Numbered from the stretch's first letter, positions 1-64,000 are shown. The stretch is DNA of 64,000 nt from an uncultured delta proteobacterium (GCA_963794325.1 CAWCDG010000004.1:608001-672000), one strand, 5' to 3'. The notes: a model not told the origin generated them from the letters alone. Program-made: numbers and translations.

Positions 1-721
1 GCTGGCGATCACCAATACGGTGGATTCGTCGATCGCGCGCAAAGCGAACGCGCAGTTGTACACGCGATGCGGTCCCGAGACGAGCGTGACCACCACCAAA
101 TGCTTTCTGACGCAGCTCGAGGCTTACTATCTGTTCGCGATTCATCTGGCGGCGCGGATGGGACGTATTTCAGAGGCCATTGCGGGCGACCTTTTGCAGC
201 CGGCATTGGCGATTCCCGGACAGATCAAAGCCATCTTCGAGAGCGAGCCGAATATTCAGCAGATCGCTCGCAAGTATGCGCAGGCGAGGGACTTCCTGTT
301 CCTCGGCCGCGGCATCAACTACCCAATCGCACTCGAGGGCGCGCTCAAGCTGAAGGAAATTTCGTACATCCACGCCGAAGGTTACTCGGCGGGCGAGATG
401 AAGCACGGGCCGATCGCGCTTATCGACGACAAGATGCCGGTGGTGGTGATAATTCCCAACGACGAGCTGTTCGAGAAGTCGATGTCGAACCTGAAGGAAG
501 TGGAATCACGCAACGGCCGGATAATCGCGGTGACCAATCATGCGACCGCCGAGCTCAAAAGCGTCGCCGCGGAAATTATCGAAGTGCCAACGACCAACCG
601 GATGCTGACGCCTGTCCTGATGACAGTGCCGCTGCAATTGCTCGCCTACCACATCGCAGTGGAGCGCGGCACCGACGTCGATCAGCCGCGGAATCTGGCG
701 AAGTCGGTGACGGTCGAGTAG
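1..721 (+). CDS. glmS: Glucosamine--fructose-6-phosphate aminotransferase, C-terminal SIS domains (5' end outside window)
   Basis: Motifs EGALKLKEISYIHAEG, EMKHGPIAL and the canonical C-terminus DVDQPRNLAKSVTVE. Confidence 0.97.
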   Translation, partial: LAITNTVDSSIARKANAQLYTRCGPETSVTTTKCFLTQLEAYYLFAIHLAARMGRISEAIAGDLLQPALAIPGQIKAIFESEPNIQQIARKYAQARDFLFLGRGINYPIALEGALKLKEISYIHAEGYSAGEMKHGPIALIDDKMPVVVIIPNDELFEKSMSNLKEVESRNGRIIAVTNHATAELKSVAAEIIEVPTTNRMLTPVLMTVPLQLLAYHIAVERGTDVDQPRNLAKSVTVE

Positions 722-725
722 GGGA

Positions 726-1340
726 TCAATTCGCCCGCAACATTCGTAGGCCGAATAGCAGGCGTTGTGCGCCGGTGACGATTTCCAGCGCGGCCATCGC
801 ATAGCAAAGTAGCGGGCCTACGGCGCGCAGGATCGGCGTGGCTTCGAGTGCTCCGAGCACTATGAAAAAAATTATCGCTTCGGTGCGTTCGAGGATTCCG
901 GGTGGGTACTCGATCAATTTTCTGCTCGGACCTTCCACCGCGGCGCCGACCGCCAGGAATATCGTGATGTTCACGTACCACGTCGCTACCAGGATTAGCG
1001 CCGGGAAATAGAGGGTGGGATCGCGCCATGCGATGCCGACGATTACGCATGCCTCGACCACGCGATCGGCCGACAGGTCGAGCACGCCGCCGAGCGGGCT
1101 CACGCTGGCGCATTCGCGCGCGATGGTGCCGTCGAGAGCGTCGAAGGCGGCGCTGAGAATCAACGCGGCGATCGCGAAGGCGGGGTAGCCGCGCGCGAAT
1201 GCGATGCCCGATGCGATGCCGGCGATCGCGGCAAGTATCGTCGCTACGTTGGCGCCGATGCCGGCGCGGAACAGCGCACGGGCGCATCGCGATTGCGCGC
1301 GCTTGATATCGGGATTCGCAGCGAGAATCGTATCGAGCAT
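726..1340 (-). CDS. CDP-alcohol phosphatidyltransferase family protein
   Basis: DALDGTIAR...GGVLDLSADR signature; hydrophobic; C-terminal ERTE motif. Confidence 0.9.
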   Translation of the reverse strand: MLDTILAANPDIKRAQSRCARALFRAGIGANVATILAAIAGIASGIAFARGYPAFAIAALILSAAFDALDGTIARECASVSPLGGVLDLSADRVVEACVIVGIAWRDPTLYFPALILVATWYVNITIFLAVGAAVEGPSRKLIEYPPGILERTEAIIFFIVLGALEATPILRAVGPLLCYAMAALEIVTGAQRLLFGLRMLRAN

Positions 1341-1432
1341 CGGTTGTTTCGGTCCGCCTGCGCAAAGAATTAAGCTAGAGAGTCGTGGAACCCGCGACCA
1401 AGGTTCCAGACGAAAGACGCATTGGCAAGGGC

Positions 1433-2239
1433 ATGACTAGGACATTGAAACGGCCATTGACGGTCGCGGCGTTCGCGATCGTGCTGGCGGCTGCGTGCAC
1501 GCGGACCGCGTTTTCATCGGAAGAGCTCAGCTTTCCGCCGACCAGTTTTGCGATTCTTAATCCCACTACGGGCGTTGCGATTGGGCGCGCCCGCTACCGC
1601 GTTGAGGGCGCACTCGATGGCGGGATTTTGCGCGGCGAGAATGGATATTACGACGGCCAGACTGACGTTGAGACCGCGCATCTCCAGTTCGCATCCGGCG
1701 GGCAGCCGAAGCTGACCGAATTCGATCACACCTACTACAACCCCGACAAATCGATCCTGAAACGTGCGCACGTGGACCTGAAGACGGGTGTCGCGACTTG
1801 TATCGACAACTCGGCCGGTCAAAAGAGCGAGCAGTCCGCGGTGCTGACTGTCCCGGACGATACCTGGGCGGGCGCGAGTATCGTGATTCCGATCCAGAAT
1901 TTTTTGCGCGCGGGCGACAAAGGCATCAGCCGTCCGCTGCATGCGTTCAGCTGCGCGCCGACGCCCAAGATATTTTCGATCAGCGTGGATATCGATCCGG
2001 GCCCCGCGGTATGGACGACCTACGGCGCAGAGGCGATGCGAGTCGAGGTGCGGCCGGATTTCGGATTACTAAACCTGATTATCTCGGCTTTCGTGCCCAA
2101 GCTGCACGCGTGGTTCGATCCGGCGCACGGGCTGGACTTCATCGGCGACGAAGCGGCGCGCTATTACAAGGGCGATCCGATCATGCTGGTCAAGCGGCCT
2201 GCTATCGACGGACACGATGGCACGCACCCAGCGAAATAG
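1433..2239 (+). CDS. Exported hypothetical protein (possible lipoprotein)
   Basis: Signal-like N-terminus (VLAAACTR); long ORF with typical codon usage; no recognised domain. Confidence 0.7.
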   Translation: MTRTLKRPLTVAAFAIVLAAACTRTAFSSEELSFPPTSFAILNPTTGVAIGRARYRVEGALDGGILRGENGYYDGQTDVETAHLQFASGGQPKLTEFDHTYYNPDKSILKRAHVDLKTGVATCIDNSAGQKSEQSAVLTVPDDTWAGASIVIPIQNFLRAGDKGISRPLHAFSCAPTPKIFSISVDIDPGPAVWTTYGAEAMRVEVRPDFGLLNLIISAFVPKLHAWFDPAHGLDFIGDEAARYYKGDPIMLVKRPAIDGHDGTHPAK

Positions 2240-2260
2240 CTGAATCGGTTCTGAAAAAAT

Positions 2261-2476
2261 CTAAAAGTGGACGATGCCTTCGCCCTCGACGTGGCGGGCG
2301 CTCTTCGCGGCTTTGGGCTTTCGATACAGAAACGAAGTCTTGCACTGCGGACAGGTGCCTTCGGGCTGTTGGCCGCTGCGGCGAACCAGTTTGACGTAAC
2401 GCACGGTTCCGTCGTCGCACAGATGACCGGCGACGGGGAAATCGTACACGGTGCGGACCGTGATTTTCTCGCTCAT
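2261..2476 (-). CDS. Small hypothetical protein, possible zinc ribbon
   Basis: 71 aa with HLC...CPQC; GAGGAG upstream. Confidence 0.6.
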   Translation of the reverse strand: MSEKITVRTVYDFPVAGHLCDDGTVRYVKLVRRSGQQPEGTCPQCKTSFLYRKPKAAKSARHVEGEGIVHF

Positions 2477-2654
2477 TATTCTGCTCGTGCTCCTCAGGTC
2501 GTTAGTCTCGCTCGTCCATGGTTACGCACGACGATTTTTTTCGTTTCATCCCTCGACCGCGCGCCGAAAATCAAACTTGGATTAAACACCATATTGAAAT
2601 CGCGCCGCGGATCAATCTTTTTGACGATCGATTTCCAAAAAAACTTCACAACGA

Positions 2655-5427
2655 TCAACGCTTAGCGCGCACTTCGAACGTCACGATCTCGAACGGCTTG
2701 AGTTCGATTGTGATCGCACCATCGCGCGAGCGCTTGAGACCGGCGCGCTTAACGGGACGTCCCGCGAGATCGACGAGACGCGCGCGCCCACTGGCGGAGA
2801 AGGTGAATCGAGCGGTCTCCGGCGTCGGCGACGCGCTGTAGACGCGCACTTTGTAGGAGTTGGCGCGGGCGAGCGGGCGAGCGGTGGAAAAAATTACTTT
2901 GGAATTGTTGCAGGATAGCAACAACGCGGCATCGCGATCGTCGCGGCGGCCGGAAAAAATTCGCGGCGGTGACGTGTACGCCTCGACGCGCTGGACCAAA
3001 TCGCCTCCCAGATAGCTTCCGCTAAAGGTGGCGACCGCAAATTCGAAGTGATGCGCCCCCAGCTCCTGGGCGTCGGGCGTCTCCAACTCGGGTCCGGCGC
3101 CGCCGCGACGCGTCGCCAGGTCGGAACGCGATAGCCACCCGACGCATCGGAGCAGAGTCAGGAGAATCGTCGTCGCACCCGGATGCTCGGGGCGCGCCTC
3201 GACCTCGAGGATGCCGCGGCTGGCCAGCGCGGCCGAGAATTCGGCGCCTTCGACGGCGGTGAACGTACGATGTGGCACGGTGGGATAGATGTCTTCGGTG
3301 CCACGCGGCTCCGAAGGCGAGAGCGGGCGCCGGATCATGCCGAAACTGGTGTCGTGCACAGCATCGGTGGCGACGACCGGCGTGCGCAGGGCGGCGCGCA
3401 GGCGATGGTCGCGCGCACGATTCGTGACGTCGGCGATGAAATCGACTCGGTCGAGACCCTGATAGAGCGTCGCGGTGAGGACGACCTCCAGTTTCTCGAA
3501 TTGCGGCGAGCGAGCGCTTCTGTCGGAGGCGAGCGATGCCGGAACGTCAAACGTCATCGCGAGCTTGATACGCTGGCGCACCGGGCCGTTGTCGATGACG
3601 CTGGCAACGAACGAGGTGGGTTTGGCAATTACTGCGCCGTTGTCTACAGGATCGTAGTTGTACTCGTCGCCGCGATCGCCTTCGTCCTCGAAATACAGTT
3701 CCATCGACGTGTTGCGCTTGAGATCGCGAATCTCCAGGCCGCGCGGCGTCGGCGTCAGACGGAAAAATTCGTTCTCAATCGACGCGGCCGGCTTGGGACT
3801 ACACCGGCAAGGCGGCGGAATCGTCGCGGACGATTCGGTAGAAGCTGAATCCCGTTTGCGCGAGTTCGTCGGCGACGAAACTGAGCGCGCATCGCGCTGC
3901 GCTGATTGCGTGAATGCGCACCGATCCCGAATCCGGAATGCGCGTGCGAATCGCGTGCCTGAACTCGTCGAGATCGAGATCGCTGAACGCAGCGCGGCTC
4001 ATGAAAAGGTTCACCTGCGAACGCCCGTCGGTCGTGCTCACGATCTCGTAGCGATTCACGGTGCGGCCAAACATGGACGGCTGACTCAGGCCTCCGACGA
4101 TCGATTTGAATTCAGCGGCCGGCATGTCGGCATCAAGCGCTCGCTCCGCTCGGGCGACGTCGATCTCGGCCGGGATTCGCCGGCCATCAGACGTCTCGAC
4201 TGCATACCTCACACCCGGATCGGCAACTTCGGTCTCGCCGGTCACGAGTGCGGACTGCGAAAACGTTGGGTTGAAGACCGCGATTTCGGACGCGTCGACA
4301 TTGCGAACATCGAGGCATGCCGCTGCGGCGCGGCGCACCGTGGTCTCGGCCAGCATCGCGGCCTGATCGAATCGATAGCGCATGTCGATATGCACCTGAT
4401 CGACCGAGCATCCGCAAATCGAATCGTGAGGATGGTTCTGAATTTCCGTCCGCCACGCCATCTCGAGAAACTCGTCAAGGCCGGCGCCGCGCCCGACCGC
4501 GTTGGCCAGCGCCGCGAGCGGATCGGCGAAGCGCTCGAGCGCGCGGCAGTTCTCGAAGTCGCGCTGCTTGATCCACGTGCGCGCTGAGGTGACGCCGGGC
4601 AACAGATGCGATCGCGACGGCGAGCGCAGTTCGCCGCGATGACGCGGCGTGCCGTCGAGCGGAAGATCGGCGAGTCGGCGTACGTAGTTTTCGAGCGAGC
4701 CGGTCTCGAAGGTCATCGCGGAAATCTCGCGCGCCTCGTTGATTCTCTCTGAAAGGCGCGCGTCAGGCGGCGCGTGATCAGTACCGTTCATCACGAGGAT
4801 CGGCGTGCCGGCGGCGAAGTCGCGCTCGCGGCTCGCAATCTGTTCAGCGCGCGCGACGAAACTGTCGACCGTTTCGAGCGGCAGATTCGCGCCGTTCGAG
4901 TAACCGTTCGGCAGATAGACCGTCAGCACTGAACTGCCGTCGAGCGCCTCCCACGTGAAGCGATTGCGATTCACGTCTGCGCCGACGCCGCGCCACAAGA
5001 CCGCGGTCGTGAATCCGAAGCCGGCGAGAATTTGCGGCATCTGCCCGATATGGCCGAACTGATCGGGCAGATAGCCGACGTCGAGCGGGCGGCCGAAGCG
5101 GCGCGCGATCGCCATCCCGATTTCGAGATTGCGGATGAGCGATTCGCCGCTCACCAGGAAACTGTCCGCGAGGACGTACCACGGGCCGACCTGGATTTTG
5201 CCCGCGCGAATCAAGTTGCGCAGCCGCGGCTCGGCGCGCGGGCGCATCTCGAGATAGTCGTCGAGCACGATCGTCTGGCCGTCGAAGTGAAACGACGGGA
5301 TCGTGCCTCGCTCGACCAGCGGGATCATGCGATCGGCCATAGCAACCAGCCGCGCGCGCATCTGCTGAAACGGCTGATACCATTCGCGATCCCAATGCGT
5401 GTGAACGACGAAGTAGAGATGATCCAT
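2655..5427 (-). CDS. GH38 alpha-mannosidase / mannosylglycerate hydrolase-like, split by a +1 frameshift near 3800
   Basis: HTHWDREWY, FDGQT, GPWYVLAD, PDQFGH, HDSICGCS and C-terminal DxGDEYNY, LTLLRCVGWL; the downstream frame continues as PKPAASIENEFF. Confidence 0.9.
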
Positions 5428-5438
5428 AACGGTGCGCC

Positions 5439-5885
5439 TCAGGCGGGACGGCGTGGGACGAGAATTTTGCGGCGCAGGACCATTATCCGTTCGCCGCGTT
5501 GATTGAGCCCGCGCGTCTCGACGTATATTACGCCGCGATCGCTCTTCGATTTCGACGCTGTCGTCTCGAGCACCGTCGTCTCTGCGTACAGCGTGTCGCC
5601 GGCAAATGTCGGCCCGGTGTGACGCACCGATTCGTACTCGAGATTCGCGATCGCATTCTCGCTCACGTCCTTCACGCTCATGCCGACCACCGTCGCCATC
5701 ACGAGCAGCCCGTTGACCAGCGGCCGTCCGTGCTGCGTCGTCGCGGCATAGGCGGCGTCGAAATGAAGCGGGTTGGTGTTCATCGTCATCAGCGTGAACC
5801 AGGTGTTGTCGAAGTCGGTGATAGTGCGGCCGGGCCAATGCTTGAAAGTCTGGCCGGCGGTGAAGTCCTCGAAGTAGCGATTCAT
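5439..5885 (-). CDS. MaoC-family dehydratase
   Basis: YFEDF, RTITDFDN, NTNPLHFD motifs. Confidence 0.92.
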   Translation of the reverse strand: MNRYFEDFTAGQTFKHWPGRTITDFDNTWFTLMTMNTNPLHFDAAYAATTQHGRPLVNGLLVMATVVGMSVKDVSENAIANLEYESVRHTGPTFAGDTLYAETTVLETTASKSKSDRGVIYVETRGLNQRGERIMVLRRKILVPRRPA

Positions 5886-5961
5886 GCGAATGCGGTGCCC
5901 TGTCGGGAATTATACGACAGTCGCGCCGGTTGCAATTGATTATGCTAGCTTCGACGAATCG

Positions 5962-7449
5962 ATGGCACTGCGACTGACAAAACTGCTCATCGCAAATCGG
6001 GGCGAGATCGCGCTTCGGATCATCCGCAGCGCGCGCGTGTTTGGCCTCAAAACTGTCGCCGTCTATTCCGCAGCGGATGAGAAAGGCACGCACGTTGCCG
6101 CGGCTGACGAGGCGATAGCGATCGGCCCGGCCGAGGCCGCGAAGAGCTATCTCAATATCGCGGCGATAATTTCAGCCGCAAAACAATCCGGCGCCGACGC
6201 GATTCATCCGGGCTACGGATTTCTCTCCGAGCGTCCCGAGTTCGCGCAGGCAGCGGTCGACGCGCAGATAGTATTCGTCGGGCCGAGGCCGGACGTGATG
6301 GCGGCGCTGGGCGACAAGGTCGCGGCACGGCGAATCGCGGTCGCAGCAGGAGTCCCGGTGGTGCCGGGAATAGAGACCGCGGAAATTGCCGCGGCGCGCG
6401 AGTTCGCGGCGCAAGTTGGATACCCGATTCTCATCAAGGCTGCCGCCGGAGGAGGCGGGCGCGGGATGCGAGTGGTCGCGGAAGCCGCGCAGCTCGAGAC
6501 CGCTCTGGAAGCGGCTGCGCGCGAGGCGAGCGCGGCATTCGGCGACGGGCGGATATTCATCGAGAAGTATCTCGCGCATCCGCGTCATATCGAAATACAA
6601 ATTCTTGGCGACGAATTCGGCAACGTCGTCGCGCTCGGCGAACGTGATTGCTCGATCCAGCGGCGGCATCAAAAGATTATCGAGGAGTCGCCCGCGCCCG
6701 GACTTTCCGCCGAGCTGCGCGCGAAGATGATTGACGCCGCCCTGAAACTCGCGCGCGCAGCTCACTACACCAACGCAGGCACCGTCGAGTTTCTGGTCGA
6801 GGACGACAACTTCTACTTCCTGGAAGTGAATGCGCGCCTGCAGGTGGAGCATCCCGTGACCGAGATGCGTTTTGGATGCGACTTGGTGTGCGAGCAATTG
6901 CGGATCGCGGCGGGCGGTAAGCTGTCGGAGCCCGCGACTCCGCGCGGCGCTGCAATCGAATGCCGAATCAACGCCGAGGATCCCGAGCATGACTTCCGTC
7001 CCGCGACCGGAACCGTGCTTCATCTGAGCGTCCCCGGCGCCCCGGGCGTGCGCTTCGACTCGCATTTGGCGCGCGGGATTGAAGTGACGCCGTGGTACGA
7101 CGGCTTGCTGGGCAAACTGATTTGCTACGGCGCGAATCGAGAGGAGGCGCGCACACGGCTGGTCGACGCGCTCGACGAATTCGCTCTGTGCGGCGTGACC
7201 AACAACGCGGCATATCTTCGCGATATCGTTGCGAGCGATCAATTTCGCGACGCGAAACTCTCAACCCATTTCATCGACGAATTTTTTTCTGGGTGGAAGA
7301 TCGATGCCGCTGAAATCGATGCGGCAATCGTCGCCGCTGTGATTACTGCCGAACGCTCACAGGTCGAACACGCCACCCGCAACAGCAATGAGCGGCGTTC
7401 GCCGTGGGACGCTCTCAGCAACTTCGAGCTGTGGGGATCGCGGCGATGA
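5962..7449 (+). CDS. Acyl-CoA carboxylase, biotin carboxylase subunit
   Basis: ANRGEIA, HPGYGFLSE, GGGGRGM, RDCSIQRRHQK, EVNARLQVEHPVTE. Confidence 0.95.
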   Translation: MALRLTKLLIANRGEIALRIIRSARVFGLKTVAVYSAADEKGTHVAAADEAIAIGPAEAAKSYLNIAAIISAAKQSGADAIHPGYGFLSERPEFAQAAVDAQIVFVGPRPDVMAALGDKVAARRIAVAAGVPVVPGIETAEIAAAREFAAQVGYPILIKAAAGGGGRGMRVVAEAAQLETALEAAAREASAAFGDGRIFIEKYLAHPRHIEIQILGDEFGNVVALGERDCSIQRRHQKIIEESPAPGLSAELRAKMIDAALKLARAAHYTNAGTVEFLVEDDNFYFLEVNARLQVEHPVTEMRFGCDLVCEQLRIAAGGKLSEPATPRGAAIECRINAEDPEHDFRPATGTVLHLSVPGAPGVRFDSHLARGIEVTPWYDGLLGKLICYGANREEARTRLVDALDEFALCGVTNNAAYLRDIVASDQFRDAKLSTHFIDEFFSGWKIDAAEIDAAIVAAVITAERSQVEHATRNSNERRSPWDALSNFELWGSRR

Positions 7450-7976
7450 AGCTCACGCGCGCGGGTGACACTCACGAAATCGACGTCGAGGTGGTCTCGC
7501 GCGACGGCAGTACGATTCGCATGCGCATCGGCGATAGGGAAATCGTTGCGGAGTTCACGCCGAATGCAGACGGCGGAGGGATTCTTGCGATCGACGGTCG
7601 CCGCTACCCGATTTTCGGCGCGCGACGAAAGGAGTCGATCCTCGTGTCGGTCGGGCCCGCGTCGTTCGAGTTCAAGCCGGTCGAAGCGGCTGCGCGCCGC
7701 CGCTCGCGCGGGCTGGCCGCCGCGGAAATCACCGCGCCGATGCCTGGCAAAGTGCTCAAGGTGCTCGTGCGCGACGGCGACATCGTCGAGGCGGGGCAGC
7801 AGCTGGTCGTGATCGAGGCGATGAAAATGGAAACGACGCTGGCTGCCGAAAGCGCCGCGATTGTGAAACGGGTTTGCGTCCAGGAGGGACAGACTGTCGA
7901 TCACGGCGCGGTGCTGATCGAGCTTAGTCCCCCTCCGGCTTCATCAGGTCGCGAATCTGCGCCCCCAGATTCTTGA
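7446..7976 (+). CDS. Biotin carboxyl carrier protein
   Basis: APMPG...EAMKM biotinylation motif; ATGA overlap with upstream gene. Confidence 0.92.
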   Translation: MKLTRAGDTHEIDVEVVSRDGSTIRMRIGDREIVAEFTPNADGGGILAIDGRRYPIFGARRKESILVSVGPASFEFKPVEAAARRRSRGLAAAEITAPMPGKVLKVLVRDGDIVEAGQQLVVIEAMKMETTLAAESAAIVKRVCVQEGQTVDHGAVLIELSPPPASSGRESAPPDS

Positions 7977-8157
7977 TCCAATCCTCGAAATCACCGTCGC
8001 GCTCGACGACTATCTCCAGCTTGCCGTTCTTCAAAATCGAAATGCGACCCGGATGCTCGGTGCGCAGCGGAATCTCGACCGCCTCGCGCGAGATCCCCAT
8101 CGGATCGATCACCGCGAAGATTCTTTCGATTTCTTTCAGCGTGACGGCCTTGAGCAT
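7924..8157 (-). CDS. Small hypothetical protein
   Basis: 77 aa ORF with globular composition; GAGG upstream. Confidence 0.65.
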   Translation of the reverse strand: MLKAVTLKEIERIFAVIDPMGISREAVEIPLRTEHPGRISILKNGKLEIVVERDGDFEDWIKNLGAQIRDLMKPEGD

Positions 8158-8250
8158 TTTTTTACTGCGCCTCGTGCAAGTACGCTCTTTACTTAAATTG
8201 TCAGCGTCGTAAGCTCAAGGCGCGGCGCAATCTGGTTCGGGAGGGATGGC

Positions 8251-8454
8251 GTGTTCGGAACAATCAAGAAAGTAGTCAAGGACAAGGGCTTCGGCTTCAT
8301 AATCGCGGACGATGGCGGAGACGAAGTTTTTTTCCATCGCTCGGCGCTGTCGCCCAAGGTCTACTTCGACGACCTGCGCGAGGGCAACGAAGTTCAGTTC
8401 GACGTCCGTCCGGGTGAAAAGGGACGCCAGGCATTTAACCTGCGCCTGCGATAA
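8251..8454 (+). CDS. Cold-shock domain protein
   Basis: KGFGFI (RNP1) and VFFH (RNP2); GGAGG before a GTG start. Confidence 0.95.
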   Translation: MFGTIKKVVKDKGFGFIIADDGGDEVFFHRSALSPKVYFDDLREGNEVQFDVRPGEKGRQAFNLRLR

Positions 8455-8455
8455 T

Positions 8456-9979
8456 TCATCGAGTGAACGCGAACCAGCGCTTCATCAGGCCCGCGACGAA
8501 TGGAGTGAGCCGCGTGCGCGTGTAGAGTCCGGCGGCGCGGCGAATCGCGTCGGCCTGCGTCGGGTACGGATGAATCACGTCGCCGAGTGTGCCGAGTCCC
8601 ACGCCGGCTTTGATCGCAGTCGTGAGCTCCGAGATGATCTCGCCCGCGTGACTCGCGACAATCGTTGCGCCGACAATGCGATCGCTCCCCTCTTTCACGA
8701 GCACCTTCACGAAGCCATCGGTTTCTCCGTCCAGCACCGCGCGATCGACTTCTTTCAGCTCCTGCGTATAGGTCGCGACCGCGATTCCGCGCTGCTTCGC
8801 CTCGGCTTCGTAAAGCCCGACGTGCGCGATTTCAGGATCGGTGTAGGTACACCATGGAATAGTCAGTTGGCTCGCACGCTGGCGTCCGAAGAACAGGGCA
8901 TTGCGCAGGATGATGCGTGCGTGTGCATCCGACAGATGCGTAAATTTGTACGGCGATGCAACGTCGCCGCCGGCGTACACGAGCGGATTCGTCGTGCGAA
9001 GATGGTCGTCGACCTTCACCCCGTTCTGCTTGTCGTATTCGATCATCGCGGCTTCGAGATTCAATCCCTCGACCGCGGGCACTCGCCCGACGCCGATCAA
9101 TATTTGGTCGGCGACAATCTCGCGCCGGACACCGTCGCGCTCGGTCGCGATTATTTTCTCACTGCCGCGCGACTCGACGCCGGAAATTTTGCATCCGGTG
9201 ATGATTTCCACGCCGTCGCGGACGATCGCGCGCTCGACCCACTCGGCGGCATCGCGATCCTCGCGAATCAGAATTTGCTGCGCAACTTCCAGTAAAGAAA
9301 CCTGAGCGCCGAATCGCGCGAAGGTCTGCGCGAGTTCGCATCCGATCGGCCCGGCACCAATCACAACAATCCGCCGCGGTAACTCGGTCAGCGAAAAAAC
9401 CGTCTCGTTGGTCAGGTATCCGGCCTCGGCCAGACCAGGAATCGGCAACGCGGCGGCGCGCGCTCCGGTAGTGATAGCGGCTTTCTTGAATTTGAGCCGC
9501 TTGCCGTCGACTTCTACGACGTCAGGCGCGACGAAGCGTCCGTCGCCGATAAACACGTCGACGCCGAGCCCGCGAAATCGATTTGCAGAGTCGGTCGGAC
9601 TGAGCTCGGTGCGAATCTTGCGCATCCGCTCCATCACGGCCGGAAAATTCACGCGCACGCCCGGCGGCACTTCGACGCCGAAGCCGCCTGCGTCGCGAAC
9701 CGCGGCGGCGGCGCGCGCCGAACGGATCAGCGCCTTCGACGGGACGCATCCGAAGTTCAGGCAATCGCCGCCCATCAGGTCGCGCTCGACGAGCGCAACT
9801 TTCGCGCCAAGAATCGCGGCACCCGCTGCCGTCACGAGGCCCGCGGTACCCGCGCCAATCACTACCATGTTGTAGCGGTCGGCAGGCGTGGGATTTACCC
9901 ATCCACTGGGATGCAGATTTTCCGTCAGCGCGAGGTTGTATGCGTCGAGCGGCTCATGCTTCAGCGCGTGCGATCCCAT
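8456..9979 (-). CDS. Pyridine nucleotide-disulfide oxidoreductase (MerA/Lpd-like family)
   Basis: GAGTAG, GGDCLNFGCVPSK redox disulfide, GAGPIG, HPYPT. Confidence 0.9.
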   Translation of the reverse strand: MGSHALKHEPLDAYNLALTENLHPSGWVNPTPADRYNMVVIGAGTAGLVTAAGAAILGAKVALVERDLMGGDCLNFGCVPSKALIRSARAAAAVRDAGGFGVEVPPGVRVNFPAVMERMRKIRTELSPTDSANRFRGLGVDVFIGDGRFVAPDVVEVDGKRLKFKKAAITTGARAAALPIPGLAEAGYLTNETVFSLTELPRRIVVIGAGPIGCELAQTFARFGAQVSLLEVAQQILIREDRDAAEWVERAIVRDGVEIITGCKISGVESRGSEKIIATERDGVRREIVADQILIGVGRVPAVEGLNLEAAMIEYDKQNGVKVDDHLRTTNPLVYAGGDVASPYKFTHLSDAHARIILRNALFFGRQRASQLTIPWCTYTDPEIAHVGLYEAEAKQRGIAVATYTQELKEVDRAVLDGETDGFVKVLVKEGSDRIVGATIVASHAGEIISELTTAIKAGVGLGTLGDVIHPYPTQADAIRRAAGLYTRTRLTPFVAGLMKRWFAFTR

Positions 9980-10000
9980 CGATTGCCTCTGCTCCGGATT

Positions 10001-10711
10001 TCAGGTTTTCTCGCGCAGGGCCCGCGCGCCGATTCGCGTTGCATACACGACGACCGCGACCGTCGCGACGAATCCGACTGCGGTGAACGCCCATCCGGCA
10101 GGCGTTCGATGGGCGCTGCCCCCGGCTGCGCGCGCGAGGTCGCCGCTAAGTGAGCCGATGTACACGTAGAGAATCGTCGCCGGAATCATTCCGATCCACG
10201 ACGCGAAAAAGTAGTCCCGCAGTGATACGCTGGTCAGCCCGTACGCGTAGTTGAGCAGGTTGAACGGAAACACCGGCGACAACCGCGTCAGGATGACTAT
10301 CTTCCACGCTTCCCTGCCGACTGCTTCGTCGATCGCCCTGAACTTCGCATTGCCCTCCAGTTTTTCACTGACCCAATCGCGCGCCAGGTAACGACCCACG
10401 AGAAACGCCGCCGTCGCCCCAAGCGTCGCGGCAATCGAAACGTAGATCGAGCCGCGCACCACGCCGAAAATCACGCCACCTCCGATCGTCATGATCGATC
10501 CGGGAATAAACGCCACGCACGCCACTATGTAAATCGCGATGAACGCGACCGGCGCCAGCGCGCCCAGCCCACGAATCCAATCGAGCGCATTGGTCAGCCA
10601 TGGCCCCGCTCCGACCCGATGCGCACCATAAAGGATCGCAATTACAGCCAGCACGAACAGCAAAATCTTCGGGCGAAAAATACCGGCGAGTCGGCTGGAC
10701 GCGGTGGTCAT
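10001..10711 (-). CDS. TVP38/TMEM64 (DedA/SNARE-associated) membrane protein
   Basis: RLSPVFPFNLLNYAYG signature. Confidence 0.92.
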   Translation of the reverse strand: MTTASSRLAGIFRPKILLFVLAVIAILYGAHRVGAGPWLTNALDWIRGLGALAPVAFIAIYIVACVAFIPGSIMTIGGGVIFGVVRGSIYVSIAATLGATAAFLVGRYLARDWVSEKLEGNAKFRAIDEAVGREAWKIVILTRLSPVFPFNLLNYAYGLTSVSLRDYFFASWIGMIPATILYVYIGSLSGDLARAAGGSAHRTPAGWAFTAVGFVATVAVVVYATRIGARALREKT

Positions 10712-10790
10712 CTTGAGGGTCCGGCGATTGCGAGCTTCGCGGGCGCGGACTGCTTATAATGCCATCGAGGATTGTGTAATCCTAATCCGC

Positions 10791-11288
10791 ATGCCGGTCC
10801 ACGAACACCAGAAACACGCGCGCAAAAATCTCAAAGTCGGCGTGATCACCGCCAGCGATTCGCGCACGCCCGAGACCGACGAGAGCGGCAAAGTCATCCA
10901 CACCTTGCTGCAGGACGCCGGGCATCGCGTCGATTACTACGAAATCCTGCCCGACGATCCCGAAAAAATCTCCGCCGCGCTCGCCACCAATCTGGAAAAT
11001 CTCGACGCGATTATCCTCAACGGCGGCACCGGCATCACTGCGCGCGACAATACTACCGAAGTCGTGAAATCATTGCTGGACAAGGAGCTCGAGGGCTTCG
11101 GCGAATTGTTCCGAATGCTTTCTTTCAATGAGATCGGCGCCGCCGCGATGATGAGCCGGGCGATCGCCGGCGTCCGTCATGGAAAATTCATCGCCGCGCT
11201 GCCCGGTTCGCCGGACGCATGCCGGCTCGCGATGGAGAAGCTGCTCATCCCGCAGCTCGGGCACATCACGTATCTGTTGCGCAAATGA
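10791..11288 (+). CDS. moaB: Molybdenum cofactor biosynthesis protein MoaB/Mog
   Basis: ITASD, GGTG..RD.T.E, SRAIAG, LPGSP motifs. Confidence 0.9.
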   Translation: MPVHEHQKHARKNLKVGVITASDSRTPETDESGKVIHTLLQDAGHRVDYYEILPDDPEKISAALATNLENLDAIILNGGTGITARDNTTEVVKSLLDKELEGFGELFRMLSFNEIGAAAMMSRAIAGVRHGKFIAALPGSPDACRLAMEKLLIPQLGHITYLLRK

Positions 11289-11986
11289 ATAAGTTCACGA
11301 TCAAACTCTTCGCGACCCTTCGCGAGCGCGCGCATACAGCGGAGCTGACGCGAGAATTCCCCGACGGCACCACAGTCGGGGACATCTGGCGGCAGATGGT
11401 CGTCGAATTTCCCGAGCTCGCCGGGCATCACGATTCAGTCGGCTTCGCCGTCAATCAGGAATATGTCGACAGCGGCTTCAAGCCGCGCAAGGGCGACGAG
11501 ATCGCATTCATCCCGCCGGTAAGCGGCGGCGCGGATACACTGGCATGCGTCGGCAAAATTACAATCGGACGCAACCGAATCGAGGTTGCCGCGCTTGAGC
11601 GCGAAGTCGCCGACCCTGCCGCAGGCGCGATCGTATCCTTCACCGGCACGACGCGCCGCGACAACGCAGGCCGCATCGTCATTCGCCTCGAGTACGAAGC
11701 CTACGAGCCGATGGCGCTATCCGAAATGCGCAAGCTGGCAATCGAAGCGGGCCAGCGATGGAAAATCACGCGCATCGCGATCGCTCATCGCATCGGCGTC
11801 GTCGAGATTGGCGAAACGTCGGTCGCGATCGCAGTCTCAGCGCCGCATCGAGCCGAGGCCTTCGAGGCCTGCCGCTACGCAATCGATCGCCTGAAAGAAA
11901 TCGTCCCCATTTGGAAAAAAGAACATTTCGAAGGCGGCGAAGTCTGGATCGGCTGCCAAACTTCGCATCCGCCAGCGCTTGAATAG
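11285..11986 (+). CDS. moaE: Molybdopterin synthase MoaD-MoaE fusion (MoaX-like)
   Basis: N-terminal LFATLRE...IPPVSGG followed by LEYEAY, HRIG and PIWKKE. Confidence 0.92.
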   Translation: MNKFTIKLFATLRERAHTAELTREFPDGTTVGDIWRQMVVEFPELAGHHDSVGFAVNQEYVDSGFKPRKGDEIAFIPPVSGGADTLACVGKITIGRNRIEVAALEREVADPAAGAIVSFTGTTRRDNAGRIVIRLEYEAYEPMALSEMRKLAIEAGQRWKITRIAIAHRIGVVEIGETSVAIAVSAPHRAEAFEACRYAIDRLKEIVPIWKKEHFEGGEVWIGCQTSHPPALE

Positions 11987-12040
11987 GCTTTTCGGGACCC
12001 CTCATTGACCGGCCGGACAGTTACCAGTTACAAATGAAGC

Positions 12041-12982
12041 ATGGCGTTGGGCGTAACATCTGTTCAAAAAATCATCCTGGCTGAGCCGCGCGGTTTTTGT
12101 GCCGGCGTCGATCGTGCCGTCGAGGCCGTTCGCAGCGCGCTGCGCTCCTACGGACGCCCGCTCTACGTGCGCCACCAGATCGTGCACAACCGCTTTGTGC
12201 TCGAGGCGCTCGAGCGCGAAGGCGCGATTTTTGTCGAGAGCCTTGACGAAGTTCCGACCGGCCAGCGCGTCATCTTCAGCGCCCACGGCGTAGCGCCCAG
12301 CGAATGGGATCGCGCCAAGGATCGCCAACTGCGCGTCATCGATGCCACCTGCCCGCTCGTGACCAAGGTCCATCTCGAAGTTGAAAAGTACGATAACGAA
12401 GGCCGCACCGTTATCCTCATCGGCCACGCCGGCCACGAGGAAGTGAAAGGCACGCTCGGGGTCGCGCCCGGCAAAGTGGTGCTGGTCGGCAGCGTCGCCG
12501 AGGCTCGCACGGTCGCCGTCGAGAATCCGGATCGAATCGCCGCCGTCACCCAGACCACGCTCAGCGTTGACGACACTCGCGATATCATGGAGACGCTCAA
12601 GGAGCGTTTCCCCACGATGCAGGCGCCGAAGACCGACGACATCTGCTATGCGACCCAGAACCGCCAGAACGCGGTCAAGGAACTGGTGCAGGTCAGCGAT
12701 GCGGTGCTGGTGGTCGGCTCGAAGCAGAGCTCGAATGCGAACCGGCTGGTCGAGGTCGCGCGGATGCGCGGCGCGCGCGCGTTCCTGGTCGATTCGATCG
12801 CCGACGTCGAGCCCGCGATGCTCGAAGGTGTTCGCGCCCTCGGCCTGACCGCCAGCGCGTCGTCGCCCGAGTGGCTGGTCGAGGAAATTATCGGTGCGTT
12901 CGCCCGTTCAGGCGCCGAGGTCGAGCTGCTAAGCGTCGCCAAGGAGCGCGTGCACTTCCCACTCCCGATGCCGGCCGACTAA
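12041..12982 (+). CDS. ispH: 4-hydroxy-3-methylbut-2-enyl diphosphate reductase
   Basis: PRGFCAGV, SAHG, DATCPLV, ICYATQNRQ, SSN. Confidence 0.97.
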   Translation: MALGVTSVQKIILAEPRGFCAGVDRAVEAVRSALRSYGRPLYVRHQIVHNRFVLEALEREGAIFVESLDEVPTGQRVIFSAHGVAPSEWDRAKDRQLRVIDATCPLVTKVHLEVEKYDNEGRTVILIGHAGHEEVKGTLGVAPGKVVLVGSVAEARTVAVENPDRIAAVTQTTLSVDDTRDIMETLKERFPTMQAPKTDDICYATQNRQNAVKELVQVSDAVLVVGSKQSSNANRLVEVARMRGARAFLVDSIADVEPAMLEGVRALGLTASASSPEWLVEEIIGAFARSGAEVELLSVAKERVHFPLPMPAD

Positions 12983-13001
12983 TTTTCTCTCCCACCCTCC
13001 T

Positions 13002-13047
13002 ATCCGGTTCCCCTTCCCGCTCGGGAAGGGGTTAGGGGTTAGGTTCC
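13002..13047. repeat. REP-like palindrome, family A
   Basis: CCCCTTCCC-N-GGGAAGGGG hairpin with a TTAGGGGTTAGG tail; other copies at 33341, 34538 and 43793. Confidence 0.8.
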
Positions 13048-13125
13048 TCGCGTTTCGCCTTGACAATTCCGCGTCTTTGCTTGCAGACTCATCCCGATTT
13101 CGCCGAACCTTGAGAGGACACACTG

Positions 13126-13983
13126 ATGCGAACATCTATCGCGCGCGCGCTGATTCTGCCGGTCCTGCTGGCAATACCGTTGATCAGCGGATGCCAGTCC
13201 GAGGCGAAAAAGCATCTCTATAAGGCTGAGGATCTGTTCGAAAAGCGCGACCTCGACGGCGCCAAACGAGAACTCGAACTCTCGATAAAAGCCGACCCCA
13301 ACAACGTCGATGCGCATAAGTCGCTAGCGAACATAGATCACCTGCTCGGCGATGAAGAAGGCGCCGGCAAGGAATTTATGGCCGCCTCGACGCTCGATCC
13401 CACCGATCAGAAACTCCTCGATCAGGCGCGCCTCTACAAGACGCTCCAGGACATGGCCAATTCCTCAGGCCAGGCGCTCGACAAGATCAAAGCGGGCCAG
13501 GTCGAAGAGGGCGTCGCTCAGCTCAAGGACATCATCACCACCACCAGGATTCCGTCAGCCCGTGAAAAAGCGGTGAACGCGCTCTCCGACGCGGTCCCGA
13601 TTATCGAAAAAGTCGGCGACCAGCAGGTGGCCGATAAGAAATACACCGACGCGATCAACACTTACGAGCAAGGCATCCGCGCCTCGATGCTGCTGGCGAG
13701 GGCGCACAAGATGGACACGCTGGGGACCGAAGCGGACCCGATGATGCACAAGATCAACGATGCCGCCAAGGCCGCCGGTAAGCCTGACGCCACCTTCAAG
13801 CTGTTCAATGACGTGATCGCCGTTTATCCCGACGACAAGGTCGCCAACATGGAATTGGCGCAGGTCTATCTGAGTGAATCGCCGCCCAACTATGACAACG
13901 CGGCCGATCTCGAAGAGCGCGGCGGTGCGCCCGACGACCAGGTCCGCAAACTCCGCGACATGGCCAAGAAGCATCGCAAGTGA
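13126..13983 (+). CDS. TPR-repeat lipoprotein
   Basis: Lipobox ISGC; helical TPR-like repeats. Confidence 0.8.
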   Translation: MRTSIARALILPVLLAIPLISGCQSEAKKHLYKAEDLFEKRDLDGAKRELELSIKADPNNVDAHKSLANIDHLLGDEEGAGKEFMAASTLDPTDQKLLDQARLYKTLQDMANSSGQALDKIKAGQVEEGVAQLKDIITTTRIPSAREKAVNALSDAVPIIEKVGDQQVADKKYTDAINTYEQGIRASMLLARAHKMDTLGTEADPMMHKINDAAKAAGKPDATFKLFNDVIAVYPDDKVANMELAQVYLSESPPNYDNAADLEERGGAPDDQVRKLRDMAKKHRK

Positions 13984-14040
13984 TCGGCGTCGGCGATACA
14001 CGTTCGCGACTGCGATGAGCTAGTGCCAGAATCGGGCCCG

Positions 14041-14679
14041 ATGCGCCGGCGCGGCTATATCGCGGTCGAAGGCCCCATCGGGGTTGGCAAAACGAGCCTG
14101 GCGCAGGCGCTCGCGCGCGAGCTCGGTGCGCGCCTGATGCTCGAGGACGCCGACAACAATCCGTTCCTGCCGCACTTCTACCAGGATCCCGACAAGTACG
14201 CGTTCCCCGCCCAACTGTATTTTCTGCTCACCCGCCACAACCAACAGCGCGAGCTGAAGCAGCAAGATCTCTTCACGCAAGCGACAGTCGCCGACTATCT
14301 GTTCGCCAAGGATAAAATTTTCGCCGCGATGAATCTGGCGCCAGACGAGCTCAAGCTCTACGACAACGTCTACAAGCTGCTCGACGCCGAAATGGCCAAA
14401 CCCGATCTCGTGGTCTACGTCCGCGCGACTATCGAGGTGCTGGCCGAGCGGTTGCGCAAGCGCAATCGCGACTTCGAACGCCATATCAGCTTCGATTACC
14501 TCGAGCGCGTATCATCAGCCTACCGCGATTTCTTTTTCTACTACGACGAAGCCCCACTGCTCGTCGTCGATACTTCAGACATCGACTTCGTCGCCAACCC
14601 CGAAGATCTGGGCCAACTAATCCGCGAAATCGACCGCACCGGCCCCGGCACCCAATACTTCGTCCCGCGCAAAACCTGA
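14041..14679 (+). CDS. Deoxynucleoside kinase
   Basis: EGPIGVGKTSL P-loop; NPFL..FY, QLYFL..R. Confidence 0.92.
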   Translation: MRRRGYIAVEGPIGVGKTSLAQALARELGARLMLEDADNNPFLPHFYQDPDKYAFPAQLYFLLTRHNQQRELKQQDLFTQATVADYLFAKDKIFAAMNLAPDELKLYDNVYKLLDAEMAKPDLVVYVRATIEVLAERLRKRNRDFERHISFDYLERVSSAYRDFFFYYDEAPLLVVDTSDIDFVANPEDLGQLIREIDRTGPGTQYFVPRKT

Positions 14680-14703
14680 CCGCGGCTTGCGTAGTCCGAC
14701 AGC

Positions 14704-14720
14704 GCCAACTTGGCTATAAT
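14704..14720 (+). promoter_or_regulatory. -10 box with an adjacent palindromic operator for the TA operon
   Basis: GCCAA-C-TTGGC directly followed by TATAAT. Confidence 0.55.
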
Positions 14721-14729
14721 CCAGGAGTC

Positions 14730-15041
14730 ATGAAAAAAGCCAAAATCGCGGAACTGCGCAACGGACTTTCGCGTTATCTGGATCATGTTCGCGAAGGCGG
14801 CTCCGTAATGGTGTACGACCGCGACACCCCAATCGCGCAGATTGTGCCCCTCACGCGGAGTAAGTCCAAAAGCAAGAAAGATCTCGATGAAGAGCGCCTC
14901 GCGCGCCTCGAAGCCAAGGGAGCTATTACGCGCGGAACAGGTGATTTGGCTGAATGGTTCAAGACCCACAAGCCGATTAAGATTCCTGGAGGCGCTGGTG
15001 TCTTGCAAGCATTGTTAGACGAGCGAGAAAGTGGCCGTTGA
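14730..15041 (+). CDS. Phd/YefM-family antitoxin
   Basis: IAELRNGLSRYL..V..G..V....R..PIA.IVP pattern; overlaps a PIN toxin gene. Confidence 0.88.
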   Translation: MKKAKIAELRNGLSRYLDHVREGGSVMVYDRDTPIAQIVPLTRSKSKSKKDLDEERLARLEAKGAITRGTGDLAEWFKTHKPIKIPGGAGVLQALLDERESGR

Positions 15042-15466
15042 GATTCTGGGACTCCTCGGCGCTGGTCCCGATATTCGTCGAAGAGGCATCGACTGCAGAA
15101 GTTGAGAGTTGGCAAGCCGCCGATCCTGGCATCACAACCTGGATGATGACGCGGGTCGAAGTACTCGCAGCTATCGCGCGAAAGAAACGTGAGCGGCCAG
15201 AAATGGTGGCTTTATGGAACCGCGCGATCCGAGAGGTGCATGAAGTTGCTTCGAGATGGATTGAAATCTCAGACGCTGCTACCACCCGTCTTCACGCTGA
15301 GCGCCTCGTCGTGGACTATCCACTGCGAACTGCCGACGCCCTCCAACTCGGTGCTGCACTCGTAGCCGCGGATGGCGAACCACAATCACTGGAACTAGTC
15401 ACGCTCGATCGCAGACTCGCTGAAGCGGCACGGCGCGAGGGCTTTCCCGTCCTCGGGGTGCCATAA
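15038..15466 (+). CDS. vapC: VapC-family PIN toxin
   Basis: FWDSSAL, LRTADALQLGAA, VTLDRRL; TTGA overlap. Confidence 0.9.
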   Translation: MRFWDSSALVPIFVEEASTAEVESWQAADPGITTWMMTRVEVLAAIARKKRERPEMVALWNRAIREVHEVASRWIEISDAATTRLHAERLVVDYPLRTADALQLGAALVAADGEPQSLELVTLDRRLAEAARREGFPVLGVP

Positions 15467-15469
15467 CTC

Positions 15470-16489
15470 TTACGCAGGGGTGCTCGCCGCATCCGCTCTA
15501 AGCGCGGTCAGTTCGCGGCTGGCGCGCGGCAGGAATACCAGCCCGATCAGCGCGTTGCACAGCATGAACGTGAGTTGTGCCGCCAGGCTGTAGGCGACAA
15601 TCTTTGCGGGCGACGCGTTGGTCGAGAAGAACAGCAGCCACGCCGCCTGGCTGGTGCCGAGATGGGCTACCGAAATAGGCAGCGCGGCGGCCAGAAAGAC
15701 CAGCGGCAGAAATAGCATCAGCTTCACGAACGGGATCGCGATTCCGTACAGCGCCAGCGCGTAGTATTGCGCCACGACCGAGGCGAGAAACGTCGGCGCC
15801 TTGATCGCCAGCACAACGAGGTAGTCGAGCGGACGCGCCTGGATGAACGTCGCGAGGATTGCGCCGGCTCGTCCGGTCTCAACCCAGTTGCGAATACGCG
15901 CGCTACTGCGGGCAATCGCGAAGAAAATCATGATGCCTGCGAGCAGTGCCCACGCCGCGATGTACACCACCCGAAGAATCGCGACGATCCTTGTCTGCGC
16001 GTCGCCGACTGGTGTGTAGAAGATCACGCCGAGCGTCGAGAACAGAAAGAGCTGGTAGATTTCGAGCATCGCGATGAACAGCACCGAGCTGAGTGCGCTC
16101 AGGAAGCTGACTCCGGCTTTGCGATGCAGGTAATACGCGACGCCGCCCTGCGCGAGGCTGGTGTTGATGAGCGCCAACACATACATGCTCGCGCGAATCG
16201 GCAGGATGTCGCTGTACCGCATCCGCGCGTTAAAGCGCCGCACAACCCAGGTGAGGCACGCCGAATCGATCGCGCAATAGAACAGCGAGTACGGCATGAA
16301 GACCGCGAGGAAATCGAGAATCGGCACTTGAGACAATGCCTGCTCGACTTTGTGGATCGGTATCTTCAAGAAGATCAGCGCAAAGATCGCGACGGTGCCG
16401 AGATACGGAATCGCCTTGCGCCAGAGCGGCGTGACGCGCGCGGCGGCGATCTCGCTGCCCTGCGTATCGCGTATCGGCCCGGCGCTCAT
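15470..16489 (-). CDS. Lysylphosphatidylglycerol synthase TM-domain (flippase-like) protein
   Basis: Polytopic membrane protein; LPISVAHLG motif. Confidence 0.75.
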   Translation of the reverse strand: MSAGPIRDTQGSEIAAARVTPLWRKAIPYLGTVAIFALIFLKIPIHKVEQALSQVPILDFLAVFMPYSLFYCAIDSACLTWVVRRFNARMRYSDILPIRASMYVLALINTSLAQGGVAYYLHRKAGVSFLSALSSVLFIAMLEIYQLFLFSTLGVIFYTPVGDAQTRIVAILRVVYIAAWALLAGIMIFFAIARSSARIRNWVETGRAGAILATFIQARPLDYLVVLAIKAPTFLASVVAQYYALALYGIAIPFVKLMLFLPLVFLAAALPISVAHLGTSQAAWLLFFSTNASPAKIVAYSLAAQLTFMLCNALIGLVFLPRASRELTALRADAASTPA

Positions 16490-16923
16490 GCGTCCTTCAT
16501 CCTCACCGCGGCGGTGCCTATCAGCACTTGCTCGCCGCGCTGGTTGTCGACGTGAATCTGCAGCTCGGTGCGATTCGCATCGTTATCGATTGAGATGATC
16601 TTCGCATACGAGGTCAACGTGTCGCCGAAGATCACCGGCCTGGTGAGCGACACTTCGATACGTCCGCCCCGAACGAAGCGCATCCCGAAGTTGTCGGCGA
16701 GGAATTGCGCGACTATCGCGATAGTCTGCTCGCCGCCGGCGATCGGCGCGACGAACCCTGCCTTGCGCGCCGCGTCCTTATCGTCGTGGATACCGCTAGG
16801 CGGGCGACGCCGCGGAGGCTGCTCGATTCCGTCGTGATACGCTTTCGCCGCGGCCGCATCGAGCAGGTACGGCGCCGAGACCAGCTCCGCGCCGATTCGA
16901 ATCTCAATGGGCGCCGCACTCAT
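16486..16923 (-). CDS. MaoC-like hotdog-fold protein
   Basis: IHDD..AARKAGF..PIA.G and PVIFGD. Confidence 0.8.
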   Translation of the reverse strand: MSAAPIEIRIGAELVSAPYLLDAAAAKAYHDGIEQPPRRRPPSGIHDDKDAARKAGFVAPIAGGEQTIAIVAQFLADNFGMRFVRGGRIEVSLTRPVIFGDTLTSYAKIISIDNDANRTELQIHVDNQRGEQVLIGTAAVRMKDA

Positions 16924-17370
16924 TGCATCTCTCCACTCTCGTTCAGCAGCACCGAGGTGATTGCTTGACGCACCAGAAGCTGGCCGGTCAACGCGTCACG
17001 CGATTCGTACTCGAGCGTGAAATAAAACTTGCCGCGCTTGCGATAGGTCGCGGTGATCGTGCCCTCGACTTTGACCGCCTGCCCGACGCGCATCGGCTCG
17101 TGAAACTCGCACCAGTGCTTGGCGTGGACGCCACCTTTGCCGCCTTTCAGCCGAGTCGCGATGAGCAGGGCGTAATCCTGCAAGCGCATCGTAGGCGACA
17201 CGATTGCGTTGGGGTTCTGCGCCGCGGTGATTGACGTCGGGATTCGCGGCCCTGACCGCCGCCGAAAATGCTCGCGCGCGCTCCGCCGTGATGACGTAAT
17301 GAAGCGGCCCAAAGCGCATCCCCTCGTGGAGATTCTCGGGACACATTGGGAGTCGGTGGTCTTCGCTCAT
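16920..17370 (-). CDS. MaoC-like hotdog protein (partner subunit), +1 frameshift near 17230
   Basis: Two overlapping ORFs join on removing one base; GVHAK..CEFHEP..VG and KRGK.Y. Confidence 0.7.
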
Positions 17371-17429
17371 CGTACCGATTGAACGACTCTAGCAGGCGTG
17401 CAAGATTCGGCGAACCGTCTTTCAGTTAA

Positions 17430-18110
17430 ATGGCAACCAACAAAGTCGATTATGCGCGCAAGGCGCGGATGCATCTGAGCAAGGCCGACCCAATCCTCGC
17501 GCGGATTATTGCCGAGGTCGGCGCGCTTGGAATCCAGCCGCGACGCGAACGTTTCCAAGCGCTCGCGCGAGCGATCATTTTCCAGCAGCTGGCCGGCGCG
17601 GCGGCCAACGCTATCTACGGACGTTTCGTCGGGTTGTTTCCCAACGTGGAGTTCCCGTCACCGGAACAAGTGTTGGCCAAAACCGACGCTGAGCTTCGCG
17701 CGGTCGGACTCTCGGAGAAGAAGGCGCTCTACATCAAAGACCTCGCCGCGCATATTCGAGACCGCAAACTCGATTTCCATAAGTTCCATAGGATGACCGA
17801 CGAGGAGATCATCGAGCATCTCATTATGGTCAAGGGAATCGGCAGATGGACCGCCGAGATGTTCCTGATGTTCAACCTCGGCCGGCCCGACGTGATGCCG
17901 GCCGGCGACCTCGGCGTCCAGAACGCAATCAAGCGCCATTACAAGATGCGCCAACGGCCCAATCGTAAGCGATTGCTGAAGCACGCCGAGCGATGGCGTC
18001 CGTACCGAACAGCCGCCGCATGGTACCTGTGGCGCAGCCTCGACATCGTGCTGCCTGATGGCGGAGCAAAGCCGCCGGCCAGGAAGGTCGCAAAGCGCAA
18101 GACGCGGTAG
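17430..18110 (+). CDS. alkA: DNA-3-methyladenine glycosylase II (AlkA family)
   Basis: AIIFQQL and HhH-GPD motif VKGIGRWTAEMFL...PAGDLG; W.PYRT. Confidence 0.88.
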   Translation: MATNKVDYARKARMHLSKADPILARIIAEVGALGIQPRRERFQALARAIIFQQLAGAAANAIYGRFVGLFPNVEFPSPEQVLAKTDAELRAVGLSEKKALYIKDLAAHIRDRKLDFHKFHRMTDEEIIEHLIMVKGIGRWTAEMFLMFNLGRPDVMPAGDLGVQNAIKRHYKMRQRPNRKRLLKHAERWRPYRTAAAWYLWRSLDIVLPDGGAKPPARKVAKRKTR

Positions 18111-18128
18111 ATTCAGCTCAGAGTATTC

Positions 18129-18536
18129 TCATTGGTTAGGTAGCTTCGAGGATTTGGGCAGGGCCGGGTTCATGTAGTCCCATGGCTGGGCGCTCGCGGT
18201 GTAGATGTCATGGCTGGGACGAAACGCACTCGGATCGTCCAGGCTGCCGACTCGGATCGAGACAAACTCAGCGCCCGATCCGAAGAGCGTTGAACCGCAG
18301 TCGGCGCAAAAGGTCCGCCGGGTGATACGCCCGCTATCCGCGGTTAGATCGAAGTACTTTGGACTCCCCTGGGTCACCCGAAAGGTTGCAGTAGGAACAC
18401 CAAGAACTGGGGCGTAAGCGCTCCCGGTTTCACGCTGACAATCGCGACAGTGACAATTCATTGAGTAGAGCGGTTCCCCTTCAGCGCTGTAACGAATCGC
18501 ACCACAGGCGCAACCACCAATAAGCAGAGCGGACAT
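18129..18536 (-). CDS. GFA family (CENP-V-like) zinc protein
   Basis: GGCACG, CHCRDCQR, FCADCGS. Confidence 0.92.
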   Translation of the reverse strand: MSALLIGGCACGAIRYSAEGEPLYSMNCHCRDCQRETGSAYAPVLGVPTATFRVTQGSPKYFDLTADSGRITRRTFCADCGSTLFGSGAEFVSIRVGSLDDPSAFRPSHDIYTASAQPWDYMNPALPKSSKLPNQ

Positions 18537-18594
18537 ATCGATACTCCTTTATCCCCTTTCACCGGAATCGGCATTTCGCGTCATTGGTATTTCT

Positions 18595-19113
18595 TTATTT
18601 CGTCAGCTTTTTCAGATCCTTCAGCAACAGGAAAAGGTGAAGCGGGTCTGTCGGGCTCGGCTCGAAATCAAATTGCTCGTACCAGCGGCGCGCATTGTCG
18701 TCCTTTGCGTGCACCACCAGCGCTCGAATACCCGCGATATCCGCAGCCTGCGCCGTTCGCAACAAGGCATCTTTGAGAAGGGCTTTCCCGATACCCGATC
18801 CCTGGTCCGAACGGTCAACCGCAAGTCTTGCGAGAATCATCACCGGAACCGGATGCCGTGCGTTTCCTTTGATGACGCGCGACGGAGAATCTTCGCGCTG
18901 CACGGACCCCACCGCGAGGCTGTAGTAGCCGACGACCCGCCTGGCGCGGCATGCGACGTAGGTCTGCGCTGTATTGGCAGCTTGGTTCGCAAGCGCGAAT
19001 CGCTTCAGGAATCGGTTAAGGTCGTCCTGCCCGCAGTCGAATGGATCGGTTACATCGTCGGTACCGAGCTTATGAACCAGTGAGAACGCCTCTGTCGAGG
19101 CAGCCGCACTCAC
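18595..19113 (-). CDS. GNAT acetyltransferase toxin (AtaT/TacT family)
   Basis: FDCG...LN.FL, LARLAVD...QG.GIG..LL.DA, VHAKD..A..WY..F.F. Confidence 0.92.
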   Translation of the reverse strand: MSAAASTEAFSLVHKLGTDDVTDPFDCGQDDLNRFLKRFALANQAANTAQTYVACRARRVVGYYSLAVGSVQREDSPSRVIKGNARHPVPVMILARLAVDRSDQGSGIGKALLKDALLRTAQAADIAGIRALVVHAKDDNARRWYEQFDFEPSPTDPLHLFLLLKDLKKLTK

Positions 19114-19385
19114 TCAAGGACGCTCCGCTCTGCGAGCAGACGGGCCAGCTTTCGCTTGATACGGGGAGGCCGGTCCAGGATTTTCAGAAACTCGTCCCAT
19201 CGTCTTTTGTCCAATACGAAGGAGCGCCGGTCTTCAAGCGTCTCGGCCGCCGCGATCAGCCCGGCATCCAACAAAAACTGGCTGACGGTCTTGTTAACCT
19301 GGCGCGCGGCCATTTGAAGCGTATTCTTGGCAGATGGAGTCACCCGCACATCAACTCGTTGAGTTCTCGAAACCGATGCTGGCAT
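19110..19385 (-). CDS. DUF1778 RHH antitoxin (AtaR/TacA family)
   Basis: R.DVRVT...K..L..AA......VSQF and F...LD.PP; overlaps the GNAT gene. Confidence 0.9.
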   Translation of the reverse strand: MPASVSRTQRVDVRVTPSAKNTLQMAARQVNKTVSQFLLDAGLIAAAETLEDRRSFVLDKRRWDEFLKILDRPPRIKRKLARLLAERSVLE

Positions 19386-19415
19386 TAGAAGGTGTCTCCT
19401 TCTCTGTTTGTATCA

Positions 19416-19432
19416 TCCGGACATTGTCCGGA
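19416..19432. promoter_or_regulatory. Palindromic operator upstream of the DUF1778-GNAT operon
   Basis: TCCGGACA-T-TGTCCGGA, about 30 nt upstream of the antitoxin start. Confidence 0.6.
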
Positions 19433-19435
19433 CAA

Positions 19436-20143
19436 CTACTCCGCCAGCATTGGGTTTGGTTTTGGGAAACCTAGTTTTGTGAGGGCCTCGTCGAGGGTGC
19501 GGATGTCTTCAGACGGAGTTGGTGCGTGCTCGGCCAGATCGTCCACGCGGCGGCGCATTTCTTTTAGTTCTTGGTAGAGACTGCCGGATAGGCGCGCGAT
19601 CACGACGAAGCAAACCCACGGGATTACTACCAGCGCCACAATCGTGATGATGATCATAAGGCGGGCTTGCGACTCCGCGTTGTTGGCGACCGCTATCAGA
19701 GCCGCGTCGTCGAGGCTCATCAGGTCTGCCACGCGGCCTTGCAGTTCGCGGAGCTTCGGCTCGAGGCTGTCGTCACTTGGCGACGCGGTGCGCATCGCAT
19801 CGAACAGCGGGCGCGCGTCGTTGGCGATTTTTTCGATCAGCTCCGCCTGCTCGCGGTTCGACATGTGCTCGCGTGCGATCTCGATTTCGGAAATGAATCC
19901 GCGCTGCTGGTCCATCACGATTTGCGAGGCGTCGGGCTGGGTGCGTCCCCAATCCATCTTGTAGAGGGCATTCTCCATGCCGTGGGCCGAGCGCGCCGCC
20001 GCATCCTCGTTCTCGTGAATCTCGCGCGGCAGCGTGCCGAGAATGTGGAATGCGCCTGCAATTACGGCGGCCGCGAGCAGCAGAATCGCCGGCGCGATCG
20101 CAGCGATGAAACGGAGCTTGGTAACGATAGTCAGATTGTTCAT
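19436..20143 (-). CDS. Membrane protein with TM, periplasmic helical bundle and TM (sensor-like)
   Basis: Two hydrophobic helices flanking a helical domain; short cytoplasmic tail. Confidence 0.7.
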   Translation of the reverse strand: MNNLTIVTKLRFIAAIAPAILLLAAAVIAGAFHILGTLPREIHENEDAAARSAHGMENALYKMDWGRTQPDASQIVMDQQRGFISEIEIAREHMSNREQAELIEKIANDARPLFDAMRTASPSDDSLEPKLRELQGRVADLMSLDDAALIAVANNAESQARLMIIITIVALVVIPWVCFVVIARLSGSLYQELKEMRRRVDDLAEHAPTPSEDIRTLDEALTKLGFPKPNPMLAE

Positions 20144-20252
20144 GCGGCTTCTTTTTCGTTCCTGTGGTTGTTTCAAAAGGATGCCCGCGACGGACGCGAA
20201 AACGCAACGCCCGATGTGACCTCGCCGCGCCGGTATGCGATAATCCGCAGCG

Positions 20253-21140
20253 ATGAACTTTGCCGACCGCCTTGCGGATGCATCGCGCGCGAAAAACAGC
20301 GTCGTGGTGCTGGGTATCGATCCTCAGCTCGACGGGGCCGGCGCTCCGGGAATCCCGCATGGTTACACGCTTGCGCGCTTCTGTTGCGAAATCGTCGAGG
20401 CATGCGCGGGTTCCGCAATTGCGGTCAAGCCGCAGCTGGCGTTTTACGAGGCGCGCGGACTCGAAGGGATGCGCGCGTTTTGCGAGGTCGTCAAGCTGGC
20501 GCGGAAACTCGGACTGATTACGATCGCCGATGCGAAGCGCGGCGATATCGGCACGACATCGGCCGCTTATGCAGAAGCGTTTCTCGGCGACGGCGACTTC
20601 AATTGCGACGCGGTGACCGTCAACCCGTACCAGGGCAGCGACGCCGTGATGCCGTTTATCGCGAAGGTGAGAAGTGGCGGCCGCGGCGTGTTCGTGCTGG
20701 TGAAGACATCGAATCCATCGTCGGGCGAATTTCAGGATCTCAACGCGCCAAGTCGCCCGATTTGGGAATCGGTGGCCTCGCGAGTGAACGGATGGGGCGG
20801 CGATTTCATCGGCGATAGTGGGCTCAGCTCGATCGGCGCGGTGGTCGGCGCGACGTATCCAGTGCAGGCGCGGCGCGCGCGTGAGCTGATGCCACTCGCG
20901 ACGATCCTGGTGCCGGGATACGGCACGCAAGGTGGGACGGCGGCTGACGCGGTCGCGTCGGCGCGCGCGGACGGAAGTGGATTCATCGTGAATGCCAGTC
21001 GGAGCCTGCTCTACGCATATCGGACAAAAGATGGCGCCAGCCCGATCGAGGCAGCCGCCGAATACGCCGAGTCGATGCGCCAGGAACTTAACGCCACACT
21101 CGCCGCCCGCAGCACAGAAGGCCCGAAGCACTCCGCATAG
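20253..21140 (+). CDS. pyrF: Orotidine-5'-phosphate decarboxylase
   Basis: GIDP, DAKRGDIG.T, TSNP, VVGAT, PGYG.QGG, NASR. Confidence 0.95.
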   Translation: MNFADRLADASRAKNSVVVLGIDPQLDGAGAPGIPHGYTLARFCCEIVEACAGSAIAVKPQLAFYEARGLEGMRAFCEVVKLARKLGLITIADAKRGDIGTTSAAYAEAFLGDGDFNCDAVTVNPYQGSDAVMPFIAKVRSGGRGVFVLVKTSNPSSGEFQDLNAPSRPIWESVASRVNGWGGDFIGDSGLSSIGAVVGATYPVQARRARELMPLATILVPGYGTQGGTAADAVASARADGSGFIVNASRSLLYAYRTKDGASPIEAAAEYAESMRQELNATLAARSTEGPKHSA

Positions 21141-21225
21141 AGCCTTGCAGCACCGAACAACTGCATCTTTAGTGAAACCCTCCGCGGGTTTCACCCTTCC
21201 GCGGCAGGGGTGACCCCTGCACCCA
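21133..21225. repeat. Left direct repeat (includes the pyrF stop and a family B double hairpin)
   Basis: ccgcatagagccttgca...GTGAAACCC-N5-GGGTTTCAC...GCAGGGG-TGA-CCCCTGCACCCA; matches 24325-24417. Confidence 0.85.
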
Positions 21226-21460
21226 AGTTCATCGTCACCTGGGCATCGCGCGAACGTCGGTGCATGTCGAATCGTAAGTCGCAACAACCCACCACACGCG
21301 ACTTCTCATCGCGGCGGCGCTGGAAACAACGTGTGAACAAAAAGAGGCCTATAATCTTGTACAGGCGCGCCATTTGATCTACAAGACGAGTTGAAATCGG
21401 AAGGGGAAGACGGAAATCCAAGCACAAGCTGCTCCTCCACAGCCGCCGGAGGAGGTTAAG

Positions 21461-23905
21461 ATACTCCACTTCTCCGATCCGCATTGCGGGTACGGATTCA
21501 AGGACGACCAATGGAAGGATCTGCTGAATTGGTCGGAGAATAACAAGCCGCACTTGATAGTAGTCTCAGGCGATTTCGTCAACAGCCCTTGGCGATGGTG
21601 CTTCCGTGATGCGAAGCGAAAAGTAGAGAAGCTGCGCGAGAAAGCCGGGTCCCCTGAATGTCTTACAGTGCCGGGCAATCATGACACTCGTATCCTCGGA
21701 ATCGTTCCCGTTGCGTGGATCTATCCTTCTCTGATCACCGCCGCTGCTGTTCTGACAGCGGTAACCGCCTTCGGGATAGTGTCGTCTCGCAGTTGGTATC
21801 TTCTGATAACGGTCGCGATTCTGATCGCTCTTAGATTTGCCGTGAGCGGAACGTTGTCGGCCAACCAGGGCGTCCGTATTCTTGGAACCGTTCGAGTTGC
21901 CTGGATCGATCCCGCACTGTTCGCAGCAGCGGCCGTTCTGACTGCCACTGCTTTTGGTGTAGTGCCCTACCTCGGTTGGTACCCGCTGATTGCCATCGCT
22001 GTCTTGATCGTTCTCAGATTTGCCCTGATCGGAAAATTTGAATCCTACTTCCCTCAGGGGGAACACCTCAGAGTGTTCGAAAAACTTGGGCTTGAGACCT
22101 TCACTTTTGATTCCGCATCCGTCGGTCCGTATTGGGCACAAGGGCTGATTGCGCCTCGACAGTTTATCGATTCTAAGGAAGAGTCAAAGAAGCGAAGGGA
22201 GGCCGCTCCCGAATCCCGGCCGTTTCGCATCGGCGTACTACATCATCACGCGATGCCGATCCCTTACGAACAGGAAGCAGAGCCAATGATGGTCTTGCGT
22301 AATGCTGGCGCATTGCTTCAGCAAGCGGCCAGTCTAGGCATCTCGCTTGTCCTCCATGGCCATCGCCATCGCTTCGGCTTTTCGCGAGTGACCGTCACAG
22401 CGGACGCTGAGGACTCCAAGGAGATTGCGGTTCTATCAACGGGTTCGGCTACGGCGGGAACTGAAGAGGACCATAATTTTAATCTAATAACGGTGAACCG
22501 TTGGGGCGCAGTGAAAATCACCCCGCACTGGTCGCACAAAGGATCCCCTTTCAAAGCGGCTCCGTCGTTCTGGGCTCGCTCGTTCGAGGACGCGGCACGC
22601 CAGTTTTTTCAGGTCAATGAACAAGCTAAAGGCTGCTATTGCGCTCGCACCTACAACACATTCGACATCAACGCGGAGGGCGACGCCCAACAATCGTTGG
22701 AGTTCTGTGGGTTACGCCCAATTCGAGGGCGCGGTATGGATGAAGTGCCGGGGACAATTGGGGCAGGTTCGACGGTCGGCCATCTGGAGCGCATTCGTCT
22801 CAAAACGCTGGTTTCTTCCGCAGGTCAGCAGATAATTCCTGAAAGCCCGAGCCGAACGCTCCGCACCTACTCGGCTAAGGTCAGATTTGAGCCTCCGCTG
22901 GACTCGGCGAACGAGCCGGTCAATTTCGCGTTACGATATTACGCGATCAGCTCGTATGCGATGTCTGAAAGGCAATTCAGAGAGATGTACCCCCCAAGCC
23001 CAATACAACCGACAGAATCTTGTTACGCAACGGTCAGCAATATTCCTACCGCCGAACTCGTGATCATTGTCCGGCTGCCTGAGGGGTTTAAAATCAAAGA
23101 TAACGGGAACCCTGGGCTCTCAGTGCTTCGTCTGGACGACAGCGCCGACATCGAGTTGCAGGAAGCTTTGCGAGGCAACCTGCGTTACGATCCGATTCTT
23201 AATCTCATTACCATGCGAGTTCCCTATCCTCCGCTCGATCGCGCTTATCGTCTTGAATGGCCTCTTCCAGAGGTGTGGCCGCTCCCCAAAGGGCTTTCGA
23301 ACAAGCCGGCCAGCCTGAGCCAAAAAGGGATGACCACCAAGGCGGCCACGAAAATGCTGAAACTGACAGAGTCAGATCCATACAACAGCCCGCTGAATAA
23401 GCTTGGGCCAGAGATACTTCAAGTTGCAATTGAAGCATTCGAGCTTGCTCAGGGCGATTCCACGCTCGAGTTCAGCATAATGGCATACGACCCAGAAAAG
23501 CTCGCATTGCGTGTGGCGGCCGCCAATTTTGCTGACCAGAAAGATCCTCGATGGAGTTGGCCGCTACCGTACGGTGATGGAATCGCAGGGCGCGTTTATA
23601 AGAATAATTTCGCTATGGTGGTTGTGAGGCAATTCGCCGTAGATAATGGGTTGCCATTTTACTATCTGCCAGTTAATGACCAGTTCGTTTCCGACAACGG
23701 AGGCGAGATGCCAGCGGTGATGATCTCGGTTCCACTTTGCTGCAAAGAAAACCCAGAGGAAATGTTTGCAGTGCTGAGTATTAGTTCGAACGATCCGGCG
23801 TGCAAGCTGGTTGATGTCACAGAGGAAGAAATGCGAACAACCAACAGCAACTTTGCGCAAGCGGTGGCGAACGCTTGCCTCAGGATATTCGAGACGATAG
23901 CATGA
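21461..23905 (+). CDS. Calcineurin-like metallophosphoesterase with inserted TM hairpins, beta-rich middle domain and C-terminal GAF domain (start uncertain)
   Basis: In-frame ILHFSDPH upstream of the called TTG at 21554, then SGDFVN, PGNHD, LHHH, LHGHRH; C-terminal PYGDGIAGRVY...ISVPL...AVLSISS is GAF-like. Confidence 0.8.
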   Translation: MLHFSDPHCGYGFKDDQWKDLLNWSENNKPHLIVVSGDFVNSPWRWCFRDAKRKVEKLREKAGSPECLTVPGNHDTRILGIVPVAWIYPSLITAAAVLTAVTAFGIVSSRSWYLLITVAILIALRFAVSGTLSANQGVRILGTVRVAWIDPALFAAAAVLTATAFGVVPYLGWYPLIAIAVLIVLRFALIGKFESYFPQGEHLRVFEKLGLETFTFDSASVGPYWAQGLIAPRQFIDSKEESKKRREAAPESRPFRIGVLHHHAMPIPYEQEAEPMMVLRNAGALLQQAASLGISLVLHGHRHRFGFSRVTVTADAEDSKEIAVLSTGSATAGTEEDHNFNLITVNRWGAVKITPHWSHKGSPFKAAPSFWARSFEDAARQFFQVNEQAKGCYCARTYNTFDINAEGDAQQSLEFCGLRPIRGRGMDEVPGTIGAGSTVGHLERIRLKTLVSSAGQQIIPESPSRTLRTYSAKVRFEPPLDSANEPVNFALRYYAISSYAMSERQFREMYPPSPIQPTESCYATVSNIPTAELVIIVRLPEGFKIKDNGNPGLSVLRLDDSADIELQEALRGNLRYDPILNLITMRVPYPPLDRAYRLEWPLPEVWPLPKGLSNKPASLSQKGMTTKAATKMLKLTESDPYNSPLNKLGPEILQVAIEAFELAQGDSTLEFSIMAYDPEKLALRVAAANFADQKDPRWSWPLPYGDGIAGRVYKNNFAMVVVRQFAVDNGLPFYYLPVNDQFVSDNGGEMPAVMISVPLCCKENPEEMFAVLSISSNDPACKLVDVTEEEMRTTNSNFAQAVANACLRIFETIA

Positions 23906-24108
23906 TAGTTGAAATGACTAAGATTTCTGAATCGCTATTTGCCATGCCGATGGGGAAAGCTGACCCGCAGAAGGTGCGGGAGTTGTCCGACCGCCTTTTT
24001 GACGCCTACCTGAAGAGGAGTGGAAAACAGGCGCAGGTTATCGTAGCCGACAACAGCAATGGGTTGAACTCGGACGTTCCTGACGATTCCGGGAAGGCCA
24101 AGCCCTAG
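23902..24108 (+). CDS. Small hypothetical protein (68 aa), translationally coupled to the phosphoesterase
   Basis: ATGA start/stop overlap at 23902-23905. Confidence 0.55.
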   Translation: MIVEMTKISESLFAMPMGKADPQKVRELSDRLFDAYLKRSGKQAQVIVADNSNGLNSDVPDDSGKAKP

Positions 24109-24324
24109 TTTTTCCCGCTTCCCGTCTGTCCCCAATTTTATTACCAAGCGAGGCTCTATCTCGCAGTCTGGCCGAGCCACACCCCGCGTATCTAGGCTAC
24201 GCCCGTCCAAGCGACCTGCTGCGACAGGACGCGCGTGGGGGGTGAGTGTCAATCAGGCCGCCTTTACGGCTTTAGTAACTGAACGCGGCAATCATCGCGC
24301 GGCGGACAGATGGGCTGTCGCATA

Positions 24325-24417
24325 CCGCATAGAACCTTGCACCGCTGAAGAACTTAATCTTAGTGAAACCCGCGGTGGGTTTCACACTTCCTTCGGCAGG
24401 GGTGACCCCTGCACCCA
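24325..24417. repeat. Right direct repeat
   Basis: Diverged copy of 21133-21225 with conserved stems and a different loop. Confidence 0.85.
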
Positions 24418-24462
24418 GTGAAATCGCGAAATGTTGAGGACAACCTTTCGCTCTCCGAAGCG

Positions 24463-25518
24463 TTAGGGCTTTAGAAGGACCTTCATTGCGTTGTCTTTTT
24501 TGGCGTTGAAAATTTCGTAGGCTTTGGGGGCGTCGGTTAGAGGCATTATGTGGCTTATCAGGGGGCGCGGATCTAGCGTGCCTTTTTCTATCAGGCGGGA
24601 TAGGTCCGGGATGTGCGCGTTGATGTTGGCGAGGCCTATCTTGAAGGTCAGGTCGCGCATGAAGGCGTAGCCCATTGGGAAATTGAACGACTGGGAGGCG
24701 AAGACGCCGATTACTGAGACGGTGCCACCGCCGCGTACCGCCATTATTGCGGAGGTCAGTGCGCCATCGTTGCCTACTGCCTCGATCGTTACGTCGGCGC
24801 CGCGGCCTTCGGTGCGGTCGAGTATCGTTTGACTTGCTTTTTCAGTGTCTACCGGGAACGCACCGAGTTTGCGCGCTAGTTCCAGGCGATAGGGGATGCT
24901 GTCCACTGCGATTACTTCGGCGGGGCCGAAGAGTTTCGCACTCATCACGGCGCATAGGCCGACCGGGCCGCATCCGAAGACTGCGACCGTGTCGCCGGGG
25001 CGGATGTTGCCGTTGATCGCGCCGAAGTAACCCGTCGGCAGGATGTCGGCGAGGAAGACTGCACAGTCGTCGTCGATTGCATCGGGCAGCGGGTAGCAGG
25101 TGTAATCGGCCATTGGGACGCGCACCGCTTCGGATTGCTCGCCGCCCAGCCATCCGAGCTTGCCGGCGGCGCTCGCGCCGTAGCCGAATACCGCGGAGCC
25201 GCTCTCGAAGCATTGCGAAGGCTGCCCGCGCCGACAGAAGAAGCATCGACCGCAGGCGACCAATCCCGACACCACGACGCGCTGGCCTTTCTTCAGACGA
25301 TCGACGCCGGCGCCGACTTCCTCGATCACGCCGACGCCTTCATGGCCCAGCACGAAGCCGGGCTCGATGGGAAAATTGCCGTGATAGTAGTGGAGGTCGG
25401 AGCCGCAGATTCCGGCGCGGGTGATTCGCACGAGGGCGTCGGTGGGCGTTTTGAGTTCGGGGTCGTCGACGCGCTCGACGCGCACGTCGTGAGGTCCGTG
25501 GAAGACAGTTCCTTTCAT
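24463..25518 (-). CDS. Zinc-dependent alcohol dehydrogenase (formaldehyde dehydrogenase-like MDR)
   Basis: ICGSDLH, GHE, CG.CFFC......C, DILPTG, GCGPVG. Confidence 0.93.
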   Translation of the reverse strand: MKGTVFHGPHDVRVERVDDPELKTPTDALVRITRAGICGSDLHYYHGNFPIEPGFVLGHEGVGVIEEVGAGVDRLKKGQRVVVSGLVACGRCFFCRRGQPSQCFESGSAVFGYGASAAGKLGWLGGEQSEAVRVPMADYTCYPLPDAIDDDCAVFLADILPTGYFGAINGNIRPGDTVAVFGCGPVGLCAVMSAKLFGPAEVIAVDSIPYRLELARKLGAFPVDTEKASQTILDRTEGRGADVTIEAVGNDGALTSAIMAVRGGGTVSVIGVFASQSFNFPMGYAFMRDLTFKIGLANINAHIPDLSRLIEKGTLDPRPLISHIMPLTDAPKAYEIFNAKKDNAMKVLLKP

Positions 25519-25587
25519 TGTACCTTTGGACAACCTCCGCGCACGGGTTCGGAGAATAGGCAGAATCCTGAGTTCCGCGCAAAAGCG

Positions 25588-25640
25588 CCCTCACCCGCTC
25601 CTTCGGCGCGGCCTCTCCCGCAACAAAGCGGGCGAGGCGA
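25588..25640. repeat. REP-like palindrome, family C
   Basis: ccctcacc...cctctcccgc-N-gcgggcgagg; related copy at 35921-35982. Confidence 0.55.
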
Positions 25641-25741
25641 ATAATCAGTGGCGCGGGACGCCACATCCTAATTTGGGGCGGGTTTGCAGAGGCGGCGAAG
25701 GGCGTGGTAATTCCAGAGTTCCTGATACGTTGGAGGTTCCT

Positions 25742-26206
25742 ATGTTTCAAAACGTGAAGAAAATTCTTTCGCCGATCGATTTTTCAGAGCACTCGATGGA
25801 AGCGATGCGCGCGGCGATGGAAATGGCGAAGGACGTCGGCGCCGAAGTTCACCTGATGCATGTGATCGCGCCGCATCACATCTTCATCCCGCTGCCCCTG
25901 GCTACCAGCGGCGAACAGAGCCGCGAGCTTGCGCGTGAGGCCTCGATGATCGAGCAGGCGGAAGAAGAACTCGCGCGCATCAAGAAAGACGAGTTCGGCG
26001 ATTCGAAGAATGTCCTCACGTACGCAGTGGTCGGCCATCCGGTTCAGAAACTCGTTGACTACGCCAAAGAGCAGGGCATCGACTTGATCGTGATGGCGAC
26101 GCACGGACGCAGCGGCGCCGAGCATATGCTGCTAGGCGGAACGACCGAGAAGCTGGTGCGCAACGCCCCGTGCTCGGTCCTGGTGATCCGTCCGCGCAAA
26201 CAGTAA
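25742..26206 (+). CDS. Universal stress protein
   Basis: KILSPIDFS, DLIVMATHGRSG...LLGGTTEKLVR.APCSVL; GGAGG RBS. Confidence 0.95.
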   Translation: MFQNVKKILSPIDFSEHSMEAMRAAMEMAKDVGAEVHLMHVIAPHHIFIPLPLATSGEQSRELAREASMIEQAEEELARIKKDEFGDSKNVLTYAVVGHPVQKLVDYAKEQGIDLIVMATHGRSGAEHMLLGGTTEKLVRNAPCSVLVIRPRKQ

Positions 26207-26281
26207 TCGAGCGATAACGTCAATTCCCGGCGGTCGCGAGCGCATGACGCGCGGCCGCCGCGGCGCCATTGGAGATTTGGC

Positions 26282-26680
26282 ATGAACCTCGAACAGCAGA
26301 AGGAACGCGCGCTGGCTTTTCTCAAGAATTTCGAAAAAGCAGATCCGAAGATTTTCGCCGATTTGATTACGGACGACTTCGAATTCGAAATGATGGGGCG
26401 GCTGCCGGGAGTCGCGCCTGTACGCGGCAAAGAGGCTTACCTGAAGGGCACACCGAAGTTGCTGAAGGCGATGTTTCCCAACGGCTTGAACATGAAGTTC
26501 CATTCGACGATCGCCGAGGGACCGCATGTCGCGATTCAGGCTGAGTCAGACACGACGGCCGGCAACGGGAAGAAATACGCGAACTTCTATCACTTCTACT
26601 TCCTGTTCAAGGGCGACAAGATCGCGCAGGTTCGCGAGTACAACGACGTAAATCACGTGCGCGAAGTCTTCATGAGCTGA
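26282..26680 (+). CDS. NTF2/SnoaL-like protein
   Basis: IAEG..V, NGKKYAN.Y, KI..VREYND. Confidence 0.88.
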   Translation: MNLEQQKERALAFLKNFEKADPKIFADLITDDFEFEMMGRLPGVAPVRGKEAYLKGTPKLLKAMFPNGLNMKFHSTIAEGPHVAIQAESDTTAGNGKKYANFYHFYFLFKGDKIAQVREYNDVNHVREVFMS

Positions 26681-26857
26681 TTTCGAGCGCTTCGCGATCT
26701 CAGAGGCCACTACCTGCTCCCCCGCTCTTATCTCTCCCCCTCAACACGGATTTCGATTCGGTCGCTCAGTCGAAAATGACCCAAACCGGAAGTGTGGTCA
26801 GCGGGTCGCGGAGAATTGGATCAGCGGATAATGGGCTCAGGGAGCCACTCAGAGCGG

Positions 26858-26931
26858 AAAAATAAGGGCCAGGCAGATTGCTCTACCCGGCCCGTAGCCA
26901 ACCGGGAAAAGGGGGGCAAACCCCGGCCAGC
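26858..26931 (-). ncRNA. Candidate small RNA: C-rich-loop hairpin followed by an intrinsic terminator
   Basis: Two stems whose G-U pairs work only on the minus strand, a GCAA tetraloop and a U tail; upstream TTGCAA-N16-TAGAAT. Confidence 0.5.
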
Positions 26932-27018
26932 AATTTGTATTCTATACAACTGCGCGCGTGTTGCAATAACAATCAGGACGGCTCGTTTTATAGTTTTTGA
27001 GCGCTCTTTTGCTCGGGC

Positions 27019-27288
27019 TCAGACCCGACCGCCGCCTAGCGCGGGGATGAAATGCACTTCGCTGTCCTCGTTAACAGTGTCGAGGACGCCGCCAGTCGCG
27101 ATTTCCCCGTCGATCGACACCGCAATAGACGGCCGGATGTCGCCTTCTTGTAGTAACTGCTGGTCTATCCCTGGAAACTGATCGCCAAGTTCCCGGACGA
27201 TCTCGCGAATTGATTTTCCCGAGACGTTCACGCGCTCCCGGCCGCCGGTAAACTTGCGTAAGAGTGCGGGGATGACAACGGTCGGCAT
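27019..27288 (-). CDS. MoaD/ThiS-family sulfur carrier
   Basis: V.IP..LR..TGG and C-terminal IPALGGGRV. Confidence 0.85.
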   Translation of the reverse strand: MPTVVIPALLRKFTGGRERVNVSGKSIREIVRELGDQFPGIDQQLLQEGDIRPSIAVSIDGEIATGGVLDTVNEDSEVHFIPALGGGRV

Positions 27289-27344
27289 TGCAAAATTAAA
27301 AGGGGCGAGCGATGTACGCCCGCCCCCTTGTTGATCACTCCCGA

Positions 27345-29633
27345 TCAATCAGCCGCGGCAGAATGTTTTGTCGAGTCGCGATGCTTCAGCATTTCCTTCA
27401 GCAGCTTCGGCGGCGACATCGGCGTCTCCGTCATCCTGACTCCAACGGCGCGATAGATAGCGTTGGCTACAGCGGCCACCGGCGGCACGATCGACACTTC
27501 ACCGACGCCGCGCACGCCCAGCGGATGGCCGGGGTTTGCTTCCTCGACGACTACCGTTTCGATCATCGGCAAGTCGAGGCAAGTGGGCATGCGGTAGTCG
27601 AGGAATCCGGAGTTACGCAGCGTGCCCTTGTCGTCGTAAAAATATTCTTCGTTGAGCGCCCATCCGAGTCCCTGTGCGGTGCCGCCCTGCATCTGTCCTT
27701 CGACGTAACTCGGATGAATCGCCTTGCCGGCATCCTGCGCGACGGTGCATCGCAGGATTTGCACCTTGCCGGTGTCGGGATCGACCTCGACGTCCACGCA
27801 GGTGGTCGCGAATCCGGGGCCGACGCCACGCGCATTCACGCTCGCGCGACCGGTGATCGGTCCTCCGGTGCGCGGGAAGCGGGGCGCGAGCTGCTTGATC
27901 GACATCGGCGGCACGCCGTTGCCTTTCGCGTGCAGCATGCCGTCGCGGAATTCCACTTCGTCGGGCTTCTTCTCCCAGACCTTTGCGGCGCGCTCGATTA
28001 GCTGGCGCTCGGCGTCCTTGGCGGCTTCGTACACCGCCATCCCAGTTGCAAAGGTGACGCGGCTGCCGCCGGTCACGTCGGTATGGCCGATCGAATCGGT
28101 GTCGGCGGTGATCGGACGCACGTCGGTGACGGCGAGTCCGAGGACTTCAGCGGTGATCATCGCCATCGAGGCGCGCGAGCCGCCGATATCCGGCGAGCCG
28201 GTGACGACGCTGGCGGTTCCGTCGGCGTGGATATTCACCGTCGCAGAGGATTGCATCCCGGCATTGAACCAGAAGCCCGACGCGACGCCGCGGCCGCGGA
28301 ATTTGCCGGTCAGTTTCGATTTGTAATGAGGGCTGTTCTTGATTCCTTCGAGCGTCTGAATCAACCCGATGCGTTTGAACGGAGGACCGACGACCTGCGC
28401 GTCGCCTTCCTTGACGGCGTTCTTGAGACGGAAATCGATCGGATCGATTCCGCATTTCACGGCAAGCTCATCGATCACGGTTTCGGAGGCGAACGCGGCG
28501 TTGGTTGCGCCCGGTGCGCGATAGGCCGCGGTTTTGGGACGGTTGACGACGACGTCGTACGCGTCGATCAGGAAATTCTCGACAGTATATGGAGCAATGA
28601 TGCACATCGCGCCCGCGCCGACCGGCGATCCGGGAAACGCGCCCGCCTCGTACGCCATCCAGATTTCGGCGGCGACGATTTTGCCGTCCTTGGTCGCGCC
28701 CATCTTAACTTTGATCTTCGAGCCCGAGGTCGGGCCGCTGGCGCGGAGCACTTCCGATCGCGACATGACGAGCTTGACCGGCGCGCCGGTTTTCTTTGAC
28801 AGCAGGACAGAGAGCGGCTCGAGGTAGATGGTGGTCTTGCCGCCGAAGCCGCCGCCGATTTCAGCCGGCACGACTTTGATATGGCCGACCGGCATCCCGA
28901 GCACTTGCGCGCTGAGCGAGCGCACGTCGAAGGCGCCCTGCGTCGAGCAGTAAATCGTCGCCTGTCCGTCGGAGTTGTAGATGCCGACCGCGTTGTGCGG
29001 CTCGATATATCCCTGGTGGACCATCGCGGTGTTGAATTCGCGCTCGATCACGTAGTCGGCAGCCTTGAATCCCGCCTCGAGGTCACCGCGCTTGAACTGG
29101 TAATGCTGCGCGACGTTGGTCTGCTTGTCGCCCTCCTCCTTGTTGCGCAGATCCTTCAGCAGAATCGGCGCGCCCGGCCTGGTCGCGACGTCAACGGTCA
29201 TCACGGGCGGCAGCACCTCGTATTCGACTTCGATAAGGCGCAGCGCTTCTTCGGCGATATGCGGGCTGGTCGCGGCGACGGCTGCGATTGCATGGCCGTC
29301 GTAGAGGACCTTGTCGTGTGCGAGGATGTTCATCGAGAGATACATCGGGTTGATAACCATCTCGCCGGACTGCTCGAGCTTGTTCTCGGCCTTCGGCAGG
29401 TCCTTGCCGGTGACGATCGCCTTGACGCCGGGGAGCTTGAGCGCCTTGTCGATTTTGATCGATTTGATATTCGCGTGAGCGTGCGGGCTGCGCAGCACCT
29501 TGCCGTGCAGCATGCCGGGGAACGCGTAATCGGCGCCGTACTTGGCGCGGCCGGTCACTTTGTCGACGCCGTCGTGCCGGATCGGACGCGTGCCGATAAC
29601 TTTGAAATTGCCAGTCGTGGTTGATGCCGCCAT
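27345..29633 (-). CDS. Xanthine dehydrogenase-family molybdopterin-binding subunit
   Basis: KVTGRAKY, GGGFGGK, AYRAPG, EGQMQGG, GVGE. Confidence 0.95.
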   Translation of the reverse strand: MAASTTTGNFKVIGTRPIRHDGVDKVTGRAKYGADYAFPGMLHGKVLRSPHAHANIKSIKIDKALKLPGVKAIVTGKDLPKAENKLEQSGEMVINPMYLSMNILAHDKVLYDGHAIAAVAATSPHIAEEALRLIEVEYEVLPPVMTVDVATRPGAPILLKDLRNKEEGDKQTNVAQHYQFKRGDLEAGFKAADYVIEREFNTAMVHQGYIEPHNAVGIYNSDGQATIYCSTQGAFDVRSLSAQVLGMPVGHIKVVPAEIGGGFGGKTTIYLEPLSVLLSKKTGAPVKLVMSRSEVLRASGPTSGSKIKVKMGATKDGKIVAAEIWMAYEAGAFPGSPVGAGAMCIIAPYTVENFLIDAYDVVVNRPKTAAYRAPGATNAAFASETVIDELAVKCGIDPIDFRLKNAVKEGDAQVVGPPFKRIGLIQTLEGIKNSPHYKSKLTGKFRGRGVASGFWFNAGMQSSATVNIHADGTASVVTGSPDIGGSRASMAMITAEVLGLAVTDVRPITADTDSIGHTDVTGGSRVTFATGMAVYEAAKDAERQLIERAAKVWEKKPDEVEFRDGMLHAKGNGVPPMSIKQLAPRFPRTGGPITGRASVNARGVGPGFATTCVDVEVDPDTGKVQILRCTVAQDAGKAIHPSYVEGQMQGGTAQGLGWALNEEYFYDDKGTLRNSGFLDYRMPTCLDLPMIETVVVEEANPGHPLGVRGVGEVSIVPPVAAVANAIYRAVGVRMTETPMSPPKLLKEMLKHRDSTKHSAAAD

Positions 29634-29676
29634 GTCTTATTTCACCTCTCGAATCCCAGCGTCGTTGCTGTGCTCT

Positions 29677-30177
29677 CTAACGGGCGGCCGCTTTGCCTTC
29701 GCCCTGCGAGCGAATGTCCGCGGCGGCGTCGAGGACCGCTTTCACAATTTTGTCGTAGCCGGTGCATCGGCAAAGATTGCCGGCCAGCGCGTAGCGAACT
29801 TCGGGCTCGGTCGGCTTCGGATTTCGATCGAGCAGCGACTTGGCCGAGATCAAAAATCCGGGAGTGCAGATGCCGCATTGCAGGCTGGCATGCTCGAGAA
29901 ACTTGTTTTGCAAAACGCTGAGCACGCCCTGCGTGGCGAGTCCCTCGACGGTAACGATTTTTTTGCCCTGCGCCTCGACGCCAAGCATCAGGCACGAGTC
30001 GATCGCGCGCCCATCGACCATCACGGTGCATGCGCCGCAATCGCCAGTGAGGCATCCTTCCTTCGAGCCGGTGAGTTCGAGCACGTCGCGCAGGGTTTCG
30101 AGCAGGCTTTGTCGCGGCTCGCACAGGAACTCGACCGTTTCGCCGTTGATTGTCGCTTCTACCAAGGTCTTTTTCAT
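29677..30177 (-). CDS. (2Fe-2S)-binding small subunit (CoxS-like)
   Basis: GC..GDCGAC, QCGICTPG, NLCRCTGY. Confidence 0.95.
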   Translation of the reverse strand: MKKTLVEATINGETVEFLCEPRQSLLETLRDVLELTGSKEGCLTGDCGACTVMVDGRAIDSCLMLGVEAQGKKIVTVEGLATQGVLSVLQNKFLEHASLQCGICTPGFLISAKSLLDRNPKPTEPEVRYALAGNLCRCTGYDKIVKAVLDAAADIRSQGEGKAAAR

Positions 30178-30200
30178 ATCTTTATGCCGTAATGTTTGAT

Positions 30201-31071
30201 TCAGCTTTTTTTCGCGCGTTCGGCGGCGATGACCAGCGCACGGCGGGTGAGCACGCCGGCCACGTGGACCCGAAAATCGATCGTCCCGCGCATGTCGTCG
30301 ATTGGCTTGCAGATCTCGCTCACCGCGCGTCCCGCAGCTTCGAGCGCCGCGTCGTCGAGTTTCTTGCCGACCAGCCCCTCGGCAGCCTTGCTCTCGAGCA
30401 GCGGCGTCGCCGCAACCGCGCCGAGCCCGATACGCGCCGCCTTCACTTTGTCGCCGTCGAGCGTGACCGACACGCCGACGCCGACCACTGCGATATCCAT
30501 CTCGTTGCGCGGGATAAATCGCAGATACGCGTCGCTCGAATGGGGCGCGGGGGCGGGAACTATCAATTCGACCAGCAACTCGCCGGGCTTCAGCACCGTG
30601 CGTCCAGGGGACACGACGAACGACTCGACCGGAACCTCTCGTTCACCAGCCGGGCCGACGATTCGGGCGCGCGCACCGAGCGCGATCAACGCGGGCGTCG
30701 TGTCGGCGGCGGGCGACCCGTTGCATAGATTGCCGCCGACCGAGGCGCGATTCTGAATCTGGAGCGATCCGATGAGATGCGCCGCCTCGGTCAGGCCTGG
30801 GTAATGACGGCGCATCACGTCGCTCTGCGCTAATCTCGATGCAGGGGACGGCCGCGCCGAGGCGCAATCCCTTTTTCGCATCGAAGGAGAGCGTCTGCAG
30901 CTCCTTGATTTTCTTGACGTCGACCAGATGTTCGGTGCGGCGAACTCCGGCGCGAAGCTGAATCAGGATGTCGGTGCCGCCGCATAGCGGGCGGGCATTC
31001 TCGCCGTGGGCTTTGAGGATGCTGACGGCCTGATCGAGCGTGCTAGGGGCTTCGTAATTAATGGCGTGCAA
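30201..31071 (-). CDS. FAD-binding medium subunit (CoxM-like), +1 frameshift near 30831
   Basis: GGTD in the first ORF and QIQNRASVGGNLCNGSPAAD in the second; removing one base joins them. Confidence 0.9.
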
Positions 31072-31167
31072 GTGTGGAAACCTCCGGTCGGGTCAAGATT
31101 ATACCCGCCTTTATTCCTTGGATAGCCTACTTGCCGCGCGCTGAAAAGGGGACGCAGATAGCGGGGG

Positions 31168-31476
31168 TCATGCCGCGCGCTTGCGCGGACGAACCTCGCG
31201 CTCGATTTTGGCCGCGAGTACATCTTTGGCTTTTTCGAGTTCGTAGTCGCTCTGCAGTCCGAGCCAGAATTCCGCTGATGTACCGAGATAGCGGGAGAGG
31301 CGAAGTGCGGTGTCCGCCGAGATGGCGCGCTCACCCTTGACGATTTCCGCAATCCGGTTGGCCGGCACGCGCAGGTCCATCGCAAGCCGATGGATGCTGA
31401 TACCGGTCGGGCGAATAAAGTCTTCGTGCAGTACCGCTCCGGGGTGAAGCGGTGGAAATTTCTTTCTGCGGGCCAT
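31168..31476 (-). CDS. higA: HigA-family antitoxin (no adjacent toxin)
   Basis: P.HPG..L.EDF, RI.EI..G.R.ISADTALRL, FWLGLQ..Y.L. Confidence 0.9.
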   Translation of the reverse strand: MARRKKFPPLHPGAVLHEDFIRPTGISIHRLAMDLRVPANRIAEIVKGERAISADTALRLSRYLGTSAEFWLGLQSDYELEKAKDVLAAKIEREVRPRKRAA

Positions 31477-31502
31477 ATCTGCGTGCCTTAACGCGCTTCG
31501 CG

Positions 31503-31727
31503 CGAGATCCTTCGCTCCGCTCAGGATGACACAAAAACAAGACGAAGGATTGAGATACGCAAGTCGCTCTCAGAAGGAATTCGTGTCATCTGAGCGGAGC
31601 CGCCTTGTGTCATTCTGAGCGCAGCGAAGAATCCCGGATCTTTCTGGATGGCCGCCGATGCACCCCAACCACGGTACATGCGAGGCGCCTGGTGGGTGAT
31701 TCCGGGATTCTTCGCTGCGCTCAGAGT
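31503..31727. repeat. Cluster of REP-like elements, family D (BIME-like)
   Basis: Alternately oriented GTCAT(C/T)CTGAGCG(G/C)AGCGAAG(G/A)ATC-type units at about 31503, 31585-31635 and 31704. Confidence 0.75.
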
Positions 31728-31790
31728 TTGTGAGTGAGGAGGTGAAGCGCGGGGTCTGAAACCTCGCTCTTCGCCTTTGGAATTTTGGAG

Positions 31791-31829
31791 GGGGAGGTGG
31801 CGATGCGCATCGCGCATCGCCACCTCCTT
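31791..31829 (-). terminator. Strong hairpin after the DUF1329 gene
   Basis: ggaggtggcgatgcg-catcg-cgcatcgccacctcc inverted repeat. Confidence 0.55.
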
Positions 31830-31834
31830 GGGGA

Positions 31835-33169
31835 TTAGTGGCCGGACTGGACCATCTTCTCGGGGGTGAAGAAGTTGCGGTCCACGGCGCCCATGTTGAC
31901 GAACAAGCTGTCGGTATGACTTGCCGGGCCCGGTGAATAGACCACGGTCGAAAAGCCGCTGGTTATATCTTCATCAACCAGCGCGGTTTCGAACATGCGT
32001 TTGAAGGGCCAGATTGCGACAGTGGAGTTAAGAAGAGCCCGGTCGCGATATGCATGGAAAGTCGCGATGGTTTTCCAGAGCTGTCCGTTGTTGTCGAATT
32101 GGTCCGACGCTGTGATGAACCATCCTTCGGAATCGACGTAGAGAATGCGCTTGGGGACGATCGTGCTACCGCCAATCGGAGAGCGAGGCTTCGCGGTCGC
32201 TTCGATAACGTAGAGATTGCGCATTTCCCAATTCTCGGGACAGACGGTGCGGCCGCCGTCGCTGGCGCATGCCTCCGCGGGAGAGTTCGCCGCTTCCACC
32301 GATGCGAGCATCGGGCGCTCGCCGAGCAGACGGTAGCTGTAATCTTCGATTTTGGCGGAGAAGCCAAACGCGGAATCGGGATCCCAAGTCGAGGCGTAGG
32401 TCGTGGCTCCGCCCGCACCTCCGCCCTGAGTTCCCGGTGAGCCGTCAGAGGACACTCCGAAGGAATCCGATAGTTCCGTTATCGGCAGACGCCTCAGGCG
32501 TCGGGTCTCGGAACTATACTCCCACACCGCGTCCTCAACCCCTGGACGAGCGGAGCGCTCGTTGACGATTCCCGCGCCGCGCATCTCGGAGGGCTCGAGG
32601 ATCGGAAAAGCTCCGAAGCGCGAGGCGATGCCAGTCTTCATAACGTCGGGGTCCATCGGCATCGGGGCGACTTCGGTACGGCCGACAGAGTTGTAGAAGC
32701 CAAGATGGCCGAAGGTAAAATGTTCGACCTCATTTGCGGAGCCTGCGCGATGACTGACAGCTTCGACGCCGCGCGAATCCAGGTCGTCGGTGTGCAGCGG
32801 CCGGAACTGGAAGTTCCACATGATCTTGGTGGCAGCATCGGGATCGTTGGCATCGACCAGCGGAAACGGCAGGCCGGCGACGTAGCCCTTCAGCTCGCCG
32901 TCGGAGCCGAGTGAGACCTGGGGCGAGTAGCGTTCGGTGGCCTCCTTGTAGGGCGGCGGCCAGTCAAGGTGACTCGTCGGGACGATTTTCATCGTCATGC
33001 CTTGCTTGACGAGGATGAAGTTCCCAGGACTGACCAGTGACTCGACCTTCGAGGCGTTGTCGGGAGTGATAACGTCTCCGGGTTTCACTTGGGCGCTCGC
33101 AGTGGCCGCGGAAATCACAGCAATTGCAAATGCGAGTGCGGCGATTGTTGAGAACCGATTGAAAGTCAT
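31835..33169 (-). CDS. DUF1329-family exported protein
   Basis: Signal peptide, G..IT..N, GLPFP, KIMWN, RRLRR, D..GQLWK. Confidence 0.85.
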   Translation of the reverse strand: MTFNRFSTIAALAFAIAVISAATASAQVKPGDVITPDNASKVESLVSPGNFILVKQGMTMKIVPTSHLDWPPPYKEATERYSPQVSLGSDGELKGYVAGLPFPLVDANDPDAATKIMWNFQFRPLHTDDLDSRGVEAVSHRAGSANEVEHFTFGHLGFYNSVGRTEVAPMPMDPDVMKTGIASRFGAFPILEPSEMRGAGIVNERSARPGVEDAVWEYSSETRRLRRLPITELSDSFGVSSDGSPGTQGGGAGGATTYASTWDPDSAFGFSAKIEDYSYRLLGERPMLASVEAANSPAEACASDGGRTVCPENWEMRNLYVIEATAKPRSPIGGSTIVPKRILYVDSEGWFITASDQFDNNGQLWKTIATFHAYRDRALLNSTVAIWPFKRMFETALVDEDITSGFSTVVYSPGPASHTDSLFVNMGAVDRNFFTPEKMVQSGH

Positions 33170-33340
33170 AGCGGTGTTCCTCACTAAAAGATCAAAATTC
33201 TTCACCTCGGTGCGCGGGCGTTGCTCTGCCGGCCGTGACCGATGACGTCATTTGATGCGTGAAAAGTGGACGCACAAAGTGCGACCTTTCTGGGGAGAGA
33301 CCGTGATTCAATTAGTCTGCGGATTGGCGAGGAAAAATCA

Positions 33341-33410
33341 GGAACCTAACCCCTAACCCCTTCCCATAGTGGGAAGGGGAACCGGATCGTGAAGCGCGGG
33401 GAGGGGAAAC
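33341..33410. repeat. REP-like palindrome, family A
   Basis: cctaacccctaaccccttccc-N-gggaaggggaaccgga. Confidence 0.8.
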
Positions 33411-33425
33411 TCCAGATATGAAGGA

Positions 33426-34523
33426 TTAGGGCTTGAAGCCGAGGCGTGACGCTACTTGGGCGGCGGCGAGTGCCAGGGCTGGGGCCATCGGACCCATCAA
33501 TGCGAAGCGGGGATCTGTGGTTTGGCCGCGGACGTAGCGGACGTAGATTTGCTCGACGACCGTCGCGGTTTTCCAGTGCGCCCACGCCCAGTAGTAGGGC
33601 ATCGCGCTTACGTCGCGGCCGGTGCGGGTCGAATAACGATGCAGTAGTTCGTCGCGAGTCAGGAAGCCGGGCCGCAGCGTGTGTGCTTCGCCTTGCGAAG
33701 TCCCGAGAAGTTCCGGCGGATCGTTCTTGTCGCGCCAGTAGTTCATCACGATGCCGAGATCGACCAGCGGATCGCCGATGGTCGACATTTCCCAATCGAA
33801 GACGCCGACTATCTCGCCGTGATTCACCGCGCCGACCATGATGTTGTGCAGGTAGAAATCGTTATGCACGAGCACCGGCGGCGGCGACGCGGGCATGTTG
33901 TCGAGAAACCATGCGCCGAGTTTTTCCATCAGCGGCACTTCGCGGGTCTTCGCTTTTTCCCATCGGCCCATCCAGCCGGTGATCTGACGCTTTAGGAATC
34001 CGTCGGGCTTGCCGAGTGTTTCGAGTCCAATCGACTTGTAATCGACGCCGTGCAGGTCGGCGAGGGTGTCGATGAAGCCCTGCGACATCGCGCGGAAGCT
34101 TAAGGGATCGTCGCCGAACTCGGCGGGCAGCGGCTGGCGGTTCTTGATGACGATGCCGGTGCGGCGCTCCATCACGAAGAAAGGCGCGCCGACGATCGAC
34201 ACGTCGTCGCTGAAGAGCATCCCGCGCGGCGCCGGCTTGAAGACTTCCCACAGGCGCGAGAGCACCTTGTACTCGCGGCCCATGTCGTGGCCGCCGACGG
34301 GCAGCGGGCCGAACGGCGGCCGCCGCATCACCCACTCTGTTTCGCCAAAGCGCAGCAGGTAAGTGAGATTCGAGGAGCCGCCGCGAAACTGCTTGACGGT
34401 CATCGGCGCGTCGGCGCCGGGCAATTGCTTCTCGCGCAGGTACGCGGCGAGCTTGCTCCAGTCGAGCTGCTCCTCGTCGCGAACGTCGCCAAATTCGACG
34501 GTGAGATCGATAGCTTCAGTCAT
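33426..34523 (-). CDS. APH-family phosphotransferase (ACAD10/11-associated type)
   Basis: GG.SNLTY, RRPP, HDM.REY, HNDF..HN, DWE..T.GDPL.DLG. Confidence 0.92.
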   Translation of the reverse strand: MTEAIDLTVEFGDVRDEEQLDWSKLAAYLREKQLPGADAPMTVKQFRGGSSNLTYLLRFGETEWVMRRPPFGPLPVGGHDMGREYKVLSRLWEVFKPAPRGMLFSDDVSIVGAPFFVMERRTGIVIKNRQPLPAEFGDDPLSFRAMSQGFIDTLADLHGVDYKSIGLETLGKPDGFLKRQITGWMGRWEKAKTREVPLMEKLGAWFLDNMPASPPPVLVHNDFYLHNIMVGAVNHGEIVGVFDWEMSTIGDPLVDLGIVMNYWRDKNDPPELLGTSQGEAHTLRPGFLTRDELLHRYSTRTGRDVSAMPYYWAWAHWKTATVVEQIYVRYVRGQTTDPRFALMGPMAPALALAAAQVASRLGFKP

Positions 34524-34537
34524 GCTGGGACCAAGCC

Positions 34538-34583
34538 AACCTAACCCCTAACCCCTTTTTTCACTCCTCGCGGGAAAGGGAAC
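34538..34583. repeat. Degenerate family A REP-like element
   Basis: aacctaacccctaacccctt...gggaaagggaac. Confidence 0.6.
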
Positions 34584-34630
34584 AATCGCGTTTAACCGCG
34601 TCAATGATTTGCGACTCAACCGCCTCGGGG

Positions 34631-35821
34631 TCATTTGTACTTACGCAGTTCGCGGCGCGCGATCGTCATGCGATGCACTTCGTCGGGTCCGTCGGCGATT
34701 CGGAGCGCACGGCTGTCGCGCCACATCCGGGCGAGCGGGAAGTCGTCGCTGACGCCGGCCGCGCCGAACACCTGGATCGCGCGATCGAGCACGACCATCA
34801 CCATGTTCGCGCACATCACCTTGATCATCGCGATCTCGTTGCGCGAGTCGCGCTTGCCCACGGTGTCCATCTTCCACGCCGCGTGCATGACCATCAGGCG
34901 GCACGAGTCGATCTCGATTCGCGAGTTGGCGATCCACTCCTGGATGTTCGACTTGTCGGCGAGAAAACTGCCGTGCGTGAAGCGGGTGCTCGCCCGCTTG
35001 CACATCAACTCGAGCGCGCGTTCCGCGATGCCGATTGTCCGCATGCAATGATGGATGCGTCCGGGACCGAGGCGTGCCTGCGAGATTGCGAAGCCGCCGC
35101 CCTCCTCGCCGAGCAAATTTGTGACCGGCACGCGGCAGTCCTTGTAGATAATTTCGCAATGCCCGCCGCCGCCGGTATGGCCCATCACGGGCACCGGACG
35201 AATCAGGTTGAATCCCGGAGTGTCGGTCGGGACGATTATCTGGCTCGCGCGGCGATGCGGTTCCGCGTCGGGGTCCGTCACGACCATCGCGATGGCGAAG
35301 GCCGAGCCGATCGCATTCGAGGTGAACCACTTGTGGCCGTTGATGACGTAGTTGTCGCCGTCCCGAACGGCGCGGGTCTTGAGCTGCGTCGGATCCGAGC
35401 CCGGAGTGTCAGGCTCGGTCATCGAGAAGCAGGTGCGAATCTCACCGTCGAGGCATTTTTGCAACCACTGCTTTTTCTGATCGGGCGTGCCGAACTCGGC
35501 GAGGATTTCCATGTTGCCGGTATCAGGCGCCATGCAGTTGAACGCGCGCGCGCCAATCGGGCTGCGGCCCATCAGCTCGCACAGCGGCGCGTATTCGTAA
35601 TTCTTGAGACCGGCGCCAAATTTTTCGTCGGGCAGAAAGAGATTCCAGAGGCCCTCGGCCTTGGCTTTCTTGCGGACGTCTTTGAGCGATTGCGGTTCGG
35701 TATTGCCGCTCTCGCCCATCGCGCGCTGAACTTCCTTCTCGATGGGGAAGACGTACTGATCCATGAAGTCGGAGACGCGCTTGCGCAATTGTTCAGTCTT
35801 GGGGGTCAGCGAAAAGTCCAT
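34631..35821 (-). CDS. Acyl-CoA dehydrogenase
   Basis: APDTGNME, FSMTEP, NGHKWF, RLGPGRIHHCMR, RIADGPDEVH. Confidence 0.96.
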   Translation of the reverse strand: MDFSLTPKTEQLRKRVSDFMDQYVFPIEKEVQRAMGESGNTEPQSLKDVRKKAKAEGLWNLFLPDEKFGAGLKNYEYAPLCELMGRSPIGARAFNCMAPDTGNMEILAEFGTPDQKKQWLQKCLDGEIRTCFSMTEPDTPGSDPTQLKTRAVRDGDNYVINGHKWFTSNAIGSAFAIAMVVTDPDAEPHRRASQIIVPTDTPGFNLIRPVPVMGHTGGGGHCEIIYKDCRVPVTNLLGEEGGGFAISQARLGPGRIHHCMRTIGIAERALELMCKRASTRFTHGSFLADKSNIQEWIANSRIEIDSCRLMVMHAAWKMDTVGKRDSRNEIAMIKVMCANMVMVVLDRAIQVFGAAGVSDDFPLARMWRDSRALRIADGPDEVHRMTIARRELRKYK

Positions 35822-35991
35822 TTCGATCCTCGCGAGGTCCTGATGATTTGTATCGCAACAGGTAACCCAGATTGGGGGGAAATGAAAGGCGACGGACCTC
35901 GCGTCAGTGATGCACCAAGAACCCTCACCTCCCGGCGGCTACGCCCGCCGACTGCCTCTCCCGTGAAAGTAACGGGCGAAGGATCAGAAAA

Positions 35992-36735
35992 TCAGGCGGT
36001 GGGTTTGCGCATTACGTAGAAGACGTAGCCGTAGGAATCGGAATAGGCGCGGAACAGATCGTGCTCGCGGCTGGCTTCGTCGAGCATGGCGAGCGCACTG
36101 GGATCGTCGGCGTATTTTTCTCGCAGCTCTTCGACCCGGCGCTCGGCGGGATCGTAGTAGTTGTTCCACCAGTCCTGCACCTGCAACACGAAGCCGTCCA
36201 TGCTCACGTATCCGGCTTCGGCGACGAGCTGGCAGTTGCGCTCGATCGAGCCCATGCCGGGGTAGCTTCGCGCCCAGTATTCGGCGGCTTCGGCCGGTGG
36301 ATTCGGCACCAGCCACGTGAGCTCGGATACCACGACCCATCCTCCGGGCTTCAGGAAGCGACGCCATGCGGTCAGACCGGCGGCGAATCCTTGTATATAG
36401 ATGGCGCCTTCGGACCAGATCAGATCGAATGATCTGTCGGCGAAGTCCATGTCGAACATCGAGGTGTTGATCGTCGTCACGTGCGGCAGAACACCCGCCG
36501 CGCTGGCACGCTCAGTCAGCTCGTCGAGGAATCGCTGGCGGATATCGACGGCGACCAGCCATCCGTTGCTCGCGCGGGCGAGATCGATAGTTTGCGCGCC
36601 GGGACCGCATCCGACATCGAGGATTCGCGGCGCCGTTGGCAGCCCGCGGACCAGGCCTAGCGCGCGCAAGGTTGCCGCCGCGGAGCCGGGAGCTTGTCGC
36701 GGGAGGCCTTCTGTCAATTCGCGGAAAATACTCAT
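35992..36735 (-). CDS. Class I SAM-dependent methyltransferase (B)
   Basis: LPRQAPG, LDVGCGPG, DLIWSEGA. Confidence 0.92.
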   Translation of the reverse strand: MSIFRELTEGLPRQAPGSAAATLRALGLVRGLPTAPRILDVGCGPGAQTIDLARASNGWLVAVDIRQRFLDELTERASAAGVLPHVTTINTSMFDMDFADRSFDLIWSEGAIYIQGFAAGLTAWRRFLKPGGWVVVSELTWLVPNPPAEAAEYWARSYPGMGSIERNCQLVAEAGYVSMDGFVLQVQDWWNNYYDPAERRVEELREKYADDPSALAMLDEASREHDLFRAYSDSYGYVFYVMRKPTA

Positions 36736-36808
36736 CTGCCTCCGCGATACTGCCGATAGACGCGAGGGAACTCAAACGCATCGCGGGCACGGCGGCCCGC
36801 GCCACTTG

Positions 36809-37026
36809 TCAGGCGCGCGGCTTGTCGGCGGCAAAGCGGAGGCGAACGTAGTCGGCAAACCACTTGCCGTCGGCGTCGCAGAGCTTGGGGCGCAATGCTT
36901 CGCGAACCTCGTCTAGAAAACCGGCGCGTCGCAGAGCCCGCCATATCCCGGCGATAACGTCATCAACCGGCTTCATCCGGTGGATAGCGACGTTGCTGAA
37001 GACGGCATCGAACTCGGCGTCGAAAC
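36809..37026 (-). pseudogene. Internally deleted remnant of a second copy of methyltransferase A
   Basis: 36809-36928 matches 38089-38208; 36931-37026 matches about 38490-38586 (FDAVFSN region). Confidence 0.8.
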
Positions 37027-37068
37027 CTAAGCTCCCGCCCTGCCGACGCCCCCTTGCCCGCAGTTGAA

Positions 37069-37488
37069 TTACCCTTTCTTAGGTGCCGGCAAGAACGCGG
37101 CTGGCGAGACGTGAAAACGCTCCGCAAGTTTTTCGATCTGGCGGACATTGAGCTCACGCTTTCCGCGCAGCACTTCAGAGACCACGCCCTGGCTACCGAT
37201 TTCGCGCAAATCAGATTGTGAGAGGCCGTGCTGCTCCATCAGGAACTTGAGCATCTCGACTCCAGAAGTATCCGGGATCGGATGGTGCTCCGCATCGTAA
37301 GCTTCGATCAGAACGCTGAGCGTTTCGATGAAGCGGTAGCGTGGGTCGCGCGGATTGTCGCCAATTTCATCCACCAGTGCATTGAGCTGGGCAACGGCAG
37401 TGTCGTATTCGCGGGTGCCATGGATAGCGAGTAGCGGCGCGAAGACGTCCGGGTTCTTGAGGGTTCGAGTGATAGTGCGACTTTTCAT
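37069..37488 (-). CDS. higA: HigA-type HTH antitoxin
   Basis: L..LIEAYD, LMEQHGLSQSDL.EIGSQGVVSEVL.GKREL. Confidence 0.9.
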   Translation of the reverse strand: MKSRTITRTLKNPDVFAPLLAIHGTREYDTAVAQLNALVDEIGDNPRDPRYRFIETLSVLIEAYDAEHHPIPDTSGVEMLKFLMEQHGLSQSDLREIGSQGVVSEVLRGKRELNVRQIEKLAERFHVSPAAFLPAPKKG

Positions 37489-37559
37489 TTATTATCTTGA
37501 TTAGTTAAATATTAAATTTAAATCATCTAAAGTTAAAAATTATTGATTTTTTTATGACG

Positions 37560-37859
37560 TCATTTTTTCCAACCTCCTCTGTCGTACTCCGCATGGGTCA
37601 AGATGTTGCGGACAAACAGCATTTGCGTGTTGAAGTGAATTGCTACGATCAGTCGGTACTTGTTACCCGCAATATCGAAAACGTAGAAATCGCCCTTTGC
37701 GGTCGGCACATAGTCCACCGATCCAAAGGTTCGCTTTAACTCGATCAGATTCGGATAGGCTCCACTTTTGACCAGCTTCCACCATGCTCGTAGCGGGCCA
37801 TCGGCATCGGGATATCGTTTCGCGAAGTCCCTGAGCGCCTTCTCCGAGATCACCCGCAC
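37560..37859 (-). CDS. higB: HigB-family mRNA interferase toxin
   Basis: MRVIS, L..WW, F.SVD, VFDIAGNKYRLI, THAEYD. Confidence 0.92.
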   Translation of the reverse strand: MRVISEKALRDFAKRYPDADGPLRAWWKLVKSGAYPNLIELKRTFGSVDYVPTAKGDFYVFDIAGNKYRLIVAIHFNTQMLFVRNILTHAEYDRGGWKK

Positions 37860-37865
37860 GTCGAG

Positions 37866-37908
37866 AATATATCTCGAAGTGAGATGGGTTGTCAACTCAA
37901 ATTGAGAT
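37866..37908 (-). promoter_or_regulatory. Sigma70-type promoter with two palindromic operators
   Basis: TTGACA-N18-TATATT, 6 nt before the GTG; ATCTC-N5-GAGAT and CTCAA-T-TTGAG palindromes. Confidence 0.65.
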
Positions 37909-37959
37909 GAAAAAAACTATCGGTGCGCCGAGATCGGACGACGAAGGGGCGTTACCGCT

Positions 37960-38208
37960 GCGGAGCCGGGAGCTTGTCGCGGGAGGCCTTCTGTCAATTC
38001 GCGGAAAATACTCATCTGCCTCCGCGATACTGCCGATAGACGCGAGGGAACTCAAACGCATCGCCGGCACGGCGGCCCGCGCCACTGGTCAGGCGCGCGG
38101 CTTGTCGGCGGCGAAGCGGATGCGAATGTAGTCGGCAACCCAATTGCCGTCGCCGTCGCAGAGTTTGGGGCGCAATGCTTCGCGAACCTCGTCTAGAAAA
38201 CCGGCGCG
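37960..38208. repeat. ~250-bp direct repeat of 36680-36928
   Basis: Near-identical at offset 1280; contains the 5' end of methyltransferase B, the spacer and the 3' end of methyltransferase A. Confidence 0.9.
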
Positions 38209-38850
38209 ATCGTTTTTCGCGACCGGCGCCGTGAAGCTCTGCGCAAAAGTCTCGAGCCATCCGTTGATTTCGGTCGGCAGCGGTGTGGGGCGGGGAATCA
38301 ATGCGATGTACCTGACGGCGAATCCGCGGCGAGCCAGCCGCGCGGAATATTCTTCGGCGGTTGGGAAATACCACGGGTTGAGAGCGTCGGCGTCGATTCC
38401 GCGACGCCGAAGGGCGTCGAACAATGCGCGCTTGATCGTCTCGACGCAGCCGTGGCCGCCGAACTCGGCGACGAAGCGGCCGCCGGGGCGCAGCGCGCGC
38501 CATACGCCGGCGATTACGTCGTCGGGTGGTTTCATCCAGTGGATCGCGGCGTTGCTGAACACGGCATCGAAGTCGGCGTCGAAACTGAGACGCGCACCGT
38601 CAGCTACGCGCGCGTCAAGGCCGAGCCGTCGTGCGGCTTCGATTTGGGGTGGGCTCGAATCTACCCCGACCACGTCGCATCCCATTGCGGCGAGCTTGAT
38701 GGTTAGCGCGCCGTCGCCGCATCCGAGGTCGAGGATTCGCTCGCCGGCGCTGGGCGCGAGCAGATCGACCACCGGTGCGCCGAGATCGGAGACGAAGCGG
38801 GCGTTGCGCGCGTATCCGTTCGGGTCCCAGGTTTGATTGGCCGTCGTCAT
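38089..38850 (-). CDS. Class I SAM-dependent methyltransferase (A; Tam-like)
   Basis: ILDLGCGDG, FDAVFSNAAIHW, NPWYFP, DY.R.RF. Confidence 0.93.
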   Translation of the reverse strand: MTTANQTWDPNGYARNARFVSDLGAPVVDLLAPSAGERILDLGCGDGALTIKLAAMGCDVVGVDSSPPQIEAARRLGLDARVADGARLSFDADFDAVFSNAAIHWMKPPDDVIAGVWRALRPGGRFVAEFGGHGCVETIKRALFDALRRRGIDADALNPWYFPTAEEYSARLARRGFAVRYIALIPRPTPLPTEINGWLETFAQSFTAPVAKNDRAGFLDEVREALRPKLCDGDGNWVADYIRIRFAADKPRA

Positions 38851-38906
38851 GTACTTAACTATAGTTAATAATCTACGCGATGCAACAGTCGATCACTTTA
38901 TTGAAT

Positions 38907-38956
38907 GTGAAACCCGCCCGGGTTTCACATTCCTTGGGCAGGGGTACCCCCTGCCC
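38907..38956. repeat. Third copy of the family B double hairpin
   Basis: GTGAAACCC-gccc-GGGTTTCAC...GGCAGGGG-tac-CCCCTGCC. Confidence 0.75.
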
Positions 38957-39047
38957 CTTAGTGAAACGCTTGACACATTGGCTTGCTAGACGGCAGGCTC
39001 GATCAGAGAGGCATCTCCGGCGAGGATCACTTTGGCCGGAGCGTCCG

Positions 39048-39383
39048 ATGATATCCAGGTTCCACAGAAGCAGTAGAGCGGCGGCGCGCGCGATCGCGAT
39101 TTTCGGCGCGGTGCTGGTCCTTGTCTCGACCAGCATCGGCGCGAGTCATTTTCATGAGCGCGCGGTCTCACGCAACGGGCTGGCTGTCGCGCAAGTGGCG
39201 GTTGACGAAGGACTTTGTCCGGTCTGCCAATTCGCGCTGCATTCGCCAGGCTCGCTTTCATCGACTACGACTGTCACGCGCGGACCGGTTATCGTCGATA
39301 CGATATTCCTGGCCGCGCCGGTCCGTTCCGAATCTCCGGTTTTCTCGGCAGCACGCGTGCGCGCTCCTCCGATAGCTCTCTAG
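39048..39383 (+). CDS. DUF2946/CruR-like leader protein (CxxC and C-terminal RAPP)
   Basis: Signal/TM helix, HFH, CPVC and terminal RVRAPPIAL; lies directly upstream of a TonB-dependent receptor. Confidence 0.75.
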   Translation: MISRFHRSSRAAARAIAIFGAVLVLVSTSIGASHFHERAVSRNGLAVAQVAVDEGLCPVCQFALHSPGSLSSTTTVTRGPVIVDTIFLAAPVRSESPVFSAARVRAPPIAL

Positions 39384-39492
39384 ATCTCTCCGTTCGATAC
39401 ATTTTGATTCTTCACTGCGCGCGACCGTTTCGCGCGCCGCCACTCGCGTATTCGCAGGCGCGGGCGGGAACCTGAACTGATGGGAGCTTGAG

Positions 39493-41890
39493 ATGCGGAG
39501 GAATTTATTTGCGCGGATCTCAGCAGGGATCCTGATTCAACTGTTTTTTTGTATGCCGGCATTAGGGGCTAATTTGAAGACTCCGACGGCCACGAACTAT
39601 CGGGTCACGGGCGTAGTGAAGGACGCGCTCGGCAGACCGATCAAGCAAGCGGCGTTGACGCTACAATCTTCGAAGGGGCAGGTTGTCGGGCATGCGACGA
39701 GCAATGATGCGGGGGAGTTCTCGTTCAACGCAATCCCGCCGGGCAGTTACGCGGTCGTGGCGACCAGCAGCGGATTCAAGACGGCTACTTCGATCGTTTC
39801 AGTCTCGGCCAAGGGCGCTCCGCCGGTGGTGCTTGCGATGGAAGCCGAGAAAGCGGTCAGCCTGAAGGTGGCGGCGACGCGGCTGAACCAAGGGCGCAAT
39901 TCCTTGTCACCCACCACGGGCGGCAGCAAATACACCTTCACTCAGCAGGCAATTCAGGAATTGCCGCAGGGTGATAATACTTCCTTGAACCAGGTGATAT
40001 TGCAGGCGCCGGGCGTTGCGCAGGACTCGTTTGGACAGCTCCACATTCGCGGCGACCACGCCAATCTTCAGTACCGGGTAAACGGAGTTCAGCTTCCCGA
40101 GGGTATCACCGGCTTCGGGCAGGTGCTCAGTCCACGGTTCGCCAGTTCGATCAGCCTGCTGACGGGCGCGTTGCCGGCAGAGTATGGCCTACGAACCGCC
40201 GGGGTCATCGATATTAAGACCAAGGATGGGCTGCTCGATCCGGTCGCCGATGTCGATTTTTACGGCGGGCAGCGCGGGACCACGCAGCCGAGCTTCGAGT
40301 ACGGCGGATCCAAGGGCAATTTCAGCTACTTCGTGACCGGGCAATATCTTGGCACCGATCGCGGAGTCGAGCCGCCGACGCCCGGACCCACGGCGATTCA
40401 CGATACGAGCAACCAGGGATCGGGGTTCGGGTACTTCTCGTATTTTCTGAATCCGACGACCCGGCTGAGCCTGATCTCGGGATCGGCGATAAATCACTTT
40501 CAGATACCGGCGAATCCAGATCAGCCGCAGGTGTTTCCGTTGGCAGGTGTGCCGGTATATCCGTCGGCGAAAGTGCGCGAGAACCAGTTCGAACAAAACT
40601 ACTTCAACGTGCTCGCGCTGCAGGGGACGGTTGGGGATAACATCGACTATCAGATCGCGCCGTTCAGCCGTTACTCGACCGTCACTTTCAATCCGGACCA
40701 CGTTGGCGACCTGATCTACAACGGCGCAGCATCGAGGGTTTTTCGCAGCGACTGGGGCAACGGTTTTCAGCTCGACACGGCTTATCACGGAATTGCCAAT
40801 CATACGTTTCGACTGGGCGGTTACTTCGACGCCGAGCGCGCCGAGATCGACAACCATGAGGCGGTGTTTACACCATAGGGGCGGCACGCCGCCCAACGTT
40901 CCTTTCGGGATCGTCGATAACATCGGACTGCAGACCTGGATTTACAGCGGCTATATACAGGACGAATGGAAGCCTATCGAAAAACTGACGGTGAACTATG
41001 GTGTCCGCTTCGACCTGTACGACGGCCTGGTGCGGGCTGATCAAGCCAGTCCGCGCGTTGCATTCGAGTACAAGCTGTTCAAGGGCACTACGCTGCACGC
41101 AGGCTATGCACGTCAGATGACGCCGCCGCCAACCGAACTCGTGTCAGTGAGCACAATCGCGAAATTCAAAGGCACCACCGGCGCGCCCGCATCCACTGGC
41201 AACGGCACTCCGACCGTCGAGCGCGACCACCTGTTTGATGCTGGAGTAACGCAGGAGATTATTCCCGGCCTGAACGTGGGTATCGATTCGTATTACAAGA
41301 AGGCGGCCGATCTGATCGACGAAGGGCAATTCGGGCCGGCGCTTATCTTCGAAACATTCAACTACCGCAAGGGTCGCGTTTACGGCGTCGAGTTCACGGG
41401 GTCATACACACACAATAATATTTACGCGTACGAGAACTTCGCCTGGAGCGTCGCGCAGGGGACGCAGGTCGAGTCGGGGCAGTTCAACTTCGCGCCGAAC
41501 GAACTGGCGTTCATCAACACTCACTACATCTTCCTGGATCACGACCAGACCTTCACCAATTCCGCCGGCGTCGTTTACAACTGGAAGGGATGGATGTTCA
41601 GTCTCGACGGAATTTACGGCAGCGGGCTTCGATCGGGTTTCGCTAACACTGGAAATCTGCCGTACTACATCCAGCTCGATGCCGGCATCACCAAGCGGGT
41701 AACGGTACCCAACCATGGCGGCGTACTCGAATTTCGCGGCGCGATCGTGAATCTGAATGACCGCACTTACGAGATTCGCAGCGGCTCGGGTATTGGTGTG
41801 TTTGCGGCTCAATTCGGTCCGCGGCGGGCGCTCTATGGCGGGATAAAATGGGAGCTTCCATTCACAAAACCCGCGACTGCGATTCAATGA
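39493..41890 (+). CDS. TonB-dependent receptor with N-terminal carboxypeptidase-regulatory-like domain, +1 frameshift near 40870
   Basis: Signal peptide, plug (LHIRG, YRVNG, AEYG...AGVIDI) and barrel motifs (YIQDEW, NYGVRFD, SPR). Confidence 0.9.
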
Positions 41891-41936
41891 AACCGCAGTC
41901 ACGATTCAGGCGTCAGGTAGTAAGGAGAACCTATTA

Positions 41937-42609
41937 ATGCAGCAACTGTATGTAGCGTGGAACGCTATCAAGTTCGGCGGCGCGATGGTCTATCCGCTGC
42001 TGGTGCTTGGCGTCCTCGCGATTGGGATAATCATCGACCGGAGCGTGCTCTACGCGCGATGCCTTCGGCTGCCCAGCGAACTTGCCAATCTGGTCGAGAC
42101 GTTCGGATTTTCATGGGTTGAACTCGAGAAGCGGCTGAACGAACTCGGCCCGCGCAACGCATACGGACGCTTTCTCCAGGTGATCGCCGACAATCGCAAC
42201 AAGCCGGCATGGTGGGTCGAATCGAGGGCCGGCGACGAGGCCGGCCGCATCGAGAAGACGCTCGCGCGCGGACTGTGGGTGCTCGAGACGGTCGTGACCG
42301 CGGCGCCGCTACTGGGATTGCTCGGCACCATCACGGGCATGATGCAGTCGTTCAACGTGATCGGAGCATCGACGCTGGTCGCGCCAACGCAGGTGACCGC
42401 GGGCGTCGCGCAGGCGCTGATTGCAACGGCGCTTGGCTTGCTGATCGCGGTGCTTGCGCTGTTTGCGTTCAACCTGTTCTCGCGGATGCAATCGCAGGCG
42501 CTCGATACGATGGAGCGGCTGGGCTCGCGGCTGGTCGATCATATTCGGCTCGATCAGGAAGGCGGCGAGGCAAGCGCATATCTCACGACCGACGGCAGTC
42601 GCGCGATGA
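41937..42609 (+). CDS. exbB: MotA/TolQ/ExbB proton channel (reads through into exbD as assembled)
   Basis: APLLGLLGTITGM..SF and ALIATA.GL. Confidence 0.85.
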
Positions 42610-43007
42610 AAATCCAGCGAGCGCGACATTTTCGGCATGGGCGAATCGAGATCATCCCGATGATCGACGTGATGTTCTTTTTGCTGGTGACGTTCATGCT
42701 GGCGTCGCTGTCGATGCAGACTCTCAACTCGATCACCGTCAATCTGCCCAAGGGCGACGCCGAATCGCTCGAGCATCGCGAGCCGATCACGCTGACGGTC
42801 ACGCGCGACAATCACATTTTCATCGACAAAACGCCGACCACGCTCGACCAGTTGGCGTTCGTGCTCAAGCCGATGCTCAAGGCGAATGACCTGGGCGTGG
42901 TGGTGAACGCCGACAGCGACTCGCCGGAAGGGACGGTGGTGGAGGCGATGATCCAGGCGCGGCGCGCGGGTGTCGAGCACTTTCTGATAGCGGTGAAGCA
43001 TCAATAA
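42606..43007 (+). CDS. exbD: ExbD/TolR
   Basis: IEIIPMIDVMFFLLVTFM, VNLP, NAD. Confidence 0.88.
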   Translation: MKIQRARHFRHGRIEIIPMIDVMFFLLVTFMLASLSMQTLNSITVNLPKGDAESLEHREPITLTVTRDNHIFIDKTPTTLDQLAFVLKPMLKANDLGVVVNADSDSPEGTVVEAMIQARRAGVEHFLIAVKHQ

Positions 43008-43754
43008 TGGCGGGCGCTGCGCCTATCGCGATTCGGCCGCCGGAACTGGACGACCCATTACGGCGCTTGTTGTTCGTCATCCCGGCTGGCGATCGCGATC
43101 TGGGCAATTCTGCTGAGCGCGTTTTCGCTCATTTTGATGCGCACGAAGGCGCCGCCCGCCGAGCTGAAGCCAATCGAGGCTCGGCTGATCGAGATACCAG
43201 CGGCGGTCGGCGGGCTGCAGGGCAACGGTGGAGCGGTGCATCCGTCGGCGCCGGCGATTCCTCATCCCAAGCCGGTACCCATCGTCAAAGCTCATCCGGT
43301 AGCGCATCCGAAAAAGGTCGCGCCGCTGCCGCCGGTCATTCGGTCTCCCTACGGCACCGAGAAATCGACCGAAGCCCCGAGCGTCGGAGAAAAACCGGGC
43401 GCGAGCACCGGAAGCGCGACTGAGAGCGGAGCGAGCAGCGGCGGTTCGGGAACTGGCGAAGGATCGGGCACCGGAATCGGCACCGATACGGTGGGCGCTC
43501 ACGCCATCTACGCGCCGACGCCGGTGATCCCCGACGAGTTGCGCGAGGACGTGATGCAGACCGAGGCGGTCGCACATTTCAACGTGTCGTTCGACGGTAC
43601 CAGTGAGGTGACGCTGGCGAAGCCAACCTCAAGCCCGCGCCTCAACCAGGTGCTGCTCGACACGCTAAAGCAATGGAAGTTTTTCCCGGCGGTGAAAAAC
43701 GGCGTCGCGATCGCGTCGTCGTTCGATGTCAGGATTCCGATTACGGTTCAGTAG
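43007..43754 (+). CDS. tonB: TonB energy transducer, +1 frameshift near 43084
   Basis: Removing one G restores the TM anchor LLFVIPLAIAIWAILL; Pro-rich linker and C-terminal WKF.PA..NG. Confidence 0.82.
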
Positions 43755-43792
43755 ATCAAGCGACGGCGCGGGCGTCGAGATCGATGCCCAGA

Positions 43793-43877
43793 AACCTAAC
43801 CCCTAACCCCTTCCCGAGCGGGAAGGGGAACCGGATCGTTGGGAGTGGCCTCTTCCCGAGCGGGAAGGGGAACCGGA
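43793..43877. repeat. Family A REP-like element (one full and one partial copy)
   Basis: cctaacccctaaccccttcccgagcgggaaggggaaccgga followed by cttcccgagcgggaaggggaaccgga. Confidence 0.8.
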
Positions 43878-43891
43878 ATGTAGAGCACGTT

Positions 43892-45074
43892 TTAAGCGCA
43901 GAGGCGGTCGATCACTTTGCGCGATCATTGCGGGGCCACGGTCGAAGGCGTCGCGGCGGACGTGCTCGTTGGGCTGATGCGCCTGCGCGAGATCGCCGGG
44001 GCCGCAGATTAGCGACGTGATGCCGGAGCCGGTGAACCATCCGCCGTCGGTGGCATACAGCGCGCCGCCGGCAGTCTTTGCGCCGGTCACGTCGAATAGA
44101 GCGGCTTCCAGAGCCGTTCCGCGCAGTGAATCGAGCGGGGGCACGACGTTCAGCAGGTTGGTTTCGATTGTCGCGCGATGCTCGCGGCCGGCGTAGTCGT
44201 GACTGTCGAGCGCGGCGAGCCGGCGCTGGATCTCGTGGTAAACGTCGAGCGGATCGGCGTCGGGCAGCGTTCGGTAGCTGACGCGCAGGTTGCATTGCTC
44301 GGCGATCATGTTGAGCGCGATTCCGCCGTGGACGATTCCGAAATTCAGCACGTCGTGCGGCGCGTCAGGAAAAATCTCAAGATATTCGGCCGGTCTGCGC
44401 GCCGCCAGCTCCTGCTGGTAGCGGCCGATGGCGTCGATGACGCGGGCCATCACGGCAATCGCGTTGACGCCGCGGGCCGGCGCCCCGCTATGACCGCCGA
44501 TGCCGCGGACGGTTACCCCGAACGACGCGATGCTCTTATGCGCGCGCGACACTTCCCACGAAGTCGGCTCGCCGATCCATGCCAACTTCGGGACCGGCGT
44601 CTCGCCGAGGATCTGTTTGAGCGCAGGAGCGACGGCCTTGGCGCCGAGACAACCGATTTCCTCGCTCGCGGTAAATACGAAAACCAGCGGGCGCTTGAGG
44701 CGCGATGAATCCAGGGTGCGCGACGCGTCGAGGCATTGCGCGATGAATCCTTTCATATCGGTGGTGCCGCGGCCGTAGATTCTGTCGCCCGCGGGTTCGA
44801 GCTTGAGCGGATCGCGTTCCCATCCGGGCTGGCCGTCGAAGGGGACGACATCGACGTGTCCCGAAATTATCAGGCCGTCGGCGCGCGGCGGACCGACCCA
44901 TGCGACCAGGTTGGCCTGCGCGACGCCGAACAGTTCGATCGGCTGAATTGCGGTTTTGAATCCTCGCGGCGTGAGCTCCGCGGCAATGTATTCCATCGCG
45001 TCGCGATCGCTTTTCGCGCTGACCGTGTCGAACGCGACGAGCCGGCGCGCGACCTCGTACAAGTAATCGTTCAT
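43892..45074 (-). CDS. argE: Acetylornithine deacetylase (M20 family); likely +1 frameshift near the 3' end
   Basis: SGHVDVVP, GRGTTDMKG, EEIGC, GEPT, AHQPNE; the alternative frame ends KVIDRLCA*. Confidence 0.82.
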
Positions 45075-45231
45075 AGTGCCACCTGGGCGTGAAACCGGTC
45101 AGGAGAATCGCACAATCGGAGCGTCGATAACAAATCGCAGCCTGATAACGTCGCGGAAACATTCATTTATTGGCCGATAGGCAATCGACCGTGCGGGCGG
45201 CTAGAATGCTTGGGTCGGAAGGAGGGGCTGG

Positions 45232-47535
45232 ATGGGATCGAACGAGCAGATGGGCAATCAATCGGATAGTCACGAAACATTTGCGGCGGCCACGGTCGCC
45301 GATGCGCCTACGCCTCAAAACGGAACGGCGGCTGATTCGATCGCGAGCGCGGCAGTGCTCGACGGATCGATCACGCCGGTCGAGAAGTCGCCGCCGCCGC
45401 ATCTCGACAAGGACCTCACCTCACCTGACCTGTTCCTGAATCGCGAGCTGACGTGGCTCGCGTTTAATCGACGCGTTCTGCACGAGGCCGAAGACGAGCG
45501 AACTCCGCTGCTCGAGCGGCTGAAGTTCCTGGCGATCACGGCGTCGAACCTCGACGAATTTTTTATGAAGCGCATCGGCGGTCTGAAGCAGCAGGTCGTC
45601 GCGGGGATGCATGAGCTGACGGTCGATGGACGCACGCCGCAGCAGCAGATCAATGAGTGCTACACGGTGGTGCGCGAAATCGAGCAGCGGCAGCGCGAGG
45701 TCGGGCCGCATATTCTGCGCGAGCTCGAGAATCACGGCATTCGAGTGCGGCTCTACGCCAGCCTTTCCGATGAAGAATGCAAGTCGGTTCGCGACTACTA
45801 CTACAAGAATATTTTTCCGCTGGTGACGCCGCAGGCGATGGACCCGGCGCATCCGTTCCCGTTCGTGTCGAATCTGTCGCTTAATTTGCTGGTCACGGCG
45901 CGCTATCAGAACGACTCAGACCCGCTGATGGCGCGGGTGAAAGTGCCGGTCGGCTTCGGAATCCCGCGTTTTCTGCGAGTCGGCAATAAAAATGATTTTG
46001 TGCGGCTCGAGGACGTCCTCGCGAACAACCTCGATCTGCTGTTTCCCTCGATGCTGATCGACTCGTACGAGCTTTTCCGCGTCACGCGCAACGCCAACAC
46101 GGAGCGCGACGAGGACGAGGCCGACGATCTGCTCGCGCTGATCGAATCCGAGCTGCGCGACCGCCGTTTCGCTCCAATCGTGCGGCTGGAAGTGCTGACC
46201 GGGATGAATCCGGTTCATCGCGGGATGCTCGCCGCGGAACTCGGGCTGGACGAACGCGCCGACGTGTTCGAGGTCGATGGCATGCTCTCGATGCGCGACC
46301 TTGGGGAGCTCGCGTCGCTCGACGAGCCCGCGCTGCACGATCCGCCGCATCATCCGGTGGATCATCCGCGCCTGACGGTCGGACGGAGCATCTTCCACGT
46401 CATTCGCGATGCGGGCTCGTTCCTGCTGCTGCATCCGTACGAGTCGTTTTCGACTTCGGTCGAACGGTTTTTGCGTGAAGCCGCGGACGACCCGAAAGTC
46501 CGCGCGATCAAGATGACGCTGTATCGGACCTCGCCGGACTCGAAGATCATCGGCTACCTTTGCGATGCGGCGCGCAACGGCAAGCAGGTTGCAGTGGTGG
46601 TCGAGCTGAAGGCGCGCTTTGACGAAGCTGCAAATATCCAGTTCGCGACCAAGCTCGAGGAGTTTGGAATTCACGTAACCTACGGCGTGGTCGGCCTGAA
46701 GACTCACAGCAAAGTGATCCTGGTCATCCGGCAGGACTACAACGGGCTGCGGCGTTACGCGCATATCGGGACCGGCAACTATCATCCGGTGACGGCGCGA
46801 TTCTATGCCGACTACGGGCTGCTGACTTGCGACGGCACGATCGGCGAAGACCTGACTGAGCTGTTCAACTACCTGACGACCGGCTATATGCCGAACCGTC
46901 CGTATCGCAAGATCCTTCCGGCGCCGACGGTGTTGAAGCGCGCGCTACTGTCGCGAATCGAGCGCGAAATCAAAGTGCACTCGGCGGCATCACCGGGGCT
47001 GATTCAATTCAAGATGAACGCGCTCGAAGACGTGGATATCACGCGCGCTCTATATCGCGCGTCGCAGGCAGGGGTGAAGGTCGATCTGATCGTGCGCGAC
47101 ACGTGCAGGCTGCGTCCGGGAATCCAAGGACTGTCGGAAACCGTGCGCGTCGTCAGCATTGTCGGTCGATTCCTCGAACACGGCCGCATCTACTATTTTC
47201 GCAACGGCGGCGCAGAGGAGTTTTTCATCGGATCCGCCGATTGCATGAAACGCAATCTGGAGAGCCGGGTCGAGGTGGTCGCACCGGTCGAGGATCCGCA
47301 ACTGCGAAAGGAGTTGCGCGTCGTGCTCGATATCCAGTTGCGGCCGAATCGATGCCAGTGGGAAATGCAATCTGACGGTACTTACGTCAGGACCGCGGCC
47401 GCGGATGCAGCGCCGGCATGCCAGCAAGCGATGATCGATTTCGCCGAGACGCGGCAAACCGAAGCGACCAAGGTCAAGCGGCGGCGCTCCAAAGGCTTCG
47501 CCCGCCGCGCGGTACGAGAAAGGAACGACGAGTGA
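45232..47535 (+). CDS. ppk1: Polyphosphate kinase 1
   Basis: NRELTWL.FN.RVL, NLDEFF, HPYESF, ELKARFDE, KTHSK, GRFLEH.R. Confidence 0.97.
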   Translation: MGSNEQMGNQSDSHETFAAATVADAPTPQNGTAADSIASAAVLDGSITPVEKSPPPHLDKDLTSPDLFLNRELTWLAFNRRVLHEAEDERTPLLERLKFLAITASNLDEFFMKRIGGLKQQVVAGMHELTVDGRTPQQQINECYTVVREIEQRQREVGPHILRELENHGIRVRLYASLSDEECKSVRDYYYKNIFPLVTPQAMDPAHPFPFVSNLSLNLLVTARYQNDSDPLMARVKVPVGFGIPRFLRVGNKNDFVRLEDVLANNLDLLFPSMLIDSYELFRVTRNANTERDEDEADDLLALIESELRDRRFAPIVRLEVLTGMNPVHRGMLAAELGLDERADVFEVDGMLSMRDLGELASLDEPALHDPPHHPVDHPRLTVGRSIFHVIRDAGSFLLLHPYESFSTSVERFLREAADDPKVRAIKMTLYRTSPDSKIIGYLCDAARNGKQVAVVVELKARFDEAANIQFATKLEEFGIHVTYGVVGLKTHSKVILVIRQDYNGLRRYAHIGTGNYHPVTARFYADYGLLTCDGTIGEDLTELFNYLTTGYMPNRPYRKILPAPTVLKRALLSRIEREIKVHSAASPGLIQFKMNALEDVDITRALYRASQAGVKVDLIVRDTCRLRPGIQGLSETVRVVSIVGRFLEHGRIYYFRNGGAEEFFIGSADCMKRNLESRVEVVAPVEDPQLRKELRVVLDIQLRPNRCQWEMQSDGTYVRTAAADAAPACQQAMIDFAETRQTEATKVKRRRSKGFARRAVRERNDE

Positions 47536-49007
47536 CGCAACCGTCTGTCGCGGGATCGATAGACCCACGCGTCGAAGATGCCGGCGGGGCTGGTGAAAAA
47601 GCGGCGTCATATCGCGACCAGCGAATCGCGTACTGGAACAGCTACACTCGCCGCGGTTCGAGCAATTACTATCATCGCAGAATCGCCGAGATTTATCAGT
47701 TTCTGATTCCACCGGGACAGCGCGTGCTGGAGCTTGGGAGCGGCGAAGGTGATCTGATCGCGTCGCTCAAGCCGTCAACCGGCATAGGAGTCGATTTTTC
47801 GCCGGAGATGATATCTCGCGCGCGAAATAAACATCCTGAGATCGAGTTCCTGTTACAGGACGTCCAGGAATTGGATTTGCCCGGAACGTTCGACTACATC
47901 GTCATTTCCGATCTGGTGAATGACTTGTGGGACGTCGAGGCCGTATTCGAGCGGATCGCCGATCTAAGCGGGCCGCAGACCCGGATCGTAGTCAATACCT
48001 ATAGCCGCCTGTGGGAACTTCCGCTGGCCTCGGTCCGAGCGCTCGGTCTCGCCAATCCGGCGATCGATCGAAACTGGCTGACAACCGAAGACGTCGAGAA
48101 CATGCTCTATCTGAGTGGGTTCGAGATGATTCGGCGCTGGCAGGAAGTTCTTTTTCCCCTGCGAGTCCCTGTGATTGACGCGCTCTTCAACAAATACCTG
48201 GTAAAGATTGGACCGTTTCGGTTGGCCGCGCTCACTAATTTCCTGATAGCGCGTCCTTCATGGCTGCGCGAAGCCGCGCGCGATCGGAAACCGATCGTGA
48301 GCGTGGTGGTGCCGGCCCGCAACGAAGCCGGCAATATCGAGAATATTTTCCGACGCGTTCCCGAGATGGGCGCCGGCACCGAACTGATTTTCGTTGAAGG
48401 TCATTCTACTGACGACACCTACGGCGCTATCGAGCGGACCGCGGCTAACTATCCGGGCAAGCGCGTGAAGATCATTCGCCAGAGCGGGCGCGGGAAAGGT
48501 GACGCTGTTCGGGCTGGATTTGCGGCGGCCGAGGGCGACGTACTGATGATACTCGACGCTGACTTGACGGTGCCGCCCGAAGACCTGCCGCGATTCTACG
48601 AGGTATTGCGATCGGGCAAGGGTGAATTCGTCAACGGCGTGAGACTGGTTTACCCGATGGAGGCGCAGGCGATGCGCTTCTTCAACCTGATTGGAAACAA
48701 GTTTTTCGCGGTCGCATTCTCGTGGTTGCTGGGGCAATCAATCAAGGACACGTTATGCGGCACCAAGGTGCTGAGCCGTCAGAACTACGACTTGATAGCG
48801 CGGAATCGAGGCTACTTCGGAGAGTTTGATCCGTTCGGCGATTTCGACCTAATCTTCGGCGCTGCCAAGCTCAATTTGAAGGTCGTTGACGTACCGATTC
48901 GCTACGCGGAACGCACCTACGGCGAGACCAACATCGCACGCTGGAGCCACGGCTTGCTGTTGATCCGAATGGTGATGTTCGCCTGCACGCGGATCAAGTT
49001 CGTCTGA
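47532..49007 (+). CDS. Methyltransferase-GT2 glycosyltransferase fusion
   Basis: LELGSGEG; then VVVPARNE, GKG.A, DAD, DTLCG.K. Confidence 0.9.
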   Translation: MTQPSVAGSIDPRVEDAGGAGEKAASYRDQRIAYWNSYTRRGSSNYYHRRIAEIYQFLIPPGQRVLELGSGEGDLIASLKPSTGIGVDFSPEMISRARNKHPEIEFLLQDVQELDLPGTFDYIVISDLVNDLWDVEAVFERIADLSGPQTRIVVNTYSRLWELPLASVRALGLANPAIDRNWLTTEDVENMLYLSGFEMIRRWQEVLFPLRVPVIDALFNKYLVKIGPFRLAALTNFLIARPSWLREAARDRKPIVSVVVPARNEAGNIENIFRRVPEMGAGTELIFVEGHSTDDTYGAIERTAANYPGKRVKIIRQSGRGKGDAVRAGFAAAEGDVLMILDADLTVPPEDLPRFYEVLRSGKGEFVNGVRLVYPMEAQAMRFFNLIGNKFFAVAFSWLLGQSIKDTLCGTKVLSRQNYDLIARNRGYFGEFDPFGDFDLIFGAAKLNLKVVDVPIRYAERTYGETNIARWSHGLLLIRMVMFACTRIKFV

Positions 49008-49011
49008 ACCC

Positions 49012-50679
49012 TTGTTCACTCACCTGAAAGCAGGTTCTTCGCCCAACATCGATAAGCGGTTGCAATTTCTCCTGGTGATTGCACTCACCATGTTCGCTGC
49101 GTGGTTGAGATTTTCGTCGATAGGCTTCGGGCTCCCCGATCAGCTTCGTCCTGATGAAGAGAGGACCGTTCCGACCGCGCTCGGCTTCGAAAAGGATTGG
49201 AATCCTCATTTCGCGATCTATCCAGCAGCCCAGACCTATCTCATCCACGGAGCTTTGCGATCGTACGCGACGTTAACTGGCGCCGACCGGAATCTGCACA
49301 CCGCGTACGGTTCCGATAACGGAGCGCAGGCGTTTTTGATCGCCCGGCAAATCTCAGCGGCAATGGGCGCTTTAACAGTTCCGGTAATCTATCTGGCTGC
49401 AGCGCCGGTATTTGGACCCGTCGCCGCTCTAGTCTCGGCGGCGATTGTAGGCGTCAGCTATATCCATGTGCGCGAGTCCAAGTTCGCCAAGCCTGAAGTT
49501 CCAGCTGGCTTGTGGCTGGCTCTGAGTATCTTGATGACGTTGCGCATCGCCACCCGCGGTGATCTGATTGACTACGTCCTGGCAGGTTTTTTCTGTGGCT
49601 TGGCGGCGGCAACGCATTATGCGGCTGGAGCGATAGCAATTGGCATTTTCGTTGCGCACCTCGAGGCCCGACACCGAGAGCATCAACCGATGCGCACTTC
49701 TCGACTGGCTCCGAGAATTTACCTTGCAGGTCTTGTTACGATACTGACCTTCTGTTGTGCCGACCCTTATTTCTTTCTCGACTTGCGCCAGACTGTGCTC
49801 GATTTCGCCTACATGCATAGCAGTTATACGACGTGGAATGGTGGTCACTCGCCGGCGGGCTACGGATGGTCTTGGCTTTTGCTGCGGGCAATGCCGGCGG
49901 GTTTCGGAATCGAATTGGAAATCGTTTTGCTTGCCGCGATGCTATGGGCGATCTTTCGCCCGAGGCCCGGTACGTTCGCACTCCTCGCCTTCATCGTGGT
50001 CTGCTTCTTGATGCTGACCCGCGGTCATCCACAACTCGAGTTTCGCTACCTCACGACCCCGCTGCTCGCGATGGCGGTGCTCGGCGGCATATTTTTCGCC
50101 GACCTGACTGCATTGGCATGCTCGCGGATGGGTACGCGCCCAAGCCTCGCGATGGCAGGATTGGCTGGCATCCTCATATTGGCGCCGTCTCTGATTCGAG
50201 ATGTGCAGCTTAACTGGCTCCTCGATCAGACGGACACTCGCACAATCGCTCGCAAATGGATGATTGAGCATATTCCGCCAGCTTCGTCAGTTGTCTTTGT
50301 TGGTGGTGATGGTTTCGGGAAGCCGCAGGTGGCTGGAATGTACAATCCGCTTCCGGTCCATAGTCTGGACTGTCTGAAAAAGGCGACCAAGTCGGCGCAG
50401 TGGGTTGTCTCGGACACCTTTCCGCCGCTTAGTATCTGGTCGCCGGGCGCCACGGACGCAGAGGTAGCTGAACTGAATTCCGAAGGCACGCTCGAGTTCG
50501 ATGTGGACTCGATAAGACCTGGGACCGAGCCCGCGTTCGATCCCAATGACGCCTTCTATGTGCCCTTCACCGACACGACAAGTATGTTAAGACCTGGTCC
50601 GAGAATCCGCATATGGAAGATTACTGCATCGCCAGGCGGTTCTACCGTCCCTGCCGCCTTTCCGCCGGGAGGATGTTGA
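49012..50679 (+). CDS. GT-C (ArnT/PMT-like) glycosyltransferase
   Basis: Polytopic protein with an early PDE motif; follows a GT2 gene. Confidence 0.8.
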   Translation: MFTHLKAGSSPNIDKRLQFLLVIALTMFAAWLRFSSIGFGLPDQLRPDEERTVPTALGFEKDWNPHFAIYPAAQTYLIHGALRSYATLTGADRNLHTAYGSDNGAQAFLIARQISAAMGALTVPVIYLAAAPVFGPVAALVSAAIVGVSYIHVRESKFAKPEVPAGLWLALSILMTLRIATRGDLIDYVLAGFFCGLAAATHYAAGAIAIGIFVAHLEARHREHQPMRTSRLAPRIYLAGLVTILTFCCADPYFFLDLRQTVLDFAYMHSSYTTWNGGHSPAGYGWSWLLLRAMPAGFGIELEIVLLAAMLWAIFRPRPGTFALLAFIVVCFLMLTRGHPQLEFRYLTTPLLAMAVLGGIFFADLTALACSRMGTRPSLAMAGLAGILILAPSLIRDVQLNWLLDQTDTRTIARKWMIEHIPPASSVVFVGGDGFGKPQVAGMYNPLPVHSLDCLKKATKSAQWVVSDTFPPLSIWSPGATDAEVAELNSEGTLEFDVDSIRPGTEPAFDPNDAFYVPFTDTTSMLRPGPRIRIWKITASPGGSTVPAAFPPGGC

Positions 50680-50716
50680 TGAACGCACGAGATCTCACGA
50701 GAGCGGGCATCGCTCC

Positions 50717-51385
50717 GTGATAAGCAATCAGCCTCAAACTGATTTGCAGCTGACTCTTCGCCTGTTGAAGGATCTCGTTCCTAATGGCCCGACTGATCCA
50801 ATCGCGTACTACAGGCGTCCGTTGATCGGACGATTCTTTCGCGAGCGAATCAATCTCGGGCTGCGAATGATCGCCGATCGCCGCTACGGCAAAGCGCTAG
50901 AGGTCGGCTATGGCGCGGGCGCAGTGCTGCTCGCGATCGCCGCAAACGTGGACGAGTTGTACGGCATCGACCTCGACGCCGACCCCGCCCCGGTCGAGGC
51001 GTGGCTACGCGGCTATGGGCGCACCGCCAGGCTGGTCCAGGGCAGCGTCTATGAATTGCCCTACGAGACGGCGGACTTCGACCTCGTCCTCAGCTTCTCG
51101 GTCTTCGAGCATCTGCATCGGTACGAGCACGCGCTCAGCGAGGTAGCACGCGTACTCAGGCCGGGTGGCCGTTTTCTTCTCGGCATGCCGGCGGTGAACA
51201 CGATGATGGAGTTGGGGTTTCGCATAATCGGATTCAAGGGCATCGAAGATCATCACGTCACCACGCCGCGAGCCGCGGCCCGCGCTTTCGATCGCGCCGG
51301 CTTGCGGATCATTCGCCACGCGCGGCTGCAGTTGATTCCCGGATTGCCGCTGTATTTCAACTGGCTGCTGGAAAAAGTCGCGTGA
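50717..51385 (+). CDS. Class I SAM-dependent methyltransferase
   Basis: LEVGYGAG, FD.V.SFSVFEH, RVLRPGG. Confidence 0.88.
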   Translation: MISNQPQTDLQLTLRLLKDLVPNGPTDPIAYYRRPLIGRFFRERINLGLRMIADRRYGKALEVGYGAGAVLLAIAANVDELYGIDLDADPAPVEAWLRGYGRTARLVQGSVYELPYETADFDLVLSFSVFEHLHRYEHALSEVARVLRPGGRFLLGMPAVNTMMELGFRIIGFKGIEDHHVTTPRAAARAFDRAGLRIIRHARLQLIPGLPLYFNWLLEKVA

Positions 51386-51418
51386 CGCGCGCGTCGCTCG
51401 AAGTGGCTCAAACCGCGG

Positions 51419-52279
51419 TTAGAGTCGTTGGCGCCGAGCCTTCGCGATCACGTTGATGCTGCTGCCGGCCGGCACCATCGCGTGGATGCTGTGTGAGTCC
51501 ATCGGCAATTCGGATCGGTGGTCGAGATGGAACATCGAATAACCGGCGCTAGTCAGCAATGACAGCAGATCGTCGAGAGATTTGCCGTGTTCCGAATAGA
51601 GATAGGGCGACAACTCCATCAGGATCGCGGGTTGGTATTTCTTCAGCGTCGCCATAGCGCCACCAAGGACGTGACACTCGAACCCGTCGACGTCCATCTT
51701 GATGAAATCGACTTTTTTCAGTCCGAGGCTCTGCAGGTGGCTGTCTAGCTTGAGCGCTCTGCAACCTTCGGTCGATTTGAGTCGGCCGCGATGACCTTGG
51801 TGCACATTTTGTTGGGTGTTCAAAGGCCAGCTCGAATAGATCTCACGTTCCGGAATGCTGTCGTCGGAATCGGTCAGCATCATTTGCGCGACGGTGACGC
51901 GATCAACGAGGACGGGATTCAGGGCGAGGTTCTGCCGGAGCTTGTGCACGGCATAGGCGGTCGGTTCATACGCGATCACTGCGCCGTTGTCGCCGACCAA
52001 TCTGGCCAGGTGGAGGGTGTGTGCACCGACGTTCGCGCCGATGTCGAGGACCGTGTCGCCCGGCTTGACGATTTTGCGGTATGCATTCACCGTCGAGCGC
52101 TCGAACGCACCCAGCAGGTAAATTGAGAGGTCGATGCCCTGCTCCAGGTCGAGGCGCCACTTGAGTCCGTCACGAATCACTTCGACTTCGTTGGAATCGC
52201 GACCGGCCAGGCTACGCGCGGCGCGAACGGTTCGCGAAAGTGCGCCGGCAATTTTGACCTTGGTATGCGTGCTTAGCAT
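51419..52279 (-). CDS. FkbM-family methyltransferase
   Basis: DIGANVG, YEP, KMDVDGFE..VL.G. Confidence 0.9.
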   Translation of the reverse strand: MLSTHTKVKIAGALSRTVRAARSLAGRDSNEVEVIRDGLKWRLDLEQGIDLSIYLLGAFERSTVNAYRKIVKPGDTVLDIGANVGAHTLHLARLVGDNGAVIAYEPTAYAVHKLRQNLALNPVLVDRVTVAQMMLTDSDDSIPEREIYSSWPLNTQQNVHQGHRGRLKSTEGCRALKLDSHLQSLGLKKVDFIKMDVDGFECHVLGGAMATLKKYQPAILMELSPYLYSEHGKSLDDLLSLLTSAGYSMFHLDHRSELPMDSHSIHAMVPAGSSINVIAKARRQRL

Positions 52280-52339
52280 CGATTCGCGACAGGATAACGC
52301 AAACGTGGGCGCATCGCATCGCGCGCGCGGCTATAGTAG

Positions 52340-53368
<1,029 letters not shown>

Positions 53369-53373
53369 CTATA

Positions 53374-53398
53374 AGCCTGAGGCTCGAGGCCTCAGGCT
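53374..53398. terminator. Hairpin between convergent genes
   Basis: AGCCTGAGGC-TCGAG-GCCTCAGGCT. Confidence 0.55.
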
Positions 53399-53413
53399 CT
53401 CATCAATCGAAAG

Positions 53414-53776
53414 CTATTCGCCGGGTCGCGGCGGAATCGCTACGTAGTTGCCGGGATTCGCCGCCATCGCATCGTGAATGTCGGGATGCGCCGAGAAGAA
53501 CTTGCTGAGCTGCGGATGCTTCTTCGCATAGTCGGCGTCATTGATCAGCGCGGGATTGTGGGCAAGCTCGCTGGCAACCTTCGGATGCCCGCCCGCGAAA
53601 TCGTTCCAGGCCTTGAGCTTCTGCGCGTCGATATCGCGACCATCGGCCGCCTTGAACACGGTCGTGGTATTTCCATTCACGACAGTGCCCAGCGTTTTTC
53701 CTTCTTGCGCCATCGATGGAGCGGCGAAAGCGATTGGAAGCGCGAGTGCGATCAATAGGGTCGATATACGATTCAT
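53414..53776 (-). CDS. Small secreted protein, paralogue 1
   Basis: Signal peptide ending AQEGK; F..HP...L..NP repeats; ends IPPRPGE. Confidence 0.8.
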   Translation of the reverse strand: MNRISTLLIALALPIAFAAPSMAQEGKTLGTVVNGNTTTVFKAADGRDIDAQKLKAWNDFAGGHPKVASELAHNPALINDADYAKKHPQLSKFFSAHPDIHDAMAANPGNYVAIPPRPGE

Positions 53777-53913
53777 GTTTTCAGCATAGTGTCTCCGATC
53801 TGAAATGCAAAAGTTTCAAGCGTGCTGTCAGGAACACAAATGCCCTTTTTGAGCGGCGGGTCGCATGCCGCTCAAACAGCCGCTAAAAGCCAGCACGATC
53901 GCAGCGCGAACGC

Positions 53914-54277
53914 TTATTCGCCGGGACGCGGAGGAATCGCGTTGTAATTGCCGGGATTCTCGGCCATCGCCTCGCGAACATCCGGATGCGCCGAGAAGAA
54001 CTGAGCCGAGTTCAGGATGCTGCTGCACAAAACTGTCGCTGTTAATCAGCGATGGCTTGTAGGCGAGTTGGCGCGCGATGTCGGGATGCTCGCTGGCGAA
54101 GCTGCCCCAGGTTTGAAGTTTCTGCATGTCGAGATCGCTGGAGTCGGCGGCCTGGAACACAATCTGGGTGCGTCCGTTGTCAACCTGGCCAAGCACTTTC
54201 CCTTCCTGCGCGAAAGCCGGTGCGGCAAATGCTATCGGGACCGCAAGTGCGAACAGCGCTTTTGATAGTCGCTTCAT
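53914..54277 (-). CDS. Small secreted protein, paralogue 2, +1 frameshift near 54007
   Basis: Aligns to paralogue 1; the corrected frame ends NPGNYNAIPPRPGE*. Confidence 0.75.
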
Positions 54278-54410
54278 AATTTCGCTCTCCTTCGCCTGCC
54301 GAATCGTTCGGTAGGCCGATATTTTGAAGGAGCAACTCTCGTACCGACGGCTTAATCCAGAACAATTTTCTGGACGCGTGGCAGAATCTGCCGAGATGGG
54401 AAGGTATTAC

Positions 54411-55055
54411 TTACACAGTATTCGGCTTCGTCCGAATTTCGCCTTTGGTGTTTTTCGAGTAGTGCAATTTTGATGGGGCGGCAGCGCCACCCGACATAAT
54501 GAAGGTCATCGCTTCGTTGATTGTCCAATCGAGCATGACAAGGCGGCTGGTTGGCACCAGTTCCATGTAACCGGAAGTCGGATTCGGGGTGGTCGGGACG
54601 TAAACTGCGGCGATTTCTTCTCCGGTTTCGGCATCGTTAAAGATTCTGGTCACGAGACCGACGGTTTTCATTTCCGGCGACGGAAATTCGATCAAGACGA
54701 CGCGCTGCGAGCTGCCGGGCCTGGTCTGAAAGCTGGTGACGAGTTGGCGCGCGGCGCCATAGATCGATTGGACGATCGGAATTCGCGCCATCAGGTAGTC
54801 GAATGCGCCGAGCAAGCGGCGTCCCGCGACGGCGGTCGCAATCTCGCCGAGGACATACAAAGCGGCCAGGACAATAGCGACCGAGATCGTGCCTTGAAAC
54901 CATGGCGCTGAAAATCCCAGGGCGAGCGTCCTGACGAATGGACTGCCGATCGCAACCAGGACGCTCACCAGGAAACTGATCACCCAGACGGTGACAAGGA
55001 TAGGAATGGCAGTCAGAATTCCCGCCACCAGATTGCGCCGGATCTTTGCGAGCAT
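54411..55055 (-). CDS. DUF502-family membrane protein
   Basis: RIPIVQSIY and VYVPTTPNPTSG. Confidence 0.9.
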   Translation of the reverse strand: MLAKIRRNLVAGILTAIPILVTVWVISFLVSVLVAIGSPFVRTLALGFSAPWFQGTISVAIVLAALYVLGEIATAVAGRRLLGAFDYLMARIPIVQSIYGAARQLVTSFQTRPGSSQRVVLIEFPSPEMKTVGLVTRIFNDAETGEEIAAVYVPTTPNPTSGYMELVPTSRLVMLDWTINEAMTFIMSGGAAAPSKLHYSKNTKGEIRTKPNTV

Positions 55056-55152
55056 CGACCGAGTCCTATCCTCCTGCGCGCGCCAGTTCAGTCGTGCGAC
55101 GGCGCGGCGCAATTGATCAGTTTACCGATGGTTCGATCCTGAGTCCTGTCAC

Positions 55153-58100
55153 TCACCAGGTATCGATGTTGGGACGCTTCTTGCCGGCGCGCGGGGGCTT
55201 CGAAGGGGTCGATCGCAGACCCGCGACGATCCATTTGCGCGAATCGAGCGGGTCGATGACGTCGTCGATCTCGAAGTGCGACGCGGTGTTCACCGCCTTG
55301 CCGTGGCGATACATCCGATCGACCATCTCGTCGAACAGTTCCTTGCGCTTCGCGGGATCCTCGACCGCGGCGAGCTCATTGCGATAGCCAAGTTTCACGG
55401 CCCCTTCGAGTCCCATGCCGCCGAATTCGCCGGTCGGCCACGCGACGGTGAAAATCGGCGCCTTGAAGCTGCCGCCCGCCATCGCCTGCGCGCCCAATCC
55501 GTAGCCCTTGCGCAATATGATCGTGAACACAGGCACGCTGACGTTCGCGCCCGTCACGAACATCCGCGACGCATGCCGCACCAGCGCGGTCTTCTCGACC
55601 TCGGGGCCAACCATGATTCCGGGAGTGTCGCACAGGAACAGCAGCGGGATGTCGAAGGCGTCGCACAACTGCATGAAGCGCGCGGCCTTGTCGGCGCCGT
55701 TGCTGTCGATCGCACCCGCCAGATGCACCGGGTTGTTTGCGATCAATCCCACCGGACGTCCTTCGACTCTGATCAGCGACGTCACCATACCGGGGCCGAA
55801 ATGGCGGCGTATCTCGAGCACTGACCCGGCATCGGCGAGTGTCTCGATCACGGCTCGGACGTCGTAAATGCGAAGTCGATTTTCGGGAATGATCGTGCGC
55901 AGCAAACGCTGATCGGCGCATAGCCAGTCGCGAACTTCTCCCTGAAAGTACGATAGGTACTTCTTCGCTACCTCTACTGCTTCGCGCTCGTCGGCGACTG
56001 GAATGTCTACTACGCCATTAGCTACTTGCACGTCCATCGGCCCTACTTCTTCGGGGCGGAATATACCCAGTCCGCCACCTTCGATCATCGCGGGACCACC
56101 CATTCCTATGTTCGAGCCCTTGGTCGCGATTACTACATCGCAGCATCCTAGTAATGCGGCATTGCCGGCGAAGCATCGGCCCGAGTTGATACCTACTAGC
56201 GGTACCAGGCCGCTCAACTTTCCCCAGTAGTTGAATGCCATGCAGTCGAGTCCCGCGACGCCGAGTCCGTCGGTATCGCCGGGGCGTCCGCCGCCGCCCT
56301 CGGTGAAGAACACCACTGGCAGGCGCGATTTCTGCGCGATCTCGAACATCCGATCTTTCTTGCGATGGTTCTGCTGCCCCTGCGTGCCGGCGAGGACGGT
56401 GTAGTCGTACGACATCAGGACGCACTGCGCTTTTGATTCCTCGAACAGGTCGCCGTTGACGCGTCCAATCCCCGCGACCATTCCGTCAGCGGGAGTGTTC
56501 TTCACCAGGTCTTCGATCGTACGCCGCCGCCGCTGCGCCGCGATCACCAGTGCACCGTACTCGACGAACGTGGCGGGGTCGCACAGGTCGTCGATATTTT
56601 CGCGGGTAGTGCGCTGCCCCGTCTTGCGCCGGCGCGCGACCGCCTCGGGCCGCGCTTCGTCGAGGCCGAGGGCATGACGCTCAACCACTTCGGCGAGATC
56701 GGGACGCACACGATCGAGATCCACTTCGCCAGTCTCGGCCTTGTGCGACGTTTCGACATCCGCTTCTTCGATGAATGCGAGCGGATGACCTTCGAAGATC
56801 GCGTCGCCTTTGGCAACGGTGATGCGTCGCACGATTCCGCTCTTGTCGGCCGCGATGACGTGCTCCATTTTCATCGCTTCCATGACGAACAGTTGCTGCC
56901 CGCGGTGCACGCGGTCGCCCTCACTCACATCGACGGAAACGATCGTGCCTTGCATGGGGGCCTCGATCGCGACTGTGTTCTCAGGTGCCGTGATATCGTG
57001 CGCTTGCGGAGTCACGACGGTGGTGGTCGCGGCAATTGGCGACGGCGCGTTGCTCTCGGATTTCCCATGATGAAGAACGGCGAGCGGATCGCTCGCGTCG
57101 ATCTTTGCTCCTGCGCGACGTCCACCGCTCTCGGCGGTCGCTCTGGGAGCCGACGTTGGACGATCGAAGAACAACCGCCGATGTTCGGATTTTTCCCCAA
57201 TCAGCGCCGCAATGTTGTCCTCGACGAAACGCGTGTAGACACGATTCGCGATGAACTCGGGATGGCGCAGCAGGCTCTGCAGGAATCCAATGTTGGTAGG
57301 CACGCCTTCGATCCTGAATTCGCACAGCGCGCGGTAGCTCTTCGTCGCCACGTCAGCGAAGTCCGCCGAGTTCGAGTGCACGATGAGCTTGGCGAGCAGC
57401 GAGTCGAAGCTCGGGCTCGTCGTGTATCCGGCATAGGCGAACGAATCGGTGCGCACGCGCGGTCCCGACGGCGCCTCGAACGCCGTGATCGTCCCACCCG
57501 CCGGTTTCGCGCTGCCATCAGCGCGCATCGATTCCATATTGATTCGCACCTGCATCGCGAATCCGCGCGGTTTGGGAATGTCCTTTTGCTGCATTCCGAG
57601 TTCCGCGAGCGAACTGCCTGACGCAAGTTGAATCTGCAGCTTGACGAGATCGATGCCGGTCACTTCTTCCGTAACCGTGTGCTCGACCTGGAGGCGCGGG
57701 TTGGCCTCGATGAACGCAAAGCCGGCCTCATCGCTCGCGGACGCGTCCGCATTGACGAGAAACTCGAAGGTGCCGAGGTTGTCGTAACGGACCTCTTTCG
57801 CCATGCGAACCGCGGCCGCGGTCAGACGATCGCGAATCGCCGGCTCGAGTCCGGGGCTCGGCGCTACCTCGACGATCTTCTGATTGCGACGTTGGATGCT
57901 GCACTCGCGCTCCCACAAGTGGCTGACATTGCCCGAGTGGTCGCCGATGATTTGCACTTCGATGTGACGCGCACGCGGCATCAACTGCTCGACGTACACG
58001 TCGCCGACTCCGAACGACGCCCGCGCCTCTGACTGGCATCGCTTGTAGGCTTCGTCGATTTCCTCGATGCGAGAGACGGCGCGCATACCGCGTCCGCCGC

Positions 58101-58590
58101 CGCCGGCCACTGCCTTGATCATGATCGAAGCGCCGTCGCCCAGCGACGAGAAAAAACGTCGCACCTCGTCGAGGCTGGTCGCTGCCAAGGTGCCGCGCAA
58201 AATCGGCACGCCGCATCGGTCGGCCAGCGCTCGCGCCTGCACCTTGTCGCCGAAGAGCTCGAGGATTTCCGCGCGTGGTCCGACGAACGTGATGATCGCC
58301 TCGGCGCATCGCCGAGCAAAGCCGGCGTTCTCGCTGAGAAAGCCGTAGCCGGGATGGATGGCGTCGCAGCCCGCCTCTTTGGCGATCGCTATGATCTGTT
58401 CTCCATCAAGGTATGCGGCTGCGCCCGCGCCGGTGAGACGGCGAGCCTCGTCAGCTTTTCGGGTATGCAGCGAGGTAGCGTCGTCGTCCGGGAAAACAGC
58501 TACGGTGCGGATGCCCATCTCGGCGGCCGCGCGGATTATTCGAATCGCGATCTCACCGCGGTTGGCGATCAGAAGACTGTTCGGAGTCAT
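55153..58590 (-). CDS. Single-chain biotin-dependent carboxylase (BC-BCCP-CT)
   Basis: ANRGEIA, EAMKM, YDYTVLAGTQG, DTPG.MVG.E.E. Confidence 0.93.
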   Translation of the reverse strand: MTPNSLLIANRGEIAIRIIRAAAEMGIRTVAVFPDDDATSLHTRKADEARRLTGAGAAAYLDGEQIIAIAKEAGCDAIHPGYGFLSENAGFARRCAEAIITFVGPRAEILELFGDKVQARALADRCGVPILRGTLAATSLDEVRRFFSSLGDGASIMIKAVAGGGGRGMRAVSRIEEIDEAYKRCQSEARASFGVGDVYVEQLMPRARHIEVQIIGDHSGNVSHLWERECSIQRRNQKIVEVAPSPGLEPAIRDRLTAAAVRMAKEVRYDNLGTFEFLVNADASASDEAGFAFIEANPRLQVEHTVTEEVTGIDLVKLQIQLASGSSLAELGMQQKDIPKPRGFAMQVRINMESMRADGSAKPAGGTITAFEAPSGPRVRTDSFAYAGYTTSPSFDSLLAKLIVHSNSADFADVATKSYRALCEFRIEGVPTNIGFLQSLLRHPEFIANRVYTRFVEDNIAALIGEKSEHRRLFFDRPTSAPRATAESGGRRAGAKIDASDPLAVLHHGKSESNAPSPIAATTTVVTPQAHDITAPENTVAIEAPMQGTIVSVDVSEGDRVHRGQQLFVMEAMKMEHVIAADKSGIVRRITVAKGDAIFEGHPLAFIEEADVETSHKAETGEVDLDRVRPDLAEVVERHALGLDEARPEAVARRRKTGQRTTRENIDDLCDPATFVEYGALVIAAQRRRRTIEDLVKNTPADGMVAGIGRVNGDLFEESKAQCVLMSYDYTVLAGTQGQQNHRKKDRMFEIAQKSRLPVVFFTEGGGGRPGDTDGLGVAGLDCMAFNYWGKLSGLVPLVGINSGRCFAGNAALLGCCDVVIATKGSNIGMGGPAMIEGGGLGIFRPEEVGPMDVQVANGVVDIPVADEREAVEVAKKYLSYFQGEVRDWLCADQRLLRTIIPENRLRIYDVRAVIETLADAGSVLEIRRHFGPGMVTSLIRVEGRPVGLIANNPVHLAGAIDSNGADKAARFMQLCDAFDIPLLFLCDTPGIMVGPEVEKTALVRHASRMFVTGANVSVPVFTIILRKGYGLGAQAMAGGSFKAPIFTVAWPTGEFGGMGLEGAVKLGYRNELAAVEDPAKRKELFDEMVDRMYRHGKAVNTASHFEIDDVIDPLDSRKWIVAGLRSTPSKPPRAGKKRPNIDTW

Positions 58591-58745
58591 ATTTCTCTCG
58601 TCTCGTTTTGAGTACGCGGAAACCTCGCGCCTCAACTTGTATCTAAAGCATGAGCAGCCCGCCGCGCGAAAGCGCAGAATGCACCTGTGCATATATGTCG
58701 TTGAGCGGGTGCCGAGCCACGGCTATAGTTTTGAGAACTGATCGC

Positions 58746-59636
58746 ATGCGATTCTGCATTAAACACGTCACCCGATACGTTTACGAACAGCCCGCATCCC
58801 ATTCTCACAACGACGTGCGCTTAACTCCAATCGACGCGCCGGATCAGAAGCGTATCTGTTTCAGGCTCGACGTCACGCCGGCCGCCGAGATTTCCGAGTA
58901 TCATGACGCCTTCGGCAACCTTACGCATTCGATAGATATCCAGCCGCCTCACACCGAGCTGATCATCAGCTCGACCTCGATCGTGGATCGGATCGCTGTG
59001 CCCGCTCAACACTCGGCGCGGATCACGTTTCATGACTATCTGAACGATGACGCGGCCAGGATGAAAGAGTACTCGGATTTTTTGAATCCGAGCCGCTATG
59101 TACCATTCAGCGATCGATTGCGAAGATTTTTCTGGTCTGTACGGCCCCAGTTATCCGAAGACGTTACGGCTTACACAGAGCGCATGATGCTCTACGTGCG
59201 AAATCAATTTGGCTACGACGGCGGCACTACTCATGTACATTCGACCGTCGATGACATACTCACGACGGGTGGTGGAGTATGTCAGGACTTCGCGCATCTT
59301 AGCATAGGTCTGCTGCGTCTGGCCGGAATTCCTGCGCGATATGTCTCAGGCTACTTGGCGCCTGATCCCGGCATGAAGGCTAACTCTCCCCCGCCGGAAT
59401 TGGCCAGCCACGCGTGGATCGAAGCGCTTCTGCCAGGCATCGGTTGGACGGGTTTCGATCCGACCCACCGGACCCGCACTATGATACGCCACCTACGACT
59501 TGCGGTCGGCAGAGACTACAATGACTTACCACCTGTGTCGGGTGTCTATAACAGTGGTGGCGGCGGCCGTCGCATGGCTTATGAGTTAGAAGTAAGTCTT
59601 GCCAATCAGGAGAGTTCCGAGGAGTTAACCGGATAG
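58746..59636 (+). CDS. Transglutaminase-family protein
   Basis: H.T.Y.Y N-terminal domain, GVCQDFAH, RYVSGY, HAW, FDPT. Confidence 0.92.
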   Translation: MRFCIKHVTRYVYEQPASHSHNDVRLTPIDAPDQKRICFRLDVTPAAEISEYHDAFGNLTHSIDIQPPHTELIISSTSIVDRIAVPAQHSARITFHDYLNDDAARMKEYSDFLNPSRYVPFSDRLRRFFWSVRPQLSEDVTAYTERMMLYVRNQFGYDGGTTHVHSTVDDILTTGGGVCQDFAHLSIGLLRLAGIPARYVSGYLAPDPGMKANSPPPELASHAWIEALLPGIGWTGFDPTHRTRTMIRHLRLAVGRDYNDLPPVSGVYNSGGGGRRMAYELEVSLANQESSEELTG

Positions 59637-59642
59637 AAGTGT

Positions 59643-60521
59643 CTAGGACTTGATTTCTTCCACGCCGTCCAGTCTCTTCGACAGATCGATCGGATCGCCT
59701 AGTGATACCTGGTGAGGATCGACCTGGTAGGCCCATACCTCGAAGTTAGTCATCCTGGCGGGGCCATACATGGTCGCAAAGGCACATTCGACGGCGTCAA
59801 GGCCTTGCGCGATCTTTATCCGGCCTATCCTGGGTTCGTTGTAGCGTGCATCGAAGACGTGCCACTGGCCGCCAAGGTACACTTCGCTGTAAGCGTGAAA
59901 ATCCATCGGCGATCCGGGATCCACGTGCCCTATGTCAGGTAGATGACCTGTGACATAGCGCGCCGGTAGGTTGATCGCGCGGCAAAGCGCGATCGTGCAA
60001 TGAGCGAAGTCGCGGCACACGCCGTAGCCTCGGTCGATAATTTGCGCCGCTGAGATGTCAGGCCTTCCCGAAGCGAAGCGGTACTCGATGTTGTTATGAA
60101 CCCAGTCAGAGATGGCTTGCACCTGCGCGCTTGCATCGTAGATATGTCCGAACTTCTCGCGCGCGAAGACAAACAGTTTGTCCGAATCGCAATAGCGGCT
60201 GGGTAACAGGTAGCGCAATAGTGATGGCTCAAGAGTGGCGATTGAGGGAGCGCTTCCGAATTGCGCGGACCTGTCGGATGCGGTGGGCACCTCGACCATC
60301 GCGTCGTGCCGAATTTCGTTGAGCCCGGTTCCGAGAATTATCCTATAGACAGTATTGCCGTCGGTGTCGGAGAAAGATTCGAATTTCGTAGCGCGGCCGA
60401 AATCCAGAGTTTCCTGCCGAATGGGTCGGTCGGGGTCTGACCGCGGATTGACGAGAAGAATAACCGTCGCCGACGTTTCACATTCGAAGTAGATGCTGCA
60501 GCCGACGCGAACCGTGAGCAT
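59643..60521 (-). CDS. Transglutaminase-family protein
   Basis: PSRYC.SD, GVCRDFAH, PMDFHA. Confidence 0.92.
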   Translation of the reverse strand: MLTVRVGCSIYFECETSATVILLVNPRSDPDRPIRQETLDFGRATKFESFSDTDGNTVYRIILGTGLNEIRHDAMVEVPTASDRSAQFGSAPSIATLEPSLLRYLLPSRYCDSDKLFVFAREKFGHIYDASAQVQAISDWVHNNIEYRFASGRPDISAAQIIDRGYGVCRDFAHCTIALCRAINLPARYVTGHLPDIGHVDPGSPMDFHAYSEVYLGGQWHVFDARYNEPRIGRIKIAQGLDAVECAFATMYGPARMTNFEVWAYQVDPHQVSLGDPIDLSKRLDGVEEIKS

Positions 60522-60522
60522 C

Positions 60523-61146
60523 TTATCCGCCCTTGCTGACTCGATCGAAGAAATCGGCGAACAGCGGAAGATAAAGCTCGTCCCGCTCGGGATGATATTG
60601 CACTCCTATCGCGTAAGGATGCGACCGCAGCCGCGCCTGCTCGACGATTCCATCGCTCGCCGACCACGCCTCGACTTCCATCTCGTCAGCCAACTTCTCG
60701 AGCGCCTGATGATGCGAGCTGTTCACCGCCGCGAATCGATGTATCGATTTCGAGCTGTGGCGGAGAGGCTGGATGTTTTCCCTCTCAAAATTATCGTGGC
60801 CGGGAATATCGATATGCAAAGTCCCTCCCAGCGCTACATTCAGGAGTTGCAAGCCCCGGCAGATCGCGAGGATGGGCTTTCCCGAAGGGAGCAGCTCGCG
60901 CGCAGCCTTGAACTCCCACGCGTCGCGCGCGCAATCAGTATCGACGATCAATGACGGCTGGGCGATCGTCTGGCGCAGAAATCCGATCGAAATATCGCCG
61001 CCGCCGGTTAGCATCAACGCGTCCATCTGGCACAGATCGACCGGATGCAATCGAGCGTTATGCACCGCAAGATGCGGATAATGACTGAATATAAGCTCGA
61101 ACCAATGTTCGTCGCATTGGCGAATCCATGTCGCGATACTCGGCAT
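60523..61146 (-). CDS. Peptidase C26 / gamma-glutamyl hydrolase (class I GATase)
   Basis: TGGGD, ICRGLQLLNV, NSSHHQA, VQYHPE. Confidence 0.9.
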   Translation of the reverse strand: MPSIATWIRQCDEHWFELIFSHYPHLAVHNARLHPVDLCQMDALMLTGGGDISIGFLRQTIAQPSLIVDTDCARDAWEFKAARELLPSGKPILAICRGLQLLNVALGGTLHIDIPGHDNFERENIQPLRHSSKSIHRFAAVNSSHHQALEKLADEMEVEAWSASDGIVEQARLRSHPYAIGVQYHPERDELYLPLFADFFDRVSKGG

Positions 61147-61295
61147 TTCCAATCCTTCTCGAAAAAGACTCGGCGGCGAGTCTCTCTCTAGAGACTACGG
61201 ATGCTTCGTGATTGTCGCAAATTCATCGGAGCTCCGCTCTTGCGACGAATCGACGGGCCACCTATGTACTGTGTGTTCGCGGGGTACCGTTGAGA

Positions 61296-63023
61296 ATGAA
61301 AATTCACAAGTCCGTTCTGACGGCGTTGATCTTAACGTTGCACTGCGTCGCCACTGTCGGCCAATGCTCGGCAGCCAGTTCTCCTGCGGCGAGTCCGACC
61401 GCCAACGCAGTACCGCCTGCTAGTGCCGCGATTCAGGGGCTCGGCGACTTGCGCGCGCTCGTCGCGGCCGGCACGCTGTCCGATTTGCGCTGGCCCAACT
61501 TTACCGACTATCGCGACAGCGTGAAAAAATTCTACGACGCGGGCGGCTATTCGCTCGCGTGGATCCAGAACGGAAAAGCCAGCCCGCAGGCCGTCTCGAT
61601 GATTCTGCTCTTTCAACACGCTGGGTTGAAAGGCCTGAACCCTGAGGACTACGACGCATCGCGATGGGACGCGCGACTGGCGAAGCTGCAACCTACCGCG
61701 CCCAAGCCCTCAGACACCGACCTGGCGCATATCGATCTGGCGCTGACGGTCTGCGCGATGCGCTACATCTCAGATCTGCACATAGGAAGGGTTAACCCTC
61801 AGCACTTCAAGTTCGGCCTGACGGTCGGACCAACCAAGTATGACCTGGCTGACGAGCTAAGAACGCAAGTTCTCCCATCGTCAGATATTCCCGCGGTCAT
61901 AGTGAAGGTCGAACCAAACTATGATGGTTATCGACGCGTCGAAGATACGCTGGCCACTTACTCGAAAATGGCGACGGCGGGTGACACTCCACTTATACCG
62001 GTACCGCAGAAGGGCGTGCGTCCCGGGAGTAGCTTTGCGGCTATGCCTCAGTTAGTCGCACGATTGCATCAGCTAGGCGACCCTCCATCCAGCGCCGAAG
62101 TGCCGACTGACTCGACGCTATACAAAGGCGCTGTCGTCGATGCGGTGAAACACTTTCAACATCGCCACGGCCTCGACACTGACGGCGTCCTGGGTAAGGG
62201 CACGGTAAATGAACTGAACACGCCCCTCAAAACGCGGGTGCAACAGCTTCAACTCACGCTGGAACGATATCGATGGATCCCGCCGGACTTTCCCGAGCCG
62301 CCAATTGTCGTCAACATTCCCGAATTTCAGTTGCGTACGTTGCGCCGGCAGCCGGCTAGCTACCTGACGATGAAAGTAGTCGTCGGCAAGGCAATGCGGA
62401 CGCAGACGCCGGTGTTCGCGAATGCAATGAAGTATGTGATCTTTCGTCCCTATTGGCTGGTTCCAACCTCGATTCTGCGCAACGAGACAATTCCAAAAAC
62501 GCGACGCGATCCGAACTACCTGGCAGACAACGGATTCGAAGTGGTGGACAGCAGCGGCAACATAGTACCGTCGTCGCCGGCGTCCGACGATGTCATCGAC
62601 GGACTTCGATCCGGATCGTACCGCGTACGGCAGAGGCCCGGTCCCAAGAATGCGCTCGGCCTGGTGAAGTTCATCTTTCCCAATCAATACAACGTGTACC
62701 TGCACAGCACACCGGAACAGGAACTGTTCTCACGGTCCCGCCGCGACTTCAGTCACGGATGTATTCGTGTCGAGAAGCCCGCGGAACTGGCGGCATGGGT
62801 ACTGCGCGACAAGCCGCAATGGACGATGGACAAGATTCTAGCGGCGATGAACACCGGCCCGGACAACGTCCAGGTGAATCTCGACAAACCTATCCCAGTA
62901 CTAATTCTCTATAGCACCGCAGTAGTAGATCCAGACGGCGAAGTAAGGTTCTTCGATGACATCTATGGCTATGACAAATCGCTCGACAAGGTAATAGCGA
63001 ATGGCCCGCCCTATCCGAGTTGA
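61296..63023 (+). CDS. L,D-transpeptidase (YcbB/LdtD-like)
   Basis: PG-binding domain (FQ.RHGL..DG), VNIP, YLHSTP, SHGCIRV. Confidence 0.92.
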
Positions 63024-63859
63024 CTGGCTGCTCCGTGGTCCTTGAACCACGCCAGCATCCGTTTCCATCCATCCTTGGCGGCTTGCGGATTGTAGCTGGG
63101 ACGATAATCAGCGTTGAAGCCGTGACCGGCATCGGGATAGATCACGATTTCTGACGGCTTGCCCGCCGCCTTGAGCGCGGCGCGCATCTGTTCGATTTGC
63201 GCAATCGGGATTCCCATATCTTTGCCGCCGTAGAGACCTAGAATCGGCGCATTGATCTGATTCACCAGATCGAGCGGATTCTTTGGCCTTAGGTCCGACG
63301 GCGGAGTCTCGAGAGGACCGTACCATGCGACTCCCGCTTTCAGATCGGGATTGTGCGCGGAGTAGAGCCAGACCTGTCGGCCGCCCCAGCAAAAACCGGT
63401 GATGCCCAGTTTGGTGGTATCAGCCTTACCGGTGCTTTTCGCCCACGCCATGGTTGCGTCGAGGTCGGTGGCAACCTGCTTGTCCGGCACTTTGGCGACG
63501 ACCTGCGAAATAATCTGCTGAACGTCACTCATCCTCGAAACGTCGCCTTCGCGCGAAAACAGCAGCGGCGCCACCGCGAAGTAACCCTGCTTGGCGAGGC
63601 GGCGGCAAATGTCTTTGATGTGCTCGTGGACGCCGAAGATCTCGTGCACGACCAGCACGGTCGGAAACGGGCCGCCGCTCGCCGGCATCGCGCGATACGC
63701 CGGAATCTCGCCGCCCTCGACCGGAATCTTGACCTCGCCGGCCACGAGTCCGTTGCTATCGGTCGTGATGGTGTCGGCCGACACCGGCATCACGGCCAGC
63801 GCGAAGCCGGTTGCGAGACTTCCCACCACGAACGCGCGACGCGAGATTTTAGTCGTCAT
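63011..63859 (-). CDS. Dienelactone hydrolase family protein, Tat-like signal
   Basis: SRRAF, HEIFG, GFCWGG, AGHGF. Confidence 0.93.
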
Positions 63860-64000
63860 GTTTTCAATTTCTGCAAGACGGTCATCTGGAACGCAAGGGA
63901 GTTTCGCGCATGAAACGGATCGTATCGTCCAAATCCCGGATGCCGGCGTCGGAGCCGAGGCCTTGCGCTACCAACGCGGCCGCGGCGTTGCCGAGTTTCA

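Follow-up and report, generated by a model that had tools for sequence, protein, structure and literature searches.

A two-gene accessory module encoding a predicted calcineurin-like phosphoesterase with a C-terminal GAF-fold domain, a candidate conflict system in an uncultured deltaproteobacterium

We analyzed a 64,000-nt stretch of the genome of an uncultured deltaproteobacterium (GCA_963794325.1 CAWCDG010000004.1:608001-672000; hereafter, the window), in which a low-GC segment of 3,192 nt (21085-24276, plus strand) lies between the body of pyrF and a zinc-type alcohol dehydrogenase gene. The segment carries a long gene, whose product combines a metallophosphoesterase domain, a hydrophobic insertion, a beta-sandwich and a GAF-fold domain, and a short partner gene, and it is flanked by two 144-nt direct repeats (Table 1). 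The surroundings in the window consist of metabolic genes rather than a defence island.

Table 1. Features of the accessory module and its flanks (positions counted from the first nucleotide of the window)
Feature	Position	Strand	Basis or remark
pyrF (orotidine-5'-phosphate decarboxylase, type 2)	20253..21140	+	TIGR02127 1.8e-77, PF00215
Direct repeat copy 1	21082..21225	+	pyrF tail 1 (coding to 21140), 29-nt spacer, REP-like element 21172-21225
Phosphoesterase / TM hairpin / beta-sandwich / GAF gene	21416..23905	+	ATC start inferred; frame open from 21395
Metallophosphoesterase N-half, residues 20-99, motifs I-III (D28, H30, D60, N95-H96-D97)	21452..21691	+	PF00149 2.1e-9
Four-hydrophobic-helix insertion, residues 100-212	21692..22030	+	tandemly duplicated two-helix unit
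Metallophosphoesterase C-half, residues 220-395, motifs IV-V (H283-285, H323, H325)	22052..22579	+	PF12850 below cut-off; NF053862
Beta-sandwich middle domain, residues 398-634	22586..23296	+	VIA Z 13.3 to 6c26_1 (Ost1), 12.6 to 6s7o_E
GAF-fold C-terminal domain, residues 664-836, family motif YGDGIAGR	23384..23902	+	fold search
Small partner gene, 64 aa from conserved ATG 23914	23914..24108	+	alternative ATG 23902
Putative dehydrogenase 3'-end relic (LLKP-stop + downstream sequence)	24240..24278	-	aligned to G061 cassette-dehydrogenase junction and the window's own gene end
Direct repeat copy 2	24274..24417	+	displaced pyrF tail 2; REP-like element 24363-24455
Zinc-type alcohol dehydrogenase gene	24463..25533	-	PF08240, PF00107; synteny

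The GC content of the segment is 0.544 versus 0.604 genome-wide (s.d. 0.02), and it ranks in the bottom 0.94% of 1,390 genome windows of 3.2 kb each. Codon usage also differs from that of the flanks, as the earlier note on this DNA had stated, with a GC3 of 0.58 in the long ORF versus 0.73 in pyrF and 0.74 in the dehydrogenase gene. The low-GC block described in that note stands, whereas the repeats, given there as ~93 bp, are 144 nt long, the ~93-bp units being their last 93 nt. The repeat pair begins with an 88-nt part (63/88 identical positions), after which come 32 nt with 88% identity and 24 identical nt. Over the first 70 nt, 50 positions are identical, and the best of 20,000 shuffles reached 33/70. 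We found that the 5' part of the repeat is a true duplication of the pyrF 3' tail. Both tails encode a plausible PyrF C-terminus; the C-terminal tail of pyrF agrees with the genus consensus, and tail 2 is the functional one in the empty allele. The final 54 nt or more of either copy belong to a dispersed REP-like element, which occurs at ~147 loci in the genome and is also widespread across the genus; thus, this part is not specific to the cassette. The element of copy 1 contains two predicted hairpins (z -3.3). A duplicated target-gene 3' end in the flanking repeats, combined with an empty site in the population, as seen here, is the arrangement of a site-specific integrative element. No integrase, recombinase or transposase was found among the two cassette genes or within ~10 kb of them, and no tRNA was found in 10000-36000. 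The repeats are not att sites of a self-mobile element but a duplication of the pyrF tail combined with a REP-like element dispersed over the genome.

Position 21084 is joined directly to position 24277 in one contig from each of four soil metagenome runs, all from one study, with a 4-nt overlap (AACT) at the junction; the flanks, 107-285 nt long, contain 0-1 mismatches. Thus, a cassette-free allele exists in nature, and it is the one that all four runs showed. The final 56 nt of pyrF (21085 onward) are part of this presence/absence segment. Of 47 genomes of the genus, 4 contain the family, which occupies three distinct loci and shows 26-81% identity. A second genome, G061, has the cassette flanked on one side by an enoyl-CoA hydratase gene and on the other by the dehydrogenase gene seen in the window, which is the conserved right-hand neighbour in both cassette-bearing genomes (that of the window and G061). 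The adjacency to pyrF is a rearrangement particular to the window genome. The putative relic of the dehydrogenase 3' end has moderate support, because the match is only ~30 nt long. Horizontal acquisition, as previously proposed, is well supported by the atypical composition, the occurrence in so few genomes and the empty allele with identical flanks. As an accessory module of two genes, the segment was gained by recombination and is not self-mobile.

The protein encoded by the long ORF contains all five calcineurin-like motifs (HFSDPH, GD, GNHD, HHH and GHRH), and the metal-binding residues D28/H30, G59-D60, G94-N95-H96-D97, H283-285 and G322-H323-x-H325 do not vary across the 70 aligned family sequences. 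It matched PF00149 at 38.5 bits (cut-off 21.5), which places it in the calcineurin-like superfamily. The predicted model (pLDDT 89.5 over the full length and 92.2 over residues 395-836) has a calcineurin-like alpha/beta sandwich (VIA Z 25.1 to 2xmo_B and 24.6 to 2hy1); the best solved-structure matches of this domain were Lmo2642 (Z 25.1), Rv0805 (Z 24.6; 23-24% identity) and GpdQ, in a range of Z 23-25. The two-helix unit of the insertion is repeated at 21764-21851 and 21947-22034 (70% identity). The earlier note had called the protein membrane-anchored. A hairpin is indeed predicted in the window protein; however, it is not a core feature of the family, as the insertion lacks a hydrophobic segment in 25 of the 70 members aligned. 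Structure prediction and fold search bore out the beta-rich middle domain and GAF-like C-terminus. The beta-sandwich also reached Z 8-10 to the N-domains of M1 aminopeptidases. VIA aligned residues 664-836 with 5w10_A (Z 11.5 over 146 residues), 1mc0_A (Z 10.7) and 3eea_B (Z 10.4), the Foldseek value was 2.6e-6, and the family profile reached the 5w10 sequence only at E 0.0012. Judging from the predicted model, the C-terminal domain has a true GAF fold, the fold defined by six antiparallel strands in a sheet that packs against helices. No family of the Pfam GAF models was matched at E <= 0.1 in the long-ORF protein. The NKFDE-type motif is a cyclic-nucleotide-binding signature of GAF domains; visual inspection shows K736 and N738 to be conserved within 'YGDGIAGRxxKxN', with no F-x3-D-E after them.

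The 68-aa ORF that had been noted downstream is present (23902-24108 when read from ATG 23902), with an ATGA overlap with the upstream stop, and the start conserved among relatives is ATG 23914. In 31 of the 35 full-length loci examined, which span at least four phyla, an ORF of 49-85 aa begins between -22 and +74 nt from the stop of the long gene. The small ORF is a conserved feature of the family. Its dN/dS of 0.08 versus G061, over the first 42 codons, points to purifying selection. The product (64-68 aa) had no match in Pfam or NCBIfam.

The long-ORF protein belongs to an unnamed family with at least 132 cluster representatives. PADLOC had no model matching it; the earlier note did not recognise the architecture from any named system. 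Its top NCBIfam match was NF053862 (DS9_1, 'anti-phage phosphoesterase'; 1.4e-20), and DS9_1 was also the top match in all 25 other family members scanned (46-84 bits), that is, in 26/26 overall. It should be noted that the window protein scored 73.6 bits against an equivalog curated cut-off of 420, so the kinship is at the domain level only; the matches are confined to the phosphoesterase part of the profile, the one in the C-half of the domain lying at residues 248-357 of the protein. DS8 (NF053861) was also matched by 22 of the 25 members. As a raw count, a defence-type gene was located no more than two ORFs away in 8 of 32 family loci (SAVED/TIR, three CapP-like genes, PDC-M71B, C5 methylases and Uma2), and toxin-antitoxin or mobile genes were found near another eight. 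Housekeeping or unknown neighbours were also present in half of the loci. Because the closest curated relatives of the enzyme domain are two validated anti-phage metallophosphatases, the 'signalling or defence' proposed earlier tilts to defence, as far as sequence kinship can indicate.

DS-9A, a metallophosphatase of the PUA-Cal-HAD type, has been validated experimentally as anti-phage (NF053862; PMC13092281; bioRxiv 10.64898/2026.01.15.699771), mutation of the metallophosphatase residues abolishes defence in both DS-8 and DS-9 (PMC13092281), and the PUA-Cal-HAD enzyme turns dNDP into dNMP, and NAD+ into NMN and AMP, while a ligand-sensing domain controls it (bioRxiv 10.64898/2026.01.15.699771). 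DS-9A/PUA-Cal-HAD resembles the present module in joining a small-molecule sensor (here predicted) to a phosphoesterase in one polypeptide, within a two-gene operon that also encodes a partner protein. Unlike DS-9A, the window protein begins ~12 residues before motif I and has no N-terminal PUA-like domain; positions 1-184 of the NF053862 profile did not align to any part of it. The sensor candidate is instead a C-terminal GAF connected via the beta-sandwich, and a membrane hairpin is present in the window protein's lineage. In place of the HAD partner there is the ~64-aa protein without a recognised domain, and the 125 neighbouring ORFs at the 32 family loci included no HAD gene. DS-8, a metallophosphatase-NACHT fusion (PMC13092281), is similar in the motif I-III region (22/25 members) and in its single-protein effector-plus-regulator design; however, only ~85 residues match (19-54 bits versus a cut-off of 790), and neither a NACHT nor any other NTPase domain occurs in the window protein. 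Rv0805/Icc/CpdA, Lmo2642 and GpdQ have the same fold and five metal-binding motifs (rmsd 2.3-4.0 over 217-260 residues at Z 23-25), but these are proteins of 230-440 aa without GAF, beta-sandwich, hairpin insertion or obligatory small partner. PDE2/5/6, HD-GYP with GAF and Lcd1 also join a GAF fold (GAF Z 10.5-11.5) to a phosphodiesterase-type catalytic domain; however, they carry catalytic domains of the HD type or of another unrelated kind and an N-terminal GAF, whereas in the window protein the catalytic domain is calcineurin-like and the GAF C-terminal. Finally, the top Foldseek match was YydB of Bacillus subtilis YydD-YydB (PDB 9a6c; 1.4e-11; VIA Z 24.9 over 258 residues), an integrative model based on crosslinking and deep learning rather than a solved structure; the YydB partner is large and there is no GAF. 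YydB may be linked to defence.

The long ORF runs from stop to stop over 836 codons (21395-23905), with an in-frame TGA at 21392, where the relative P0003 has Arg. No ATG, GTG or TTG lies upstream of motif I, the earliest canonical start being TTG 21554, and the start of the ~815-aa protein predicted in the earlier note falls on GTT. In addition, the annotated product on record (P0005) has only 539 aa, and a +1 insertion breaks the frame of the G061 copy. Function in the window genome and in G061 is thus not assured, and together with the cassette-free allele in all four metagenome runs these facts would fit a decaying remnant, neutral hitch-hiking DNA from which no full-length protein is expressed. 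We consider this improbable, since the frame is open with its catalytic residues all intact, the stretch before the first canonical start is conserved versus G061 with mostly synonymous changes (three synonymous and one non-synonymous in 21416-21480), and the small ORF shows the low dN/dS given above. We favour ATC 21416 as the start, on the grounds that it follows a purine-rich stretch and aligns with Met1 of the distant relatives P0011 and P0012.

The main rival to a role in conflict is a one-component second-messenger phosphodiesterase (class III, CpdA/Rv0805 type), whose GAF would recognise cAMP, cGMP or a cyclic dinucleotide and adjust its own degradation as part of ordinary signalling. 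The closest solved structures of the phosphoesterase domain are consistent with this, as are the cAMP-bound Lcd1 GAF as top GAF match and the additional match to the PDE2A GAF, and GAF-regulated phosphodiesterases are an established design. However, the window protein did not match the CpdA/Icc model NF008359 at E <= 0.1 and family members reached at most 32.4 bits (cut-off 225), whereas DS9_1 ranked first throughout. The presence in 4/47 genomes, the recent gain or loss and the odd composition would also be unusual for a core signalling enzyme, CpdA-type enzymes have no obligatory small partner gene, and none of the 32 scanned neighbourhoods contained a linked cyclase. We therefore regard this reading as rather unlikely. 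Still less probable is a phosphoesterase that is directed to the membrane and, like LpxG/LpxH, GpdQ or SMPDL3, acts on a lipid or a lipid-linked compound, with the hairpin setting the active site at the inner membrane face. The interruption of the catalytic domain by four hydrophobic helices would suit such a role, as would weak NCBIfam matches to LpxG, the resemblance in fold to SMPDL3A/B, to acid sphingomyelinase and to GpdQ, and the similarity of the middle domain to the membrane-proximal domain of Ost1/ribophorin I. On the other hand, the LpxG scores did not exceed 25 bits (cut-off 350), and the 25 members without hydrophobic segment still have the beta-sandwich, the GAF and the small partner, which places the membrane outside the core mechanism.

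Our preferred reading, with a probability of roughly one in two, is that the cassette is a GAF-gated nucleotide-hydrolysing conflict module. The product of the first gene is predicted to be an active binuclear metallophosphoesterase, whose catalytic domain probably shares a branch with the DS-9A/DS-8 ('Calcineurin-CE'-type) anti-phage phosphoesterases. For a place in the Calcineurin-CE clade, which the PUA-Cal-HAD preprint cites from Nicastro et al. (2023), the first rank of DS9_1 in 26/26 proteins gives indirect support only. In its lineage, a membrane hairpin would have been inserted after motif III and later duplicated, and the enzyme appears to be fused via the beta-sandwich and a helical linker to the C-terminal GAF. 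The GAF may bind a small molecule, probably nucleotide-derived, that signals infection or stress. Ligand binding would free the phosphoesterase to hydrolyse nucleotide phosphoanhydride or phosphodiester bonds, with NAD+, (d)NDPs and nucleotide signals as candidate substrates, and growth or phage replication would be arrested. The ~64-aa protein may serve as a bound regulator, either inhibitor or adaptor. A bolder version of this proposal, which we put forward only tentatively, is an undescribed, widespread anti-phage system in which a GAF, rather than a PUA, SAVED or CARF domain, would sense a nucleotide-derived alarm and activate a Calcineurin-CE-type phosphoesterase that would collapse a nucleotide pool, with the ~60-aa partner as brake or trigger receptor and an anchored sub-branch that arose by hairpin insertion and duplication. 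If this is true, the module in the window would be the first recognised member of that GAF-sensing anti-phage system.

The earlier note had described a direct-repeat-bounded cassette of low GC content that carries a long ORF followed by a small one, and this structure proved to be real (feature coordinates are collected in the table below). The GC content of the 3,192-nt segment (21085-24276) was 0.544, as against 0.604 ± 0.02 for the genome, so that it ranks in the bottom 0.94% among 1,390 windows of equal size, and GC3 of the long ORF was 0.58, compared with 0.73-0.74 in both flanking genes. The composition of the segment is foreign. No integrase, transposase or tRNA was found within or near it. 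Upstream of pyrF, a divergent ORF of 246 aa (19436-20176, minus strand) without a significant Pfam family kept its position at all 29 relatives' pyrF loci examined.

Features of the cassette, domains of the long protein and defence-type neighbours of homologous loci
Feature	Position	Remark
Left and right neighbours of the cassette		pyrF; zinc-type alcohol dehydrogenase gene
Direct repeats	21082-21225 and 24274-24417	Enclose one long and one small ORF
REP-like element	21172-21225 and 24363-24455	54-110 nt; GC-rich hairpins GTGAAACCC...GGGTTTCAC and CAGGGGTGACCCCTG
Long ORF	21395-23905	Open throughout; 836 codons
Small ORF	23902-24108	
Calcineurin-like phosphoesterase	residues 20-99 and 220-395	Predicted fold
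Membrane insertion	residues 100-212	Between motifs III and IV; four hydrophobic helices
Beta-sandwich	residues 398-634	Nearest Ost1/ribophorin I (Z 13.3 and 12.6), M1 aminopeptidase N-domains
GAF fold	residues 664-836	Z 11.5 to cAMP-bound Lcd1 GAF, 10.7 to PDE2A GAF
Locus L068	8952-10185 (-)	SAVED and TIR neighbours, possibly one split gene
Locus L072		C5 DNA methylase neighbour
Loci L073, L089, L107		CapP-like peptidase neighbour
Locus L079	8520-11181 (+)	PDC-M71B neighbour (5.5e-94), preceded by a 364-aa ORF
Locus L086		C5 DNA methylase and GHKL ATPase neighbours
Locus L103		Uma2 / PDC-S03 neighbour

The first 88 nt of the repeats were found in these two copies alone and are identical at 63 of 88 positions; over the first 70 nt the identity was 50/70, against a maximum of 33/70 across 20,000 shuffles. 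Copy 1 is the end of the pyrF gene, and copy 2 yields ...LNAAIIARRTDGLSHTA-stop when translated in the register of copy 1. Set against the PyrF C-terminus consensus from 29 relatives (...ELNAALAARRTEGLARTA), each copy proves to be a genuine PyrF tail. This kinship is visible at the protein level only, and a blastn-short search of the 88-nt parts against the relatives' pyrF loci gave no useful match. The last ~20 codons of pyrF (loci L008-L036) are hypervariable across the genus at the DNA level, with the peptide pattern still recognisable. Over at least its final 54 nt, each copy consists of a dispersed REP-like element with two hairpins, which occurs at ~147 loci in the source genome and many times in every genome of the genus, in at least two sequence sub-types; Rfam has no family for it and gave zero matches over 20000-26000. 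In several genomes, a REP-like element directly follows the 3' end of pyrF.

Contigs from four soil-metagenome runs of one study were compared over 20800-24600, and one contig per run joined 21084 to 24277 without the intervening 3,192 nt, at an overlap of 4 nt (AACT), and had flanks of 107-285 nt with 0-1 mismatches. In this empty allele, pyrF simply terminates in the second tail. The cassette itself was covered by a single 188-nt contig in one run; it should be noted that such contigs prove presence, not absence. Filled and empty forms both occur in closely related cells, and since the runs may include the genome's own source sample, the filled form is not independently confirmed by them. 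The natural empty allele strengthens the horizontal acquisition proposed before. The metagenome joint and the tail comparison together ruled out that the repeats are REP elements only, and identified their 88-nt part as a duplication of the pyrF tail. The same evidence led us to drop an insertion of the cassette between the dehydrogenase gene and block A, a gene block next to that gene in many relatives.

At 27 of the 29 relatives' pyrF loci, the downstream DNA corresponded to contig C4 of the source genome from 1,020,640 onward, and at none of the 29 was the dehydrogenase gene within 1.5 kb of pyrF. The adjacency of cassette and pyrF is peculiar to the source genome; the cassette is not a core gene fixed beside pyrF in all relatives, a case that the earlier note had considered. 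Block A (C4:1,011,108-1,020,452), which terminates in an enoyl-CoA hydratase gene, adjoined the dehydrogenase gene at 16 of the relatives' 29 dehydrogenase loci (L038-L066), with the cassette absent between them; at 12 others, different ORFs, mostly without a Pfam match, lay past the 3' end of the gene, and at locus L062 (genome G009) a UvrD-like helicase begins there. This intergenic side is variable in the genus and may be a hotspot for accessory genes. Relative to 27 of the 29 relatives, in which pyrF is joined to a second gene block (B) and block A to the dehydrogenase gene, the source genome has pyrF joined through the cassette to the dehydrogenase gene and block A joined to block B (joints at 21225/21226 and at C4:1,020,429-1,020,674 of G000, apparently the source genome). 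As REP-like elements lie at both new joints, the exchange of partners suggests a REP-mediated rearrangement. One relative, G060, has two pyrF matches (C4:399994-400862 and C1:1168119-1168900, 86% and 85% identical to the window gene), which could reflect a duplication or a mixed-strain bin.

A second genome with the cassette, the MAG G061 (CAWHWI01), carries it between block A and the dehydrogenase gene at 83-86% identity. There, the 5' end of the hydratase gene is duplicated immediately to the left of the cassette (72 nt, 75% identity; 9363-9434 and 9763-9834 of this locus, L002), so that in this genome, too, the cassette adjoins a duplicated gene end. The last ~35 nt of the window insert resemble the cassette-dehydrogenase junction of G061, including LLKP-stop, in a match that is short. 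We take the cassette to be passed around within the genus by recombination, with duplicated gene ends left behind. The event could be site-specific and mobilised in cis, or an illegitimate recombination between haplotypes. A defined crossover site is favoured by the duplication, whose start coincides with the joint; the absence of any recombinase speaks for help in trans or for host recombination.

The long ORF has no ATG, GTG or TTG ahead of motif I, with an in-frame TGA at 21392, and the database product for the source genome is a 539-aa fragment (P0005). Upstream of '...EKTEIQ', three close relatives read different frames; from this point on, the sequence is near-identical to that of G061, with mostly synonymous changes. 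Because the ATC at 21416 is preceded by a purine-rich stretch and aligns with Met1 of two distant relatives (P0011 and P0012), which lies eleven residues ahead of 'EEV', we infer that translation starts there and yields a protein of 829 aa. In G061, a +1 insertion at the equivalent of 23482 (L002 ~11899-11922) splits the long gene into ORFs of 649 and 130 aa and detaches the GAF domain, and is either a genuine frameshift or an artefact of (long-read) assembly.

The domains of the long protein were defined on an AlphaFold2 model built from a 70-sequence alignment (pLDDT 89.5, pTM 0.84) and on a second model of residues 395-836 (pLDDT 92.2). The phosphoesterase had structure-comparison scores (VIA Z) of 25.1 to Lmo2642, 24.9 to a YydB model, 24.6 to Rv0805 and 23.6 to GpdQ, and its metal ligands are all invariant across the family. 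Pfam GAF models did not detect residues 664-836. The four helices of the membrane insertion stem from a two-helix unit of 61 codons that was duplicated in tandem and in frame (21764-21851 and 21947-22034); the homologues P0003 and P0004 share this duplication, and G061 does not. Another homologue, P0059, likewise has four hydrophobic segments. Both enzyme halves have to be on the same side of the membrane, presumably the cytoplasmic one since no signal peptide is evident. Among the 70 aligned members, the insertion contained two hydrophobic segments in 32, four in 4, one in 9 and none in 25, so the anchor is a sub-family trait. Thus, the membrane anchoring claimed earlier holds for the window protein but does not extend to the whole family.

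An ORF of 49-85 aa starting -22 to +74 nt from the stop codon of the long gene was found at 31 of 35 full-length loci. These 31 were aligned (A2), the G061 copy was located separately, and loci L089 and L102, with ORFs of 79-80 aa, remained outside the alignment; at L079 a 364-aa ORF at +117 takes the place of the small one. Likeness among the small proteins is obvious within sub-groups only (for example 'MKISESLF...' among anchored members and 'GxGVKAYxF' among soluble ones), and mean column identity in A2 was 14% with zero invariant columns; what is conserved is where the gene lies, how long it is and a layout of N-terminal strand(s), a single helix and an acidic tail. Relative to G061, the first 42 codons carry 11 synonymous and 4 non-synonymous changes (dN/dS 0.08). 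The coupled small ORF pointed out previously is conserved and is a real gene. A PADLOC match of the small protein to LmuB (E 0.011 over 33 residues) was treated as noise, and the protein Atlas gave no usable match for it.

An exhaustive phmmer search at E <= 1e-3 returned 1,127 cluster representatives, of which 467 remained at <= 1e-10 and 132 at <= 1e-30; a word-indexed search yielded only 21. Among the 150 matches listed, most were 710-860 aa long and aligned over most of their length, and the full-length loci came, by record titles, from Proteobacteria, Acidobacteriota, Verrucomicrobiota, Nitrospirota and Desulfobacterota. Database names, where present, were all generic ('predicted phosphodiesterase', 'CpdA', 'calcineurin-like phosphoesterase'), and the protein Atlas held only 'hypothetical protein' clusters with Metallophos. 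No family match was found in plasmids and phages by tblastn at 1e-8, and IMG/VR gave 5 loci, all partial with a generic phosphoesterase domain, and none full-length. Within the genus, the family was present in 4 of 47 genomes (G000, G007, G013 and G061) at three loci, as tallied with a beta-sandwich-plus-GAF profile at E <= 1e-10; the unpublished genomes G019 and G024 are included, both negative.

The best NCBIfam match of the window protein was NF053862 ('DS9_1 anti-phage phosphoesterase'), whose cut-off of 420 bits it did not reach with its score of 73.6. The other 25 members that were scanned all matched DS9_1 as well (46-84 bits), and 22 of them matched the DS8 model; the CpdA, YaeI, LpxG and SbcD models gave lower scores than DS9_1. 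PADLOC gave no match for the long protein. DS-8 and DS-9 have been validated by experiment, with defence requiring the metallophosphatase residues (PMC13092281). For PUA-Cal-HAD, a preprint reports that a PUA-like domain senses m6-dAMP and that the Calcineurin-CE enzyme turns dNDP into dNMP and, in vitro, NAD+ into NMN and AMP (10.64898/2026.01.15.699771). The window protein shares with PUA-Cal-HAD the enzyme branch, the fusion of phosphoesterase and sensor domain, and a partner gene; however, it is not a member, as its score lies under the cut-off and both a PUA domain and a HAD partner are missing. The literature searched, which lay outside the paper defining Calcineurin-CE (where the architecture may be listed), described no metallophosphoesterase/beta-sandwich/GAF protein with a small partner.

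We scanned two ORFs on either side of 32 loci (125 ORFs) with Pfam and PADLOC. Defence-type neighbours occurred at 8 of the 32 loci; another 8 had PIN or zeta toxins, a PD-(D/E)XK nuclease, transposases or resolvases, and 16, like the window locus, adjoined housekeeping genes or unknown ORFs. The 8 defence-type loci, counted without a control set, are no more than suggestive of a role in defence. The most likely function, at a probability of about one half, is a GAF-gated, nucleotide-hydrolysing conflict module that is related to the DS-9/PUA-Cal-HAD kind without being a member. A second-messenger phosphodiesterase is a less likely possibility; for it speaks the likeness of the GAF fold to a cAMP-bound GAF domain and that of PDE2A, and against it the CpdA model, which scored lower than DS9_1. 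An esterase acting on a membrane substrate appears improbable; the window protein has its four helices, and 25 of the 70 members have none. We consider it equally doubtful that the gene is simply decaying in the source genome, a reading compatible with the others, with the lack of a canonical start codon ahead of motif I and the frameshifted G061 copy on one hand and the uninterrupted frame and the invariant metal ligands on the other.

Metallophosphatase effectors in phage defence are a recent finding (DS-8, DS-9 and PUA-Cal-HAD), with triggers and substrates known for one system. In the present family, an enzyme of their branch is combined with another type of sensor, the GAF fold, and with a tiny conserved partner, and the family's soluble sub-branch offers an easy entry point for biochemistry. 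The filled/empty polymorphism, with a duplicated gene tail and without a recombinase, is a clean example of module movement between close relatives. If the family is defensive, it would represent a new sensor-effector combination, possibly with a new alarm ligand.
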